A stretch of DNA of 64,000 nucleotides, from the NCBI GenBank assembly GCA_964304625.1, contig OZ199840.1, forward strand, positions 3,882,490 through 3,946,489. The letters are read 5' to 3'. A program made the position numbers and the translations under genes. Under the pieces are notes generated by a model. It searched no databases, was not told where the DNA came from, and was given only the letters and a program-made list of their open reading frames with translations. Origin of the DNA: Kudoa neothunni. Taxonomy: Eukaryota > Animalia > Cnidaria. Below, piece after piece: positions 1 through 64,000 of this stretch. How positions within the stretch are numbered: position 1 is the first letter of the stretch; every line of letters starts with the position of its first letter.

Positions 1-341
1 AGTTGATGAAATTATTGGTTATTATATACATCCAAACAAATACTACGTAACTACTGTTATTTTATATTTAAATAATTATCAGCAATAAGTAATAATATGA
101 GGTAATTCAATGTTAATATGTTATTTTCAAAAATTGGTATAGAGAAGAACAATTTCAACATTCGAAAAAACGCATTTGAGGGATCAAAGTTAGGATGTGT
201 ATTATTTAATCCTCGAAAGAAGAGATTAAAAATTTAAATATTAAACACTGAAGTGTCTAACTTGAACAATTTTTTATAATTAAATGATTTAAAAATCCAT
301 ATATTATCAGAAATTAAATCAAAACTCAAAAAAACTCTTAC

Positions 342-3300
342 AGTTACGAAGAGTGATTTGATAGCCATTTGCTCAGCAAATCCCATGGATACAATGGAAT
401 CAATATGGGCGGAGTTTACGAAATTCCTAAGGTGAGAGTTGCAGGTGTATTTCTGATCTAATGGTTTGTATGCCTCTATAGGTTATTGAAAAATAAATAT
501 CAACCAAGAAAAATAGAATTTAACCAGGATTTTCTTGATTTTCAAGCACCCAGCTAACAGCAGCCTCAACATCTCCAGATCCCAGTGTGAAAAGAGCATT
601 TTCGCATAGATTTTTATTGAATCCAAGCGAAAGAAGTTGGTTTAGGGTTTCGCTATTGATTTCGGGAATATCTAAAAAAAGTCATAATAATGAGTTGTCT
701 AATTATGCATCAAGATACCGTTTTGTGTTGGATTGTTTTTTGACTTTATCTCGCCATGATAATCAGAAATCAACGAACTCAGATTTATGATTTGGGGCAT
801 AACAACATCATAATCTGTGGAAGAATAGAATTATAAAAATCATGAGAAATAAATTATAGGGAGTTAAAATACCCAATTTTACAGGGAAATTATCTTTAAT
901 CGTATAACGACACACTATAGCCACAAGATATTTGGGGAATGTATGAAATCGTGTCTTAGAATAACGCACACCATGCCCACCGATATCTTCACAATGCTCT
1001 CTTATGACATAATTCAATGACACATCCCAAGGAATGGTTTTTCTAGCGGTTTCATTCGATTGGCTGTTACATGCATAAGATTACGTTTGACAATTAGAAA
1101 ATATAAACTTTTCGTTATTTTGATTGGCTGCAATATGATCAGCTTGGTTACGTGTGTTGGTGGATGCTGGTGACGAATAATTAAAACGAATCCTCAAATA
1201 ATTGATAAATATACAAGGTAATAATTGAGCATTCTTCGTATCCAATACAACGTTTAAAAATATCTCTGATGACAACGAAAATGTCTCCTCGTTTTGCTGT
1301 CTGAATGAATTTGCGCCGGAACCATCAATCGAACCAACTTTTCTGATAGAATTATGAACCTTAAGCATAATTGACGTTATCAACAGAAATAAATATATGT
1401 GAATATAGTTTTTAAACCACAATAAACAATTATTAAAGTTAGTGAACCAAGGTTCCGTAACACTCTTACAAATTGGAATCGTAATTTTAGATTAAAGTCG
1501 ATTTTAATCGTCGAATTTTTAAAAAAGTTTCGACGTTTATTTTTCAGGAAAATCCGATATCTCCTGAATAACTTAAAAGGAATAATAACTGGAGAAAAAT
1601 TGACTCCAATTTTTTTGATAAAAGTTTTTTAAAAATTGATTAATATTTATTGCAAAAATATTGGCGAATTCTATGGACAAAATTTTGAATAAACAGCAAA
1701 ATAACACTGTAACGTATATTCACATGCGTCACATAATTAGAAAAATGTCTTCATCTCGTGAGTAGAGAGGTAGCCTCTTCGATTTCGATGACGATGAGTC
1801 AGAAATTGATTACTTAAATTATATTAAATCTTCTTCCGATATTTCAAATAAAAATTAAAATGTGTCAAGTGGATTATTATTTGACAAAATGGAATTTTGT
1901 GGACCACTGAGAAGTCTATTCCCCCTAGAATCTAGCACAGGAGTCGAGAATTTTATGAAAAATAATGTCCTATTGTTTATCCTTTTGTATATAACAACGT
2001 AAACGAAATGAATGATACTTTTTGGATATTTTTCAGCCAAACAATATACGAAATTATTTTTAAATTTACGAACCAATTTAAGGAATGTTATTTCGATGGT
2101 AACTGGAAAACATTAAATCACGTAAAATTGAAACTATGCGCTATTAAAAGCAATCCAAAAATACAAGGAAGAACCAATTTCAGAGTTATATAGAGTGGAT
2201 GAAAGGAGAAACATTCGGTGAGATCTCGTTTCATTAAAAAGATTTGGGGAAATTACTAGACTCCTTAATTTTGATGGCAAAGATAGTAGGAAAAAATGGC
2301 AAATTTTGTCACGTACGTGATCTTTAAACTCATTGGGTTTATTAATACCTCGTTGTTTCCTCTCATTTGAAAATGTATGTATAGATGACCGATTAGTATC
2401 ATTTAGTCATTTAGGGGATGCGGTCCCTTTAAACGATACATGCCAAGCAAACCTGCTAGGTATGGCATATAATTTTTTCTCATGGTTTATTTGAAATAAA
2501 CATATACGAAAAGCACTGATACTTATTTGGAGAACGAAATAATATCAGTAGGGTGATAAATGTTGGGAAAACAATTATGACAAAGTTGCTAGGTTCATGT
2601 CATGGCATGGATCTGGTAGAAATTTGATATGTGACAACTTCTTCACTTATGTTGAAATAACAGGAGAATTATTGACGAGAAAACCGACCATGATTGGTAC
2701 GATTCGTACCAATATAGAATAGAGGATATCCCACCTTATTTACATCCATCGTAAAATTCTTCTATTAGTTCTACGCTCCTTGTATTTAGCAGAAAGGAAA
2801 TGATATCTAGTTGTTTACCAAGAGTAAAAAACGTACATGTTCTTTGCACGTCCGCATCGAACACCCAAATCTCGTCGGATGAACCATTCAAACCTAACAT
2901 TATTCTACAATACAACAGAACCAAAGGAGGGGTTGACACAATCACAAGATTACTAGAATCTTTCAGTGTTAAGAGGTTTATTCAATTTTTATTCTCTGGT
3001 TGTGTTTTTTGGTATGGTAGACTAACGTTAATAAATATACTTTTTATTTATAAATAATCGTATAATTTATACATGCTCACTAGGAAGAAATTTTTGGAAT
3101 TAATGGTTCATGAGATGAACAAAAAAAGTAATTATGGAAAAGAAGAAAAAATTTCATCCAAGCATTATTCCGCTTAACAATATTTCTATGATAACAGAAA
3201 TAAATTTACCTAAAGATGCGAATTATGTAAGAAAGAATGATAGAAAAACTCCAAACAATGCTTATTTTATTGAAATTCATGCTTTAGAGAACTATACAAA

Positions 3301-5114
3301 CATATCTGTAACAAATATTGGAAGGAATGGCTTAATTTTGTTATTCACGTATGTTTTGTAGCGTTGAAAGACATTTCACTATATAAGGGTGATTGGCTGC
3401 ATTGATATTTAGTATTTTGTAGCTTCTCCATTTTTAATTAAAAAAAAGGTAAAACCGCATTCTCAAATATGATTTTCTTACAATAAATTATCAAGAATTC
3501 CCCCGGGTGCGCATATATAGTAAAATCACAATATTCTATGATTTATTCAAAATGTTATCTATAGAATTTTCTTAAGTAATCTCAATAAATATCACCCAAT
3601 AATTATATAACTAATATCAATAATGAACCTAAGCTAAATTTCGATCCCATTTTTATTTTGAAGGAGTAATTCTTCAAGCTACTTCAAAAATTGAAATAAA
3701 GTATTAATACGAAAATTTATTAAGATTCCTCAATCTTAAGTTTTATAACACAGGTTAACGATTGATAACAATTAATTACTCATATACATTTGAAAGGGAA
3801 TTTTTAAGTTGTAACTTTAAGAGTGTTTGATCACATTGATTGAAATAATAATTATAAGGTAGGATTTTATAAAATTACTTGGTGTTTAAAAAAGTAGCTA
3901 ATATCGATTGGATCATTTATGCTTGAGGGGATTTCCTAGCAGCAGCAACAACAACATATCATTTGAATGAATATGTTATAATTAAAAAGTAGTAAACCAA
4001 CCTTTTGTATTTCCTCCAGTTGTTGAATTAAGAATAGCAGAAATTCGGCAACATCGTGCTGCTCACTTCCATAGAATACCGAGCCTTTCGGGAATAGGGA
4101 GTTCTTCAGGGCATAAGGTCTGATGGCAGATGGTGGTATTTCGCCATTGTCGCTCGGAGGTTGGCTATATCTACCGGATTCTAGACTGTACACCAATTTG
4201 TATCTATATAATAGAATCGATCGATTAGTTGGTAGAGACGCCATCATCTCCTTTAAATATTCAGCAACGAACCATACATTTGGAATAGTGGATTGGACCA
4301 ATATGAGCGGTCGTAATCTGGGAACACATCAACGGGGTCATGATTAAATCTAAACATCAATTAGGAATTGCCTAACCAAGATCAAAATACTGATTTTTGA
4401 ATTCATCAATAGTGCACAATAACTGGAAAAGGGAGGACATGTAACAACTATAGATTTGGTATTAGTGGAAGGAGGGGAACACACGTTAAAATTAACCTAT
4501 TCCCCAGATTGCAAATTCCTGTGAAGCCGGGGCCAAAAGCTGGTTCCAAACGAGTGCCATTCTCCTAATAACGATTAATGAGATGGCATTGATTTATTAC
4601 AAACCAATATAAAATCGTTCTCAAAGTTTAGCTTTTTATTGGCCTCCAAATTTAGTTCACACATGGTCTTTTCGGTGACAGCCAAAGTAGACATATCGAT
4701 GTTAAAATGTCGTAGATGTTTTTCCAAATTCAAATCCACCACCATATCATCCTCCTCGTAGGAGTATACATCTAAAAATAAAATAGACCGATTGTTAGCT
4801 ATCATCTCAACGTCTAGTACTAAAGTCTACAGTCAGTGACCGGCTGTACGGGGTTTATAAAAAAACAATACAATTCGAATAATTTTTTTATAATAAATAA
4901 AGAATACGTTATTAAATAATGTAGATTTAAATAATATACTAAGTTTGTATAATTTCCAAAATAACAATCCCATGACTACTTTATTTTTCGAATTTTTAAG
5001 GCGACTTAAAAAATAGATACATTAAATTTAATAATTGAAATAAAATATTTAATAAAAATATAAAAACAATAAAATTTACATAGTATAATTTACAATAGTT
5101 ACATTATACATTTA

Positions 5115-5145
<31 letters not shown>

Positions 5146-7315
5146 TTAAGTTCGAGAATTTTCCAGATAACAATGCCATAAGTGCTTGATTGTACATACT
5201 ATATTGCCATATTGTCGAAACAACAACTTAATCAGGACTAATCGTTTAAAAAATAAATGAGATAACAATATTTAATAAAAATATAATTACTTGAATTTAT
5301 AATAAGTAAATAATATTTTTTGATATATTTATCCGATAATTTAGATTTAAATTGTAAAATTTCCCCAATCGTGATCACGTGACTGATTAATTTTACGCAT
5401 TTTTTCATCAAATATTTGTAAAAATAGAAAAATTACGTGCAATTGTTGAAAACTAACTAACAAACAGAATTAATCGCGATGAAAAATGATAAAATAATTT
5501 CGAGGTATTCCCAAAAGTGGCCCAACATCCGTTACTACTGTAAAGCACTTTAACATACATATACTCCATTTCCAGCCTTAACCTTAATTAGGTCTTAGTC
5601 TTAAATTACGAAATTAAAATTGGACAAATGTTTATAAACTATTATTAATTATCATCCTTTATTAATTTATTGAAGGTAGTTTAAAAATTTGATATTTTTA
5701 AAAAAGGTCGACCATTCTCGCGACCATAAATAATTCAAATTTCTTCAACGAACACTGTAGGATTCAAACAAATTATTTAAATAAAAAATATTTATCTTCC
5801 TCAATATATGCATCTAAATTATTAAATAATTATGTAATCGCTACACACACGCGCCACTCAGCAAATCGAATTATACGTGCCCAATTTCGCACACTTTTCC
5901 CACTATCTCAAGAAAATTTCTTAAAAAATAGCTATTCTCATAGTAACTAATGTTCAATTCTCATTAATATAGACTATATTTAATTATTTATGACCCACCG
6001 CTTCACACCTAGTTGTTAGATATGATTAAATATAGAAGATTCAAAACAACTCAATCTACACTTAGTTTTTGAGTAAGAATGGATGGAATTAAAAATCGTC
6101 AGCACATATGGGTACATGTCATTTAGGATTAAAATTTAACAAAGTAAATAGCTTCTGCCTTTGCGTAAAACCGGTTAACCACTGTATTATTCATTTATCA
6201 TTATAATACCGGCGCCAGTTTTGCAGATTGTTCCCAATTTTACTGCTAAAGGGTAGTTGGTTTTTTTATAGTGTTCAATTGCATGATTATTGCCGCCGGA
6301 TCCTAACGAAAACAAGTCAATTAGTACGATTGATATCGAAAAAACCGATATTACCATCGAAATATTTTCTCCCACACAATATTTTCCCATCAGTTAAATT
6401 AAACCAGAGATTATCTCGTACATCACAATATTCGCATTTGATTTCACTACAACGGTTCAAGTTCAGTAATAACACGATATAGATTAGTTGAATTTAATCA
6501 CTCTAATTGAGGCAGAACATAATCCTTGGTCAAGGGTAATTGTTCTAAGCAATCAGAATACCTACGAAGATTAGATATTGGATTACAATAAAAAGTAATT
6601 AATATTTAAAAAGCTACTTGGACACAGAACGACTTTCACCGTCCCAGCAATTGTTAAGTAGAAACATTTGAGTTTGAGTGGAGCATTTATTTAGTATGGC
6701 ATCAACAGTGTCATTGATCTGAATAGCACAGTTGAAATATTTTGCTAATCAGCCTATTCGAAATACTGATTTCGGTTGGGACTCTTTCACATAGGGTTGT
6801 TTGCACAGTCTCATCTCATTATCAACATAGCATAAATTGTACTCGTAAGTGTACTGTTGCTAGATAGGAAGTTTCAGCGTGCATCATCGGTACACACTAT
6901 ATAGCTTACTGAAATATCACATCCACCATCCATTCCAATTGCGATTTTTTTCAACCCACACTCATTCTACATATTAACATTTAAAACCCACTGTCCGTAT
7001 GTACGTCATATTGGACAGTCACTTGAGTTGTTCGATGAGCACAGATGTTTAGCCAAAGATTGTCAAAACCAGATTTTTTGGGGAGTGTTACATGACGTTC
7101 ACAAAAACACTCCCAACTTTTCAAACACACATACACACCTCCTGGGAAACTCTAACCCAATAAAACCATTTGAAAATAAGTTGGTTAGAACCGAGATAAT
7201 TTATTACACTGTTGTCGTAGCAATAAACACATTGGTCCTTGTTGACAATGTCCTTGTAAGAGGGGCATTGTACATAGTCGTCAATTTGAAGGTTGTCAGC
7301 TTGCAAAAACTCCAT
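342..7315 (-). CDS. USP5: Ubiquitin-specific protease 5/13 (isopeptidase T), multi-exon; His-box exons not recognised in the window and probably lie beyond its left edge
   Basis: ATG at 7315 (MEFLQ..KDQCVYCYD). ZnF-UBP (CEYC..NLWFNLTDGKILCGRKYFD/GSGGNNHAIEHY, KLGTI, DVYSYEEDDMV). Cys box GFTGICNLGN/SCYM; EQHDVAEFL; TRFHTFPKYL. UBA1 (LNQLLSLGFNKNLCENAL..VEAAVSWVLE, ~540-660) and UBA2 (IDSIVSMGFAEQMAIKSL, ~342-427). Phase-compatible large introns at 1343-3878 and 4772-6209. USP5 vs USP13 orthology not resolved. Confidence 0.92.
1745..3330 (+). mobile_element. Degenerate piggyBac transposase inside a USP5 intron, antisense to the host gene
   Basis: Fragments match piggyBac motifs (CIDDRLVSF, YMPSKPARYG, ICDNFFT, KPNIILQYNRTKGGVDTI, C-terminal RCELC) but are broken by stops and frameshifts. 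TIRs not resolved. Confidence 0.85.
4830..6184. mobile_element. Non-autonomous TA-flanked Tc1/mariner/pogo-type element filling a USP5 intron
   Basis: Imperfect TIRs CAGTCAGTGACCGGCTGTACG (4830) and reverse-complement CAGTGGTTAACCGGTTTTACG (ending 6184), with TA on both sides. Related termini at 37600 and 46579. Confidence 0.7.
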
Positions 7316-8032
7316 CGTGCGCACGTTGAAACTAGATCGAGATGCGACACTGATTTGTTTTCTAGAATGAAACCGGTTATCTTATTGATTCAGTGCTTGC
7401 TGTTGTATGTTACCTATTTGTTAAATTTTTTGTTTGAAGAGTTAATTGGGTTAGGCTGGTGGCAAACTAGTACTAAATGATTAAAGAAATATGGCTTATT
7501 TGTTCTGCGGCAGGTCAGATCGGTTAAAATCGGTCGAATATGCAAAATATTTAATTTTTGTAGGTGTGGATTATTTTCAAATAAACAATCTAAGCCTATA
7601 AGAATGTTTTTGGGACCTTATAGATTAATTATATTTGGTGTGAAATCTCCCCACACACAACTATGTGTTTAAAAATAAATTATCTATTATTCACCTGGAA
7701 ATCGTAGATATGTATAGAAATTTTTAGGGCGTGTATTGGAAGATGATTCCAACCATTAGAATATCCTACCAGATTTAAACCTAATCTCCTCGGATGTGGC
7801 CGGGAAAACGTAATTTCGGTGACCTTTTTAATCAACTTGAGGTACAATAAAAAGAGTTTGTATTGTCCGGTGAACTTATCAAATCATTAAGCATAAATAT
7901 TTTGATTTGTGTACTATTAACACGCAGGTGTGAAAAATTGAGGATCGTGAAGTTTAGCTACGACAGTGGTGGTAGCAATAGTTGTGATTTAAATGTTGAA
8001 TTAGTTTATGTGGGAATTAGAGAACATTTCAA

Positions 8033-8797
8033 ATGTCAAAAGGACCGGATTTGATTATTCTTATGAGCGGTAAGCGAAAATGTGGTAAAGATTTTGTGGC
8101 CAGCCTGCTTCAACAACGGTCATTATTAGATTCCTGTCTTGCCTAAGAACGATTTTCTTTATAGATTTAAAGGTAGATGCGAATTGTTGCATCTATCCGA
8201 ACCAATAAAATCCCACTTTTCCAAGGTAGCACCACCAACTTTACTACTCTCACTCTCGGTGTGTGTGTGTGTCTGAGTGTGAATTAGATTTACAACTATG
8301 ACAAAGATGAGTTGATGAGCGACAAATCGTATAAAGAAAGAATTAGGAAAGAAATGATTGTTTGGGGCGAAAATCAACGCAAACTCTTGAATGACCCCTT
8401 TATTTTTTGTAGACAAGTCGTGGAAGGTGTGATTCGATCCGCTGATCATAATTCCAACTTTAAGCAATCTCCATGGATTTGGGTTATTGTAGATTGTCGA
8501 AGAAAACCCGATTTGGAATATTTCTACAACAATTTCCAATGTAAAATTATATCGCTAAGGATTTGGGCGTTGATGAAAGTGAGAATGGCTCGCGGCCTTG
8601 AATTAGACCCTCAAGTGGATGATGCGGAGAGTGAATGCGATCTTGACACCTATCAAAAGTGGGACTTTAGCATTGAAAACAATTGCACCCATTCATCAAC
8701 TGTTAACGTTGTTGATAGTTTGCCGACGTGTGATTGCTCATTTACAACGCAGTTGTCACAGTTGTTTAATTTTGTGGACAAAATTTGTAGTATCTGA
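8033..8797 (+). CDS. PMVK: Phosphomevalonate kinase (animal type), 3 exons
   Basis: MSKGPDLIILMSGKRKCGKDFVA P-loop, LSEPIK, YKERIRKEMIVWGE, DPFIFCR, IVDCRRKPD, VDDAESECDLD..WDFSIEN. Introns 8119-8164 and 8226-8288. Confidence 0.95.
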
Positions 8798-8975
8798 TCA
8801 TAAAATAAACTATATTTGTTCATAATTATTGAGAGTTTGTTTATGGTGGATTTTTATTGCAACCTATGTGTGGTTTTGTTATTGTTTGATTGGCGTCTAT
8901 TATTAATTCTTGACAGTTTAGTTGCGCTCGTGTTACCAAAAATTCTGTTCCACTTTATATATACGGTTAAACGAG

Positions 8976-11900
8976 ATGTTTTATAGTAACGATAGTCGTT
9001 TGGCTTGGATATGTTTAATATTTTTCAATGGTATTTATTGATTTTATTGTCGGATTTTCAATATGCTTGCCAACGATGATCATGTTTTGGTTGGACCATG
9101 AATTTATTGGTTGCTTGATTTAGTGGGATTGTTGTTGTTGTTGTTTGATGTTGGTGGGTGTATTGCTGTTGAAAATCGAAAAACCAAAAAGTCCATCGAT
9201 AACAACTCGCAGGATCAATGTATTCACGAAACGTTTGAAAATGAAGTAACATTCCAAGGTGGAATACATGCTGGCAACTACATCGACCAAGGAAAATTCC
9301 TAAGCGAATCTCAGTGTTTAGTATTTTATAGTTATACTGTATAATTAATCTAATAAATTATCTTGTAGAGCAAATGTTGTGATAACAACCTATGTGATGC
9401 TGTTTTTATGCTGAACAACTCGTGTTATTTGGTCACCTGTTCAACCATCGCTAGTTGCACCCTTCAGAAAGCTAAACCCTCACAACTCAACCCCAAAATC
9501 GCGTTTGTTACTCGATGGAATTCTGAGGGTGTCAGAAGAACATGTAATCATGCAATCTACTATTTTACTGATTGAATTTCCAATTAATGTAGTGTTTGGT
9601 GATGATCGCCAACTGCCTTGGAACAATAATACCTGCCCAAAATTAACCCCGCTAAATGATGTCACTCTTAAAAATGGACTGGAGGCCGGCATTTTTACCG
9701 ACTCCGGTAAAACCAACTCGCTCGACGATTGCTATAATGTGTGCTGTCAACGAAAAGATTGCAATATGGCATTTCTACTGGCTGACAATTGTTTCACTAT
9801 CAAATGTCATAAAACTGTCACCGCCATCATCAACATGAACAAGGTGCAGGTGTGTGAGACCGATAAGGCCGTTGCTTCCTCCTTCAGTCCAAAGGCTGCT
9901 CATGTTTACTCGAGGTGAGTTATTAGTATTTTATTTTAGCTAAGATAAAAAAAATATTAGTTAAAATAATTCAATAAATAGCGATATTTTAAATTATTTA
10001 GACTAAATGTTAATGATTATTTTTAGGATAATGGCGAGTGGTGGTGAATCTCCAGGCTACGCGCTATATTACCCTCCCGATTCAAATCTAGCTTCTACTC
10101 CAACACCCTACAATCCGTATGAAAACAAAGAATGGCAACAATCCTCTCAAAACTCGGATTCATTCTATATGGGCAACAACAACCCCTACCAATACCATCG
10201 TATTTTTTGAATATATTCTAAATATTTTACGTCCATTAATCTTTATAGCTTTAAATACTCCTCAAATCGTTGCTCCTTATCAATCTAACGATCTACAAAT
10301 GGCTAATCAATATAATCCTAACTATGCTAATCAATTCTCAGCGATGCCAAACAACCACAATAATCCTGAGGTCAATAATCAGAACATTCTGGAGGCATCT
10401 CAAAAGGACAACTCCTACCAAAATATGGATAACATCAAAGATGTTATGGATAAATACAATGGCTTCATGTTCTCCCCAAATATTGGATTTTTGCCGTTGA
10501 ATGATTTGAAAAATATCACAGACGTTCCATCTCCATCATACAACAATAACCCCGGCGATAATGTTAGTGCACATGCTATTGATAATAATGTCGCGAATTT
10601 TGAATGCCCTTTCACCAGAATTTTTGACAACAGTTTCTTGCATGTAATATTGAGGATATGTTAGGAACGCGGTGGCTAAGAGTGATTTTAGGATAAACAA
10701 AATGCCGGAAAATATGAGGAGATGCCAACCTCATCAACTACTAATATTTTCATCTGTCAACAACTGTGTTGCCAAGATAACAATTGTGACGCTGTAGTGG
10801 TGATTGAAACCAAATGTTACAAGGTTCAATGTTGGTCGTTGGAATCGTGCAAACTTCAACCAAATACGCCAACAACTTCTAACTCCATTGGATGGCAAGT
10901 ATTTCTCTAATGTAAAATTACTCAACTGGATCCCTCTTTTTAGATAGTGTACGTAAGAAATGCACAGACTAAAGAAATTCTAAAGGATGCCAATGAAATT
11001 TCAGTATATGAAGGTGCTGCTACTCTTTCGACAAATTATCCCGCAGATAAATCTATAGAGAATAGCAGCAGTTCTAATGTGAATCCCAATCAAGAAGGTA
11101 TGCGTAACGAATTTTGACGCTTTTTATTGGTTTTTAGCGTTACCACTCTCCAAGTCGGACTATTACGCCTATAGAAACATGCCCTCTACCGAAAATACAC
11201 TGACAGATTCCAATATCCATCCACCTTCAATTGCTATCACTGATGACGAAATCAAAACTATAAATATTTCGGAAAAGGAATCCTGTACCACCTCAATGGT
11301 CTACAAGGATTCGACCATAGTTGGAGGGAAGGAAGCTGGCACAATGATGAAACTAGCTGACAACTCTAACATTGAGACGTGTGCCAAACTGTGCTGTTCC
11401 ACACCTCTTAAGAAGGACTCCGCACACAGCAAAACCTGTCATGTGGCACTTATGATCGACTCCGAATGCTACGGCATCAACTGCAATAGCAAAGAACTAT
11501 GTGCTCCAACAAAAGACAAGGGCAAAACAACCACAAAAAGTTTGATTATCGTTCGAAACATTACCAATTCATCATCATTATCATCAAAAATTATGACTTT
11601 AACTAGCAGCAGTGATCATAACGATCAACAAAAAGAAGAGAATATTCAAAAACCTGATAGTCATGATCAGATGACATCGCCTACAACTACGACGCCAACT
11701 AAAACCACTATTGCGTCATCATCTACAACCGCAACTAGTAGCGAAAATAACAGCAGCATTTCTGATAATATTGACCTACATCAAAATTGCTATCATGAAA
11801 CCATCACCAAAAATAAAACATTAGTAGCTGTAGCAATGATCAATAACTCCTTGTCCCTTTCTAGCGAAGGAATCGATAAAGCTATAAAAGAACTAGCTAG

Positions 11901-12484
11901 TGGCGTGAGTAGTATGGAAAGATGTGTCCAACTCTGCTGTGATAACATCCCATGTGAAGCCGCAGTGTTACAGAAGAAACGTTGTCTTTCAATTGAATGC
12001 TCAACCAGTCCATCCTTGTGTAAAACAACCAATAACCCAAATCCTCACCACAACGACGAACATCCTCAAGTATTTATTGTCAAAAGAAACACCATTCCAA
12101 TGGAAGGGAACAAACTATCAGCCCAAGAAAATGGTTATAAAAGTATCTGACGAGATTTTTTTAAAAATAATTTTTGCAACATTGATTAGAAAATGATTTG
12201 TGGATAATGGCGGGAGTCGGATGCTTGGCCGTAGCAGTGATGGCTTTTTCTGTTTTTAGCGTTGCTTTTTACAGAAAGAATTACCTGTAATTTAGGATGT
12301 TATTGTAATTTCAACTTATTACTTTTAAAATGATAGCAAAAGAAAAAACAAACCAAGAAAGCATGCCAAAATGCCAAAAATTTTGGATACTCATCAACAG
12401 CGAAGACCTTCGAGTATTTTCCCTACGGAAGAAAACATACTTGAAGAATTACTTAGCAAAGGTAATTTCAATAAAATCTCTTGA
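8976..12484 (+). CDS. Type I membrane protein with five MANEC/MANSC (PAN-like) Cys domains and S/T/N-rich linkers
   Basis: Spliced hydrophobic N-terminus MFYSNDSRLAWICLIFFN|VGLLLLLF. Five repeats of C..(GG..AG)..C...CC....C....(L/M)...C....C. TM segment LWIMAGVGCLAVAVMAFSVFSVAFY followed by a basic tail KRKNKPRK. Stop at 12482-12484. Confidence 0.8.
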
Positions 12485-13256
12485 TTTTGTTCCACATTGT
12501 TATAAAAATATTAAATAAATAAATTGAAATGGTTGCGGATATTGTTTAAAAATAAATTATTAGCTTAATTAGGCATTAACATTTTTAAGAATTATTTTAT
12601 ACAATTTAATGTCTTTATTTAAAATGAGTTTTTATATTTTTTAGTATATTACTTTTATCGAATTATCATTGTAACTTTGGACTTAAAATATTTTCATTTT
12701 TTTACAATTTCTTTAATAATAGTCGATTGATAAATAATTAATTAAGGTAATGATTCCAATTATTCTTAAAGAATCCGAAAATTCTAGTGGTTTGATAATA
12801 ATCAAGTTTTATGATTTAATTATTAATGCAAAGTATTTATTCTCTTTTCATAATTAATTGAATTTCCTATATGCAATACATCGCAGCTACATTAATAGTA
12901 TTTCTCGATAAATAAACAGTTTATTTATTATTTTAATATTATATCGATATTTTGTTTAAAATTGAATATTAAATATTATTCCACCTACAACCATTTCAAT
13001 GACAATGACAAATATTATTTTTAAGTTAAAAATCAATCTTAATGCACACTAAAAAATTACTAATTCATTCTTTAGCTTCAAAATCACGCCACATAAAACC
13101 ATCATCAATGAAACATTACAAAAAATAAAAATCAATAAGTTGTATAAATTTTCCATATAATTATTCGGTTACTTGAAATGAGTATTTTTTATATTCACGT
13201 GTATTTTTTCTCGCAGAGAAATAGCCAGAGGGCGCATTTGTAAAATAATCGAATAA

Positions 13257-14108
13257 TCATCTAATGGGTTTGTTTTTTTCTTTTATCATACACAACAGAC
13301 GATAAAACCTAACCACCTCGTCGTTGTAAAACATTCTTCTCCATATAAAATAGGATTCATTTTTCACATTCAACTGATACCAAATGTATAGCGAAGATTG
13401 TGGAAAACTACCTCCAAGGTTATAACGTTTAAAGCTAAAATCATCCACATCGCAATCGACGATTGTTTCCTCACCAAAAAAACTATATAGAAAAATTCTA
13501 AGCTTATTGTTCCTTGTGCAATAGAATATTTTTCCTATTGATTTTTTACGAATTAATAATATCGAACAGTAGGTTGAGTTTATAATCAAACTAGCCACTC
13601 GTGTAAGTAACACTTTTGAGTACTCAGTATCAGGTTCTGCTGTATTCCATTTGTACTGTGTTATCAGCGACAAAAGATTACAGAGTATCGATGCGTTACA
13701 AAGATGATCAAATTTTCGATCAGCTACCGAGGAAAACGGATGATAAAATACATTTTTGTATTCGTAACAGGTCGAATCATTTGACAATACTAAGTTCAAA
13801 GGTTGAGGTCTTCCTACATCATTTTGATATAAATTGATAGTGTTTTCGATTTTGCCCGAAAGAGAAACCAATTCTGAATATTTTGAATTTGGCACCCAAA
13901 TGCGAGGAGTTTTTAGGAAACGTCTTCCGCCAATTGATAATTTCATGTTATGTCGCTTAAAAAATGGATCAACTGGTTTCATTATTAAATCCTCAAAAAA
14001 TTTATTGTTTAAAAATATCCAATCTCCATAAATGTTTTCCTCGTCGATGTTCGTCTTTTCTCGTATAGAGTAAAACATCGTCGTTAACCCAATGAATCTA
14101 TAATTCAA
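13257..14108 (-). CDS. Hypothetical protein (283-codon open frame, probably an exon of a lineage-specific gene)
   Basis: Long stop-free frame in about 70% AT DNA. No ATG at its start and no recognised motif. Confidence 0.5.
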   Translation of the reverse strand: MNYRFIGLTTMFYSIREKTNIDEENIYGDWIFLNNKFFEDLIMKPVDPFFKRHNMKLSIGGRRFLKTPRIWVPNSKYSELVSLSGKIENTINLYQNDVGRPQPLNLVLSNDSTCYEYKNVFYHPFSSVADRKFDHLCNASILCNLLSLITQYKWNTAEPDTEYSKVLLTRVASLIINSTYCSILLIRKKSIGKIFYCTRNNKLRIFLYSFFGEETIVDCDVDDFSFKRYNLGGSFPQSSLYIWYQLNVKNESYFIWRRMFYNDEVVRFYRLLCMIKEKNKPIR

Positions 14109-14645
14109 GAAAATTTTAAAAATATTATTCGATAATTTGGTATTTAGTATAATTTAAAAATAATACTTCCGTTCATCTTATTAGAAGAAGAAACACATGT
14201 ACAAAATTTAATTAATCCTTCTAGTCCTAAGTCTCGAATGTGTAACCTCCGTACCACAAAATTGCTGTTAATGCCTAATTCAAAGCAAAAGAAACTTCGT
14301 TAGTCGAAATTTCTTATATTTTCCTTAATTAAACACTATTTTATTCTCATCATAAATAATAATTTTAATTTTTTTTAAATAAAGGTTTAACACCCTTAAA
14401 GTCATGTAATATCGTTATTTCTCAAATATCAAACTATTGTAAAAATTCATTCGATATATTTTTCTACTCATATTAATTGAAAAAATTAAATCACTTTTGA
14501 AACAAATATTTTTCACTACAGTAAGCCTGGTTTGATTTAAACAAAAGTAAATCTAACGTGTTATGAGTTCTGTTGATCAGTTGGATTATATGGGGTGTTT
14601 GGAGCATTTAATGTCGTTAATGATTTATATAATTGTACAGTAGAT

Positions 14646-15203
14646 CGGGGGTCGGGAACCTTTGATTCTTTGGATGGCTGCGCCTGGCTCGCAGGCAAAT
14701 TTTCAATTAAAAAAAGTGCGTCGTCAAACTTCTTGCGAATATGCGAAACGGTCACTACTGAAAATCGGTTACCTACTGTATCACACACTGCAGCGCACAA
14801 GTATCGCTGTAACAACAATGTTTGGCTCTACGTATGCATGTGAGCAGCCTTTCTGCATCTAAAAGACATTGCAATCAAACTACAGCCACGTTTCACGGAT
14901 TGGAGTTTTAACATTCGCCTGAAGCTTAATCTTACCGTGTGTCAACCACATTACGAAACCATCTGCAAAACCATGCCCAACCAGAAATCACTTTGATGAT
15001 AAGAAATATTCTTCCTAGATTAGCAATAGCGTAACAATGTTATTAAAAATAATTTATTGACTCGCGTTACTTTTAAGTGGTGGAATTGTATAAAACGTGC
15101 ACATGTATTTCTATTTTTAATTTTAAAACATGTTGTATGGCTCTCATGGAATGAGTTATTAAAATATTTGTGGCTCTCCTACCGAAAAAGTTCTTGGCCC
15201 ATG
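14646..15203 (+). mobile_element. Internally deleted hAT (Buster/GTF2IRD2-like) transposon
   Basis: C-terminal transposase remnant MFGSTYACEQ. Termini CGGGGGTCGGGAACC and rc CATGGGCCAAGAAC. Degenerate 8-bp NNNTANNN TSD cagtagat/cagtaggc. TGGCTC subterminal repeats. Confidence 0.8.
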
Positions 15204-17187
15204 CAGTAGGCTCTCGATATTGCATTATTCGTTACGTTTTAGCATATTTTTCCTTAATTTAGTCTTGATAAGGGACGCAATAATAGTAAATGTAGTAAAA
15301 ACCTATTTTTGATTATTTCATTTCACATAGCATGTAAAAAATAAGAAAAATTGATGTTTTTGCTATTGCGTAATTTAAATTGTTGATTTTAATCCTTTTA
15401 ATTGTCAAAATGTTTCGATATAAATATTAAAAATGACTATTTTTCCAAGAAGTATTGAAGATAAATTCAAATATTATAGCGCCATGAGTAGTTGTTACAC
15501 GGGCAAGGTTTGAATCCTCAAGTCACAACTTAAAGGTGGGGATGCCGTACCGTTCTGTAGCCGATCACGCATATGTTAACTTTTGTTACAATTCTTACAG
15601 CCGGTTATTACACCAGGTAGTCAAAACAGGGAAACCCTCAAAATACGATAATATTTTTAAATAATTATTCCTATTATTAGTGCATGTGAATGTTTCGGTA
15701 TTACGTGATTTCTTGTAACTGCATAACTTGTTGGGATCAAGCAAAAGTTACGTAATATCCAAAGTTTCGTGTAGTTCTTGTTATATATTTTCATAATTTA
15801 CATATTATTATCGCACAACCTTTTAATGATGTTTTTAATTTTTAATATATCACCCATTATCCTGCAGTAAAATTTAAATTGTCATAAAATAATGTAAAAT
15901 TTAGAAATAAGGAACAAATTTCCAGTTTATAAATTTTTTATGCACTTATTTTTTACACTTATATATAATTAACACGCAATTTCTTTCATAACTGCTTTTT
16001 TGTTTTTATAATTAAGTTTTATTTTATATTTTTATTTGTAACTATTTGGATAGATTACAAACAAAATCGATGTAATTAATATGGCGGATTTTTAATATAT
16101 TAATTAATATACGTTAAGTTCAAAATAAAAACTTTAATTTGCATTATATGTAAAGAAAAATGACATTATTTTAAATTTCGTACATGTTATTGATAACAAT
16201 ACAAAAAAACTGACTTGCATAAATGTATTATTTTTTATATCTGTTCCATAAATATTGAAATTATTTTCAAGAAAATTTATTGTGCATACATCAAAAAATA
16301 ATGCGTTATTGGAAATCACGTTAAATTATTAAATGAAAAGCGTTACACGCTGAATTTTGTTTGACTCCAGAGTGCATATTTCAATAATAAGTTCATATTA
16401 TTAAAACAAATTCCATCTAGAGAAATATATACTTCGCATATATTTGTGTTACCTTGTTAGATTTTTATGGGATTAATATTTTATAAAATTTGTTTTCAAT
16501 CGTTCTATTGTAATTTTAGTATTTTAAAGTTTGTCTATAAAAAATATTATCTTTATTATTTTTCTTTTTAATGTATTAAGAGTAAGGCTCATTTCTAAGT
16601 TAATTAAATAATCCATTCATTAATTTTTCCTAATTAAACGCTCCTCGTAAGATATTTGTTACGTTTTTTAAGTGCGCTCACCCAAATACAGAATAACACA
16701 CGCGGCCCGACTAGATCCAATAAACTAATAATAATAAGGAGTTTTTAGCGTGGCGTATAGGTCACCAATAATACGCAGTTATGGATAATCCTTAACAATA
16801 TTACTGCGTTAGATTAAAAGAAAAATATGAACATTGGCCAAACTAAGAAAAATAACGATGTATTTCATTAGGTTTTTACGTTTTACATATCGGAAAATCG
16901 ATAATTTAAAAAGTTTCTCCTAAATTATTTCCAATTGTGATCCAACTTCGCACCTCCATTTGGGAAGCGCTGGCTTAACATTTACTTGGTATTAATTATC
17001 AGTATTAACAACTTTTGGCGATTACCCACCCAGTACCAGCTATTTCATAGTATAGAGCACAGCATTAACTGACACAAACTACAGCACTCTCAAAAAATTC
17101 TTCGTTTATACATCTCATACGCACGATAGGTGGTATCATAGAAAAAATTCACATCATAATATGAACACACTTAAATACATTAAGCAA

Positions 17188-18373
17188 TCAACTATTAAAA
17201 TAGGGATTTCTCCTTTTGAGAATGTGGCGCACGTCTGAGGTGAAACGTAAAGCATCTAGAAATGGAATGATATCAAGCAAAGCAGTATCGCAGCAATCTT
17301 CGGAGAGCCAGGTAGAAATGGGTATTGCATTATCTGTATCAAACAAATTAACTTACCACTCAAAATTAACCAACAAATGAACAACCTTTAAAATTTTCAT
17401 AGCAAACTGGGCTATTATCAATAATAGCCACATTTGATAGGTCGTTGGAGCAAAGATAGAGATTTTTGTGGAATCCCCGATGGCTCATATCACAATGCTA
17501 ATAAAAGCCAATTAGCATGCACACATCAACCACTTTTAATAATACTTTTCTAAAAAATCTTTTCTTAAAATAGGTTTTCTTATTTTCCAAGAAATCAATC
17601 ACACAATTTCCATAAGTCTTTAGAGATGAGATAAAAATTAATTGGATTAAAAATGGAAAATCTACCTCTTTACTGGCCGAATACACTATAAGATCGTACC
17701 ATTGAGAGACCTACAAATAGAAATCACCTCAAGAAATCCACGAAAGATTACAATTTCGAGAAACAAGTCAACAAACGGTCTTTTATAGACAATAAATTTT
17801 ATCAAATGTCTGTCCACAGAGATCTATAATTTGAGCTCAAAATTAGCTCCTAAAACAACCACTAAAACACACCCATGAAGAATAATCAGGTTCTCGTGAC
17901 GACAAAGATATAGGATACAGCAGGCTAGATTATAATATTTCAATCTGAACACCGAATCACCTATCAAAATATACTTTTCGTATTTGGAATTAACAAGAGT
18001 TTCATCGAGATCAATAACCAAAATTTTTTTCGTATGGTTTTCTACCGCATTCATAATTATTTTCGAATTTACAAGATCGTCATTACGCTTTTTGGATAGA
18101 TCTGAATCGGATACATTAGTGGGCGCTGTTTGTGAGATTATATTAGTGGTTATTGGTGCTTCGTAGTAGACCGACCTATTGGTCGAATCTAGGTAAATAT
18201 CCTGAGCGATCTAGCGGAAAAATAAAACTACAATTTAAACAATTTGTTTTTACGTTAAACTGCCCAAAAATACACAACGCTTGACACACACTTTTCAAAA
18301 TGTGGTACACGATACGTTGAAGCCAAGGAATGAATGGCGAGTGGAAACGTTGCAGCACATATTCCAGCAGCAT
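17188..18373 (-). CDS. CTDNEP1: CTD nuclear envelope phosphatase 1 (Dullard), multi-exon
   Basis: Hydrophobic N-terminus, [75 protein letters not shown]. Confidence 0.92.
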
Positions 18374-18910
18374 TCTCTCTAAACATACGTGTTTCAACGG
18401 ATGAAACACTAATGTTGTTTGTGCAACTGATCGGGAGAACAACTTGTGCAATCTACCCTTAAAGATCGTTTTCCAATAGTTGTACTATATGGGCAGTCTG
18501 CGCAGCTTTTTAAGAGATTTAGTAAGCAGTAAGCTGATACATAGTGTAATATACGTTCTAGAATGTATTTTATCAAGAAAACTTTTATTAACTCTCAACG
18601 ACTTTTTCGCTTATATCAGCGACAATAAGGATTATATTATCTCCCTTTTTAATCCAAAACTGCGATAATTAATTGAATCCTTTTTTACATCACATCATTT
18701 ATAGTATTTAAATTTTTAAAGAGTTTATATTCCACCATTGGATGATCATTACTAAAATCGATGTAAGATGCGCACGTCCAAATTCCAAAAAATCCCATAT
18801 TCAAAATAACATCTCAGACATACAAATTATATAATTGCAATTATCGAATTAACATTAAATATTTGTCGGTAGAAAGACCAAAATTCCAAAAAGTAGTCGG
18901 AGATAAACAT

Positions 18911-20126
18911 TCAAGCTTTGTGTGCTTTTGTTGAAGGGGTTATAGGCTCCCAAAATTCATTCACTAAAATTTTTTCGTATAAAAAGTTTGGAGGCTTTGG
19001 CAACGTTGCGATTGCTTTCATCCAGGCCGATCTCATATCAAGCTAAACAATTAGGTTAGAATTTAGTGCGATAATCAGTGTTGCTCTAATGCAACCGACC
19101 GACCGACCACCACCTTAGGAAGAGTGTACAGATAGGAGATTTGTTTGGAGATATCGATAAGCTCGGCTTGATCAACTCCAAAAATTGTCCACCAACCAGG
19201 ATCGTCCACAGGCAACAACACATTCAACGATCTTGCAGCCAAATAAATACAAGCACATGCGATGAATTCGGGTTGATGAAATAGAAACACAGGCATTCTC
19301 AATGAATCATTCATATAGCTCCATGCTTTTTGTATGAGATCGAGGTTACTTTCACAACCGATTATTTTCGAGATTGACACTATCCACTAGAGATAATATA
19401 CAATAGATAATGTTGATGTAAAGTGAATTTTATTCAGGAGCTGACTGGCAACACTGAAAAACTACTTTATGTGAATGTTGCACATGAACCAAAAAACCCA
19501 ACTCTTTCAAAAGTCGACGTTCCGCGTCAATCACATATCCTTTGATCTTGATGTAATCCCAGCCGAAATATTCAAAAATTCGGGATTCCCTTAGTGAAAA
19601 TTTATGTTCACTTCGAACCGACATAGAAAAAGCAATAACTTTATGGGTCCACTCATATCCTCAATGTATTTGAATACATTGACCACATCACGAACCCGAC
19701 GAACCGACTCTTCACATTTTCCAGCCAATATCACAGATGCTATTGCAAATACCTATTAGCATTAAAGCTCGCGTATAGCATCCAGATCACAAATTATGTC
19801 GAAACCTCAATGTTATAGAAAATGATTGATTTTTTCAAATAGAATCGTTGAAATAATATTTGAGCGGTTGCGATCGCCGGCTACAACAAAAGTTTAATCA
19901 TTTGATGTGGCCACCACTAAAAAGCCAATTCAACTACTTGTGGTAGCTCTAATAGACGCCCTGCGTGCTGTATTCGCTCACAACTCACTATCCTTAACAT
20001 GATCTCATCTTCCAGTGAACAGCCATCCTTGCGTGATGGCGAATCCACCAAAAATTCGCGAGGAAAAATCACATTATTTTTAGATAATATAACCTCTAAA
20101 ATTGGTTTGGTTTGGCTGGTTGCCAT
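18911..20126 (-). CDS. CCNL1: Cyclin L, multi-exon, without RS domain
   Basis: SPSRKDG..EIMLRIVSCERIQHAGRLLELPQ, ATAQILFQRFY, LAGKCEES.RRVRDVVNVF, AERRLLKELGFLVHVQHSHK, AWSYMNDSLR, PEFIACACIYLAARSL. CCNL1 vs CCNL2 cannot be distinguished. Confidence 0.92.
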
Positions 20127-20363
20127 CAACTAGTTTTTTTGCGTTGGTCACGTGCCACAGTTGCTGCAGTTTCCTCTTTGTGCATTACCGAGACCGCACC
20201 GGCCAATATGAGACCTTATACATGATATACTTTTAAATTAATCTCGTGGGATTTGACTGAATTTTAACACGTAATTTGAGTTTTGAATACACTCGGCTAC
20301 TCACATTCGATTATTAATACACTTATAGTATTATTGTTGTGATTAACGACCCCGATTCTAAAT
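20127..20363. promoter_or_regulatory. Probable bidirectional promoter between cyclin L and the TLDc gene
   Basis: 237 nt between divergent ATGs. Contains a GTCACGTG E-box (~20147) and GGCCAAT (20201). Confidence 0.5.
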
Positions 20364-23300
20364 ATGGGTCTTTCACAAAGTACCGCTGCACTCAATAGAG
20401 ATAAAACACAACCAATAGATGAAACTAATATTGTTGTTGATTATTTGAATAAATATTTTCCTGGTACCAATTTGAAACAGCTTATTCAATCGCCTCATCC
20501 ATATGATAATTTTCTTGTGGCTAAGTTTGGTGTAATTAATTATTTATATTCGTGACAAATTTTAAAGAATTTATTTACCATTCTTTAAGGTGTTTTCTAA
20601 TGAAAATAGTGGAAATGAATTCAAGGTATATCATGATTTAAAGGGGACTCTAGCTGATCACACATTTAGTCCTTTTTGATAGACAATTGTGGAGACATTC
20701 CGGCAGATTTTATCGGCGAGTTGTGCTTGAACAAGGTTACATCGGGGGAGAATAATATGAAAGAATTTTTGTATAATCTAACCTCCATTATTGAAACTGG
20801 TATTTGAACTTTTTTGTTTTTAAGGCTTATTTAACAACTCTTAATATGCACGTATATAATAGTTCATTCCACACCTGCCGGATATCTTCTACTATTAGAT
20901 ATTATTTATGATTTTACTTACTCGAAAGAATGCATAGAGAATACCGATTCAATCCCAACACGATTTAAATTTATAATAGAAAATTCATTCAAAATGGTGT
21001 CCAATCAAGTGGATACATGGCCCAAACGTATCTTGACAAATGATAAATTCATAAATTCATTTATTAACTACGTAGTTGAATAAAATTTGATGCTTAATAA
21101 AAATATGGTTTTTAGCTTGCAGTAGATCAGAAACAACCGCCGGTGCTGAAAATAGTAGAAACGAGCTTGCCACGCTTAGCAAGATTATCGAGTGAATCTT
21201 TCTCTAATGTGTTCTGCGGATATTCCTTTCATCAATTAAGATTTGTAATATTTTTCATACATTTCTGAGTGTTAATGTAGTTAAAGATACCAAATATTGA
21301 TCTATCCAAGTCCAAACTACTGTCTAAAAGTATGTTTGCTCTGCTTTGTTGTATTCTATCTGATTGTTATCTCAAATCAAATGAGACAAATCAGTCAAAT
21401 GACGACTTATCTGAGCCTATAACTAATTCCTGGAGCTTACTTTACAGCTCTAGAATCAATGGAAAAAGTATTAATAGGTGATTCAACTTTCCGTATGTAG
21501 CTGATTGATAATAGTATTTTCTCATTTACTTTTCTGCTCGATTATGAGTTTGTAGATTATAGAAATATTAACGCGAGTCGAGAACACCATTTAGTTGCTA
21601 AAATTATACTTATATAGACTCAAAGATTGCTGCTTTGATTACTTTGCTCCTACTATTTTGTTGGTTGGTTTGGATGATGGCTCCCAATTTTGTGTAGGAA
21701 TTGATTGTTCTTGGAGGTATTCTTTAGACTTACTTTGTCTGATGTCAAAGAATCTGATTATGTTACGTGTAGAAATGAACCAAAAAATTGGGGTGGTCAT
21801 ATGTGCTTTTTTGCTCAACTTCTACCAATGTATGAAGAAATATACAGTTATATATATATATATATATATTGTGTAAGAGAGGAAATGTTTATTTGTTTTT
21901 TCTAGGTGGTGAAAATATGATTTATTTCAATATCAAATCCAGATCGTTGCCAACAGGTATTCTCATTGGAGGTCCCAATTATACGAAACCGTTATTTTCC
22001 ATTGATGTCGATTTATCCACATCTAAGTTGGAGTATAAAACTTACAAATTCAGTAAAATTACTGGAATTGAGGTATTTATTTAAGTTAAAATTATTCTCG
22101 AGGGACATCCAATAGGTTATATAGTGTTATTGTTAGAATAGGATAATTTTTTATTTTAAAACTTCATTGATGCGGTTGAAGATATTTTAATTTGTTATAA
22201 GTTACTATTATTTAATGTATATTTTTTCCGTCAAATAAGCTCTTTGTAAATAATGTATACACTAAATAAATTATGTTATTTTCTAAGCTCTATTTTTAGT
22301 TTTTATTAGTATTGGGGAACATTATTTTTTTACTAAGAATTAGAGAGGTATTATTCTTCTGATGATAATATCGAGTCGACATAATTTCAATAGGAGGAAA
22401 TTTTTTTGATATTAACGTTCTCATACATTAAACTAAAGCTAATTCGCTATTTTTAAGTTTAAGTTTTTTTCACATTATCAAGATGTTTGAATTTTTTTGA
22501 ATCTAAACTAAAACAGCTTACTTCCGTCGAGTCTTCTTTTTGTGTACTTATTACAATATATGAAGGTTTTTTATTAAATGAACGAAAAAGTAACAACTAA
22601 TACGAAAAAATTTCCAATATATTAATACAAAAGAATTCACACATCTAGCTTTATTTTTAAGAAAATTTTGAAAATATTTCGTATTAAATGACCATATTGC
22701 TGACTAAATACTGATTTAATATTCCTATATAATATCAGGAACAAAGTTAATAAATTGTCATTTTATATACTCAACTTAAAGTCATGTTAAATCGCATGCG
22801 TTTTAAAAGTAGTAAAATTGAAATATAATAATTTTTCATTTATAGTTTATTATTTTATAAAAGTTAATAAATAAAATTTTATAATGGTAACACGGGATTT
22901 TTCATTATTTTTTAAATATTAATGGTTATTATGTGTTTAAAAACACACAATTAAATGCAGGTGTTAAATTTACAATTTTCTATACATTCCTTTCAATATA
23001 CCCTTTAAAATAATATATTTTAATAAATAAATTAGTTTAAAATGAATAATAATGAATTAAAACCAACAAAATACGTTTCATAATAACGTGAACGCTGCCA
23101 AGATGATAACTTGTACAACTGATTAATTATTATTATTTTTTTACAAAATATTTTTATTTAATTTAAATAATTTAAAAAAAAAATTATTTTTGTTGCAATT
23201 AAATATGAGTTTAAAAAAATCAAAAACCGAGATTTTATTGTTATGTGAACACATGTTTTTATGCATAATATTACTAATCACAGAATTTTACATTAAAGTG

Positions 23301-23638
23301 TATTTTAAAGACACGAATTATTATACTACGTTTTAATCTAAATTTGGAGCGTGCACGTAGTTTTAAATTTGTTTATAACTTTTGAACATTAATTTTAGAT
23401 TTTCGGGTGCAATAGCGACGTAGCATTATCAAAGAAACAAAATTTTACCAAAGTTAAACAAAAAGATATTGAGAAATCTCAAAAAGTAAAAAAATTCTAA
23501 TTTTCGGAATACATCGTTAACTGGTCTTAGATTAACACCAAAGAACTATGGAAGGATAATGTTGATCGTCAATTACTCGAATTGGGTGGTTTGAATGTCT
23601 CACATAGTGATCACCTATTTGAGAGAAAACAGAATTAA
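20364..23638 (+). CDS. N-myristoylated TLDc-domain protein (MEAK7/Rtc5-related family)
   Basis: MGLSQS myristoylation motif. TLDc motifs WSLLYSSRINGKSINR, APTILLV, WGGHMCFFAQLLP, MIYFN, GIE|IFGC across a 1.3-kb intron (~22073-23398). C-terminus WKDNVDRQLLELGG. Confidence 0.85.
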
Positions 23639-23775
23639 AATTTGTAGATTGTTTGATTTTTTTAGATTAAACAGAATTGTTTTTTAAATTACGTTGTTTG
23701 TCCGAAATCGAACGAATTAATTTTGCTAAGCTTGGCCTTGTTGTTTTAATCTTTTTTCACCTTTGCATTTGGCTG

Positions 23776-24777
23776 ATGACAGCCATTATCAACGGGAAAA
23801 ATCTAGCATTATGCATAGCCAATACCATTCTGCTGGATCTAAGATCAAAGGTTGTTTCTGCGGGTAAAACCTTAAATCGCAGCCCTCATTTGGTTATATA
23901 TCATCTTAATGAATTGAAATCCAGTGAGGTTTATGTGAAGCAAAAGTTGAAATTCGCATCCAAGTGGAATGTAGATGTTAGTGTAAAAACAATTAGAGAT
24001 TTTAATAAAGAAAGTGACATCTTTGACAGTATACAGGCATCCAACGGCAACTCCGATGTTTCTTCGATCATTGTTCAGCTGCCTTTAGCTCCCCATCTCA
24101 ATTTTTCGACCAGTAGTATACTTGATTACATCAATCCTAACAAGGATATCGATGCATTGGGAAGTTGCAATAAAAAACAACTGTCAAATGGTTGTCTAGA
24201 TTCGGTGTTTGTTCCTCCAACTGTTTATGGGGTCTTATCACTGATCGGTATACATCATGGCTTTACTGGAAACAAAATTGGAGTGGTTGGACAAGGACCC
24301 ACTTTGGGAGGGTAGTTGTTCAATTTGTGTCCATATTGATCGATTCTCTTTCATAGCCCATGCTCAACTATTTTACAGAGACTAAACAACGAAGTCATTA
24401 GAATGGACGAACGAACTTCTAACATAGACCAACTTTGCTCCACCTGTGATATCGTTATTGCTGCAAGTGGTAAACCAAATCATATCAACTCGAATTTTAT
24501 CAAGAATAAATGTGGTATTGTTGATGGTGGAGCATTTGACGAAAAAGAAAATTTGGTCAAACCGTCAGTTTGTACAGACCAGCTTACTTTGCGTAAAGCG
24601 TCATGGCTTTCTCCTTCACCTGGAGGGCTTGGGCCGCTCACGGTGACGTGGTTATTTTACAATGTTTATATTTCGTTTCTTCGACAGCAAGGTTTATCAA
24701 CACCAACCTTCGATCATACAATAAAAGATTTAGTTTCTATTTATCGAAACATCAAAAAAGATGTTATAGTTACCTAA
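23776..24777 (+). CDS. Stand-alone methylene-THF dehydrogenase/cyclohydrolase (FolD/MTHFD DC domain), 318 aa, 2 exons
   Basis: MTAIINGK, YVKQK, IIVQLPL, INPNKDID, DIVIAASGKP, SPSPGGLGPLTV..L..N. One 45-nt intron at 24312-24356 restores the frame. Confidence 0.9.
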
Positions 24778-25173
24778 ATATAGATTTTTTAAACTATAGC
24801 TGCTGCGACTCTTTTTACATTGATATTGTTGATTTTTTTTTCAATAAAATCAAAATCTAGCTGTTAACCGTGCCTAGCCTTGAAAGCAAACTTGGCCTAA
24901 TTTAATTGGATACTATTTGTATCTAATTTTTAATTTAAATTCTACGTAAATTAGTTGAGGCTATTTTCCCATTTTTGTGTAATCCATTAATGTATGTTGG
25001 GAGGGTCATATCCATTCAGGGTACAAGTTAGTAAAAATGAGATTATTACAATTTAACTTGAGCCATTTCTATTTAAGACACATTTGAGTGATTGGACGAT
25101 TTCTATGCGTTTTGTAGTAAGAACGCATGTCTTCAAACGATTTAGTTATGATATAGGAAAGATAATTTATAGT

Positions 25174-28100
25174 TTATAAATGAGGGATAAATGGAAAATA
25201 TTTATTATAGACGGGCATTTCAATGTTAGCATGATGAAAATGATTTCTAGGAACAGACAATATTATCCGAGGTTCAAAGTTGCCATTGCGACAAATATTA
25301 TTTCCTAATTTTTTTATTCCGTTTTTAAAAGTGTCATAAACTGTGAAATGAACATTTTTTAACAAATTATTTTTGTTAATCCTTTGCGTTTTACAAATAG
25401 TCACACCTTGGAGAAAATAGATCGAATTCCCTCCAAGTTTGTGATTTTTGTTTAGTTTAATAAACCTAAAAATTTTTTATTTCTATCGATGGGTAAATCA
25501 TCAGAACCAATCAACATTGAATAGACTTTAAGAGAATCATTGTTAGATTATTTCAAATACAAAGGATAAGGTACACTATTCTCATCATTATCTTTAATCC
25601 TAGTGCTATAATAGTTATTTTTCAAAATAATTCATTCCTTCCGGAAATGTATATTTTCACATTTAAAAAAGCGCAGACGAGAAAGGTTAATTAAAGATAG
25701 TCAATTAATAATTATCTAAGTTAATATAAATCAAAAAATTGCAATATTTTATCAAGTTGTGTTAAAATATTAAATAAAAATCCAGAGTCTAAATGAGCCC
25801 CACGTTACTATAGAGGTATTCCAAATATACAAATTTACTTAGTAAGTAAAAAGTATGTTATCCTAGATTATCAATAGACTAATATATATATATATATATA
25901 TATATTAGAATCATAAAAGTTTTAATTTAATCTTAAGTTCATCCAATTTTGTGAAATATGAATTATAATTTCATTAAGAGATAAGAGTAATCCTATTTTA
26001 GAGGAAGGTTAAACTTCCCTTCAATTATAATTCGATCAACAAATATTCATTTAAATTAAAACTTAATTTAATTTTTAATAATTTTTTGACGTTTTTATAA
26101 TATCATATAGATTAATTTTTGTATTTAAGTGTGAAATTTTTGGTCTTACTGGAAAATTCTCAATTATCTTTTTTTCCTGCGCCAAATGCGTGTTGATTTT
26201 ATAATAGTGAAAGTATATGAAAGTTAGAAGGCGCACACATATATAGCTTTAAAACCTCGCGCGATAACCATAGAATAGATATTTTCGAATTACGACACTA
26301 TAATTCCATATACTATATCAAAATCCATTTGATTATTATATAGAATGAGACTAATATCTCAAGCAATAGAGGAAATTTGGATAGTATAATTTGTTATTGC
26401 TAAATCGAACGTCTGTTTCCTTTCTGGATCTTCCCAAAGTGTTTAATCTTGTGTCAATGTAATCACATGGATATTGGTGTGTTAGTAAAGTATTTAAGTC
26501 ATTTTTAGACACAACAGAAGAGTAAACAACAGGATCATCTTGGAATGGCACCTGAAAGGCATTTTGGTGGTTGGTTGGTTCTTTATCCAACTCAATACAC
26601 TCAGAAAGCTCACTTGTGGAAATTAATACGCCTGATTTTTGCGTACTGTCGTCAGAATCCATTCTCGCGCTGCTCACGCTGGATCGGTCCCTAGGAGTGG
26701 AACACAGCGAAAGCCGCTGAAAGTGCTGTGGATCAGATAATCTATCATCAAATAACATTTGAATGGATTCTTCCGAAGATTTATTTGCACCGAAAATAGT
26801 TTTGAGTTCCTCATGAATAGAATTGTCAGGGCAGATCAGTGGTAAAAATATCACAGCAGGTATGTTGTCTGGTATGAGCGATGTAGTATTGTCATCGATG
26901 TAGAATTTGTAACGGTCTGTGTAAAAATTTCCATACACCAATTGGAAACTGTAACAACCTGGATATGGGCACACAATTTTTAGTTCATAGTGGTTATTGT
27001 CAAAAGGCATCCCATACACTACCCCATTGAAATTATTCAGTAGACTGTTGACAACACACACCAGACCACACTCTGTTGGATAGTTGCTCAAAAGTTCATC
27101 CAAAGTACAACTAATTTTATAGGTGCTTTTCGACTTTCCTGGTCTGCTAAATAGGCCATTATTGTCGCTGATTTGGATCTAATAAACACAGTGAACATAG
27201 AGAATTAATAAAGCTGGTTACCTGAAAGCTGATTTTCTCGGTTACATCTACGGTTGTGATTGTGCCTCGATAGTAGCGATCGATGCAATAGTTGTACACA
27301 CCAGGTTGTGAGGAGTAAACAACAAGATTTGTCGAAAAGCTACCATCATAATTTTCCAAAAAGAAAGATTTATCAAAAAATGTTCTATTCGTGATATTCT
27401 CTCCTACTGGTGATGTAACTGTGTAATTGCTGTCCTGCAACAAAATTTTTACAAGCTTATACATAAAAATATTCACTTACAACTGATCTCATGCTAACCA
27501 ACACAGGCGTGACAGCTGGGAATCCACTAATAAATTGAGGTGTTTCACGCACAACCATTGGGATAGGATAAGCAATGAGTGACCTAGATTCTTCAACCAT
27601 ATGTACCTTTATATTCAGAATATGTAGTCCTGGTGATATGCATTTAAAAGATACCTATTTTAAATAGTTTGAAATGTAAGAAAGATTGACGATGATTACT
27701 TTCACTTTAGTAGAGTCCAATATTTCAATGCTGAGTAGTTTCATTATTTTGAGCGATTCCGCGTGAAGTACCACTCCTTCAAATTCACAATTTCTAGATA
27801 GTTTGATTGGCCTTGTTGGCTTTTCTTCATCACAGCATAAAAATTTCAGCTCAGTCGTAAGGTAGTTCAAGGAATTGGATGTCAAAAGATTGACGTGTTG
27901 CGGTACAATTTTGTTTCCAAGATGAATATAGGTGTCTATGTTAGGTACGTAGAATTGATAGGCTTTCTCCTGGAGGTTAGAATCGCCGACTTTGTATCTC
28001 ACAGAGTACATTCCTAATTATTTTATAATTCAATTTGTTAGACGAATGATAAAATTTTATTAATTACAGGTATTTAAAAATCGCACGAATTTTCTCGATA

Positions 28101-31100
28101 TATTTAAAGTAACGTTAAAATGCTTTATTCGATAAAAACACGAATTTTTATCCACTTTTTAATACTATCTGTCATTATTAGTAAAAACATTCCCACTTAT
28201 TAAGGTTTCATTTATTTTATTTGAGATAAAATGTGGTTCTCCTTTTAAATTAATATTTTTTATTTAATGATAAATATATTTTTTAATTTTCAGTAATTCA
28301 CAACTTTTTATGATATGTATTGAACAAAATCGATTTTTTAGTTTTCTAAAGATACCTTGTACCCTTGGTAGGCAGGTGAACACAACAAAATCTTCATTCA
28401 AAAGTGTATTTATTGATTCAGTGTAGACGGGACTATCTAGCATTAACGAAAAAGCAGACACTCGTGTGTGTCTGAGGTCAAACAAAATTTGTAAAGGCTC
28501 ATTTATCACTAATTTTTTGTGATCTAAAATTAGTCAAATAATAAAAATATATATAGATAAATATAATTTACCGTAGTGTAACACACGAATAATATCATCA
28601 TTGTCGGAACAAATTTCAAAAATAGGAGATAATGATAACTCTTTGTAGATGAGTTCAACGGAGTGGGTTCCAGTATTCTGAAGGTTTAAATTGAATTCTA
28701 GTATTTCCTCAGAGAACTTTTCACTATGTAAAACGAAATCCTCAATATCGGCAACTGTAGAAGAGGATACAGTCTCCAAAGCTTTCACGCGTAATTGGAA
28801 GTCAGTTGAAGACCAATTCAAACTTGGATTAGAGATACTAACCCACAGTCTGTAGGGTTTGTTTGTCTGGACGCCATTTTTTTGAATGTATATTTTGTCG
28901 ATAATCTCAAACTATCGTCCCAAAAAATCAACTTTTATTTTTGATATGAACAACAAACAAATATGGTTACATTGATTTTAGAATTTTTATCGCCATCGGT
29001 CCCGTCAATAACATGAAACTTGTAGAATTTATCTTTGTCCAAATAGAGCCTATGCACTCCTAGTTGTTGAGACACGAATGTATTTCAACATAGTTACCAT
29101 CTGATCCAATAACCACTTCAATATCATCTAAAGCGAGTGCAGAATCATTCTCTTGCATTTATTATGAAGTGAGAGAGTCTATCAATCTGGAAAACAATGA
29201 TAAATATATTGTACAAATGCAATATTCTAGAAGAGATTCACATTTTTGAAGAGCGGTATGCTGAGAGGTATTTTAGTGAGATGACCTTTCTAACAATTTG
29301 AGTGCTCTGCACAATAAATGGAATGGCATATAGTTCCATGTCTTGAATTTTGTTTTTGATTTTCATATCAAAGAGGTGGAGTCCCAGAGTTTTTGGAATC
29401 ATGTGACCTTTTTAAATGGATAAGAGATAAACAAATATTTTCTATTTATTATATCTAATAGCTTTTACCGATAATATTTAAATAATTTAAAATATGGAGT
29501 TAAATTAAAATAATATATTTGTAAAAATTGTGTTAAATCATAATTAATTGAATTAATTCCCCATTTATTGTTATCTAGATAATAAGATTTAAGAAATATA
29601 AGTTTATAGTTGATTTATTATATTGTAAATATTTTAATTATCAATAAAAACTATAAATTAAGCCATATTTCATACTTTTTACCAATGAAACAAATACCGT
29701 GTTTCCCGATTATGTGACCTAATGGTGCTCTTGGGTAAGATTTTAATATCATTACCCCAAAATAAGACTTTATGATATTCTTGAACTAGCTTTTGATTTG
29801 ACTTGGTAAAAATACTCAAAATCTGGATGTTCTGAATCATATAACAAAATATCTCTAACAATGTAATTTTACTTCAAATTTAATAATAATAACAATTTTA
29901 AAAGTAAATACTCATTAAACGTATAGATTTTAATGATCCATTGTCATTATATCATAATTTTTAACGACAAATTAGACATACGCATCGAATTATATATTTC
30001 ATAATGTGATTCTTCAAATAAAAATATATTTTTTCGGTTAACATAAATATTTTTTTATTCAGCTATATGAGCTCAGTAACGTATAGGTAATGTTGCCTGT
30101 TAAAAATACAAAGCCTAGTGCCTCTTATTAAATTAAAACAAAATACAAGACCTGTCATACTCAGGAAAGACAGTAAAAGCTTATTAGTTTAGTAGTTTAT
30201 TAATAAGATTTAATACTTCGAAAATATTGTTGCTAACATGTTTTGCCTTCACAGTATCTTTGTGATTGTTTTGCACACATATAAGGGTACATGCGAGGGT
30301 TTTCTCATTGACATATTTCAATTCACAAGATGAATCCATTCGCGCCGAAAACCCCCTTAGGTATAAATGTCTTGGACAAGAGGAGTTTTCGAAAGGATGT
30401 TCTCCAAAAGCAATGACATGACATTTGGTCTGCGAGGGTTGATCACATACGGTGAATTCGTAAGGCGAACCTATGATTTGTTTATTATTGGACTCCATAT
30501 GGATTAAGTGTTTTCCTAGATCAAATGAATAAATAGCACAACAAAATTAAATAAAATACCTGGATTTGTTAGATAAATGTACACCAAACACAATCCTTTC
30601 ACAATAGGTTTCACGTAAAATGTTACCGGATACCCGGGCATGATTTTCAACTGACAATTGGAAGTCCTGTGTGCTCAATCTACGTGCGTCTATCAGGAAT
30701 TCTCCAATAGACAGATCTCGAACGTTTGGCCTATATTCCAAATAAAAAATATATTTTGTTTCAATAAATTTGTTATTTAGCAAAAAAGAGCATAGATAGA
30801 TTAAAATTCCTCCTACATAACCCAATAATAAGAACACATTAAATTTACCTCTTGAATACACATGCACTGCATGTTTCAATTTGTCTTCATAGTGGAAACT
30901 AATGCAATCAAATTGGAAGATCGATAAAATATTTGTAAATCGTATTGTCGCAGGCTGGACGCTTGTACAGTAACGAAATACCATCCATTACCATAGTTAA
31001 TGCTTCCAATCGATTCTTTTTGGACTTTTTTTTCGTTTATTATTTTCGCATAAACATTATTGATGTTGTTGTCCATTGATTTTTGAAATTTAGGAGCGTA

Positions 31101-34100
31101 ATCAACAATTTCATAAGATGAGGCATCCACCCAAAAGAAATATTCTTTTAGATTCGCAGTGCTGATGTCAATAAGAAATTTTCGATCATACACAACAATG
31201 GATTTTGGGAAATCAATCATCATTCTAAACACATATTTTCCAATGCTTTCACTGCTTTTATCATCAATTTTAATTGAATGGTTTCCAAAGACGGACGGTA
31301 TAAAAAGCACTTTCAGAATTCGATCATGATTAGGATCATCTGAGTTGATTTCTTCTGACACTTTTTTCACTATATTCTGTCCATCATAACCTTAATGGTG
31401 ATTGTTGAACTCTATTATTTGAGATTTAGTTAAATGTGAGTAGACGAAGAATTTTAAATTGAGTACATCCATTGTTTTTGTTTTGTCATATATACGAATG
31501 TGGTTAGGATACTCGTATTCGAAATTGGGTACGCTGGTGACATAGAACGGTTGAGGAAGTAACTTCAAAATACCAAAATCAGTTCTTATCACACCTTCTG
31601 CCACGTTAAGACCAACTCTTTTAAAGGTGTAGTATTCGTGTATGTATTAAGAATTATGCCAAAACCTAATGAAGTGGTTAATTTACCGGCATGTTGGTAT
31701 GGATTCGAAGCCATTGGCTTGAAGAGTCGTTGGTATCAATGAGTGTAGCTTGTATGAATGATTTGTCTGATAAGCAAAGCTCTCTGGGAATACATCAGAA
31801 TCACACATTGGAAGAGTGAGCGGAAAATCAAAATAATGAGTAACATCGACCATAGGGTTTAGACCGTATGGTTGAGGGTATTGTAGATACCAACACTTTT
31901 GTTGACATTCAGCACAAAAGGGCTGTTGGAACACGACTTGCAATCAATGGAACAATCCACCGTGTAGCCCCTTTAAAAGGGGGTAAAATGTCACGCAAAC
32001 TATCCTCTCAATGATTTGTTGCGAATGGAAAACTACATCAGTCGGACCGGTAACATTAACGCTGATTATACCATTGGTGGCACATCGACAATCGAGGAGA
32101 GTTTGAATCGGTTTAAATTCACACAACTCTTTATCACCTAAATTAGAAGTTGATTAGGAGACTTTGATTTTATATATGTGATGAAACTTTTACAATAAAT
32201 TCGAATGTTGCAATAATCTTTAGGATGCGCCTTAAATTTTGCTGACGATATTTTCAACCCGCCAAAATATAGCACTATTTTATAGTTTCCTTCAGTCGAG
32301 CATATTAGCGGGATTAGAAAAATTCCATTGCCATAATAATGCGCGTAAATGCTATTGGATTTTCCATTATTGAACTTCACTATTACGCGTAAAATGTGGA
32401 GTGCACCTCGCGCTCCAACAACGTTAACTCTTGCATATTATCAACTTGAAGTATCAATGTGAAAACAGTATTCACCACACATCATATTTCACCAAAATGT
32501 CCACATCGTTGCAAGATATCTAAACAAATTAGACATCAATATTTTTCTTTAGATAATTAAATATCAGAATATTTATTTATATTTTTATAAAGTCAATAAA
32601 AATTAATTTATTTTAAATTTAATGGTACATTCGGAACGAGATTGAGAAAAAGAATATGTTGTAGCTTTGCAGCAGCTGTTGGTAGGCAACGTCTACTCTA
32701 ATTATTCCAGACTGTTTGGTATCATTGAATGTGGTTGTACTTCACCATAATAACTGTATTCTGTGTCGTTAATTCGAATGACATCGAGTGAACGCCATTA
32801 GGATCTATTCCATAGATTTGAGCCTTCGTAATGTTTGTCAATAGCAACAAAATTGTTTAAACAATACTTTATCGATAGATCTAATGGCAAAGGGGAACAC
32901 TTCGCCAACTGTTGAGGAAGTGGCTGATTTGACGATCAGCCCAATGGACTTGAGTTCAAGGACGTTGTTTTTATCGGTTAACATTTGCACTTGAATGATA
33001 TGTAAACCAACTCCTTGAGGCTGAACAGTTAGCTAACGTAAATTGGTTAATTATCGATCTAATAAAAAGTCGAAAAATCATTGTAAGATACTTGGAATTC
33101 ACCATTGCTCAGCCTAGTGGCCAATACAGGTAGTACAGTATTGGGATAGGTGATCGACCTCATTTCAGCTATAATATTGCAATTTTCGTTAACCTGTATA
33201 GGAGCATAATTTGTTCCAATAGTCAATGATGAAACTGTCACAATCTCTGGTCGATACGGTATGTAACACATACTGTTAACCAATCCTTCATCGGGCAGGA
33301 CCGTCCTGTAAAATATGAGGTGGTGTCGGTTTCACTGTGAATATCTTTTTGCATAGATTGATATTTTGGCCTCTGTCTTGAATAAACATTTGATAAACGG
33401 CCTAAAAATATTTTTAATATAATAAAGACTATTATATCTCATTTGTTGACAAATTTTAAAATATTATATATTAATTAATTCTAAATAAAATATTAATCCG
33501 TTAGAATATATAAAATTAATATAATGTAGGCAGAGTTATATTGTGTACCTGGTAAACTACAGACGCATATGACATGAGTGCAACAGGTAGACTGACGTGA
33601 CAAAAGGAAATCCACAGGAGCCGGTCCCTTGAATAGCAACGAACAAGGAAGCAATACTCAGCGTTGGTGTAAATGTTATTATTTTCCCCACAAATAGGTC
33701 ATTTTCACTCTCAACGTAATAGTAGGAGTTTTTTTCTTCATTCTCACTTTTGTTCAAAACTTTTATTTTCACTGGGAAATTTGGAAGGTTAACCTCATCC
33801 AACATAATGCAAAGATCATGAATTCCTGGAAATTTTATTTGTAATGGTATTCTCATCCCAATTCGATCCCATAGGATCAGCGTTAAACAAGGTTGTCCTC
33901 TTTTTGGTTTGACGACTTCACATGATACTAATATCAAATTTATTAGTTGACATATTACTTTAAATATCACCTTTGGGGTGAGATTCGACAGACGCTGCGT
34001 TGACAACGAATATTTCAAGTTGTATCTTTTGTTGGTAAAGATTCCATCTGCAATCAAACTCTCTAAATTCACCAACCTGAATCTATAATGGAAATTAATT

Positions 34101-36874
34101 TAAACAATTTTTAAGAAACAAACGTTTTAATATTACATAAGGCAAAGAAGATGCTTTGACAATTTTGAAAGGCCATGTCAAGGTGTTTCGAATCCCCTCT
34201 GCTGTGTAGTAGATGTCAAAGAAATAACTACCCGGTTTGTGAAGATTAAAAGAGCGTCGGTTTGCGTGATACTTTTTTCGACGGTTTGTACATTAAAATT
34301 TTTCAAATTAACCGCTCTAATCTCAACCGATTCAACCACAACTCTGGTCTTTTGTAGATGGGGACAACAATGTCGGTGAATGCAGTCAAAGGGTTGTACA
34401 ATGAAAAACTCTCAGAATAAATGTGTGGGTAAATATAAATGTCTTTTTTATGTAGCATAATTCTTCGTGAAAAAAACTTTCATTTTATATCTTCCACTGC
34501 GCTCAAAAATCAATTTTCCAATCAACCTTGATTTTTCATATTCTACCTGTGCCAAAATAAACTCAAACCCCTCAAACGCAATCTTAAAACATTCTGGTCT
34601 AAGTTCGCTGGTGTTCTTTGATTTAATTTCAAATTTGTAGATTTCATTCACAAATGAACATTTTTCACCGATTCAACTATTTCTATAAAAGAGTAGTTGG
34701 TTGAAATTATTTTTCTAGGACTCTGCAGAACAGAGTAATCATGAAATGTAGCGTTGATATAATAGATTCCTGCAAGTTTACACTGGAATTTCCCACTGAT
34801 TATTCCTTCACATTCGTAGTCAACATCCAAATCTTGGATTGGAATGATATCAAGCTTTCCACCCGCGTATGCTCCAAACACATTAAACAATTGCCTCACT
34901 TCTTATGGGTCAAATTGAAATAATCAGGAATGTTTAACAATTGTTATAATCAATAGAAAATCTAGCAATAGAACCTGTTCTAATAATTTCGCTATCTATA
35001 AAATTAAATTTAATTATTAATTAATCACTGCATCGACTATTTATTTAATCAAGTACTTTCCATTAATAAGCTCGACATAGAAGGAGTGATTAGAGTGAGA
35101 ATTTCCTCGATTCCACCTCAATCTCCTTGTTATTGACTAGAAGCCCCGCAACTGCTCAAAGTACGTCATCGGAGTGTATTGAAAAACAAATATATTCGTG
35201 TTATCTTGGAATCCATGGCTATGGGTTTCAATTTGTATATATTTTGGCTGTCGGTAATTTGCACCATCAAATTATCTGTTGTAATCGTCTTGTCTGTCTA
35301 ACATAAAATTTTAATATTTAACCACTGATATTTTTTATTATTTTATATTTACGAAGATATAAATTCAAACTGAGTTGGAAAAAACATCATGCAACTATTG
35401 CTAACACCCTTTCCGGCCAACTGATAACCCTCTAAAAATAAAATTAGTCTCGAGTTTACTGTAGTTTAAAAGTTCTATTTTTGTATAATACCTCCGTAGA
35501 CCTTTTGCACGTTGAATAAGATTGAAAAATTTTCAATGATTTTATTGTCGATAACAAGCTTGGAAATGTGTTGGCCTTCATGTAAAGGAATAAACGTTGC
35601 AGTGTAGTTGATATTGTTGATTGTGACATGAAAATTTTGTTATTGGTCTTTGTGTCCTTATCACAACAATAATGCTCACATTTTCGCAGTAATTTTATAT
35701 TTGACATCAATACAAACTTGAGCTCATTACCAACCGAGTAGTTTGAACCATTACCTATATATCAAAGATATTCTATGGAAATATGTAACAAACAAATATT
35801 ATTCTACCTTCAAGTGTAAATTTCAGTTTATCTTCATATGTAAGCCATTCATGTTTTTTGGTGGGCATATCATTTCTTGTATCGTTATTCACATTGTAGA
35901 ATTGCGACAAATAGGTCAATAAAACTTCCTCTGGAAGGGTTGTTGCAGCCATTTCATTTCCTTTTATTATCTGAGGAATTTTCAACACTTTTTCAGCTAG
36001 TACTAATGCGTTTTCGCAATTGATATCACAATTTTTCTTATCCAAACTGTTCCAATTTGGTATGGTTTCGGGTTTTATGGCATTAACAAGACAGGATAAA
36101 ACTACACCATCATTCCAATCTTCGCTGAAATTTTGTATTTTAATCTATTGTATTAAAATCAAATATTTTATTAATGTTAAATAAAAATAATATTTTATGT
36201 TCATGAATATTTTAGGGATTTCTTTGTTTGTTTATTTATTTGAAATATTAACAACTCAACAAAAACTCACATTAGGCCCTATTTTCGTATTGATCCATGT
36301 TCTGACTTTATCTCTTATAGCATTTAACGATAAGTCAGTGGTTTTCATTCCAAAAATATCTGAATTCACCACCTGAAAGTGTACGATCATTGACCAAATC
36401 AATCGTAACATCTGGCCTTCGTCACTCGCCAACAAACCACTTGTATCTATTGTAATGAGTTAGCATGAACTTATATATACATGAAACAATAGTTATAAAA
36501 TATCTAACCTAAATTAATCATTTTGACGCCTAGTTCTTCTAAATAATTTAGGGATTGGGCAATATTATTAAAATGATGAATTTTCCATCTAGGACTTTTC
36601 TCGTAGACAAACGGCACATTTTTCCCAACAACAACTTCTATCAGATGTATAAAATTATTGCTACTTAAAAACAACTCCTTCAAGCTGTTTATTGAGAGAC
36701 CAACAGTGGCCAACTTTCCATTGCACCATCGCACGAATACCTTATTCAACACATCTATCCACGTTGAATTTCTATTCGCTAAATCCAACTGACACTATAT
36801 CAATAGTTGTTGTCATTTTGCACATAATCACGTATAAAATTAACTAATTCATCGCGTTTTTCTTCAGATTCCAT
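25174..36874 (-). CDS. Filamin-like actin-binding protein (2 CH domains plus many diverged Ig-filamin repeats); rod exons carry numerous frameshifts (pseudogene or assembly errors)
   Basis: CH1 (WIDVLNKVFVRWCN..LIEVV..NIAQSLNYLEELGVKMINL..LIWSMIVHFQ) and CH2 (IQNFSEDWNDGVVLSCLVNAIKP..AEKVLKIPQII..LLTYLSQF). Repeat motifs IIGSPYEFTV, LQSPRKI, PNFPVKIKV, GNGWYFV, FIPLHEGQH. 3' end approximate. Confidence 0.78.
25883..25904. repeat. (TA)n microsatellite; others near 5117, 21850, 49350 and 54998
   Basis: Direct reading. Confidence 0.9.
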
Positions 36875-37599
36875 TTTACTTTCTACACAGCCCACAGTGG
36901 TCGGTAAAATAAAACACAAAGTTCTTTTACTTGTTTCATTATTCCCAACTGAAAACACAAATATTAGTTAACACGTTCGTGTTAGAAAGTTATTTTAAGG
37001 GTATTTAAATAATTTTTACATGATTTAACCTTATTTTTAATGCTGTAATATTTATTTTAAATGATAAAATGTTTCAAGAATTAGTTCATGTGTTGTCAAC
37101 AACGAATAACTCCTATATATATTATGAATCTCTTTTTCTGTAATATAAAGATAAATAATTAATTTGATAAATTTTTATAAATAATAATTTGTTTCATTTG
37201 AAAAAGTGAGAAGCATAAAATTTTCGGTGGTTTTTTGTTTTCCACAAAGGAAAACGGGAACAACCATCACCGTCATTAAATTCATTACGTCAACGCACCT
37301 TCGGCTCAAAATCATCAAAACTAAGCTTTATTCTTGTTATTTTTATCATTAAAATTGATATAAATTATTTTTATGCTTTTACTAGTTTAAATTTGATATA
37401 TTATTATTGGCCCATTATACGAAAAAAATAATTCCACCTTAGAAAGATTGATATTGGAAAGTTTGGTCACGTGATTATAATTCTTCGATTATCACTAAAT
37501 TAAAAAAACAGGGGAATAAGTTGTTTAACCAATAATAATATAAAATAACTTTCAGCTTGAACTTTAATGATTTATATTCTCATCCAATAATGGGAAGTA

Positions 37600-37850
37600 C
37601 AGTATGTAACCGATTTCACGCACTTTTTAAAAGCCTATTTAATTTGAATATTGGCTGGTCATTGCTTTTATAATATTTTTCTTGTAATATTTCAATCAAA
37701 ATTTTTAAAATAATTATTATTAAAAAGTTGCTAAATAACGTAACTACAAAATTTTTAAAATAATTATTATTAAAAAGTTGCTAAATAACGTAACTAAAAG
37801 TCACGTGATTGACCAATTTTCATGTACTTTTTTCGGGTATTTCTTGTTTA
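37600..37850 (+). mobile_element. Left part of a TA-flanked non-autonomous element related to those at 4830 and 46579
   Basis: TA|CAGTATGTAACCGATTTCACGCAC resembles TA|CAGTCAGTGACCGGTTTTACGCAC (46579). Both carry TCACGTGATTG about 150 nt inside once later insertions are removed. Confidence 0.45.
37697..37796. repeat. Perfect 50-bp tandem duplication
   Basis: caaaatttttaaaataattattattaaaaagttgctaaataacgtaacta at 37697-37746 and 37747-37796. Confidence 0.95.
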
Positions 37851-38399
37851 TTATTTTGTTAAGTCAAAATTTAATTCCAAAAAACTCCTATAACTATACC
37901 TATTGCCGAACAGTACAATATTACTTATTATTATGAAAATCTCCAATCTTACGACCCCAAAATTGTCATTGTATCACGTTTTAAAATATCTATTATCTCA
38001 GCTCCTAATGACATCCTAGAGATGAAAAATAAAATAATCGAAACCTATAAATGTTTTTGGAATCTAAAAATAGAAATTATTTTCGTGCAGGAAAATTTAA
38101 TTATGTTGATGTAGATGTATATGAGTAGGTTGAGTGGACACGAAGCAAAAAGATTGTAGTAAGTGTCGTCATGATAATTATTAAGAGAAATCAATTACCA
38201 GGGGGAACAGATTTACCTTCATGTGAAATTCGTGGAGGGTTTCGTTGTTTAAAAAAAGACCCAACATTTAAAAATCAAATTTTATTAGCTAATCTGCTGA
38301 TGCTACGCCTGAAACTACTTCATAGTAGACCAATCAAATCAGAACATTTTTTAAAATATACTCTGAAAATTTTATTTACAACGTAGACGAAACGGTCTT

Positions 38400-38793
38400 A
38401 TTCTACCAATAGCAACAAGGGGAGTATTTGCACAACCACCCAAGTAGATACGCCAACCTTATACATAAAGATGGATAACATTGCTTAATTGACATTTGAT
38501 CAAGCATATAAAGAGGAAAGTTAGCTTCAACCGACTACTACCAAGACATAATCAGATGTTAATCCTATTGTTTTAACCGGGTAATCCGTTTAACAAACTT
38601 TGAATCAATAAAATCAGCATTTTCTAAACACTTTGGGGAACATTTTATAGTGTGAAAATTATTTAACGATTTTTTTAAAATTGAGCTTTTTTTTAATTTC
38701 ATATATCTCTCTATATGGAAAAAATTTTGACGCACATTCCTGCTAGCTGACACACACGGACACTTCAGCTTTATATATATCGTAGATAGTAGA
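38400..38793 (-). mobile_element. Helitron remnant (5' end plus PIF1-helicase fossil)
   Basis: Minus strand reads A|TCTACTATCTACGATATATATAAAGCTGAAGTGTCCGTGTGTG, a typical animal Helitron 5' end. Downstream fragments FPLYMLDQMSIKQCYPSL / KVGV / LVAIGRI resemble FPLRLAYAMTINKSQGQSL..KVGV..YVALSRV. 3' CTAG end not found. Confidence 0.5.
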
Positions 38794-39275
38794 TGTATAA
38801 TTTATTCATTTTTATTCCAATTTTCTTGATTATTTTTAAAATATTTAACCATATCAATCAACAAATCTCCGAATAAAATATAAACTATGATAAAAAACCA
38901 TTAACCACGCTATATCGAGACTCTACTGTAGATGTAATTTTGGTTCGTATCTAGAACGCATTTCTAGGGTTATTCTTTTATAAAGGCCATAAAATAGCGT
39001 TGTGAAATATAAACAAAATAATTTTATAATAGAAAATTAATTAAATAATCTATGGGTAAAATCTTTAATTAAATTAGAAAAATGAAATCCATTGATTTCC
39101 CTATTCCATTTATAAATCATAACTAGAATCGTTAGTGCTCCTTCTGTACACAATTAGGCCGATTACTATCAGCAATGAAGCCACTATAGGGGTCATTGCA
39201 TAAAGACTATATAAAAGGATTACCATTGACATTTCAAGAATTAATTGATTAATTTACAGGTATCTATTAGAGGAC

Positions 39276-42200
39276 CTAATAAAATAATAAACATAATATT
39301 GCTAAAATAAAATACGAGTTTTCATTCTTTGCGGCTATATGTTCATGCTTCTCTTTGGTATCTAATCATTTGATAATTTTTTATAATAATAATTACAAGA
39401 GTTTTACTATATGATAATTAGAATCGACATTAAGGAAATAATATTTATTTACCCTTTTTCAACTATTCTTATGACTTTTTGAATAATATCATCCATGTTG
39501 ATATTTGTATATTCGCTACTAATTTGTTGCTCCTCTATTTATATTATATTTATTTGAATAATTTATTTGTTTACTAAAAAAATTTATATATATTTAATAT
39601 ATGAGCTTTTATTTACCCTGACAACTTTGAAATTTTTGAATCTTTTTATATTATTATATATAAATCGATAATTAATAAAATATATATTTACATAAAATAT
39701 CATGTTTTTTGTAGCTTGAATAATCTTTCGCCTTTACACTCCAAACATATTCCTTTTCCCTCGACAATCCATTGAGGATAATAACACAATTATTGGCTGC
39801 ACAAGGATCGTCATCATTACACCAAGTGATTATCGATAATATTTCGCCTTTCTTCTCATGCAACATAAATGGACATTTCGGGTTTTCACCTTTTCCAGTA
39901 AACCCCACAACAATTTCTATTTCGTCATTTTCCTTATAATTCACCGAAACAGTGAGATCAGCATCGGCTATTAAAAATTATATAGGCAACAAATATTTTG
40001 AGCATAATACTTGTGATAATATCGTATGTTTTTACGTTTTTACCGTCAGATGGTTCCACAAATATTTTATACTTTTGTCCCAACGCTAGGTTAATTATTT
40101 TGAATTGAGTTTCACATTTGTTCTCACAAGCTCCCATTTCTTCGCATGTAGCCATATATGTTTGATTTGATTCACCATCCTTTTTAAGGTATACTCTACA
40201 TATTGGAAGAGAATTGTCCGCCTGGTATGGTGTAACTTTTGCAGTCCCAGCTTCTAATGTTGCTTGTGGGTTGGTTTCAGTTAATCCATTTCCTCCACCT
40301 ATTTAAATATAGAATTTAAATTTTGAATTTCATATTACTCGTTCTAAAAACCATTTTCTTGATATATCGACCATTAATTCCAAGATTAGCAATTTCTACT
40401 GATATCAGATACTTCGTACCAGCTTCTAAACAACTAATTGTATATGACTGTTGACAGTCAGTGGAACATGCAGCATTGCTAGTACTACACTTAGCCCTCG
40501 TTTCAGTAGATATGGTATTAGCTTTCGATATATTAATAGTACATGTTGGGGTTGAACCTTGATTTATTAAATTTTGATAAATACTAAGTTCCACGAGTTT
40601 AACACCAACATTAGAAATTTCAGATAAACTAACGCCAGCATCGCCCCCTATAAAAATTTATTAATTACATGAAAAATTTAAAAAACTTTTGTGGTATTGC
40701 TTGAACCCAACGGTATCGAATCTTCTTTTTATAATCACTCCAACCTTTTGATAATCACTGTTTAGGTTGATAACACCGTCTTGGCATAGTTGGTAACAAC
40801 CATCTGTCAGACCTCCGCATGCATTCAAAACATCACTTTCTTCATCTGCACCTGTTGAATCAACTTTAGATACCTTGATGTGACATATTTCATCATTATA
40901 AGGGCCTGAAGAAAAGTTTAGTTGAAGTTGATTGTTTTTATCGGCGATACTCGAAATTGAGTATATAACATGAGATTTTATTGGGATTGTATTATTTAGG
41001 AAAGTATTATTAGTATAATATATTATTCCAGGCCATATTAATGTTGAATTTATTTTGTAATAACTCATGAGCCTATCGACTGAGAAATCAGCGGACTTAG
41101 CTTCAACGTTGTTAGAATAATCTGATTTATATAAGGCAGTTTTTTGTGAGGAATTGGATAAGTCATTTTTCTCGTCAACACTCACGTCCCATTCAGTTTT
41201 TGAATTCGACATATACGATAATCTAACTTTGTTTTCATTATGAGTAATTTTATAGGTATTTGCCTGCGGATAATCTACAACAAATGTAAAATTTAATAAA
41301 ATATTTTAATACTTTTTCAATGTAATGTATAAGGAAAATTACCCATTTTAATCGGAAAAACTGACACTTTTTTACATTTTTTGGCTTGTTCATCTATTAA
41401 ACCATAACACACTGATATATATCGATCGACTTTGGAATTTAAATAATCCATTTCAATAGGATTAGATGTATCGCAATCAACAATGCAATCATTTGTAGCG
41501 GTGATGGTAGGGCAAACTGGTCTGTTGAATGACGGCGTTTTTTCGAAACTTGAAATTTTTATGACGCATTTATTATCGTTTGGAAATTCTGTAAGTTTAA
41601 TGGAGAATTTCTCAATATCTTCACCATTTTTTTGAACAAATTTTTGCTGAAGTTTACCATGTCTGGAGAAAGCTAAATAAATATACATTAAATGATTTAA
41701 GGTAAAAAGCGTAATACCTGGAATCGGGATTTTGACTGGTGGTGACTTTTTATCCACGTATATCATTAGTCTGTAATTGTACCTATTAAAATACGAATTT
41801 GCATCGAATTGGATACCATTGCATTTTTTAAGACCATCAACAATACATCCAATGCATGATTTTTGTATTTTTGTTGGTGAAACTATTTCAAATAAATAAA
41901 ATAATATGAGAGAGCATATTACATTCATCTGCTTCATGTTTATATAGCTGATAATAACAATTAGTATTAGCGGCATCATCAATTGTAGATTTAGGAGTTA
42001 TTATAAGGCGATTTTTCTCATTTTCAGAAATTTCAAAATCAACTTTACTGCCAACTATTATAGATTTTTTAAAATAGTGATAAATTTTATTACTTGTTGA
42101 CTTGTTCAACATTTCTAAAACTTCATAATTTCCGCTTGGTACAATTTTAATATCGTAGCTAGCACCAGAGTAAAGCCCAATAAGGGTAGCCGATGTGTTG

Positions 42201-45200
42201 CAAGTGTATACACACAATACACCGCCAGTACATATAGCTTGGTAATAACCATTCCTTGAATCTTTTTCTTTTACGTAAATAGTGCAGGTGACGGATGAGG
42301 CTGATGTGCTAACAGTGAACATGAATCCATCCTCGGTAGGTGTAACCGCTACATTTTCAGTTGAAAGTACGGTTGATTGAGCTATATAAAATTTATTACA
42401 AATATATATTCATAATAAATACTTGTTTTCTGATAAAAATATTTTCGTGGAGAATAATTAGGTATGTTTATTATTTTTACCATAAAATCATAATGTAAAT
42501 AAGTTGGATTTGGTGTTATTTCCAACTCATCAAATGTACACGATAGATCGGTAGGAATTTTTCTTATGTTTTCACTAACCAATGGTGCATACACATTCCA
42601 AAAAGATAACGTACATTCCACAGCTGGTGTGCCGCTAACTTCTTCACCTTCTTCATTTTTCTTATTAGCCCTAATATCAATCTTTATTTTGTTGTTTGAA
42701 GTTGTCACGGGTATATCACTTCCATGTTTCACTAAATAATAGAATAACTAATTTGTATAAGATTAACATATCACATATGTAGATGTTGCTTTGGTAGCCA
42801 ACGGTAGGTTGCATTCCGAGTTTTAAGACACGAATTTTGACCGCTTTTACGCTATCAGGTATATCTCCAAAAGTTACATTGTTACACATACTGTATAAAC
42901 AGTTTCTTTTATTTTCACATTTATCAGAAAAAAAATTATTTGAAGAAGACGCAGTCGCGTCCAACCATTCAAACGTACACATCTCAGATGGGATTGCATT
43001 TACCAATTTTACTGTAAACCTTTTATTTGTTTCATCATTTGCTAATTCAAAATAGAATCTGCTGGAGACTGGTGCGTTATTTTTAACGAAATCATTTTCG
43101 TAAAAGTAATGAAAGTCGAAATGTTTTGGACATCGGATATGATAATCTTTAATTAACTCACCGAATTGAAGTGAGTTGCTTTCAAAATTAGTACACGGGT
43201 TTTCACTTTGTGATATTCCAGTTATCTTAGCATTGTCATTATATGCCTCGCAGTTTAGCGAACATTTATTTGATTCCAATTTGATTTTGTCGCCATCAAG
43301 TGATGCAACGTAAGTTATTTCCACGTAATCATCTTTAAAAAGTTATATTTATATTTCAATTATAAATTACCTATGAAATATGAATAAACCTTTCCTTTCC
43401 TAAAAGTGATTCTTCGAGTTGTTTCCTCCTGGGATCCAGATGATGGTGGGGTGGATAAACCTCCTTCACCACTGTCGCTGTCAACTTGCTTTGGCTTTGC
43501 AGGTTTAGGTTTTGGCTCAATAGTTTCTTCTTTAGATTCTTCATAAGTATAAGAAATATAATTAAGCTTATGCACATTATTAAGACTGATGGGATAAGCT
43601 GTATTAAGTGCGTTGCATTCTCGTTGGATTTGTGCGTTACTTTCACCGGCATTTTCATAACCCGTCAAATCATTTTTAGATCTTTCTATGACACATTTTT
43701 TACCATTAAGGGGTTTAAAGTCACCATTAAATTTAATTTTATAATTTCTTTCGGTTGTATAATATTTTAGAATCATCTCATCATTATTTTCCTCAATCGT
43801 TCCTACAAATATTAAATCTAAATTAATTACTTAATTATAACTTATTATTTCTTGTTTTAAAGGTTTGCTTGTATCAATGTTTATCACAACTATTTCGTAT
43901 GTTGTTTCTGCTCTGATATTGTTCCATGAAATATCCAATTTATTTGCTTCTGTTACAGCAGGAAAGCACGGGAGGTTCAAACAATCAATAATTATTTTCT
44001 TAGATGATTTTTCAAATATAATGTAAGCCCACGAATTCCTTAAATTTGCATCAGTCGACGCAGTCATGGTGGCAATAATCTTTTGACCTTCATTTGACTC
44101 GGTTGTAGAAAAACTAAATGTTACTTCTCCGGCTATTTATAATAATAAATTTTATTTAAGAACCTATCAATTACTTTCTATCCCCGGGCTACTTTGTTTG
44201 CACGTATACCCTTTAGAGCAGACTGTTATGATGTAACTTGTTTTGGGATCGAGGTTAACAATAGTAAAGGCGCTCGTACACTTATTAAAACAAAATTGTT
44301 TATTACCGTCTATTTCACATGTAGCTGGATATTTTGAGGCCACCTCCCCAACAACTGAATAATATAGTTCACAATTTGCTTGTGTGTTACTTCCTTCCTG
44401 AAAAAGGTTGCCTGGTGTAAGGGTTAATTGTGTATGTTGACTTGATACAGTTTCTGGTGTTATAGTTTTAGATGGATGAAATTGTTCCCCTACTAACAGT
44501 CAAAAAATAATTATTAATTAATTTTACCGTTTGTCTTAAAATATATGTATCTATGGTAATGATTAACTTCAGGAGAATCAACGGTAGTAAGTCCTGTTAT
44601 TTTCACTTTTATAATGTATTCTGTTAAGGGTTCTAATTGGGTCACAGTTTTTGAATCAAAACCCAGGCTTCCTTCAGATTCAATATAAGGAATGCCTTCA
44701 CCAGCAGCACCAATCCCAAGATATTTTCTAATTAACTTAATTTCTAATATTTTGGCAGTATTGTCCACAGGATCAGATGCTATATTTTCATTAAGATGGC
44801 TTAAATCAACAGTAGCTTGATTTTTTTCAGCTGTTACAGTTGCTTGTACAGTTCCAACTATACAAATAATATAACTATACAAATTACGTTTTAATACATG
44901 TCACTGTTTGGATAAACTCTTTAGATGCAATTTTGTCATATAATTTTACCATAACTTGAGCAAAATTAAAATTTGAGTCATGAAACAATGTCGCCTTGTA
45001 ACATGGTTGAAGACATGGGCCTGCCTTATTGTAGTCTGAACAATATGAGGAAAAGTGAGATTCATTTATTTCTTTTATTCCAAAATAACAAATCTTAGAA
45101 GGTTCTGGGTTTTCGAGTGTTATTGTATAATAATATTTCGTATTTGCCACTGGCCTTGATCCAGTTGCAATAAACCAATCATCGGTTGGTTTTTGGGGGT

Positions 45201-45942
45201 TTAGAAATATTTCGGGAGATTTATCGATAAACTTAACAACGTAATGTGCTTTATATGATTTAACAGTCATACTAATAATTTTTTGTTTATAGAAATCATC
45301 AGTTTTTTCCAAAGTACTTTCTGTCTTAAGATCAACCATGGTGGAGAAGCCACCATTTACTTTATTTTTAATTGAAATGGTAAATTCATCATTTTTTTTC
45401 CTCGCTGAAAACTCGCTCTTTAAATAAATATCTAAAATCGTTATTATACAAATAATATTTAAAAAATTTTCCTTACCTTTAATATTGTAAACTCTCTTAT
45501 CTTGACATGTTTTGGTGCTTACATCATCCTTTCCTTGACACCATTTTATGTATTTAATGTTTTTAAATCGTTTGCCGGTGATTTTTAATTGAACTTTTTT
45601 GCATGAGTAAATGCACATTTTAGCTGTTTGATCTTCAATGCCATTATCAATATCAACACTGCATGTAGGAATAATTTTTAATGATGATTCTGAAATATCA
45701 TAATATTGTAAGGCACATTTTCTTTCACTATTTTCGATACTGTATCCAGATATTGAAATATCATATTTATCTTCTTGACTCAAGAATTTTAACGTCATAC
45801 GATTATTATCAATCTGAACAGAGAAAACATGTTTTTCGTGAATAACTAATAAAAAATATTTATTATAATTTTTTCATAAACTGTTACCCCCTAAAATCAG
45901 TAGAAATATGTTTGCAATATACCTCATTGGAAATAATGTCAT
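39276..45942 (-). CDS. Large secreted, probably GPI-anchored surface protein with tandem Cys-rich FN3-like modules (~19 exons, roughly 1,800 aa)
   Basis: Signal exon MTLFPMRYIANIFLLILG. Exons of ~100 codons; the introns checked are phase 1. FN3 signatures LEPLTEYIIKV, LEAGTKYLISV, LDPKTSYIITV, LALGQKYKIFV, LYSGASYDIKI. Ends NENSYFILAILCLLFY*. Confidence 0.78.
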
Positions 45943-46578
45943 GAAAACTCTAATCCTACGAGAAATTATCTGAAATGAAGCGAATAATATTCAATGTTCA
46001 GACCGAAAGTTTATTATTATTATTATTATTCATTCATAAGTATATAATAACAATTAAGGATTTTTATAAATTTTAACGTCCAATTTAGATGCCACTTGGT
46101 TTCCTGAATCATCAATTTTGTAATAAATTGACATTTTATGGAAAAAATTTTAATTATATATGCAGCAAAGAACGAAGCACATTAATAATTGGATAAAATC
46201 TTTTACCGTATTTTGCCAAAGGTTGGTTTTATATAAATAGTTTATAATAGAAATTTCTTTATCCACTTAATATTTCTGCTAATTTATCGACGCAATATGT
46301 TTTACATACGTTATTTATTTTATTATAATTTCCAAAATAATAATTTTAATTTAGTTTATTTATTTATAAGATATCATTGTTTTTCTTTAAATTTGGTTAT
46401 AAAATGGTTTCTTTTAAATGAGTTACTCTTAAATTAGGTCTGGCGAAAAAATTCCAAATTTAGGATTTATCTATGCTTTAGTCTCATCATTATATTTTTG
46501 CGTCTAATCCTTTATTTAATGCGTTAATTACTATCTATAATTAGAGAAAGGAGCAAAATTAAAGCCAACTATGATATA

Positions 46579-46655
46579 CAGTCAGTGACCGGTTTTACGC
46601 ACATTCTAAAAAGAAACACAATTTGAATAATCAAATGTACAATCAATATGTAATA
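46579..46655 (+). mobile_element. Left end of a non-autonomous element interrupted by the Tigger insertion
   Basis: TA|CAGTCAGTGACCGGTTTTACG plus following sequence similar to the element at 4830. Confidence 0.6.
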
Positions 46656-48416
46656 CAGTAGGTCACCGATTTTCTGCAATATCAGACTTTTTTTCCTTCA
46701 AATATTAGTTTAATATTTTAAACCATATATTTGATTTTATTTTTAGGTTTTAATAATAATTTACAAAAATTTTAAAAATTGGGCATCTAAAAGTAGGGTT
46801 TGTCACATTATTAGCGCTTAACCGATTTTCCGTAAATCTTCAGCTCTAGGCGGATTTAGTGGTGTGCCTTTTTTTACACTTGTAATATCTGAAAAAATTA
46901 AAAATGAGGAAATAATAAAACTAAAATATAAATTTATTGTCTTTTAAAAGCATACTAAACAGGAGTGCAAAAATACTACTTTTCGGAAATTTAAGCTCCC
47001 TTTTATTTCTACTCTAGATATCATCTTGATTAGGGATAATAATATAGTTTTATCTTATAAATTTGCTTGACTTATTCAGCGAGGAAAAATTTTGAACAGT
47101 GTTTAAATCACGTCATCGATACTTTGGTGTATGACTGTGTGAATTATTTGAGATAAAAAAATTGAATTATCTGCTCATGATATCATACATGTAAGAAACC
47201 AATTGACGAAAGAATTGAACTTAAATGTAGTAATGACCCATGATTGGTTTCTTGGTTTTAAATCACGATGGAATTTAACAATATCATTGCCCATGGTGAT
47301 GCCGCTTATGTTGGCTAAAGTTTTGTAGAAAATTGGTAATTTAAATTGAATGACTAAGTCAAAGGTAACAACGATGACTGTATCTATAACCTAGATGCAA
47401 CTGCATTATTTTAATAACAACATAGAGGTCCATTATTTTTAAGGCTATGTTTTGTCGAGAGGAAAAAAATCTAAAAAATAATTACTGTTTTGCGGCATGC
47501 ACCTATGTCTGGAGGTTTCATTAAATCTTTTATGATTGGAAATCACAAAAACCACGTTGTTTTAAAAACGCTAAAACATTTACAGTAAAATACAAATCAA
47601 CTTGGAAAGAATGGATAACTAGGGAAACATTTAAAAAATATCTTTCTAATTTTGACAATATATTCAAACCAAAGTACAAGAAAGTTTACTATTTCTGAAT
47701 AATGTCACTTGCCACGCCGAAATTCATTTGTCCGATATCTCTCTTATATTCCGTACAAAAAATTCAACTAACATTTTGCAACCATTAGACTATAGAATCA
47801 TTTTCTCATTCAAATAAAATTACAAAAACAATTTAATAGAAAGTCATATTGCTGCGCCTAGCAATGATATAAATACATCCTACCAAGATTCGCTTAAAAC
47901 ATTGTTCCTAATTAAAAAATCATGGGACGGTGATTCAAACGATATTGTATTTAACTGTTTCAGAAAATATGGGTTTCCTGCAGCCAATGAATAAGAGCGT
48001 TCATCAAATATTAATTTTAGCAATCAAGAATTCTCAGTTGGAAATTCCGAGATTATACAAGAGTAAGTCATTATGCCTACATAAAAACACTTTAACGAGT
48101 TTACTCCTTTGTTTGTTGAATCTGCTAACTTTGAAACTGAAGATGAACGAGTGGTAGAATTTATATCTTCAAAAGATTCATTGAAATGTTTAAACATGCT
48201 GAAAAAATATACGACAGAGAGGAATTGATTATCTGGACGAAATAATAATTTAACATCATAAAATTACGACATACAAATTTAAAAATATAATTACAAATAA
48301 CATATTGTTTCAATAAAAGTAGATAATTGTATAAATGAAATTAATTTCTTTAAAATAAGTGTATGTTTTTATATTTGTGTGCCCTCAGAAAGTTACTGAA
48401 AATCAATAACTTACTG
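46656..48416 (+). mobile_element. Degenerate pogo/Tigger (CENP-B-like) transposon
   Basis: TIRs CAGTAGGTCACCGATTTTCTGCAA and rc CAGTAAGTTATTGATTTTCAGTAA with TA TSD. Fossil motifs DWFLGFKSRW, IYNLDATALF, ITVL, EWIT, LQPLDYRII..FK, IKKSW..NCFRKYGF. Confidence 0.85.
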
Positions 48417-49389
48417 TATTTTTTAATGTTTTTATTAAAGAATTTTGATCTTAATATAATAATGTTGCGAAATTTCCAGTTTGTTGGTCACGTGATTGTT
48501 AGGTTCTAATACTGTTTCGGAACGTTTTTGAAAAAAATAGAATTTTGTTTAATGTCCGAAAGAATTAAATGCGAAAAAATAAAATCAAAACATGAAATAA
48601 TAAAATTCTTCAACAATATTTCCTCAAAAGCAGCCAAATTTGTTACTATAAAGCACCAGACATATCCTCCATATCCAACCCCTATGACACCTTAAAAAGA
48701 ATAAATAACATTTTTTAAATGATTTAACACAAATCGATTATTGTCTTCATTTGCGAATATATTAAAATGAGTTTAAAAATTATCCAAGTTTGACAACAAA
48801 TTACTAAAAATTAAGTTAAACAATATTAAAATAATTTTCATATTTTGGGAGAAAAATATGAAATAGTTTTCGAGATATTCGTTACCTGACCTATAGCCAC
48901 TAGCTTTAATTAATTACATTGTTGTTGTACTTGTGACTATAGAATAAAATCTACTATTACGCATAATACCATTTTTAATTAAAATCATGTTTTTATATTC
49001 TAACGATCATATTATTTGTTTAAATTTTTGTAGATGAATGTAATGTGCGTCAAGCTAATTGATAGGATAAAATATAAGGATAATATGATAAATTAATGTT
49101 GTAATATTTAATAAGTTTAATTTTCCTTTTTTCGCAGACACGTTGTTGCTTTTTCATTTGCTCTATATTACGATACAATAAAAATTGAATATAACATTAC
49201 CTAAAATTCAAATCGCCTTAGCTACTTTAGCATTCCCAAAAATAGTTCTTTGCAATTTTTAATATATTTTCTAATGAACATACATTTATCGAAATAACCA
49301 AAACAAATTTAAATAGATATAATCTCTAATTATATGAAAAATAACCTCATATATATATATATATATATTCTCCGGTTCCATTTAATGGT

Positions 49390-51520
49390 AAAAATAATTT
49401 TAATTGTCGCCAGGTAGATTCAGTTGTATTGGAATGCGTTCCATCTTTAGCAACGAAACATTTACAATGATTTACAGTTCGATGTCTGTATCCCATGCTT
49501 CCAAGCGATTTATAAACTTTGGCGGCATCCGTAAATATTGTTGGCCCTTAATTTGATTATTTTCTTTGCCCCATAAAAAATACCTAGCAATATGTATTTT
49601 TTAATTAACGGAAGCAAAGTGGCATGGTTTCTTTTTTTACAGGAATCGTAAAGGGAAAATCTGTCCGCATATGCGCAAAGCGACAATTTTTAAAATGAAA
49701 TATAATTTAATTTTAAAAGGAAAACTATTCAAAGTTCCAAGAATATGTTTTAGCAATAAGATTTAGAAAATCCATTCCTTTAAATGAATTGTAATTTTCA
49801 CATATTGATTTGATACCAGCTATCTTTTTATCATACATTGAGCATGTAATTTTCCTTATGTTTGATAGTTGGAATTCGATATCATTTTCAATATTACTTT
49901 GATAAACTTTTAGCTTATCACAAAAAGAAGGTAACTCTGGATGACATTGTTCAAAGCGGTTTTTGAAAATTCTGTCATATGCATTCCAGCACTCAATTGG
50001 ATATTTGGAGCCATTCAAGAAATTTTTTTCAAAGTATTTAAAAAATTCTGACAAATTTAGTTCGGTGAAAGTAGATGATTTTTTAAGGATTTTTTTGTAT
50101 TCAATATGGATAAAACCCGCGGGGACAAAAGCCAACGAAGAAACAGTTTTCATAAATAATTTGAATTCCTGATTATGAAGAAATTCTTCGGAGAGACCAA
50201 GCTTTTGAATCTTCCTCCAAAGGTATTGCCTTAGATGAAATAAACACAAATAAACTTGACATTTCGTTGCTTTTTTAAATGCAACAAATGCTGCAATTTC
50301 AAAATCGATGACCACGTAATCTGGAAGTTTCTGTTCGCATTTTTCATAAAGGGTACTAAAGGCACGCATGTTATCGTTTTCCTTTTTACTTTTCATTAGA
50401 ATAAATGCTAATGAAAAGGTTTTAGAGTTAATTTCTCCGTGAATTGAGTAGAGTTGCAAAAATACATTTGGGCAAACTTTAAACGTTCCATCGGAAATCA
50501 AGAACCTTGAATTTTCAAATGAACCAAATTTCGTTCAGTTGCTAAAATGACGATTCTATAGCTTTCATTAACTCCAGAGTCATAAACAAAAGAGCTCATT
50601 TCGAAGTGTACAAAAGTTCAGTTCTTGATGGTTTTTGGTTTTGTCCACAACTCTGGAGTCTCTCTTTCTGGTGTTCCGAATATTTTTAAAAGTATTGCTT
50701 TTATTAAGTATTTGAAGATCACACAATTTTGAGGTACTTGTTGCGTAGTATACGAAGTAATCTTAGCAATATCGTGAATCTTCAACGACAAAAATCTTGT
50801 TGATATATCATTTCCAGACAATGTATGATTACGATCATCAGTTGATAAAATAATTTCCACTGGATCCGAAAGATTCGTTCTGATTTTCGCAAGACAAGTT
50901 CTTTGTTGACATCTCCAAGAAGTAAACATTTTTCCAACATGGTGTTTAGTATAAAAATAGTTTTTATAAAAAATCCAATCCGTATTGGAGCATGTTTTAA
51001 TAATTTGATAATTTGGACTCATATATCTCGACAATCTTTCCAGGCTCTAATGATTAATTATATATGATTGAAATAATTGGTTACCTCCAATTGGTTGAGA
51101 ATCAGGTAATAGGATTTCTCCAATCCACAAGAGTTGCGATGGATCCTAGGCGTCAATCCGATTGAATAAATGAATTTTTGCAATTATGCAACCAGTAATA
51201 AATCATTAAGAGTATTGTCTACATTGAAAAATTAACGTGGTTATTAACAATATTTTTACTTTTAATTTCATGTTTGAAATTTGGAACAGGGAACTTGATC
51301 TTATAGGAATGAATTTTCTACATTTTTTATTGTTGCAGCGCCATGTAACCTTGTCGAGCTTCATTTTGAGTTCTTTGACTAATTTTATCGTTCCAGTAGT
51401 ACATTTTGTGCAAATGCCACTTCTGTTTTTTAAAAGATTAAACCCAATCAAAAACATTATAAGGTCTTCTTTATTTTAGGAAATCTTATATATTTTACCA
51501 GTGATAAAGACCTTTGTCAT
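49390..51520 (-). mobile_element. Merlin (IS1595/ISXO2-like) transposase pseudogene with three short introns, split by a MULE
   Basis: Zn ribbon CTKC..WRCNNKKCRK.IPIRSSSLF; K|TILLMIYYW; IG|EPGKIVEIYES. After the MULE: RNHATLLPLIKKYILL|GPTIFTD..Y..L..MGYRHRTVNH..FV..DGTHSNTTESTW. GT-AG introns at 51219-51259, 51047-51084 and 49547-49583. Confidence 0.85.
49652..51010 (-). mobile_element. 5'-truncated Mutator-like (MULE) element with FLYWCH domain
   Basis: FLYWCH-like YFY..WRCQQRTCLAKI..NH; DGTFKVCP..FLQLYSIHG; DFEIAAFVAF; CLFHLRQYLWRKIQ; LAFVP; FFKYFEKNFL. Frameshifted, with a deletion near the catalytic Glu region. Confidence 0.88.
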
Positions 51521-51576
51521 AGTTGCTTTTTAACCGCGTGTTTTGTCGTAAAAACGTGACGTTGTTTTTCTCAGTG

Positions 51577-52613
51577 GGCTATCTTTTACATAAAGGGACT
51601 GCGCTAGCAAATTTTCGTGACACATTCGGAAAATGGCGGCATATCGAAGAAATTTTGATTTGAAGACCATAGATTCCATCAATATATTGGATTATGCTTA
51701 TTTTAAATCTGATACTGTGTACACAATAAAAAAATTACAAAATCTCGGTCTCATTTCTTCACAAAATAAGTGTATATGTGGGGCAATGATGCATCATGTT
51801 TCTAACAAAAAGTCGCAAGAGTTATTTTTTCCGATGTCCTGATTGTTTGAAAAAACAAAATCTTCGGGTTGGTTCAATATTCGAGAATTCAAAGCTACCG
51901 CTATGGAAACTGTTTATATTCTTCGTTATAAAGATACAATTTAGTAAGATTACGTATGAAGAAATTCAAAAACATGTAGAAATGATGTCAACTAAAACTA
52001 TATGGGGCTGGAGTGAGTTGGTACGAAGTATCATTACTTTGAAAATTGCTTAAGAACATAAAAAAAAATTGGCGGGAGAAACGTCGTCGTCCTAATAGAT
52101 GAGACCGCCGTAACAAGGCAGAAATATAATGTTGACAGGCTACTAAAAAACCAACAATATTGGATAGTCGGAGGAATAGATGATAACGGTGAATGTTTTT
52201 TCGAATTGACGAAGAAAAGTTCGAGTTCTGTCCTTGAAAACATCATCCTACATAACGTCGAAGAAAACTCCATCATATGGACTGACAAATGGAGAGGATA
52301 TTGTCGTCTCAGTGATATTGGTTTTTTTCATGACACAGTTTGTCATAAATATTCATTCGTTTCTGGTACTGAAGTGCACATTAACAAAATAAAAGCTACT
52401 TGGGGTGGATTTAAAAGAAAATACCGAAACATAATAAACAAAAATGAAGAATCCCTATATGACTTCATATCTGATTATATTTTTCGTAAGAGGTACAAGG
52501 GAGTCGAATTTAGTGCATTTTTCAAAGAAATTATGAACAACTACTTAGTTTAAATTAGTTACACGATGTATGCCGGTTTTTTCGAGCGCAGTCCCTTTAT
52601 GTAAAAGATAGCC
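51577..52613 (+). mobile_element. Compact Merlin transposon (1,037 bp) with perfect 29-bp TIRs and an inactivated intronless transposase
   Basis: TIR GGCTATCTTTTACATAAAGGGACTGCGCT at 51577-51605 and exact inverse at 52585-52613. CIC..CPDC, IGG..VLIDET, WIVGGID, IWTDKWRGY, HDTVCH..FV..HINKIKATW. Contains frameshifts and a stop. Confidence 0.93.
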
Positions 52614-52805
52614 GTTATTTTATGTATTACTATTACAGTCAACAACGATTACTGTGTAGCTGGATATTGCGCACTAATTTTAGTCATAATTAAATTTAAC
52701 AATATCTCCAAATCAAAGTGTATTGTCATTATTTGGTAATTTTTATTTTAAAGAAGTACAACGAAATTAAACGTTGGTTCCAAAGTTTCTCTATTTTTAT
52801 ATTAA

Positions 52806-54969
52806 CCCTCCGATGATTTTGAGGTAGAATCTATTCCAATGCGATTTTATAATTCATATATCTCCTTATGTTGGAAGTGTTGGAAGTGTTGGCGTTTAAG
52901 ATTCTATGCGTTCCTGTAACATACATTTCTTTTTAGTTTTAGACTAAAACATTTTTTAAATATTTTGTATTCAAAAAATATATTGTATGTTTACCTCCTA
53001 AAGTATTTTGGGGTAGAAATTACTCCACCCATTTTTTTACGTTTAAATTTAAAAAAAATTATAAACATTCACATAATAATGTTTTTATAAACACAAATGA
53101 AATAAATGTACATATCTCACGTTAGATAATTGTGGTTTAATCTACTCCATTAATAATTCATTATAATCTGTATGTCGTAATTTTATATTATGGTTAGACT
53201 CATCCAAGTAATTAAATATGGCTTTCAGCGCAAAAACATTAATTTTAGGAAATATTTATTTTGAACAACCTAAGAAACTGTTTGAAGAATGTATCGGACA
53301 ATAAAATTTGTAGTTTTTTATCATTTTTTCGAGAACAAGACTCACATCGTGAACTTTCATGTTTACGGGTGGTTCCAAATGGGACATATTTGCTTTATTG
53401 ATGTGCCTTTTTGCCGGTACATTGGTAGAATGTGTGGCCAACAACAATTTAAACAGTTCATGGAGTTGCACTGCGATCTCCCTTAGGAAGGTTCGTCCAT
53501 TATTCGATTCACCAAATATTTCTTCATACAATGCAAAAGCATTCACCAATGACTAGTCGACTATGCAAAAGAATACAACTAGAGGCCATCTACTTGTAAA
53601 TCGACAAACAAAAACCGATGCGAGCATCCTGTCGATATTATGTACGCCGCCCTTAGTTTTATTATAATCCAATAGTAACTGAGGTTTGAACTTAAGGTAT
53701 TTTCCAGCAACAGAGTTATCATGTGTGAATGAAGTTAGAATAATCACAGATTTGCCTTTTTGCAACATATGATAACAGCATATTTATCGTGAAACGAAAA
53801 AATGATGGAATAAAGAGGCCTTTTTCTTGAAGGTTGAAGATAAGATGGTATCTCTTTTTTGTTTTATCTCATTGCATCCAAAAAAGTCAACTATCTTTCC
53901 AACAATTTCTTCGCGAGAGGTATCGATGAGAAGAAATTATTAGCAACTACACTTTGGCCAGAATCAAACAAATGAGTTGTAAGGTTGAGTAAGATGTTTT
54001 CACCTGCGTTAGTTTGTCGGTTCAACTCAATTATTCTTTCCCAAGTAAACGCTGGCATTACAAACGTAATTGGTGATTGGATCAACCAATAGAAAAAATT
54101 CTTACCATAGTTTTCCAGCATCATGGGCATATACTGACGGAAAGGATATCTTCCCCGGAACGGAACCAATTGTTCATCGACTGTTACATCCTCATTAGGA
54201 ACAAAACACTTAGGTAGCACGTCACTCCATTTCTCCCATATATCACGAATGGCACAGAATTTGTCCAACTTTTTACGTCATTCGCGTGTATTAAAGTTAT
54301 CAAAATACATTGTTCGGAAAATATGTTTGAAGCGCCGAAATGAAAATAATTGCCGATAGATTTCTCTTCCTTCCTTCCTTCTGGCTGAATAACTCATTTA
54401 TATGCTCCTCTCTGTCCTTATAGGGGGCTATGAGGATTAACAATCCCAAAAATCCCCTAATTTCTACCAAATCAAGATCGTACCATTAATCGCCTAAATG
54501 CTGTTTTCCAAACCTATTTTTAAACAAAATGATTTCGTTACTGATTTCATCATTCGAAAATAATAAAAAACAGTCCAGCATGTTATTTTATTTCTGTTTG
54601 AACATAGGCAGTGGATATATTTTATTCTCCAAACCTTAGTCGGACAAGGCTTTGAAGCACTCCATTAAATACCATCTTTACTAGTAAGAACATCGATACC
54701 AACGTCGATTATTTCTACTTCGTCTGAGAATTCTTCATCTTCGTAAATGTGACCTCCACGCTCATTGAAAAAACACACGATCACACACGCGCCAACATTA
54801 AATATATCACTTTTTCGTGAGGTTTAAACTAAATTTACGATTGGAAATTTGTTAGATTATAGTTTGAAAACATTGTAATATGTTTCGAATTTTAAACGAA
54901 CAAAATAGTTGGGGTATTTTTTACCCCAAAGTACTTTACACGTACATAGTTTTTATGATCATCAGAGGG
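52806..54969 (-). mobile_element. Near full-length degenerate piggyBac
   Basis: TTAA|CCCTCCGATGAT...ATCATCAGAGGG|TCAA termini. Internal inverted repeats near 53000 and 54911. DKFCAIRDIW, VTVDEQLVPFRGR.PFRQYMP, NNFFSS, KPQLLLDYNKTKGGV, RWPL. Confidence 0.92.
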
Positions 54970-56011
54970 TCAATATTAATAAGTTAAGAATTCAATTATA
55001 TATATATATATATCTATCAACGGTTAAAACTAAAATTTTAACCGGCAAAAATCGTAATATCCCAATAGTTGTAATTGGACTCATTTTAAAACTAATTTAA
55101 AACAGTGATTTTTTGGGAATATTATCATAAAAGTTTGTAACTCTTCTAAGCTCACATTAAAATAGATAATAAGAACAAAATCCTATTAAAGCCAATACTC
55201 AAAAGACTGCTAATATTATCGGAAATAAATAATTCAATTTGAAAATGAAACTACGCTGATTTAATCTGTTTCTGGTGCTCCTATCAATACAAATAAATGT
55301 ATAACAAATACACAATGGATCTCATCTACATACTTAAACCTTTTAATTACTTTTTATCACTTTATATTACTACTATTATCTTCTTCATTACTCCTAAGTT
55401 CCATCGTAACAAGCGGCAACATTATTTTACAATAAAATGACACAATGTGTTATCTATAAAGCACATTTCAAAAGATAAGATGTTTCAGAAAGCTATCGCA
55501 TAGTCATGATTCAAAATAACCTAAGTGTTTACATCCATAAACACATGAGTCCTCGCTCGTTTACTCTAAACAGGTAGGTGTTATTTCTAATGGTTTTCAT
55601 GAGTAGGATAGCATCCGAGCTAACTACACTTAATTATGGTCATAAAAAATTTAATAATCTCTGATTCAATTGATTAAATTTGATAAAAATATGCGTTGTA
55701 ATTGATAAAATCTAAGATTGAAGGTGTGCGGTAGGTGGCAAAATAAATATTTGTATTCCCACAAGAATAGCTTCAACAGAAACTCGCAACAGAAAATCAT
55801 TAAAATTGTATGGTATATTTCTGAGGTTATTCAATACATTTTCAACACCCTACAAACAACAATAGCTTTATCTAACGTAACTGCTAGATAAATCGGCTTA
55901 TAACGAAGATTAATATTGATAAACGATCGTATCTTCTATAATCAACGTAGGCTAGCGCCTAGTATAACAAAATTTTGGTTTTCTTGCGTTAATAGTCGTA
56001 CCAACTCTATT

Positions 56012-57110
56012 ATGACTGGATCCCATTCTACCCAAAGTAGTGACATATTGCTTAAACCAACACAATTATGCTCTCAATTCGAAAAAAAAATGAAAAGGTA
56101 TGATGCCTGTTGTTGGCCCCTGAACGTGCTTATTTGCTCATATAGGAAACTAAAAAATCGTATATCTGCTCAGAACTCTAGAGAAAGACGTAGAAAGCAA
56201 TTGGAAAATCTACAAAAAACAATTAACGAGAAGGATCAATATATAACATTGTTAGAGTGTAAGATCGGTGAACTCGAGGTTGTAAATGGCGCCCTTTTAA
56301 AGATTGTGGCTCCAACAGTCAGTTTGGATGAACTTTGTTCACAAAAACTCACTGGAAATAACAATAATCACAACCTATCGCCCAACACTACTAATAATAT
56401 CAGTTCTGCGAACTACGGCTGTGGTTCGTTAAATTACTCCAACCTAGTATCAGGAGTTTCTCCATGTAATTTAGAAGCGATTACAGGCGTATCCAAGAAT
56501 TGGATAACATGGGAGATGGTCTTGATGCTAAACATGTTGGGTTTTTTAACATCTGCAGTCAACCACTTCGCAGCACTGACTACGATGACAACTGTTTTAA
56601 ATCATCAAATACTGATCTATTGGAAACATTTAGAGAACTTTCGACTTCCAGATTATCCGCTAACCGTGGAAACCATATTGAAGTACCAACAGATAGATTA
56701 TTAATCTCTTGTGATTAATAATCTGTAAATAGGTACAAATGGAAGCCCTTCAAACGGAAATCGTCGAATCCAGCGTCTCCTCAACCAATATCAAAGATTC
56801 TCCAGAACAAGCCGATAACAACATTGGCTCCACAGCAATATTGGGCTCATGCGGAGAAATATCAAAAGATGTCCCATCCACTAACACCATTACTAATCTT
56901 AGCTCTATTCTACCACGTTTGCAACTCATATCCAATGAATCAGCCAACAACGAATGTTTTACCCGATCATCCTCCAATTGTTCAACCACATCGTTAGATC
57001 GTTTTCTCAGTGAATTGGGCTTTCCTAACCTAGACTCTAATGTTAATAACTTTTCCAATGGCGACGAACTATTTCACGAACTTTGCCCCTCCTACTTATT
57101 CAACCAGTAG
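56012..57110 (+). CDS. XBP1: X-box binding protein 1 bZIP factor; spliced-form frame stops at 57110, unspliced-form frame at 56997
   Basis: EKKMKR|KLKNRISAQNSRERRRK plus leucine zipper (intron 56098-56145). A second frame, joined by intron 56683-56732, ends DELFHELCPSYLF, resembling the XBP1s ELFP.L terminus. The unspliced frame has an HR2-like hydrophobic stretch WITWEMVLMLNMLGFLTSAV. An upstream exon is not excluded. Confidence 0.85.
56419..56474 (+). other. Candidate IRE1-type unconventional intron (56 nt)
   Basis: Hairpin cgaacta-CGG^CTG-tggttcg (56409-56428) and hairpin tgtaatt-TAG^AAGC-gattaca (56465-56485). Removal (56 = 2 mod 3) joins the bZIP to the XBP1s frame and removes that frame's upstream TAA at 56467. 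Confidence 0.55.
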
Positions 57111-57988
57111 ACTTTTGAGTTTAGGTTCAACAGTCATTTTCATACTTTTCTGACTTCATTCATTTTCAGCGTGGAATATTTGCGTACCAAATATTATTAA
57201 CATATGTTGGCGTTATTTTTTACACTTTTGATTTATATTACTTATATAACTGCAATAGATTTGTATGTAAATTTGCTGTAACCTAAGTTTTTATAGTCGG
57301 GGGTGCATTAATCTATTTAAAATCGAGTTTAGGGTTACTTCTTTAAGTTTCTTCGTATTTTGTTGTCGTCTAGTTGTCATTAGAAACTAAGTAAAATTTT
57401 TATTTTTTATTGTTATTTTTCCTCTAATTTAAGTGGGCAATAATCGAAATGTGAACAACAAAGTCATTTATCTGAATATGACAAGATATTATCATAATAG
57501 ATTTTGTGGAAAATTTGAATTAAATAATTTGGGCTTAAATAAATTCATATTTACTTTCAAGGTTTATACTAGTTTAGCTACGGCAGAAGCCACTTGAGAC
57601 GTAAATTCTGGTCCCAAAAGGTATGTACGCTTACATTATGACAATTTTTAATCCCATCTCTTCGCTCTTAGAGGCCAGAAATAATTAAAAATAATCAAAA
57701 TTAATGACACTTGAACATAATTTACCGTGCAAATAGCCACTTTAAGTAGTATTATTATTATTGGGCTATATCATCAAAAGATAAACAAGGCATTAAAGAA
57801 AGATACTGACTACAATTTTATAAAAAATTGTTAAATACTTATTTCTAAAATAGTTTTAAGAATTTCTGCCTAATTCTTATTGATTTAATAGCCTTGAATA
57901 ATATAATTCCTTAGAAGTCCTGGAGTAAGTCACAAACCCGTAATGCAAAAATTGTCCATATCAAATTTTGATGCCACTTAATTCGCTC

Positions 57989-58005
57989 CCGGTTGAGAAA
58001 CCCTG
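57989..58005. mobile_element. Solo hAT-type terminal repeat
   Basis: rc CAGGGTTTCTCAACCGG followed by NNNTANNN (ctctaggg). Partner end not found. A similar solo end terminates at 16972. Confidence 0.35.
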
Positions 58006-58030
58006 CTCTAGGGTATCAAAAAATGAACTA

Positions 58031-58309
58031 CCTCCAAAGATTTTGGGGTGTAATTGACCCCAGAGTTTTTTGAGTAAATTTAAACAAAAAATTGTAATGA
58101 ATTTATTCGAAAAACATTATATGGTTCGACACATTACATTCAGATAAAAGTGTCATTACTCACATTACTAATCCTCATCAAACCTTATACGGCATAAGTC
58201 ATCAGTTAACAATTCTTCGATAAGGGACAAAAGTAAAAAAAACAATAAAAGTATATATGGTAGGATTAAAACTTGTCTGGGGTGAATTTCACCTCAAAAT
58301 CATAGCGGG
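58031..58309. mobile_element. piggyBac-derived MITE
   Basis: Inverted ends GATTTTGGGGTGTAATTGACCCCAGA and rc GATTTTGAGGTGAAATTCACCCCAGA. Right end GGG|TTAA. Resembles the terminus at 52806. Confidence 0.7.
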
Positions 58310-59108
58310 TTAATTCATTTGATACATATGATTTGTTATATGTGACTTATTCGCTTGAAATCCTAAGAAATATCACTCAACTTATTCGGCTGTGTAGTTC
58401 TGATTGGTGTGACCTGTTCCATTAATAATGTGTGCATCGCAGAGGGCAGCACAACACCTCTGACCATATTTTTCGGCGGTAGTATGGGAATTAATCCAAC
58501 TTAACATCCTCGTGTGAGAGGAAACGACCATTATTCAAAAACAAACCCCATTCAAATTAATTGTTTCTATGAGACTAAAAGAATCTTAATTAGCATTCAC
58601 TTAATATAGATTGAACAAATAGATTATTGAGATACTTTTCTCCTAAATCGAGACTTTTAAAGTATCATATTGAGGATTAAATGCGTTGAGACACAAGGTC
58701 AAAGTAATGCCTGAGATTTCGTACATTATAACTGAACCTTGTTATAATAAATAACTTAATTAAATTATTTAAATTTAGATACTAATTTTTAAAGTTAGTT
58801 AGCTCTAAAACAGCGAATATTTCTTAAGATTGAAGAAAATGAGTTCGAGATCAGGTAATGGGATGGGATGGGATTAGGCATCCAAAAACCCCATCGTTGC
58901 GCTTCGTTTTCCACCAATACTTTTTTGATTGTTTTTAATAAAATAAAATTATATTGATAGCAAGCATTCAGTTAATTATGATAACATCAAATTTCGCTAC
59001 CGAATCCCGAATACAACACCGTCAGCATGCGTGAAATCTTCGTAACATTCTCACAAATCAATAAAACCCGCATTATTTTTCATATATTATCTTCTAAGTT
59101 AATTAGAT

Positions 59109-59225
59109 TGTAACGCGGCAGCGACAAGCTATAGAAAACACGGTTCAACAAAACTAACCACGCCACCGACGACGAACCTCGACCATAACATAAAGGTGAT
59201 GATTAATTATATTAGGTTCACTACA
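59109..59225 (-). repeat. 3' LTR (117 bp)
   Basis: Identical to 63158-63274 by eye. Confidence 0.97.
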
Positions 59226-59228
59226 TTA

Positions 59229-59239
59229 CTCCCCCTTTT
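59229..59239 (-). other. Polypurine tract
   Basis: AAAAGGGGGAG 3 nt before the 3' LTR. Confidence 0.9.
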
Positions 59240-59250
59240 AGAATAATGGA

Positions 59251-62091
59251 TTATACTTCGAAATCATCAAGGTATAGCGGCCTTTTCTTGTTTCTCGTAG
59301 GTCTATTGTTTTGTTTAGTGTTCGGATTGGTATTTGACTCATCGATGGTATATGTTGGCAAGACGTCATTTTCATGGACGGACTGAATTTTATTGGTGTG
59401 GTTTTCAACAAAACAAACAGGGCCTTTTGCCTTTATTACCTTATATGGTCCTTCATATTTTGGGGCAAGTGAAGTGATTTTCCTATTCTTTATGTAGACA
59501 TGACTTCCTATTTTCTGTTTTCCATTGACATTTTTGCGGTTGTAGTAATAAGACTGTTTCGTTTGTGCCTCTTCTATATTCTCTTTTGCTTTGTTTAATG
59601 CGCTTCTCATTGCATTCGAGAGTTTCTCAGCGTAAACATGAGGGTTTGTAACAGCATTGTTTAGATTGTAGGATATTGTACTAGTAGGTGTAACTAATTC
59701 TCTACCATACATTAAATACGCGGGGCTATAACCCGTAGTTGCTGACGGCGTTATTCTAGTAGCCAGAAGGGCTTTATCTAAACTTTGGTCCCATTCTGCG
59801 TTGTTTTCCAGAATGAGAGCTTTAAGTTTAGTTTTTATGTTACGTACTTGACGCTCTGCCATGCCATTTCCTTCCGGGTGATAGGCCGTCGACCGCGACT
59901 TTTGAACACCAAAAAGTCTACAGACATCACCGAATAATACTGATTCAAACTGAACTCCTTGATCCGAATGTAGATATTTCGGGCAACCGTGGCGCGATAT
60001 TATCAATTCAAAGAAAGCATCCGCGGTTTCTTTAGCTGTGATTGTTGATAAGGCTTTTGCTTCCACCCATTTAGTAAATTGATCTATAAATAGAATTACA
60101 AACCTATTACCGTTTGATGTAGTTTCCATTGGTCCCATAAAATCTACGTGCCATCTTACACAAGGACCTAGCACGGGGATCGGCATTAGTGGTGCTTTTA
60201 CTTTATGAGTATTTCCTTTCACTTTCAGGCATATATCACACTTTTTTATCATAGATGTAACATCGTCTTCTAGCGTTGGCCAATAAAAATTTCTCCGTAA
60301 TACTTGTACTGTCTTCGTTATTCCTGAGTGTGCACATTCCTCATGTACTTTTTTAACGATCATTCTTCTCATTCGCCATGGAACAACAGGTAATTTACCA
60401 AAACGTGAGGCGTGACAAAGTAATCCATCCACCATTTCCAATTTGTCTCTTCTATCATACAATTTCTTCAGTTCGGAGTTTCCAGATAATTTTGTCGATT
60501 CCGTCGGATTCCTCTTGGCATTTTTAGCGACTTGTATGCATTTATCCTCGTTTTGTGCTGTCCTTAATTGATCGTAGGTAGCATATGTTCCCATACTGAG
60601 CACGCTTCTGGACAGGGCATCCGCAATGTTGTTTTGACATCCAGGTTTATACATAATTTCATAACAATAGTCTTCCATTTCCATCAACCAACGAGCGCGT
60701 CTCCCTCTTGGATCTTTCATGCTCCTCAAATAGACCAGGGGATTGTGATCTGTCAATATGAAGAATTTTTTCCCAATCAAGTAATGTCGAAATTTTCGTA
60801 CAGCGTTTACGATCGCCAATGCCTCTCTGTCTGTCACACTATAGTTCTTTTGGCTGCAATTTAACTTTTTACTTGTATAGGCAATGACATCTTTTCTCTC
60901 CGGGCTCTGATAAAGCACTGCTCCAACAGCTGTATTTGATGCATCACATTCAAGATAGAATGGAATGTCCGGATTCGGATATGCTAAAGTAGGTGACTCC
61001 TTTACAGCCTCCTTCAATATGCGGAACATTTTCCTTTCGTCGTCATCCCATTTGAATAGTACCTTCGATGACATCATATCCGTAAAATGTGATGAGAGCT
61101 TAGCCAATCCTTTAATGTGTCTATGCATAAAGTTTAAAGCGCCAAGAAAAGCTTGCAAGTCATCTTTGGATTTTGGTTCTTTCCAGTCCAATATACTTTT
61201 TACTCTATCAGGGTCATTCCGAATACCATCCTTGGAGATAATGAATCCCAAATAAGCCAGCTCGTTTTTGCAGAATTTGGATTTTTCGTTGTTAATTTTC
61301 AAATTTGCCGTGTCCAGCCTCTCCAATACTATATCAACGTGGTCCATATGTTCAGATTTTGACTTTGAGAATATCACAATATCGTCAAGGTATGCTATAG
61401 CAAAGGGCAAATCGCTAAGTAGTCTGTCCATTATTCTTTGGAATGTGGCTGGACCATTACACAATCCGAAGGGCATTTTGAGAAATTCGTAAAGTCCACG
61501 ACCATGACTAAATGCAGTTTTCTCAACATCCTCCGGTGCCATCGGTATTTGCCAATAGCCGGATTGCAAGTCCAGAGTTGAGAAAAAATTTGCACCCCCA
61601 AGTGAATCCAATACTTCTTCAAGAATTGGCAGTGGATATTCATCTTTTACGGTCACATCGTTCAATTTCCTGTAATCGACGCACAGACGTAGATCACCGC
61701 TCTTCTTCTCCACTATCACAACTGGAGATGACCAAGCACTTTTTGATCGTTGTATCACTCCCAACGATAGCATCCTGTCTATTTCTTTGTCTACCGCATT
61801 CCTGTAGTGTATGGGAACTCTATAGGGTCTAGATGAAATTGGTTCGTGACCGTCGGTTACAATCCTATGGATAGCGTATTCTCCGACTGAGCAATCACCA
61901 GCTCTTTCCACAGACCGAACCATATTAACACCTTTGATATCTCGGGATTTTACCAGTGACTGTAATGGATATTTTATTGTATTGACCGACTGGCTCCTTG
62001 GCGGGATATTGTTCCAATGACCATCAGATAATTTCGTATCAATAATGATATTACAAATGTTCGAACAAAAAATCTCTCCCAATAATAGCAT
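59251..62091 (-). CDS. pol: Pol: reverse transcriptase, RNase H, integrase
   Basis: LCVDYRKLN, MPFGLCNGPATFQ, YLDD, CDAS, TDHNPL, HHCC finger, WHVDF/HSDQG/GMAER. Confidence 0.97.
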   Translation of the reverse strand: MLLLGEIFCSNICNIIIDTKLSDGHWNNIPPRSQSVNTIKYPLQSLVKSRDIKGVNMVRSVERAGDCSVGEYAIHRIVTDGHEPISSRPYRVPIHYRNAVDKEIDRMLSLGVIQRSKSAWSSPVVIVEKKSGDLRLCVDYRKLNDVTVKDEYPLPILEEVLDSLGGANFFSTLDLQSGYWQIPMAPEDVEKTAFSHGRGLYEFLKMPFGLCNGPATFQRIMDRLLSDLPFAIAYLDDIVIFSKSKSEHMDHVDIVLERLDTANLKINNEKSKFCKNELAYLGFIISKDGIRNDPDRVKSILDWKEPKSKDDLQAFLGALNFMHRHIKGLAKLSSHFTDMMSSKVLFKWDDDERKMFRILKEAVKESPTLAYPNPDIPFYLECDASNTAVGAVLYQSPERKDVIAYTSKKLNCSQKNYSVTDREALAIVNAVRKFRHYLIGKKFFILTDHNPLVYLRSMKDPRGRRARWLMEMEDYCYEIMYKPGCQNNIADALSRSVLSMGTYATYDQLRTAQNEDKCIQVAKNAKRNPTESTKLSGNSELKKLYDRRDKLEMVDGLLCHASRFGKLPVVPWRMRRMIVKKVHEECAHSGITKTVQVLRRNFYWPTLEDDVTSMIKKCDICLKVKGNTHKVKAPLMPIPVLGPCVRWHVDFMGPMETTSNGNRFVILFIDQFTKWVEAKALSTITAKETADAFFELIISRHGCPKYLHSDQGVQFESVLFGDVCRLFGVQKSRSTAYHPEGNGMAERQVRNIKTKLKALILENNAEWDQSLDKALLATRITPSATTGYSPAYLMYGRELVTPTSTISYNLNNAVTNPHVYAEKLSNAMRSALNKAKENIEEAQTKQSYYYNRKNVNGKQKIGSHVYIKNRKITSLAPKYEGPYKVIKAKGPVCFVENHTNKIQSVHENDVLPTYTIDESNTNPNTKQNNRPTRNKKRPLYLDDFEV

Positions 62092-62447
62092 CGTATATCA
62101 GATTGTTAACAATAAATGCTTTGCAATCTACCCAAACTCTACCAATATGCACTTGAATTGTGATAAAATGCGATATTTCAATCTTGTCGCCACGCGCAGA
62201 GAAAAGACACATATAAGGACACTCCACTACATTCATACTATTATTGATAAGTTTTCCATTAATGAGGGTATGCGACGATCCTGTATCCACCAAGCCACTA
62301 AATGAATTTTCGGATCCTGGGCAAGCACAAGACACAATTAATCCCTGGGGCGTGCCTTCGTTTCGAATATTAGTAGTCATGGCAATACTCTCTAATTTCG
62401 GTGAATTCGGGAGCGAGGCTCGAGAGTAGGCCTGCCCCCTTTTTCGT
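62051..62447 (-). CDS. Aspartic protease frame (-1 relative to gag)
   Basis: LVDTGSS and IIGRDFL. Frame is open from the slippery site to TAA at 62051. Confidence 0.9.
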
Positions 62448-63132
62448 TTCCCGACCGACTATAGCATTTTTTTGCCATGTGCCCAACCTTTTGGCATATG
62501 TTACAGCGTATGAGGCCCTTACATTCGTGGCCAAAATGGTATCTACTACCACATTTATAACATTCCTGTTTGTTGGGTGGTCGAGTAGGATAAATTGGTT
62601 GTTTCACAGCATTTATGTATGGGGTCGTATCGGTTGCGTCTGTCGGATTTGCGTCAAGATACGCTTGGGCTTTCTCCACGAGTACCGCCATGTTTCCGGT
62701 GGATTCACTGTTCAATATGGGTTGGTACATTTTTGGCACTGTCTCAACAATTTTTGGTTTCAGGAAGAATATTATATCTTCCGCCGTCGCATTCGGTCTA
62801 GCCGCTTTTAGGCGAAGCAAAATTCGATTGGCAAATTCTTGGATTCTCTCTCCTGACTTTATTTTGTCGTTCAAGAAAATCGTCCACTGGTTTTGTATAC
62901 TTGTGACACTTGCATAATATCCCTTTATCCTCCTCGTCAACGCTTCTACGGGACCCAATTCGAGTTTCTCTTGATCGGACGGCTTTAACATTGGACGTTG
63001 GTGGATAGGTATTGCTAGTAGCAGGAACGCGTAATGTTGTTCCGTCGTGTGGTTTTTTATGAGGGATCTTGCCTCCAATTCCTCAAGTTGCACGTCGATC
63101 GGCATATCAAAATTAATTTCCTTGATTTTCAT
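62392..63132 (-). CDS. gag: Gag with two CCHC zinc knuckles
   Basis: CYKCGSRYHFGHEC and CNICQKVGHMAKKC. First ATG at 63132. Confidence 0.93.
   Translation of the reverse strand: MKIKEINFDMPIDVQLEELEARSLIKNHTTEQHYAFLLLAIPIHQRPMLKPSDQEKLELGPVEALTRRIKGYYASVTSIQNQWTIFLNDKIKSGERIQEFANRILLRLKAARPNATAEDIIFFLKPKIVETVPKMYQPILNSESTGNMAVLVEKAQAYLDANPTDATDTTPYINAVKQPIYPTRPPNKQECYKCGSRYHFGHECKGLIRCNICQKVGHMAKKCYSRSGNEKGGRPTLEPRSRIHRN
62446..62452 (-). other. -1 ribosomal frameshift heptamer G GGA AAC
   Basis: Correct X XXY YYZ phase in gag, followed after ~6 nt by GC stem GGGGGCAGGC...GCCTCGCTCCC. Confidence 0.85.
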
Positions 63133-63142
63133 TTTCACTTGG

Positions 63143-63155
63143 ACCTCTGACACCA
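63143..63155 (-). other. Primer binding site, probably tRNA-Leu
   Basis: TGGTGTCAGAGGT 2 nt after the 5' LTR, close to the complement of animal tRNA-Leu 3' ends (TGGTGTCAGAAGT). Confidence 0.75.
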
Positions 63156-63157
63156 AA

Positions 63158-63274
63158 TGTAACGCGGCAGCGACAAGCTATAGAAAACACGGTTCAACAA
63201 AACTAACCACGCCACCGACGACGAACCTCGACCATAACATAAAGGTGATGATTAATTATATTAGGTTCACTACA
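63158..63274 (-). repeat. 5' LTR (117 bp)
   Basis: Identical to 59109-59225. Confidence 0.97.
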
Positions 63275-64000
63275 TAGATGTTTTAAAATGTTTTATATTT
63301 ATACTTTGTATCTAAAATGATACGTTCCAACCATTAAAATAAGCTTTGTACGTCTTACTGTAAATTATTTTCTCTATTATTTTTGTTATATATCGACTAT
63401 AAACTTGGTAACGATAAAAGATAATTGAATAATACCTTTATTAGTTTTTATATTTTTTTGGTAAATTTTTTTGGATTATAAAAAAAGTTATGATCATTTT
63501 ATCATCAAGTAATATTTCATGAATCAGTTATTAAGAGGACTAATTAAACGAAATAAAAAAGTGCAACACATACATAATTTTAGTAATATATAGTTACATA
63601 ATTGCAATTTATTTGGATGATTTTTTCATAAATGTTGTTCATAAAATTTTTTATCCTCATAAATGTTTTCGCAGGGAGCTATTATATTTTCTACTTCATA
63701 ATGTATGTAATCAATATACATGTACCTCTGTGTCTAATTTGAGGGCTTATTGCATTTTTCAAAACTAAATTTTCCTAATCCCATACGAAGGAGGACAATT
63801 TGCGCTAGTATACAACATATGTAGATATACACCGTTTAAAGTTTAAACTAATCCCAAGTATTTATAGGATTTTGTCAGTCTCGAAAATACTCGATTATCG
63901 CATTTTTAAATCCTAGTCTTCAACACCAATAATGTCTAATCTCAATCTCCCTGACGAACCGAACTATAATTGCGAGTACATCAAACACAATAGCAACTGC

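Follow-up and report, generated by a model that had tools for sequence, protein, structure and literature searches.

The gene described here occupies positions 56012-57110 on the forward strand of the window, by which we mean the whole stretch of 64,000 nucleotides that was analysed, an AT-rich sequence with about 31% G+C. The evidence supports its prediction as an XBP1/HAC1-type bZIP gene with a real two-frame switch. The predicted exon 1 (56012-56097, 86 nt) begins with the ATG at 56012 and ends in phase 2, and its junction with exon 2 reads ...MKR/KLKNR. The conventional intron between them (56098-56145, 48 nt, GTATGA...ATAG) fits the other introns of the genome in size and ends. The part of exon 2 that reaches as far as the candidate 5' cut (56146-56418) encodes a bZIP basic region and zipper (KLKNRISAQNSRERRRK...), and its frame, starting at 56147, matches Pfam bZIP_2 above the cut-off with an E-value of 1.4e-5. 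The remainder of exon 2 (56475-56682) is open in two frames, both here and in the single relative that was found, the contig L007. It is followed by a second conventional intron (56683-56732, 50 nt, GTACCA...ATAG), which lies in phase 0 of the spliced frame, and by the last exon (56733-57110), which carries an XBP1s-type C-terminus and in which the unspliced frame is open to 56995-97.

The genome that was searched is a 40.3-Mb assembly in four contigs, with introns of about 45-100 nt, and homology searches and folds were done exon by exon on unjoined sequence. Three bZIP_2 matches were found in the 40-Mb genome, and the gene in the window is the best of them; the basic regions of the other two are CREB/ATF-like and C/EBP- or PAR-like, respectively. 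No paralogue of the gene was found in the genome, nor was the nematode SL1 leader pattern. None of the sequence searches (word-based, HMMER and protein atlas) recognises the protein as XBP1, the protein atlas returning generic bZIP clusters only, all below 0.9. The assignment to XBP1 is instead made because of the architecture, namely the bZIP domain, the frame switch and a hydrophobic segment. We also take the RKLKNR...AQ basic region and the C-terminal ELF motif to be reminiscent of XBP1.

With regard to the reading frames, the bZIP frame meets a stop at 56702-04 when it is read without removal of intron 2. A second frame opens at 56470, directly after the TAA at 56467-69, and stays open to 56718. 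Intron 2 connects it to a third frame, which opens at 56733 and ends in ...DELFHELCPSYLFNQ, with its stop at 57108-10; in L007, a GTATTG donor is found in the same phase. It follows from this layout that the C-terminal exon can be reached from the bZIP frame only by a removal of 3n+2 nucleotides that ends at or after about 56470. The unspliced frame is itself open past the switch, over 69 codons in exon 2 and then over 88 more across intron 2 (about 157), a degree of openness that arose in 4.8% and 0.075% of trials, respectively, when the codons of the other frame were shuffled. In the upstream, single-coding part, the two other frames are closed. The unspliced-frame product contains a hydrophobic segment (56501-56560, WITWEMVLMLNMLGFLTSAV) that is conserved in P0001, the protein encoded by the relative, and that we liken to the hydrophobic region HR2 of XBP1u. 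As the frame is open and the hydrophobic stretch is conserved, RNA retaining the switch segment would be translated, as is the case for XBP1u, and the unspliced frame is predicted to be a real product. The first-pass annotation had proposed XBP1 with a UPR switch, and a bZIP gene with a frame switch is borne out by the bZIP_2 match, the frame layout and the non-random dual coding.

The sole relative, L007 (ENA ERZ795007), is a 524-nt contig of a metagenome assembly with approximately 1x coverage, and its protein P0001 is 57-60% identical to the protein studied here. A word-based search with the unspliced-frame exon returned P0001 only, and an exhaustive HMMER search of 1.84 billion representatives yielded P0001, one spurious long protein and nothing else. 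No match was obtained with the C-terminal exon as query, or when metagenomes were scanned by protein pattern and by a conserved 21-nt DNA pattern. Sampling of this lineage is very poor, with one relative among several billion searched proteins. The comparison with L007 reveals a sharply bounded block: nucleotide identity is 50-67% before the switch, 90-93% over approximately 56422-56550, including 90-93% over 56419-56474, and then about 50%, despite continued dual coding. Among codons specifying the same residue in both species, 15 of 16 are identical within 56408-56474, compared with 18 of 30 in the bZIP part; at the start of conventional intron 2, six of 12 positions are identical. The synonymous conservation and the fall in identity under continued dual coding point to a constraint on the RNA rather than to dual coding as the cause.

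The candidate IRE1-type intron (56419-56474) lies largely within this block. The letters on which its proposal was based are present at their positions in the window, and the frame arithmetic also holds: cuts after G56418 and G56474 would remove 56 nt (3n+2), translated in the unspliced frame, and give ...NYG/SDYRR in the second frame. The 3' site was proposed to lie in a hairpin with a 7-bp stem and a 7-nt loop, UAGAAGC, and folding confirmed this structure (56465-56485, with 56465-71 paired to 56479-85 and the candidate cut UAG^AAGC at 56474/56475). The loop begins with U in place of C, as had been noted, while G3 and G6 are present. Its proposed yeast-like character was also upheld, since the loop, which is conserved in the relative, has the appearance of a CNG^ANGN-type IRE1 site. 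The L007 loop reads UUG^AAGC; G-1 and G+3 are kept and only a free position has changed, and a G-to-U substitution at 56486 extends the stem to 9 bp. In addition, second-frame stops reach the cut in both species, as TAA at 56467-69 here and as a TGA in L007 that ends on the first base of exon 2 after the cut, so that the junction cannot lie further upstream. In a wider context, the probability of the 3' hairpin is about 0.1 here versus about 0.9 in L007; its rival in the fold is a long-range helix pairing 56460-67 with 56507-15. A 3' cut site of IRE1 type at 56474/56475 is a well-supported prediction.

The predicted 5' site, 56418/56419, is weaker than the 3' site. It lies in a hairpin (56408-56429) with CGG^CUG in its loop, and the structure is stable, at -11.6 kcal/mol (z -3.8, with none of 200 shuffles equally good). 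The hairpin and the loop motif described for it are therefore real, whereas its loop departs from the expected size: the minimum free energy fold has 9 bp and a 4-nt loop, and the alternatives have loops of 6 or 8 nt, never 7. CGG^CUG fits the pattern C1/G3/G6, with the cut after position 3, only if the loop is read as 6 nt. In L007, the loop is CGA^CUU, in which G-1 and G+3 are both gone, and nowhere else in L007 does a loop hold an in-phase G. Pairing of the stem is 100% in both species, with a C-G pair replaced by U-G in L007. As conservation extends over the stem and all that lies downstream, the loop is the most variable stretch of the block. The 56-nt length of the putative intron depends on this site, whose key bases are absent from the only known relative. 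The chance occurrence of such motifs was estimated from the window, where both strands (128 kb) contain 12 hairpins with a stem of at least 6 bp, a loop of 6-8 nt and C-3/G-1/G+3, and 96 hairpins of the same dimensions with G-1/G+3 only. From the density of 12 per 128 kb, an in-phase hairpin with the full motif is expected within 100 nt of the other site approximately 0.003-0.01 times. The first-pass annotation had further joined the flanking exons by a basal stem (56398-56407 with 56496-56506). This stem is not supported: its pairing probability in the ensemble fold is 0.00, because 56490-56506 forms a hairpin of its own with a probability of 0.8-0.98, and it is broken at five of 10 pairs in L007 and is hence not conserved.

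Folding predicts a long hairpin of about 123 nt (56428-56550), in which the body of the candidate intron pairs with the downstream exon. Its minimum free energy is -43.7 kcal/mol (z -5.9) here and -37.9 kcal/mol (z -3.7) in L007, and none of 200 shuffles was as good in either species. The consensus fold contains 45 pairs, one of which is compensatory (56432-56546, A-U to G-C); the remaining substitutions are located in loops, in a bulge (56511), or where they extend a stem. The limits of this hairpin match those of the block of 90-93% identity. It may extend further, to 56417-24/56552-60, as this additional helix forms in both species in a 200-nt context, with three substitutions and a register shift of one base. 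The 5' hairpin lies directly next to the base of the long hairpin, whereas the 3' cut hairpin is near the apex of the latter. In this fold, a helix of about 30 bp separates the two loops, one at each end, and they are not side by side as usual. From the conservation of the hairpin, the segment to be removed appears to be one strand of a helix whose other strand is the downstream exon. The predicted embedding of the switch in a conserved hairpin is new here. No Rfam family matched the switch region. A match to the mir-51 precursor at 56448-56529 (19.8 bits against a cut-off of 70, E 0.22) was discarded and reflects the helix 56451-67/56507-24.

Several other in-phase cuts were considered. CUG^UGGU (56421) sits in a perfect 7-nt loop, but its use would place a TGA where the exons join. 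A cut at CAG^GAGU (56453) combined with 56474 would remove 21 nt and leave the frame unchanged, and CAG^GCGU (56486), CUG^CAGU (56555) and UCG^CAGC (56570) are not conserved in L007. The last two are animal-type IRE1 motifs that lie 15 nt apart within 56553-56574, where the local sequence resembles, in our judgement, the human XBP1 intron; CUG^CAGU is moreover in phase with the 5' site, for a removal of 137 nt. An IRE1-type intron with boundaries other than 56419-56474 could take two forms, and several 3' sites may be used. In the first (56419-56555, 137 nt), the whole long hairpin would be the intron, cut at CGG^CUGU and CUG^CAGU. Both motifs have C-3, G-1, C+1 and G+3, like the animal XBP1 sites, the removal is in phase (3n+2), and the motifs are at the base of the conserved hairpin, with limits that are those of the conserved block. 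Nevertheless, CUG^CAGU is outside any hairpin loop and is CAA^CAGU in L007, and the second frame would be open over 56475-56555 for no reason, the chance of which we estimate at about 1/4. In the second form (56455-56474, 20 nt), the conserved CAGGAGU would be cut one base away from where a canonical cut would fall. Of the fully canonical motifs, CAG^GAGU alone is conserved in both species; however, it is at the edge of a stem and not in a 7-nt loop, and canonical cuts would give 21 nt, which is in frame, 20 nt being obtained only by the off-by-one cut. Such alternative boundaries are, overall, rather improbable.

A frame change without any removal of RNA is far less plausible still. The heptamer U UUU UUA (56542-56548) is in the right register of the unspliced frame for a -1 ribosomal frameshift, and the second frame is the -1 frame. 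In L007, however, the corresponding sequence is UUUUCUA, which is not slippery, and for this reason the register of the heptamer is probably due to chance. The T-to-C substitution that distinguishes L007 belongs to the compensatory pair with 56432 in the long hairpin. No strong structure was seen downstream of the heptamer, and frameshifting at this position would leave the opening of the second frame at 56470 unexplained.

The first-pass annotation had suggested searching the genome for the enzymes of the pathway, and both were found. The IRE1 gene (contig 1, 12206145-12207848) has Pkinase and Ribonuc_2-5A domains, the latter at 55.5 and 30.8 bits, and its best solved matches are IRE1 (E of about 1e-21), far ahead of RNase L. 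A 51-nt intron splits its KEN domain. The RNase motif TYRGDSV..LLRVIRNK/RNHF retains the Tyr, the Arg-Asn and the His. In the kinase domain, in contrast, HGA aligns in place of HRD in the catalytic loop and no DFG motif was found; from its sequence, this IRE1 is probably kinase-dead. RtcB is encoded by a many-exon gene on the minus strand of contig 2 (8481181-8484384), with at least nine short introns of approximately 45-100 nt. Eight of nine donors are GTA and one is GTTATT, and the acceptors are mostly TTTAG or AATAG. Among 17 sequencing runs that were found, four were examined, three with raw RNA reads and one with low-coverage genomic DNA. The three RNA runs have zero reads on the gene, a count that is no measure of expression; the genomic DNA run covers intron 1.

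The introns of this genome bear on a further explanation, in which the removed segment is a spliceosomal intron running from the GT at 56428 to the AG at 56473-74 (47 nt) or 56476-77 (50 nt; 56428-56477), both in phase. It would usually be retained because its donor would be buried in helical structure, provided by the 5' hairpin or by the base of the long hairpin, and regulated retention versus removal would yield the two proteins. Both species have the GT and the AG at 56476-77 in phase, with GTTAAA or GTTAGA as the donor; the 47-nt form, with its AG at 56474, occurs in the window, and the 50-nt form in both species. A length of 47-50 nt is usual, the introns of the gene itself having 48 and 50 nt and those of RtcB about 45-100 nt. 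TTTAG is a typical acceptor, the GTT donor is known from RtcB, and neither alternative fold leaves G56428 or U56429 unpaired. A spliceosomal donor would also explain the freedom of the 5' loop to vary. Several observations nevertheless argue against it. We know of no XBP1, HAC1 or bZIP60 gene whose frame switch is made by the spliceosome. The putative intron is 90-93% identical between the species, against the much lower figure at the start of intron 2, and in each of them its reading frame has stayed open. Neither the GT nor the AG is independent evidence, since the codons and the IRE1 loop motif (G+3) explain both. The donor is GTT, whereas GTA is found in nearly all RtcB donors, in both donors of the gene and in the one IRE1 intron. 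Finally, the conserved hairpin with a 7-nt loop centred on the 3' boundary would be left without a role, and chance would have to account for the in-phase CNG^NNG of the 5' hairpin, against the low expectation derived above. We therefore consider a spliceosomal intron unlikely, albeit the most serious of the three alternatives.

Taken together, we assign a probability of about 0.5 to an exact 56-nt IRE1-type intron at 56419-56474. An IRE1-type switch is favoured by the 3' hairpin, located exactly where the second frame opens, by the maintenance of the unspliced frame and by the in-phase 5' motif; to our knowledge, every XBP1, HAC1 and bZIP60 gene uses a switch of this type. The exact 5' site is opposed by the relative's loop without the key bases, by the wrong loop size and by the unusual geometry. 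These objections are not fatal, because Ire1 specificity varies between species and a 56-nt Ire1 intron exists in Cryptococcus. In the mechanism that we propose, translation of the unspliced mRNA in the bZIP frame would yield a long XBP1u-like protein that carries the hydrophobic segment. IRE1 would most likely cut after G56474 (UAG^AAGC), within the conserved 3' hairpin loop, and, in this genome, may also cut the loop of the 5' hairpin after G56418 (CGG^CUG); both the identity of the cutter and the exact 5' boundary are what we infer. RtcB would then ligate the ends, and the loss of 56 nt would shift the frame to the one that leads, via the conventional 50-nt intron, to the C-terminal exon. 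The body of the intron would not be a free spacer, as it is predicted to pair with the downstream exon in the conserved hairpin of about 123 nt.

On a more far-reaching reading, the conservation of the 5' stem, but not of its loop, would imply one of two things: that IRE1 reads structure instead of CNG^NNG at the 5' site, or that the 5' boundary is a hairpin-gated spliceosomal donor combined with an IRE1-type 3' end. This reading is part of a broader picture, which we put forward tentatively and regard as doubtful in its entirety. In it, the XBP1 switch would have been rebuilt in this lineage: the removed segment would form one side of a hairpin, conserved and about 123-145 nt long, the opposite strand of which encodes the hydrophobic segment, the IRE1 would lack the kinase catalytic residues, and the 5' site would be either read by structure or a spliceosomal donor.

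Among the branches of the unfolded protein response, XBP1/HAC1 splicing is the oldest. The unconventional intron of animal XBP1, which is cut by IRE1 and joined by RtcB, has 26 nt in mammals and 23 nt in fly and worm, and it is treated as fixed, with one of these two lengths and with twin 7-nt loops. If the switch described here, in a compact genome, has 56 nt or is otherwise rebuilt, it would constitute a natural experiment on what IRE1 needs for recognition and on how the exons are held for ligation, because it combines a long conserved hairpin, a relative without the canonical 5' bases and a probably kinase-dead IRE1. If the GT...AG boundaries are used instead, this would be the first XBP1-type switch handed over to the spliceosome.

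The gene resembles animal XBP1 in being a bZIP gene with a C-terminal activation part in another frame and a 3n+2 removal. Its unspliced product has a hydrophobic segment just past the switch, an IRE1 RNase and RtcB are present in the genome, and at the 3' site a stem carries a 7-nt loop, with a candidate cut after loop position 3. In contrast, the intron would have 56 nt, and the loops are CGG^CUG and UAG^AAGC instead of CNG^CAGC. The 5' loop does not have 7 nt and its motif is missing in L007. Animal XBP1 has a compact bifurcated stem, whereas the hairpins here are kept apart by a stretch paired with downstream exon sequence in the long hairpin. Compared with a retained short spliceosomal intron, the segment has an in-phase GT...AG at 47 or 50 nt, the modal size, and a frame that runs through it; it differs in its near-complete nucleotide conservation and in the IRE1-type hairpins at or next to both ends.

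The HAC1 intron of Saccharomyces cerevisiae has 252 nt, and its Ire1 recognises the motifs CNG^CNGN and CNG^ANGN in strict 7-nt loops, a specificity that varies between species (PMC6037481). The 3' loop in the window is likewise of the G^AAGC (CNG^ANGN) type, and the intron body is engaged in long-range pairing, as in HAC1. Unlike in HAC1, where the intron pairs with the 5' UTR and blocks translation, pairing here is with the coding exon downstream, and the unspliced frame is apparently translated; position -3 of the 3' loop is, in addition, U. The closest parallel in length is HXL1 of Cryptococcus neoformans, which has a 56-nt Ire1-dependent intron (PMC3154848). HXL1, too, is a divergent bZIP gene in which one short conventional intron precedes the unconventional one, although there is no sign of homology between it and the gene in the window outside the bZIP domain. 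The HXL1 intron has CAG at both borders and its excision has been proven experimentally, whereas the borders in the window differ and the candidate intron is read from sequence. A 56-nt IRE1 intron has therefore a eukaryotic precedent in HXL1, but it would be unusual for an animal XBP1.
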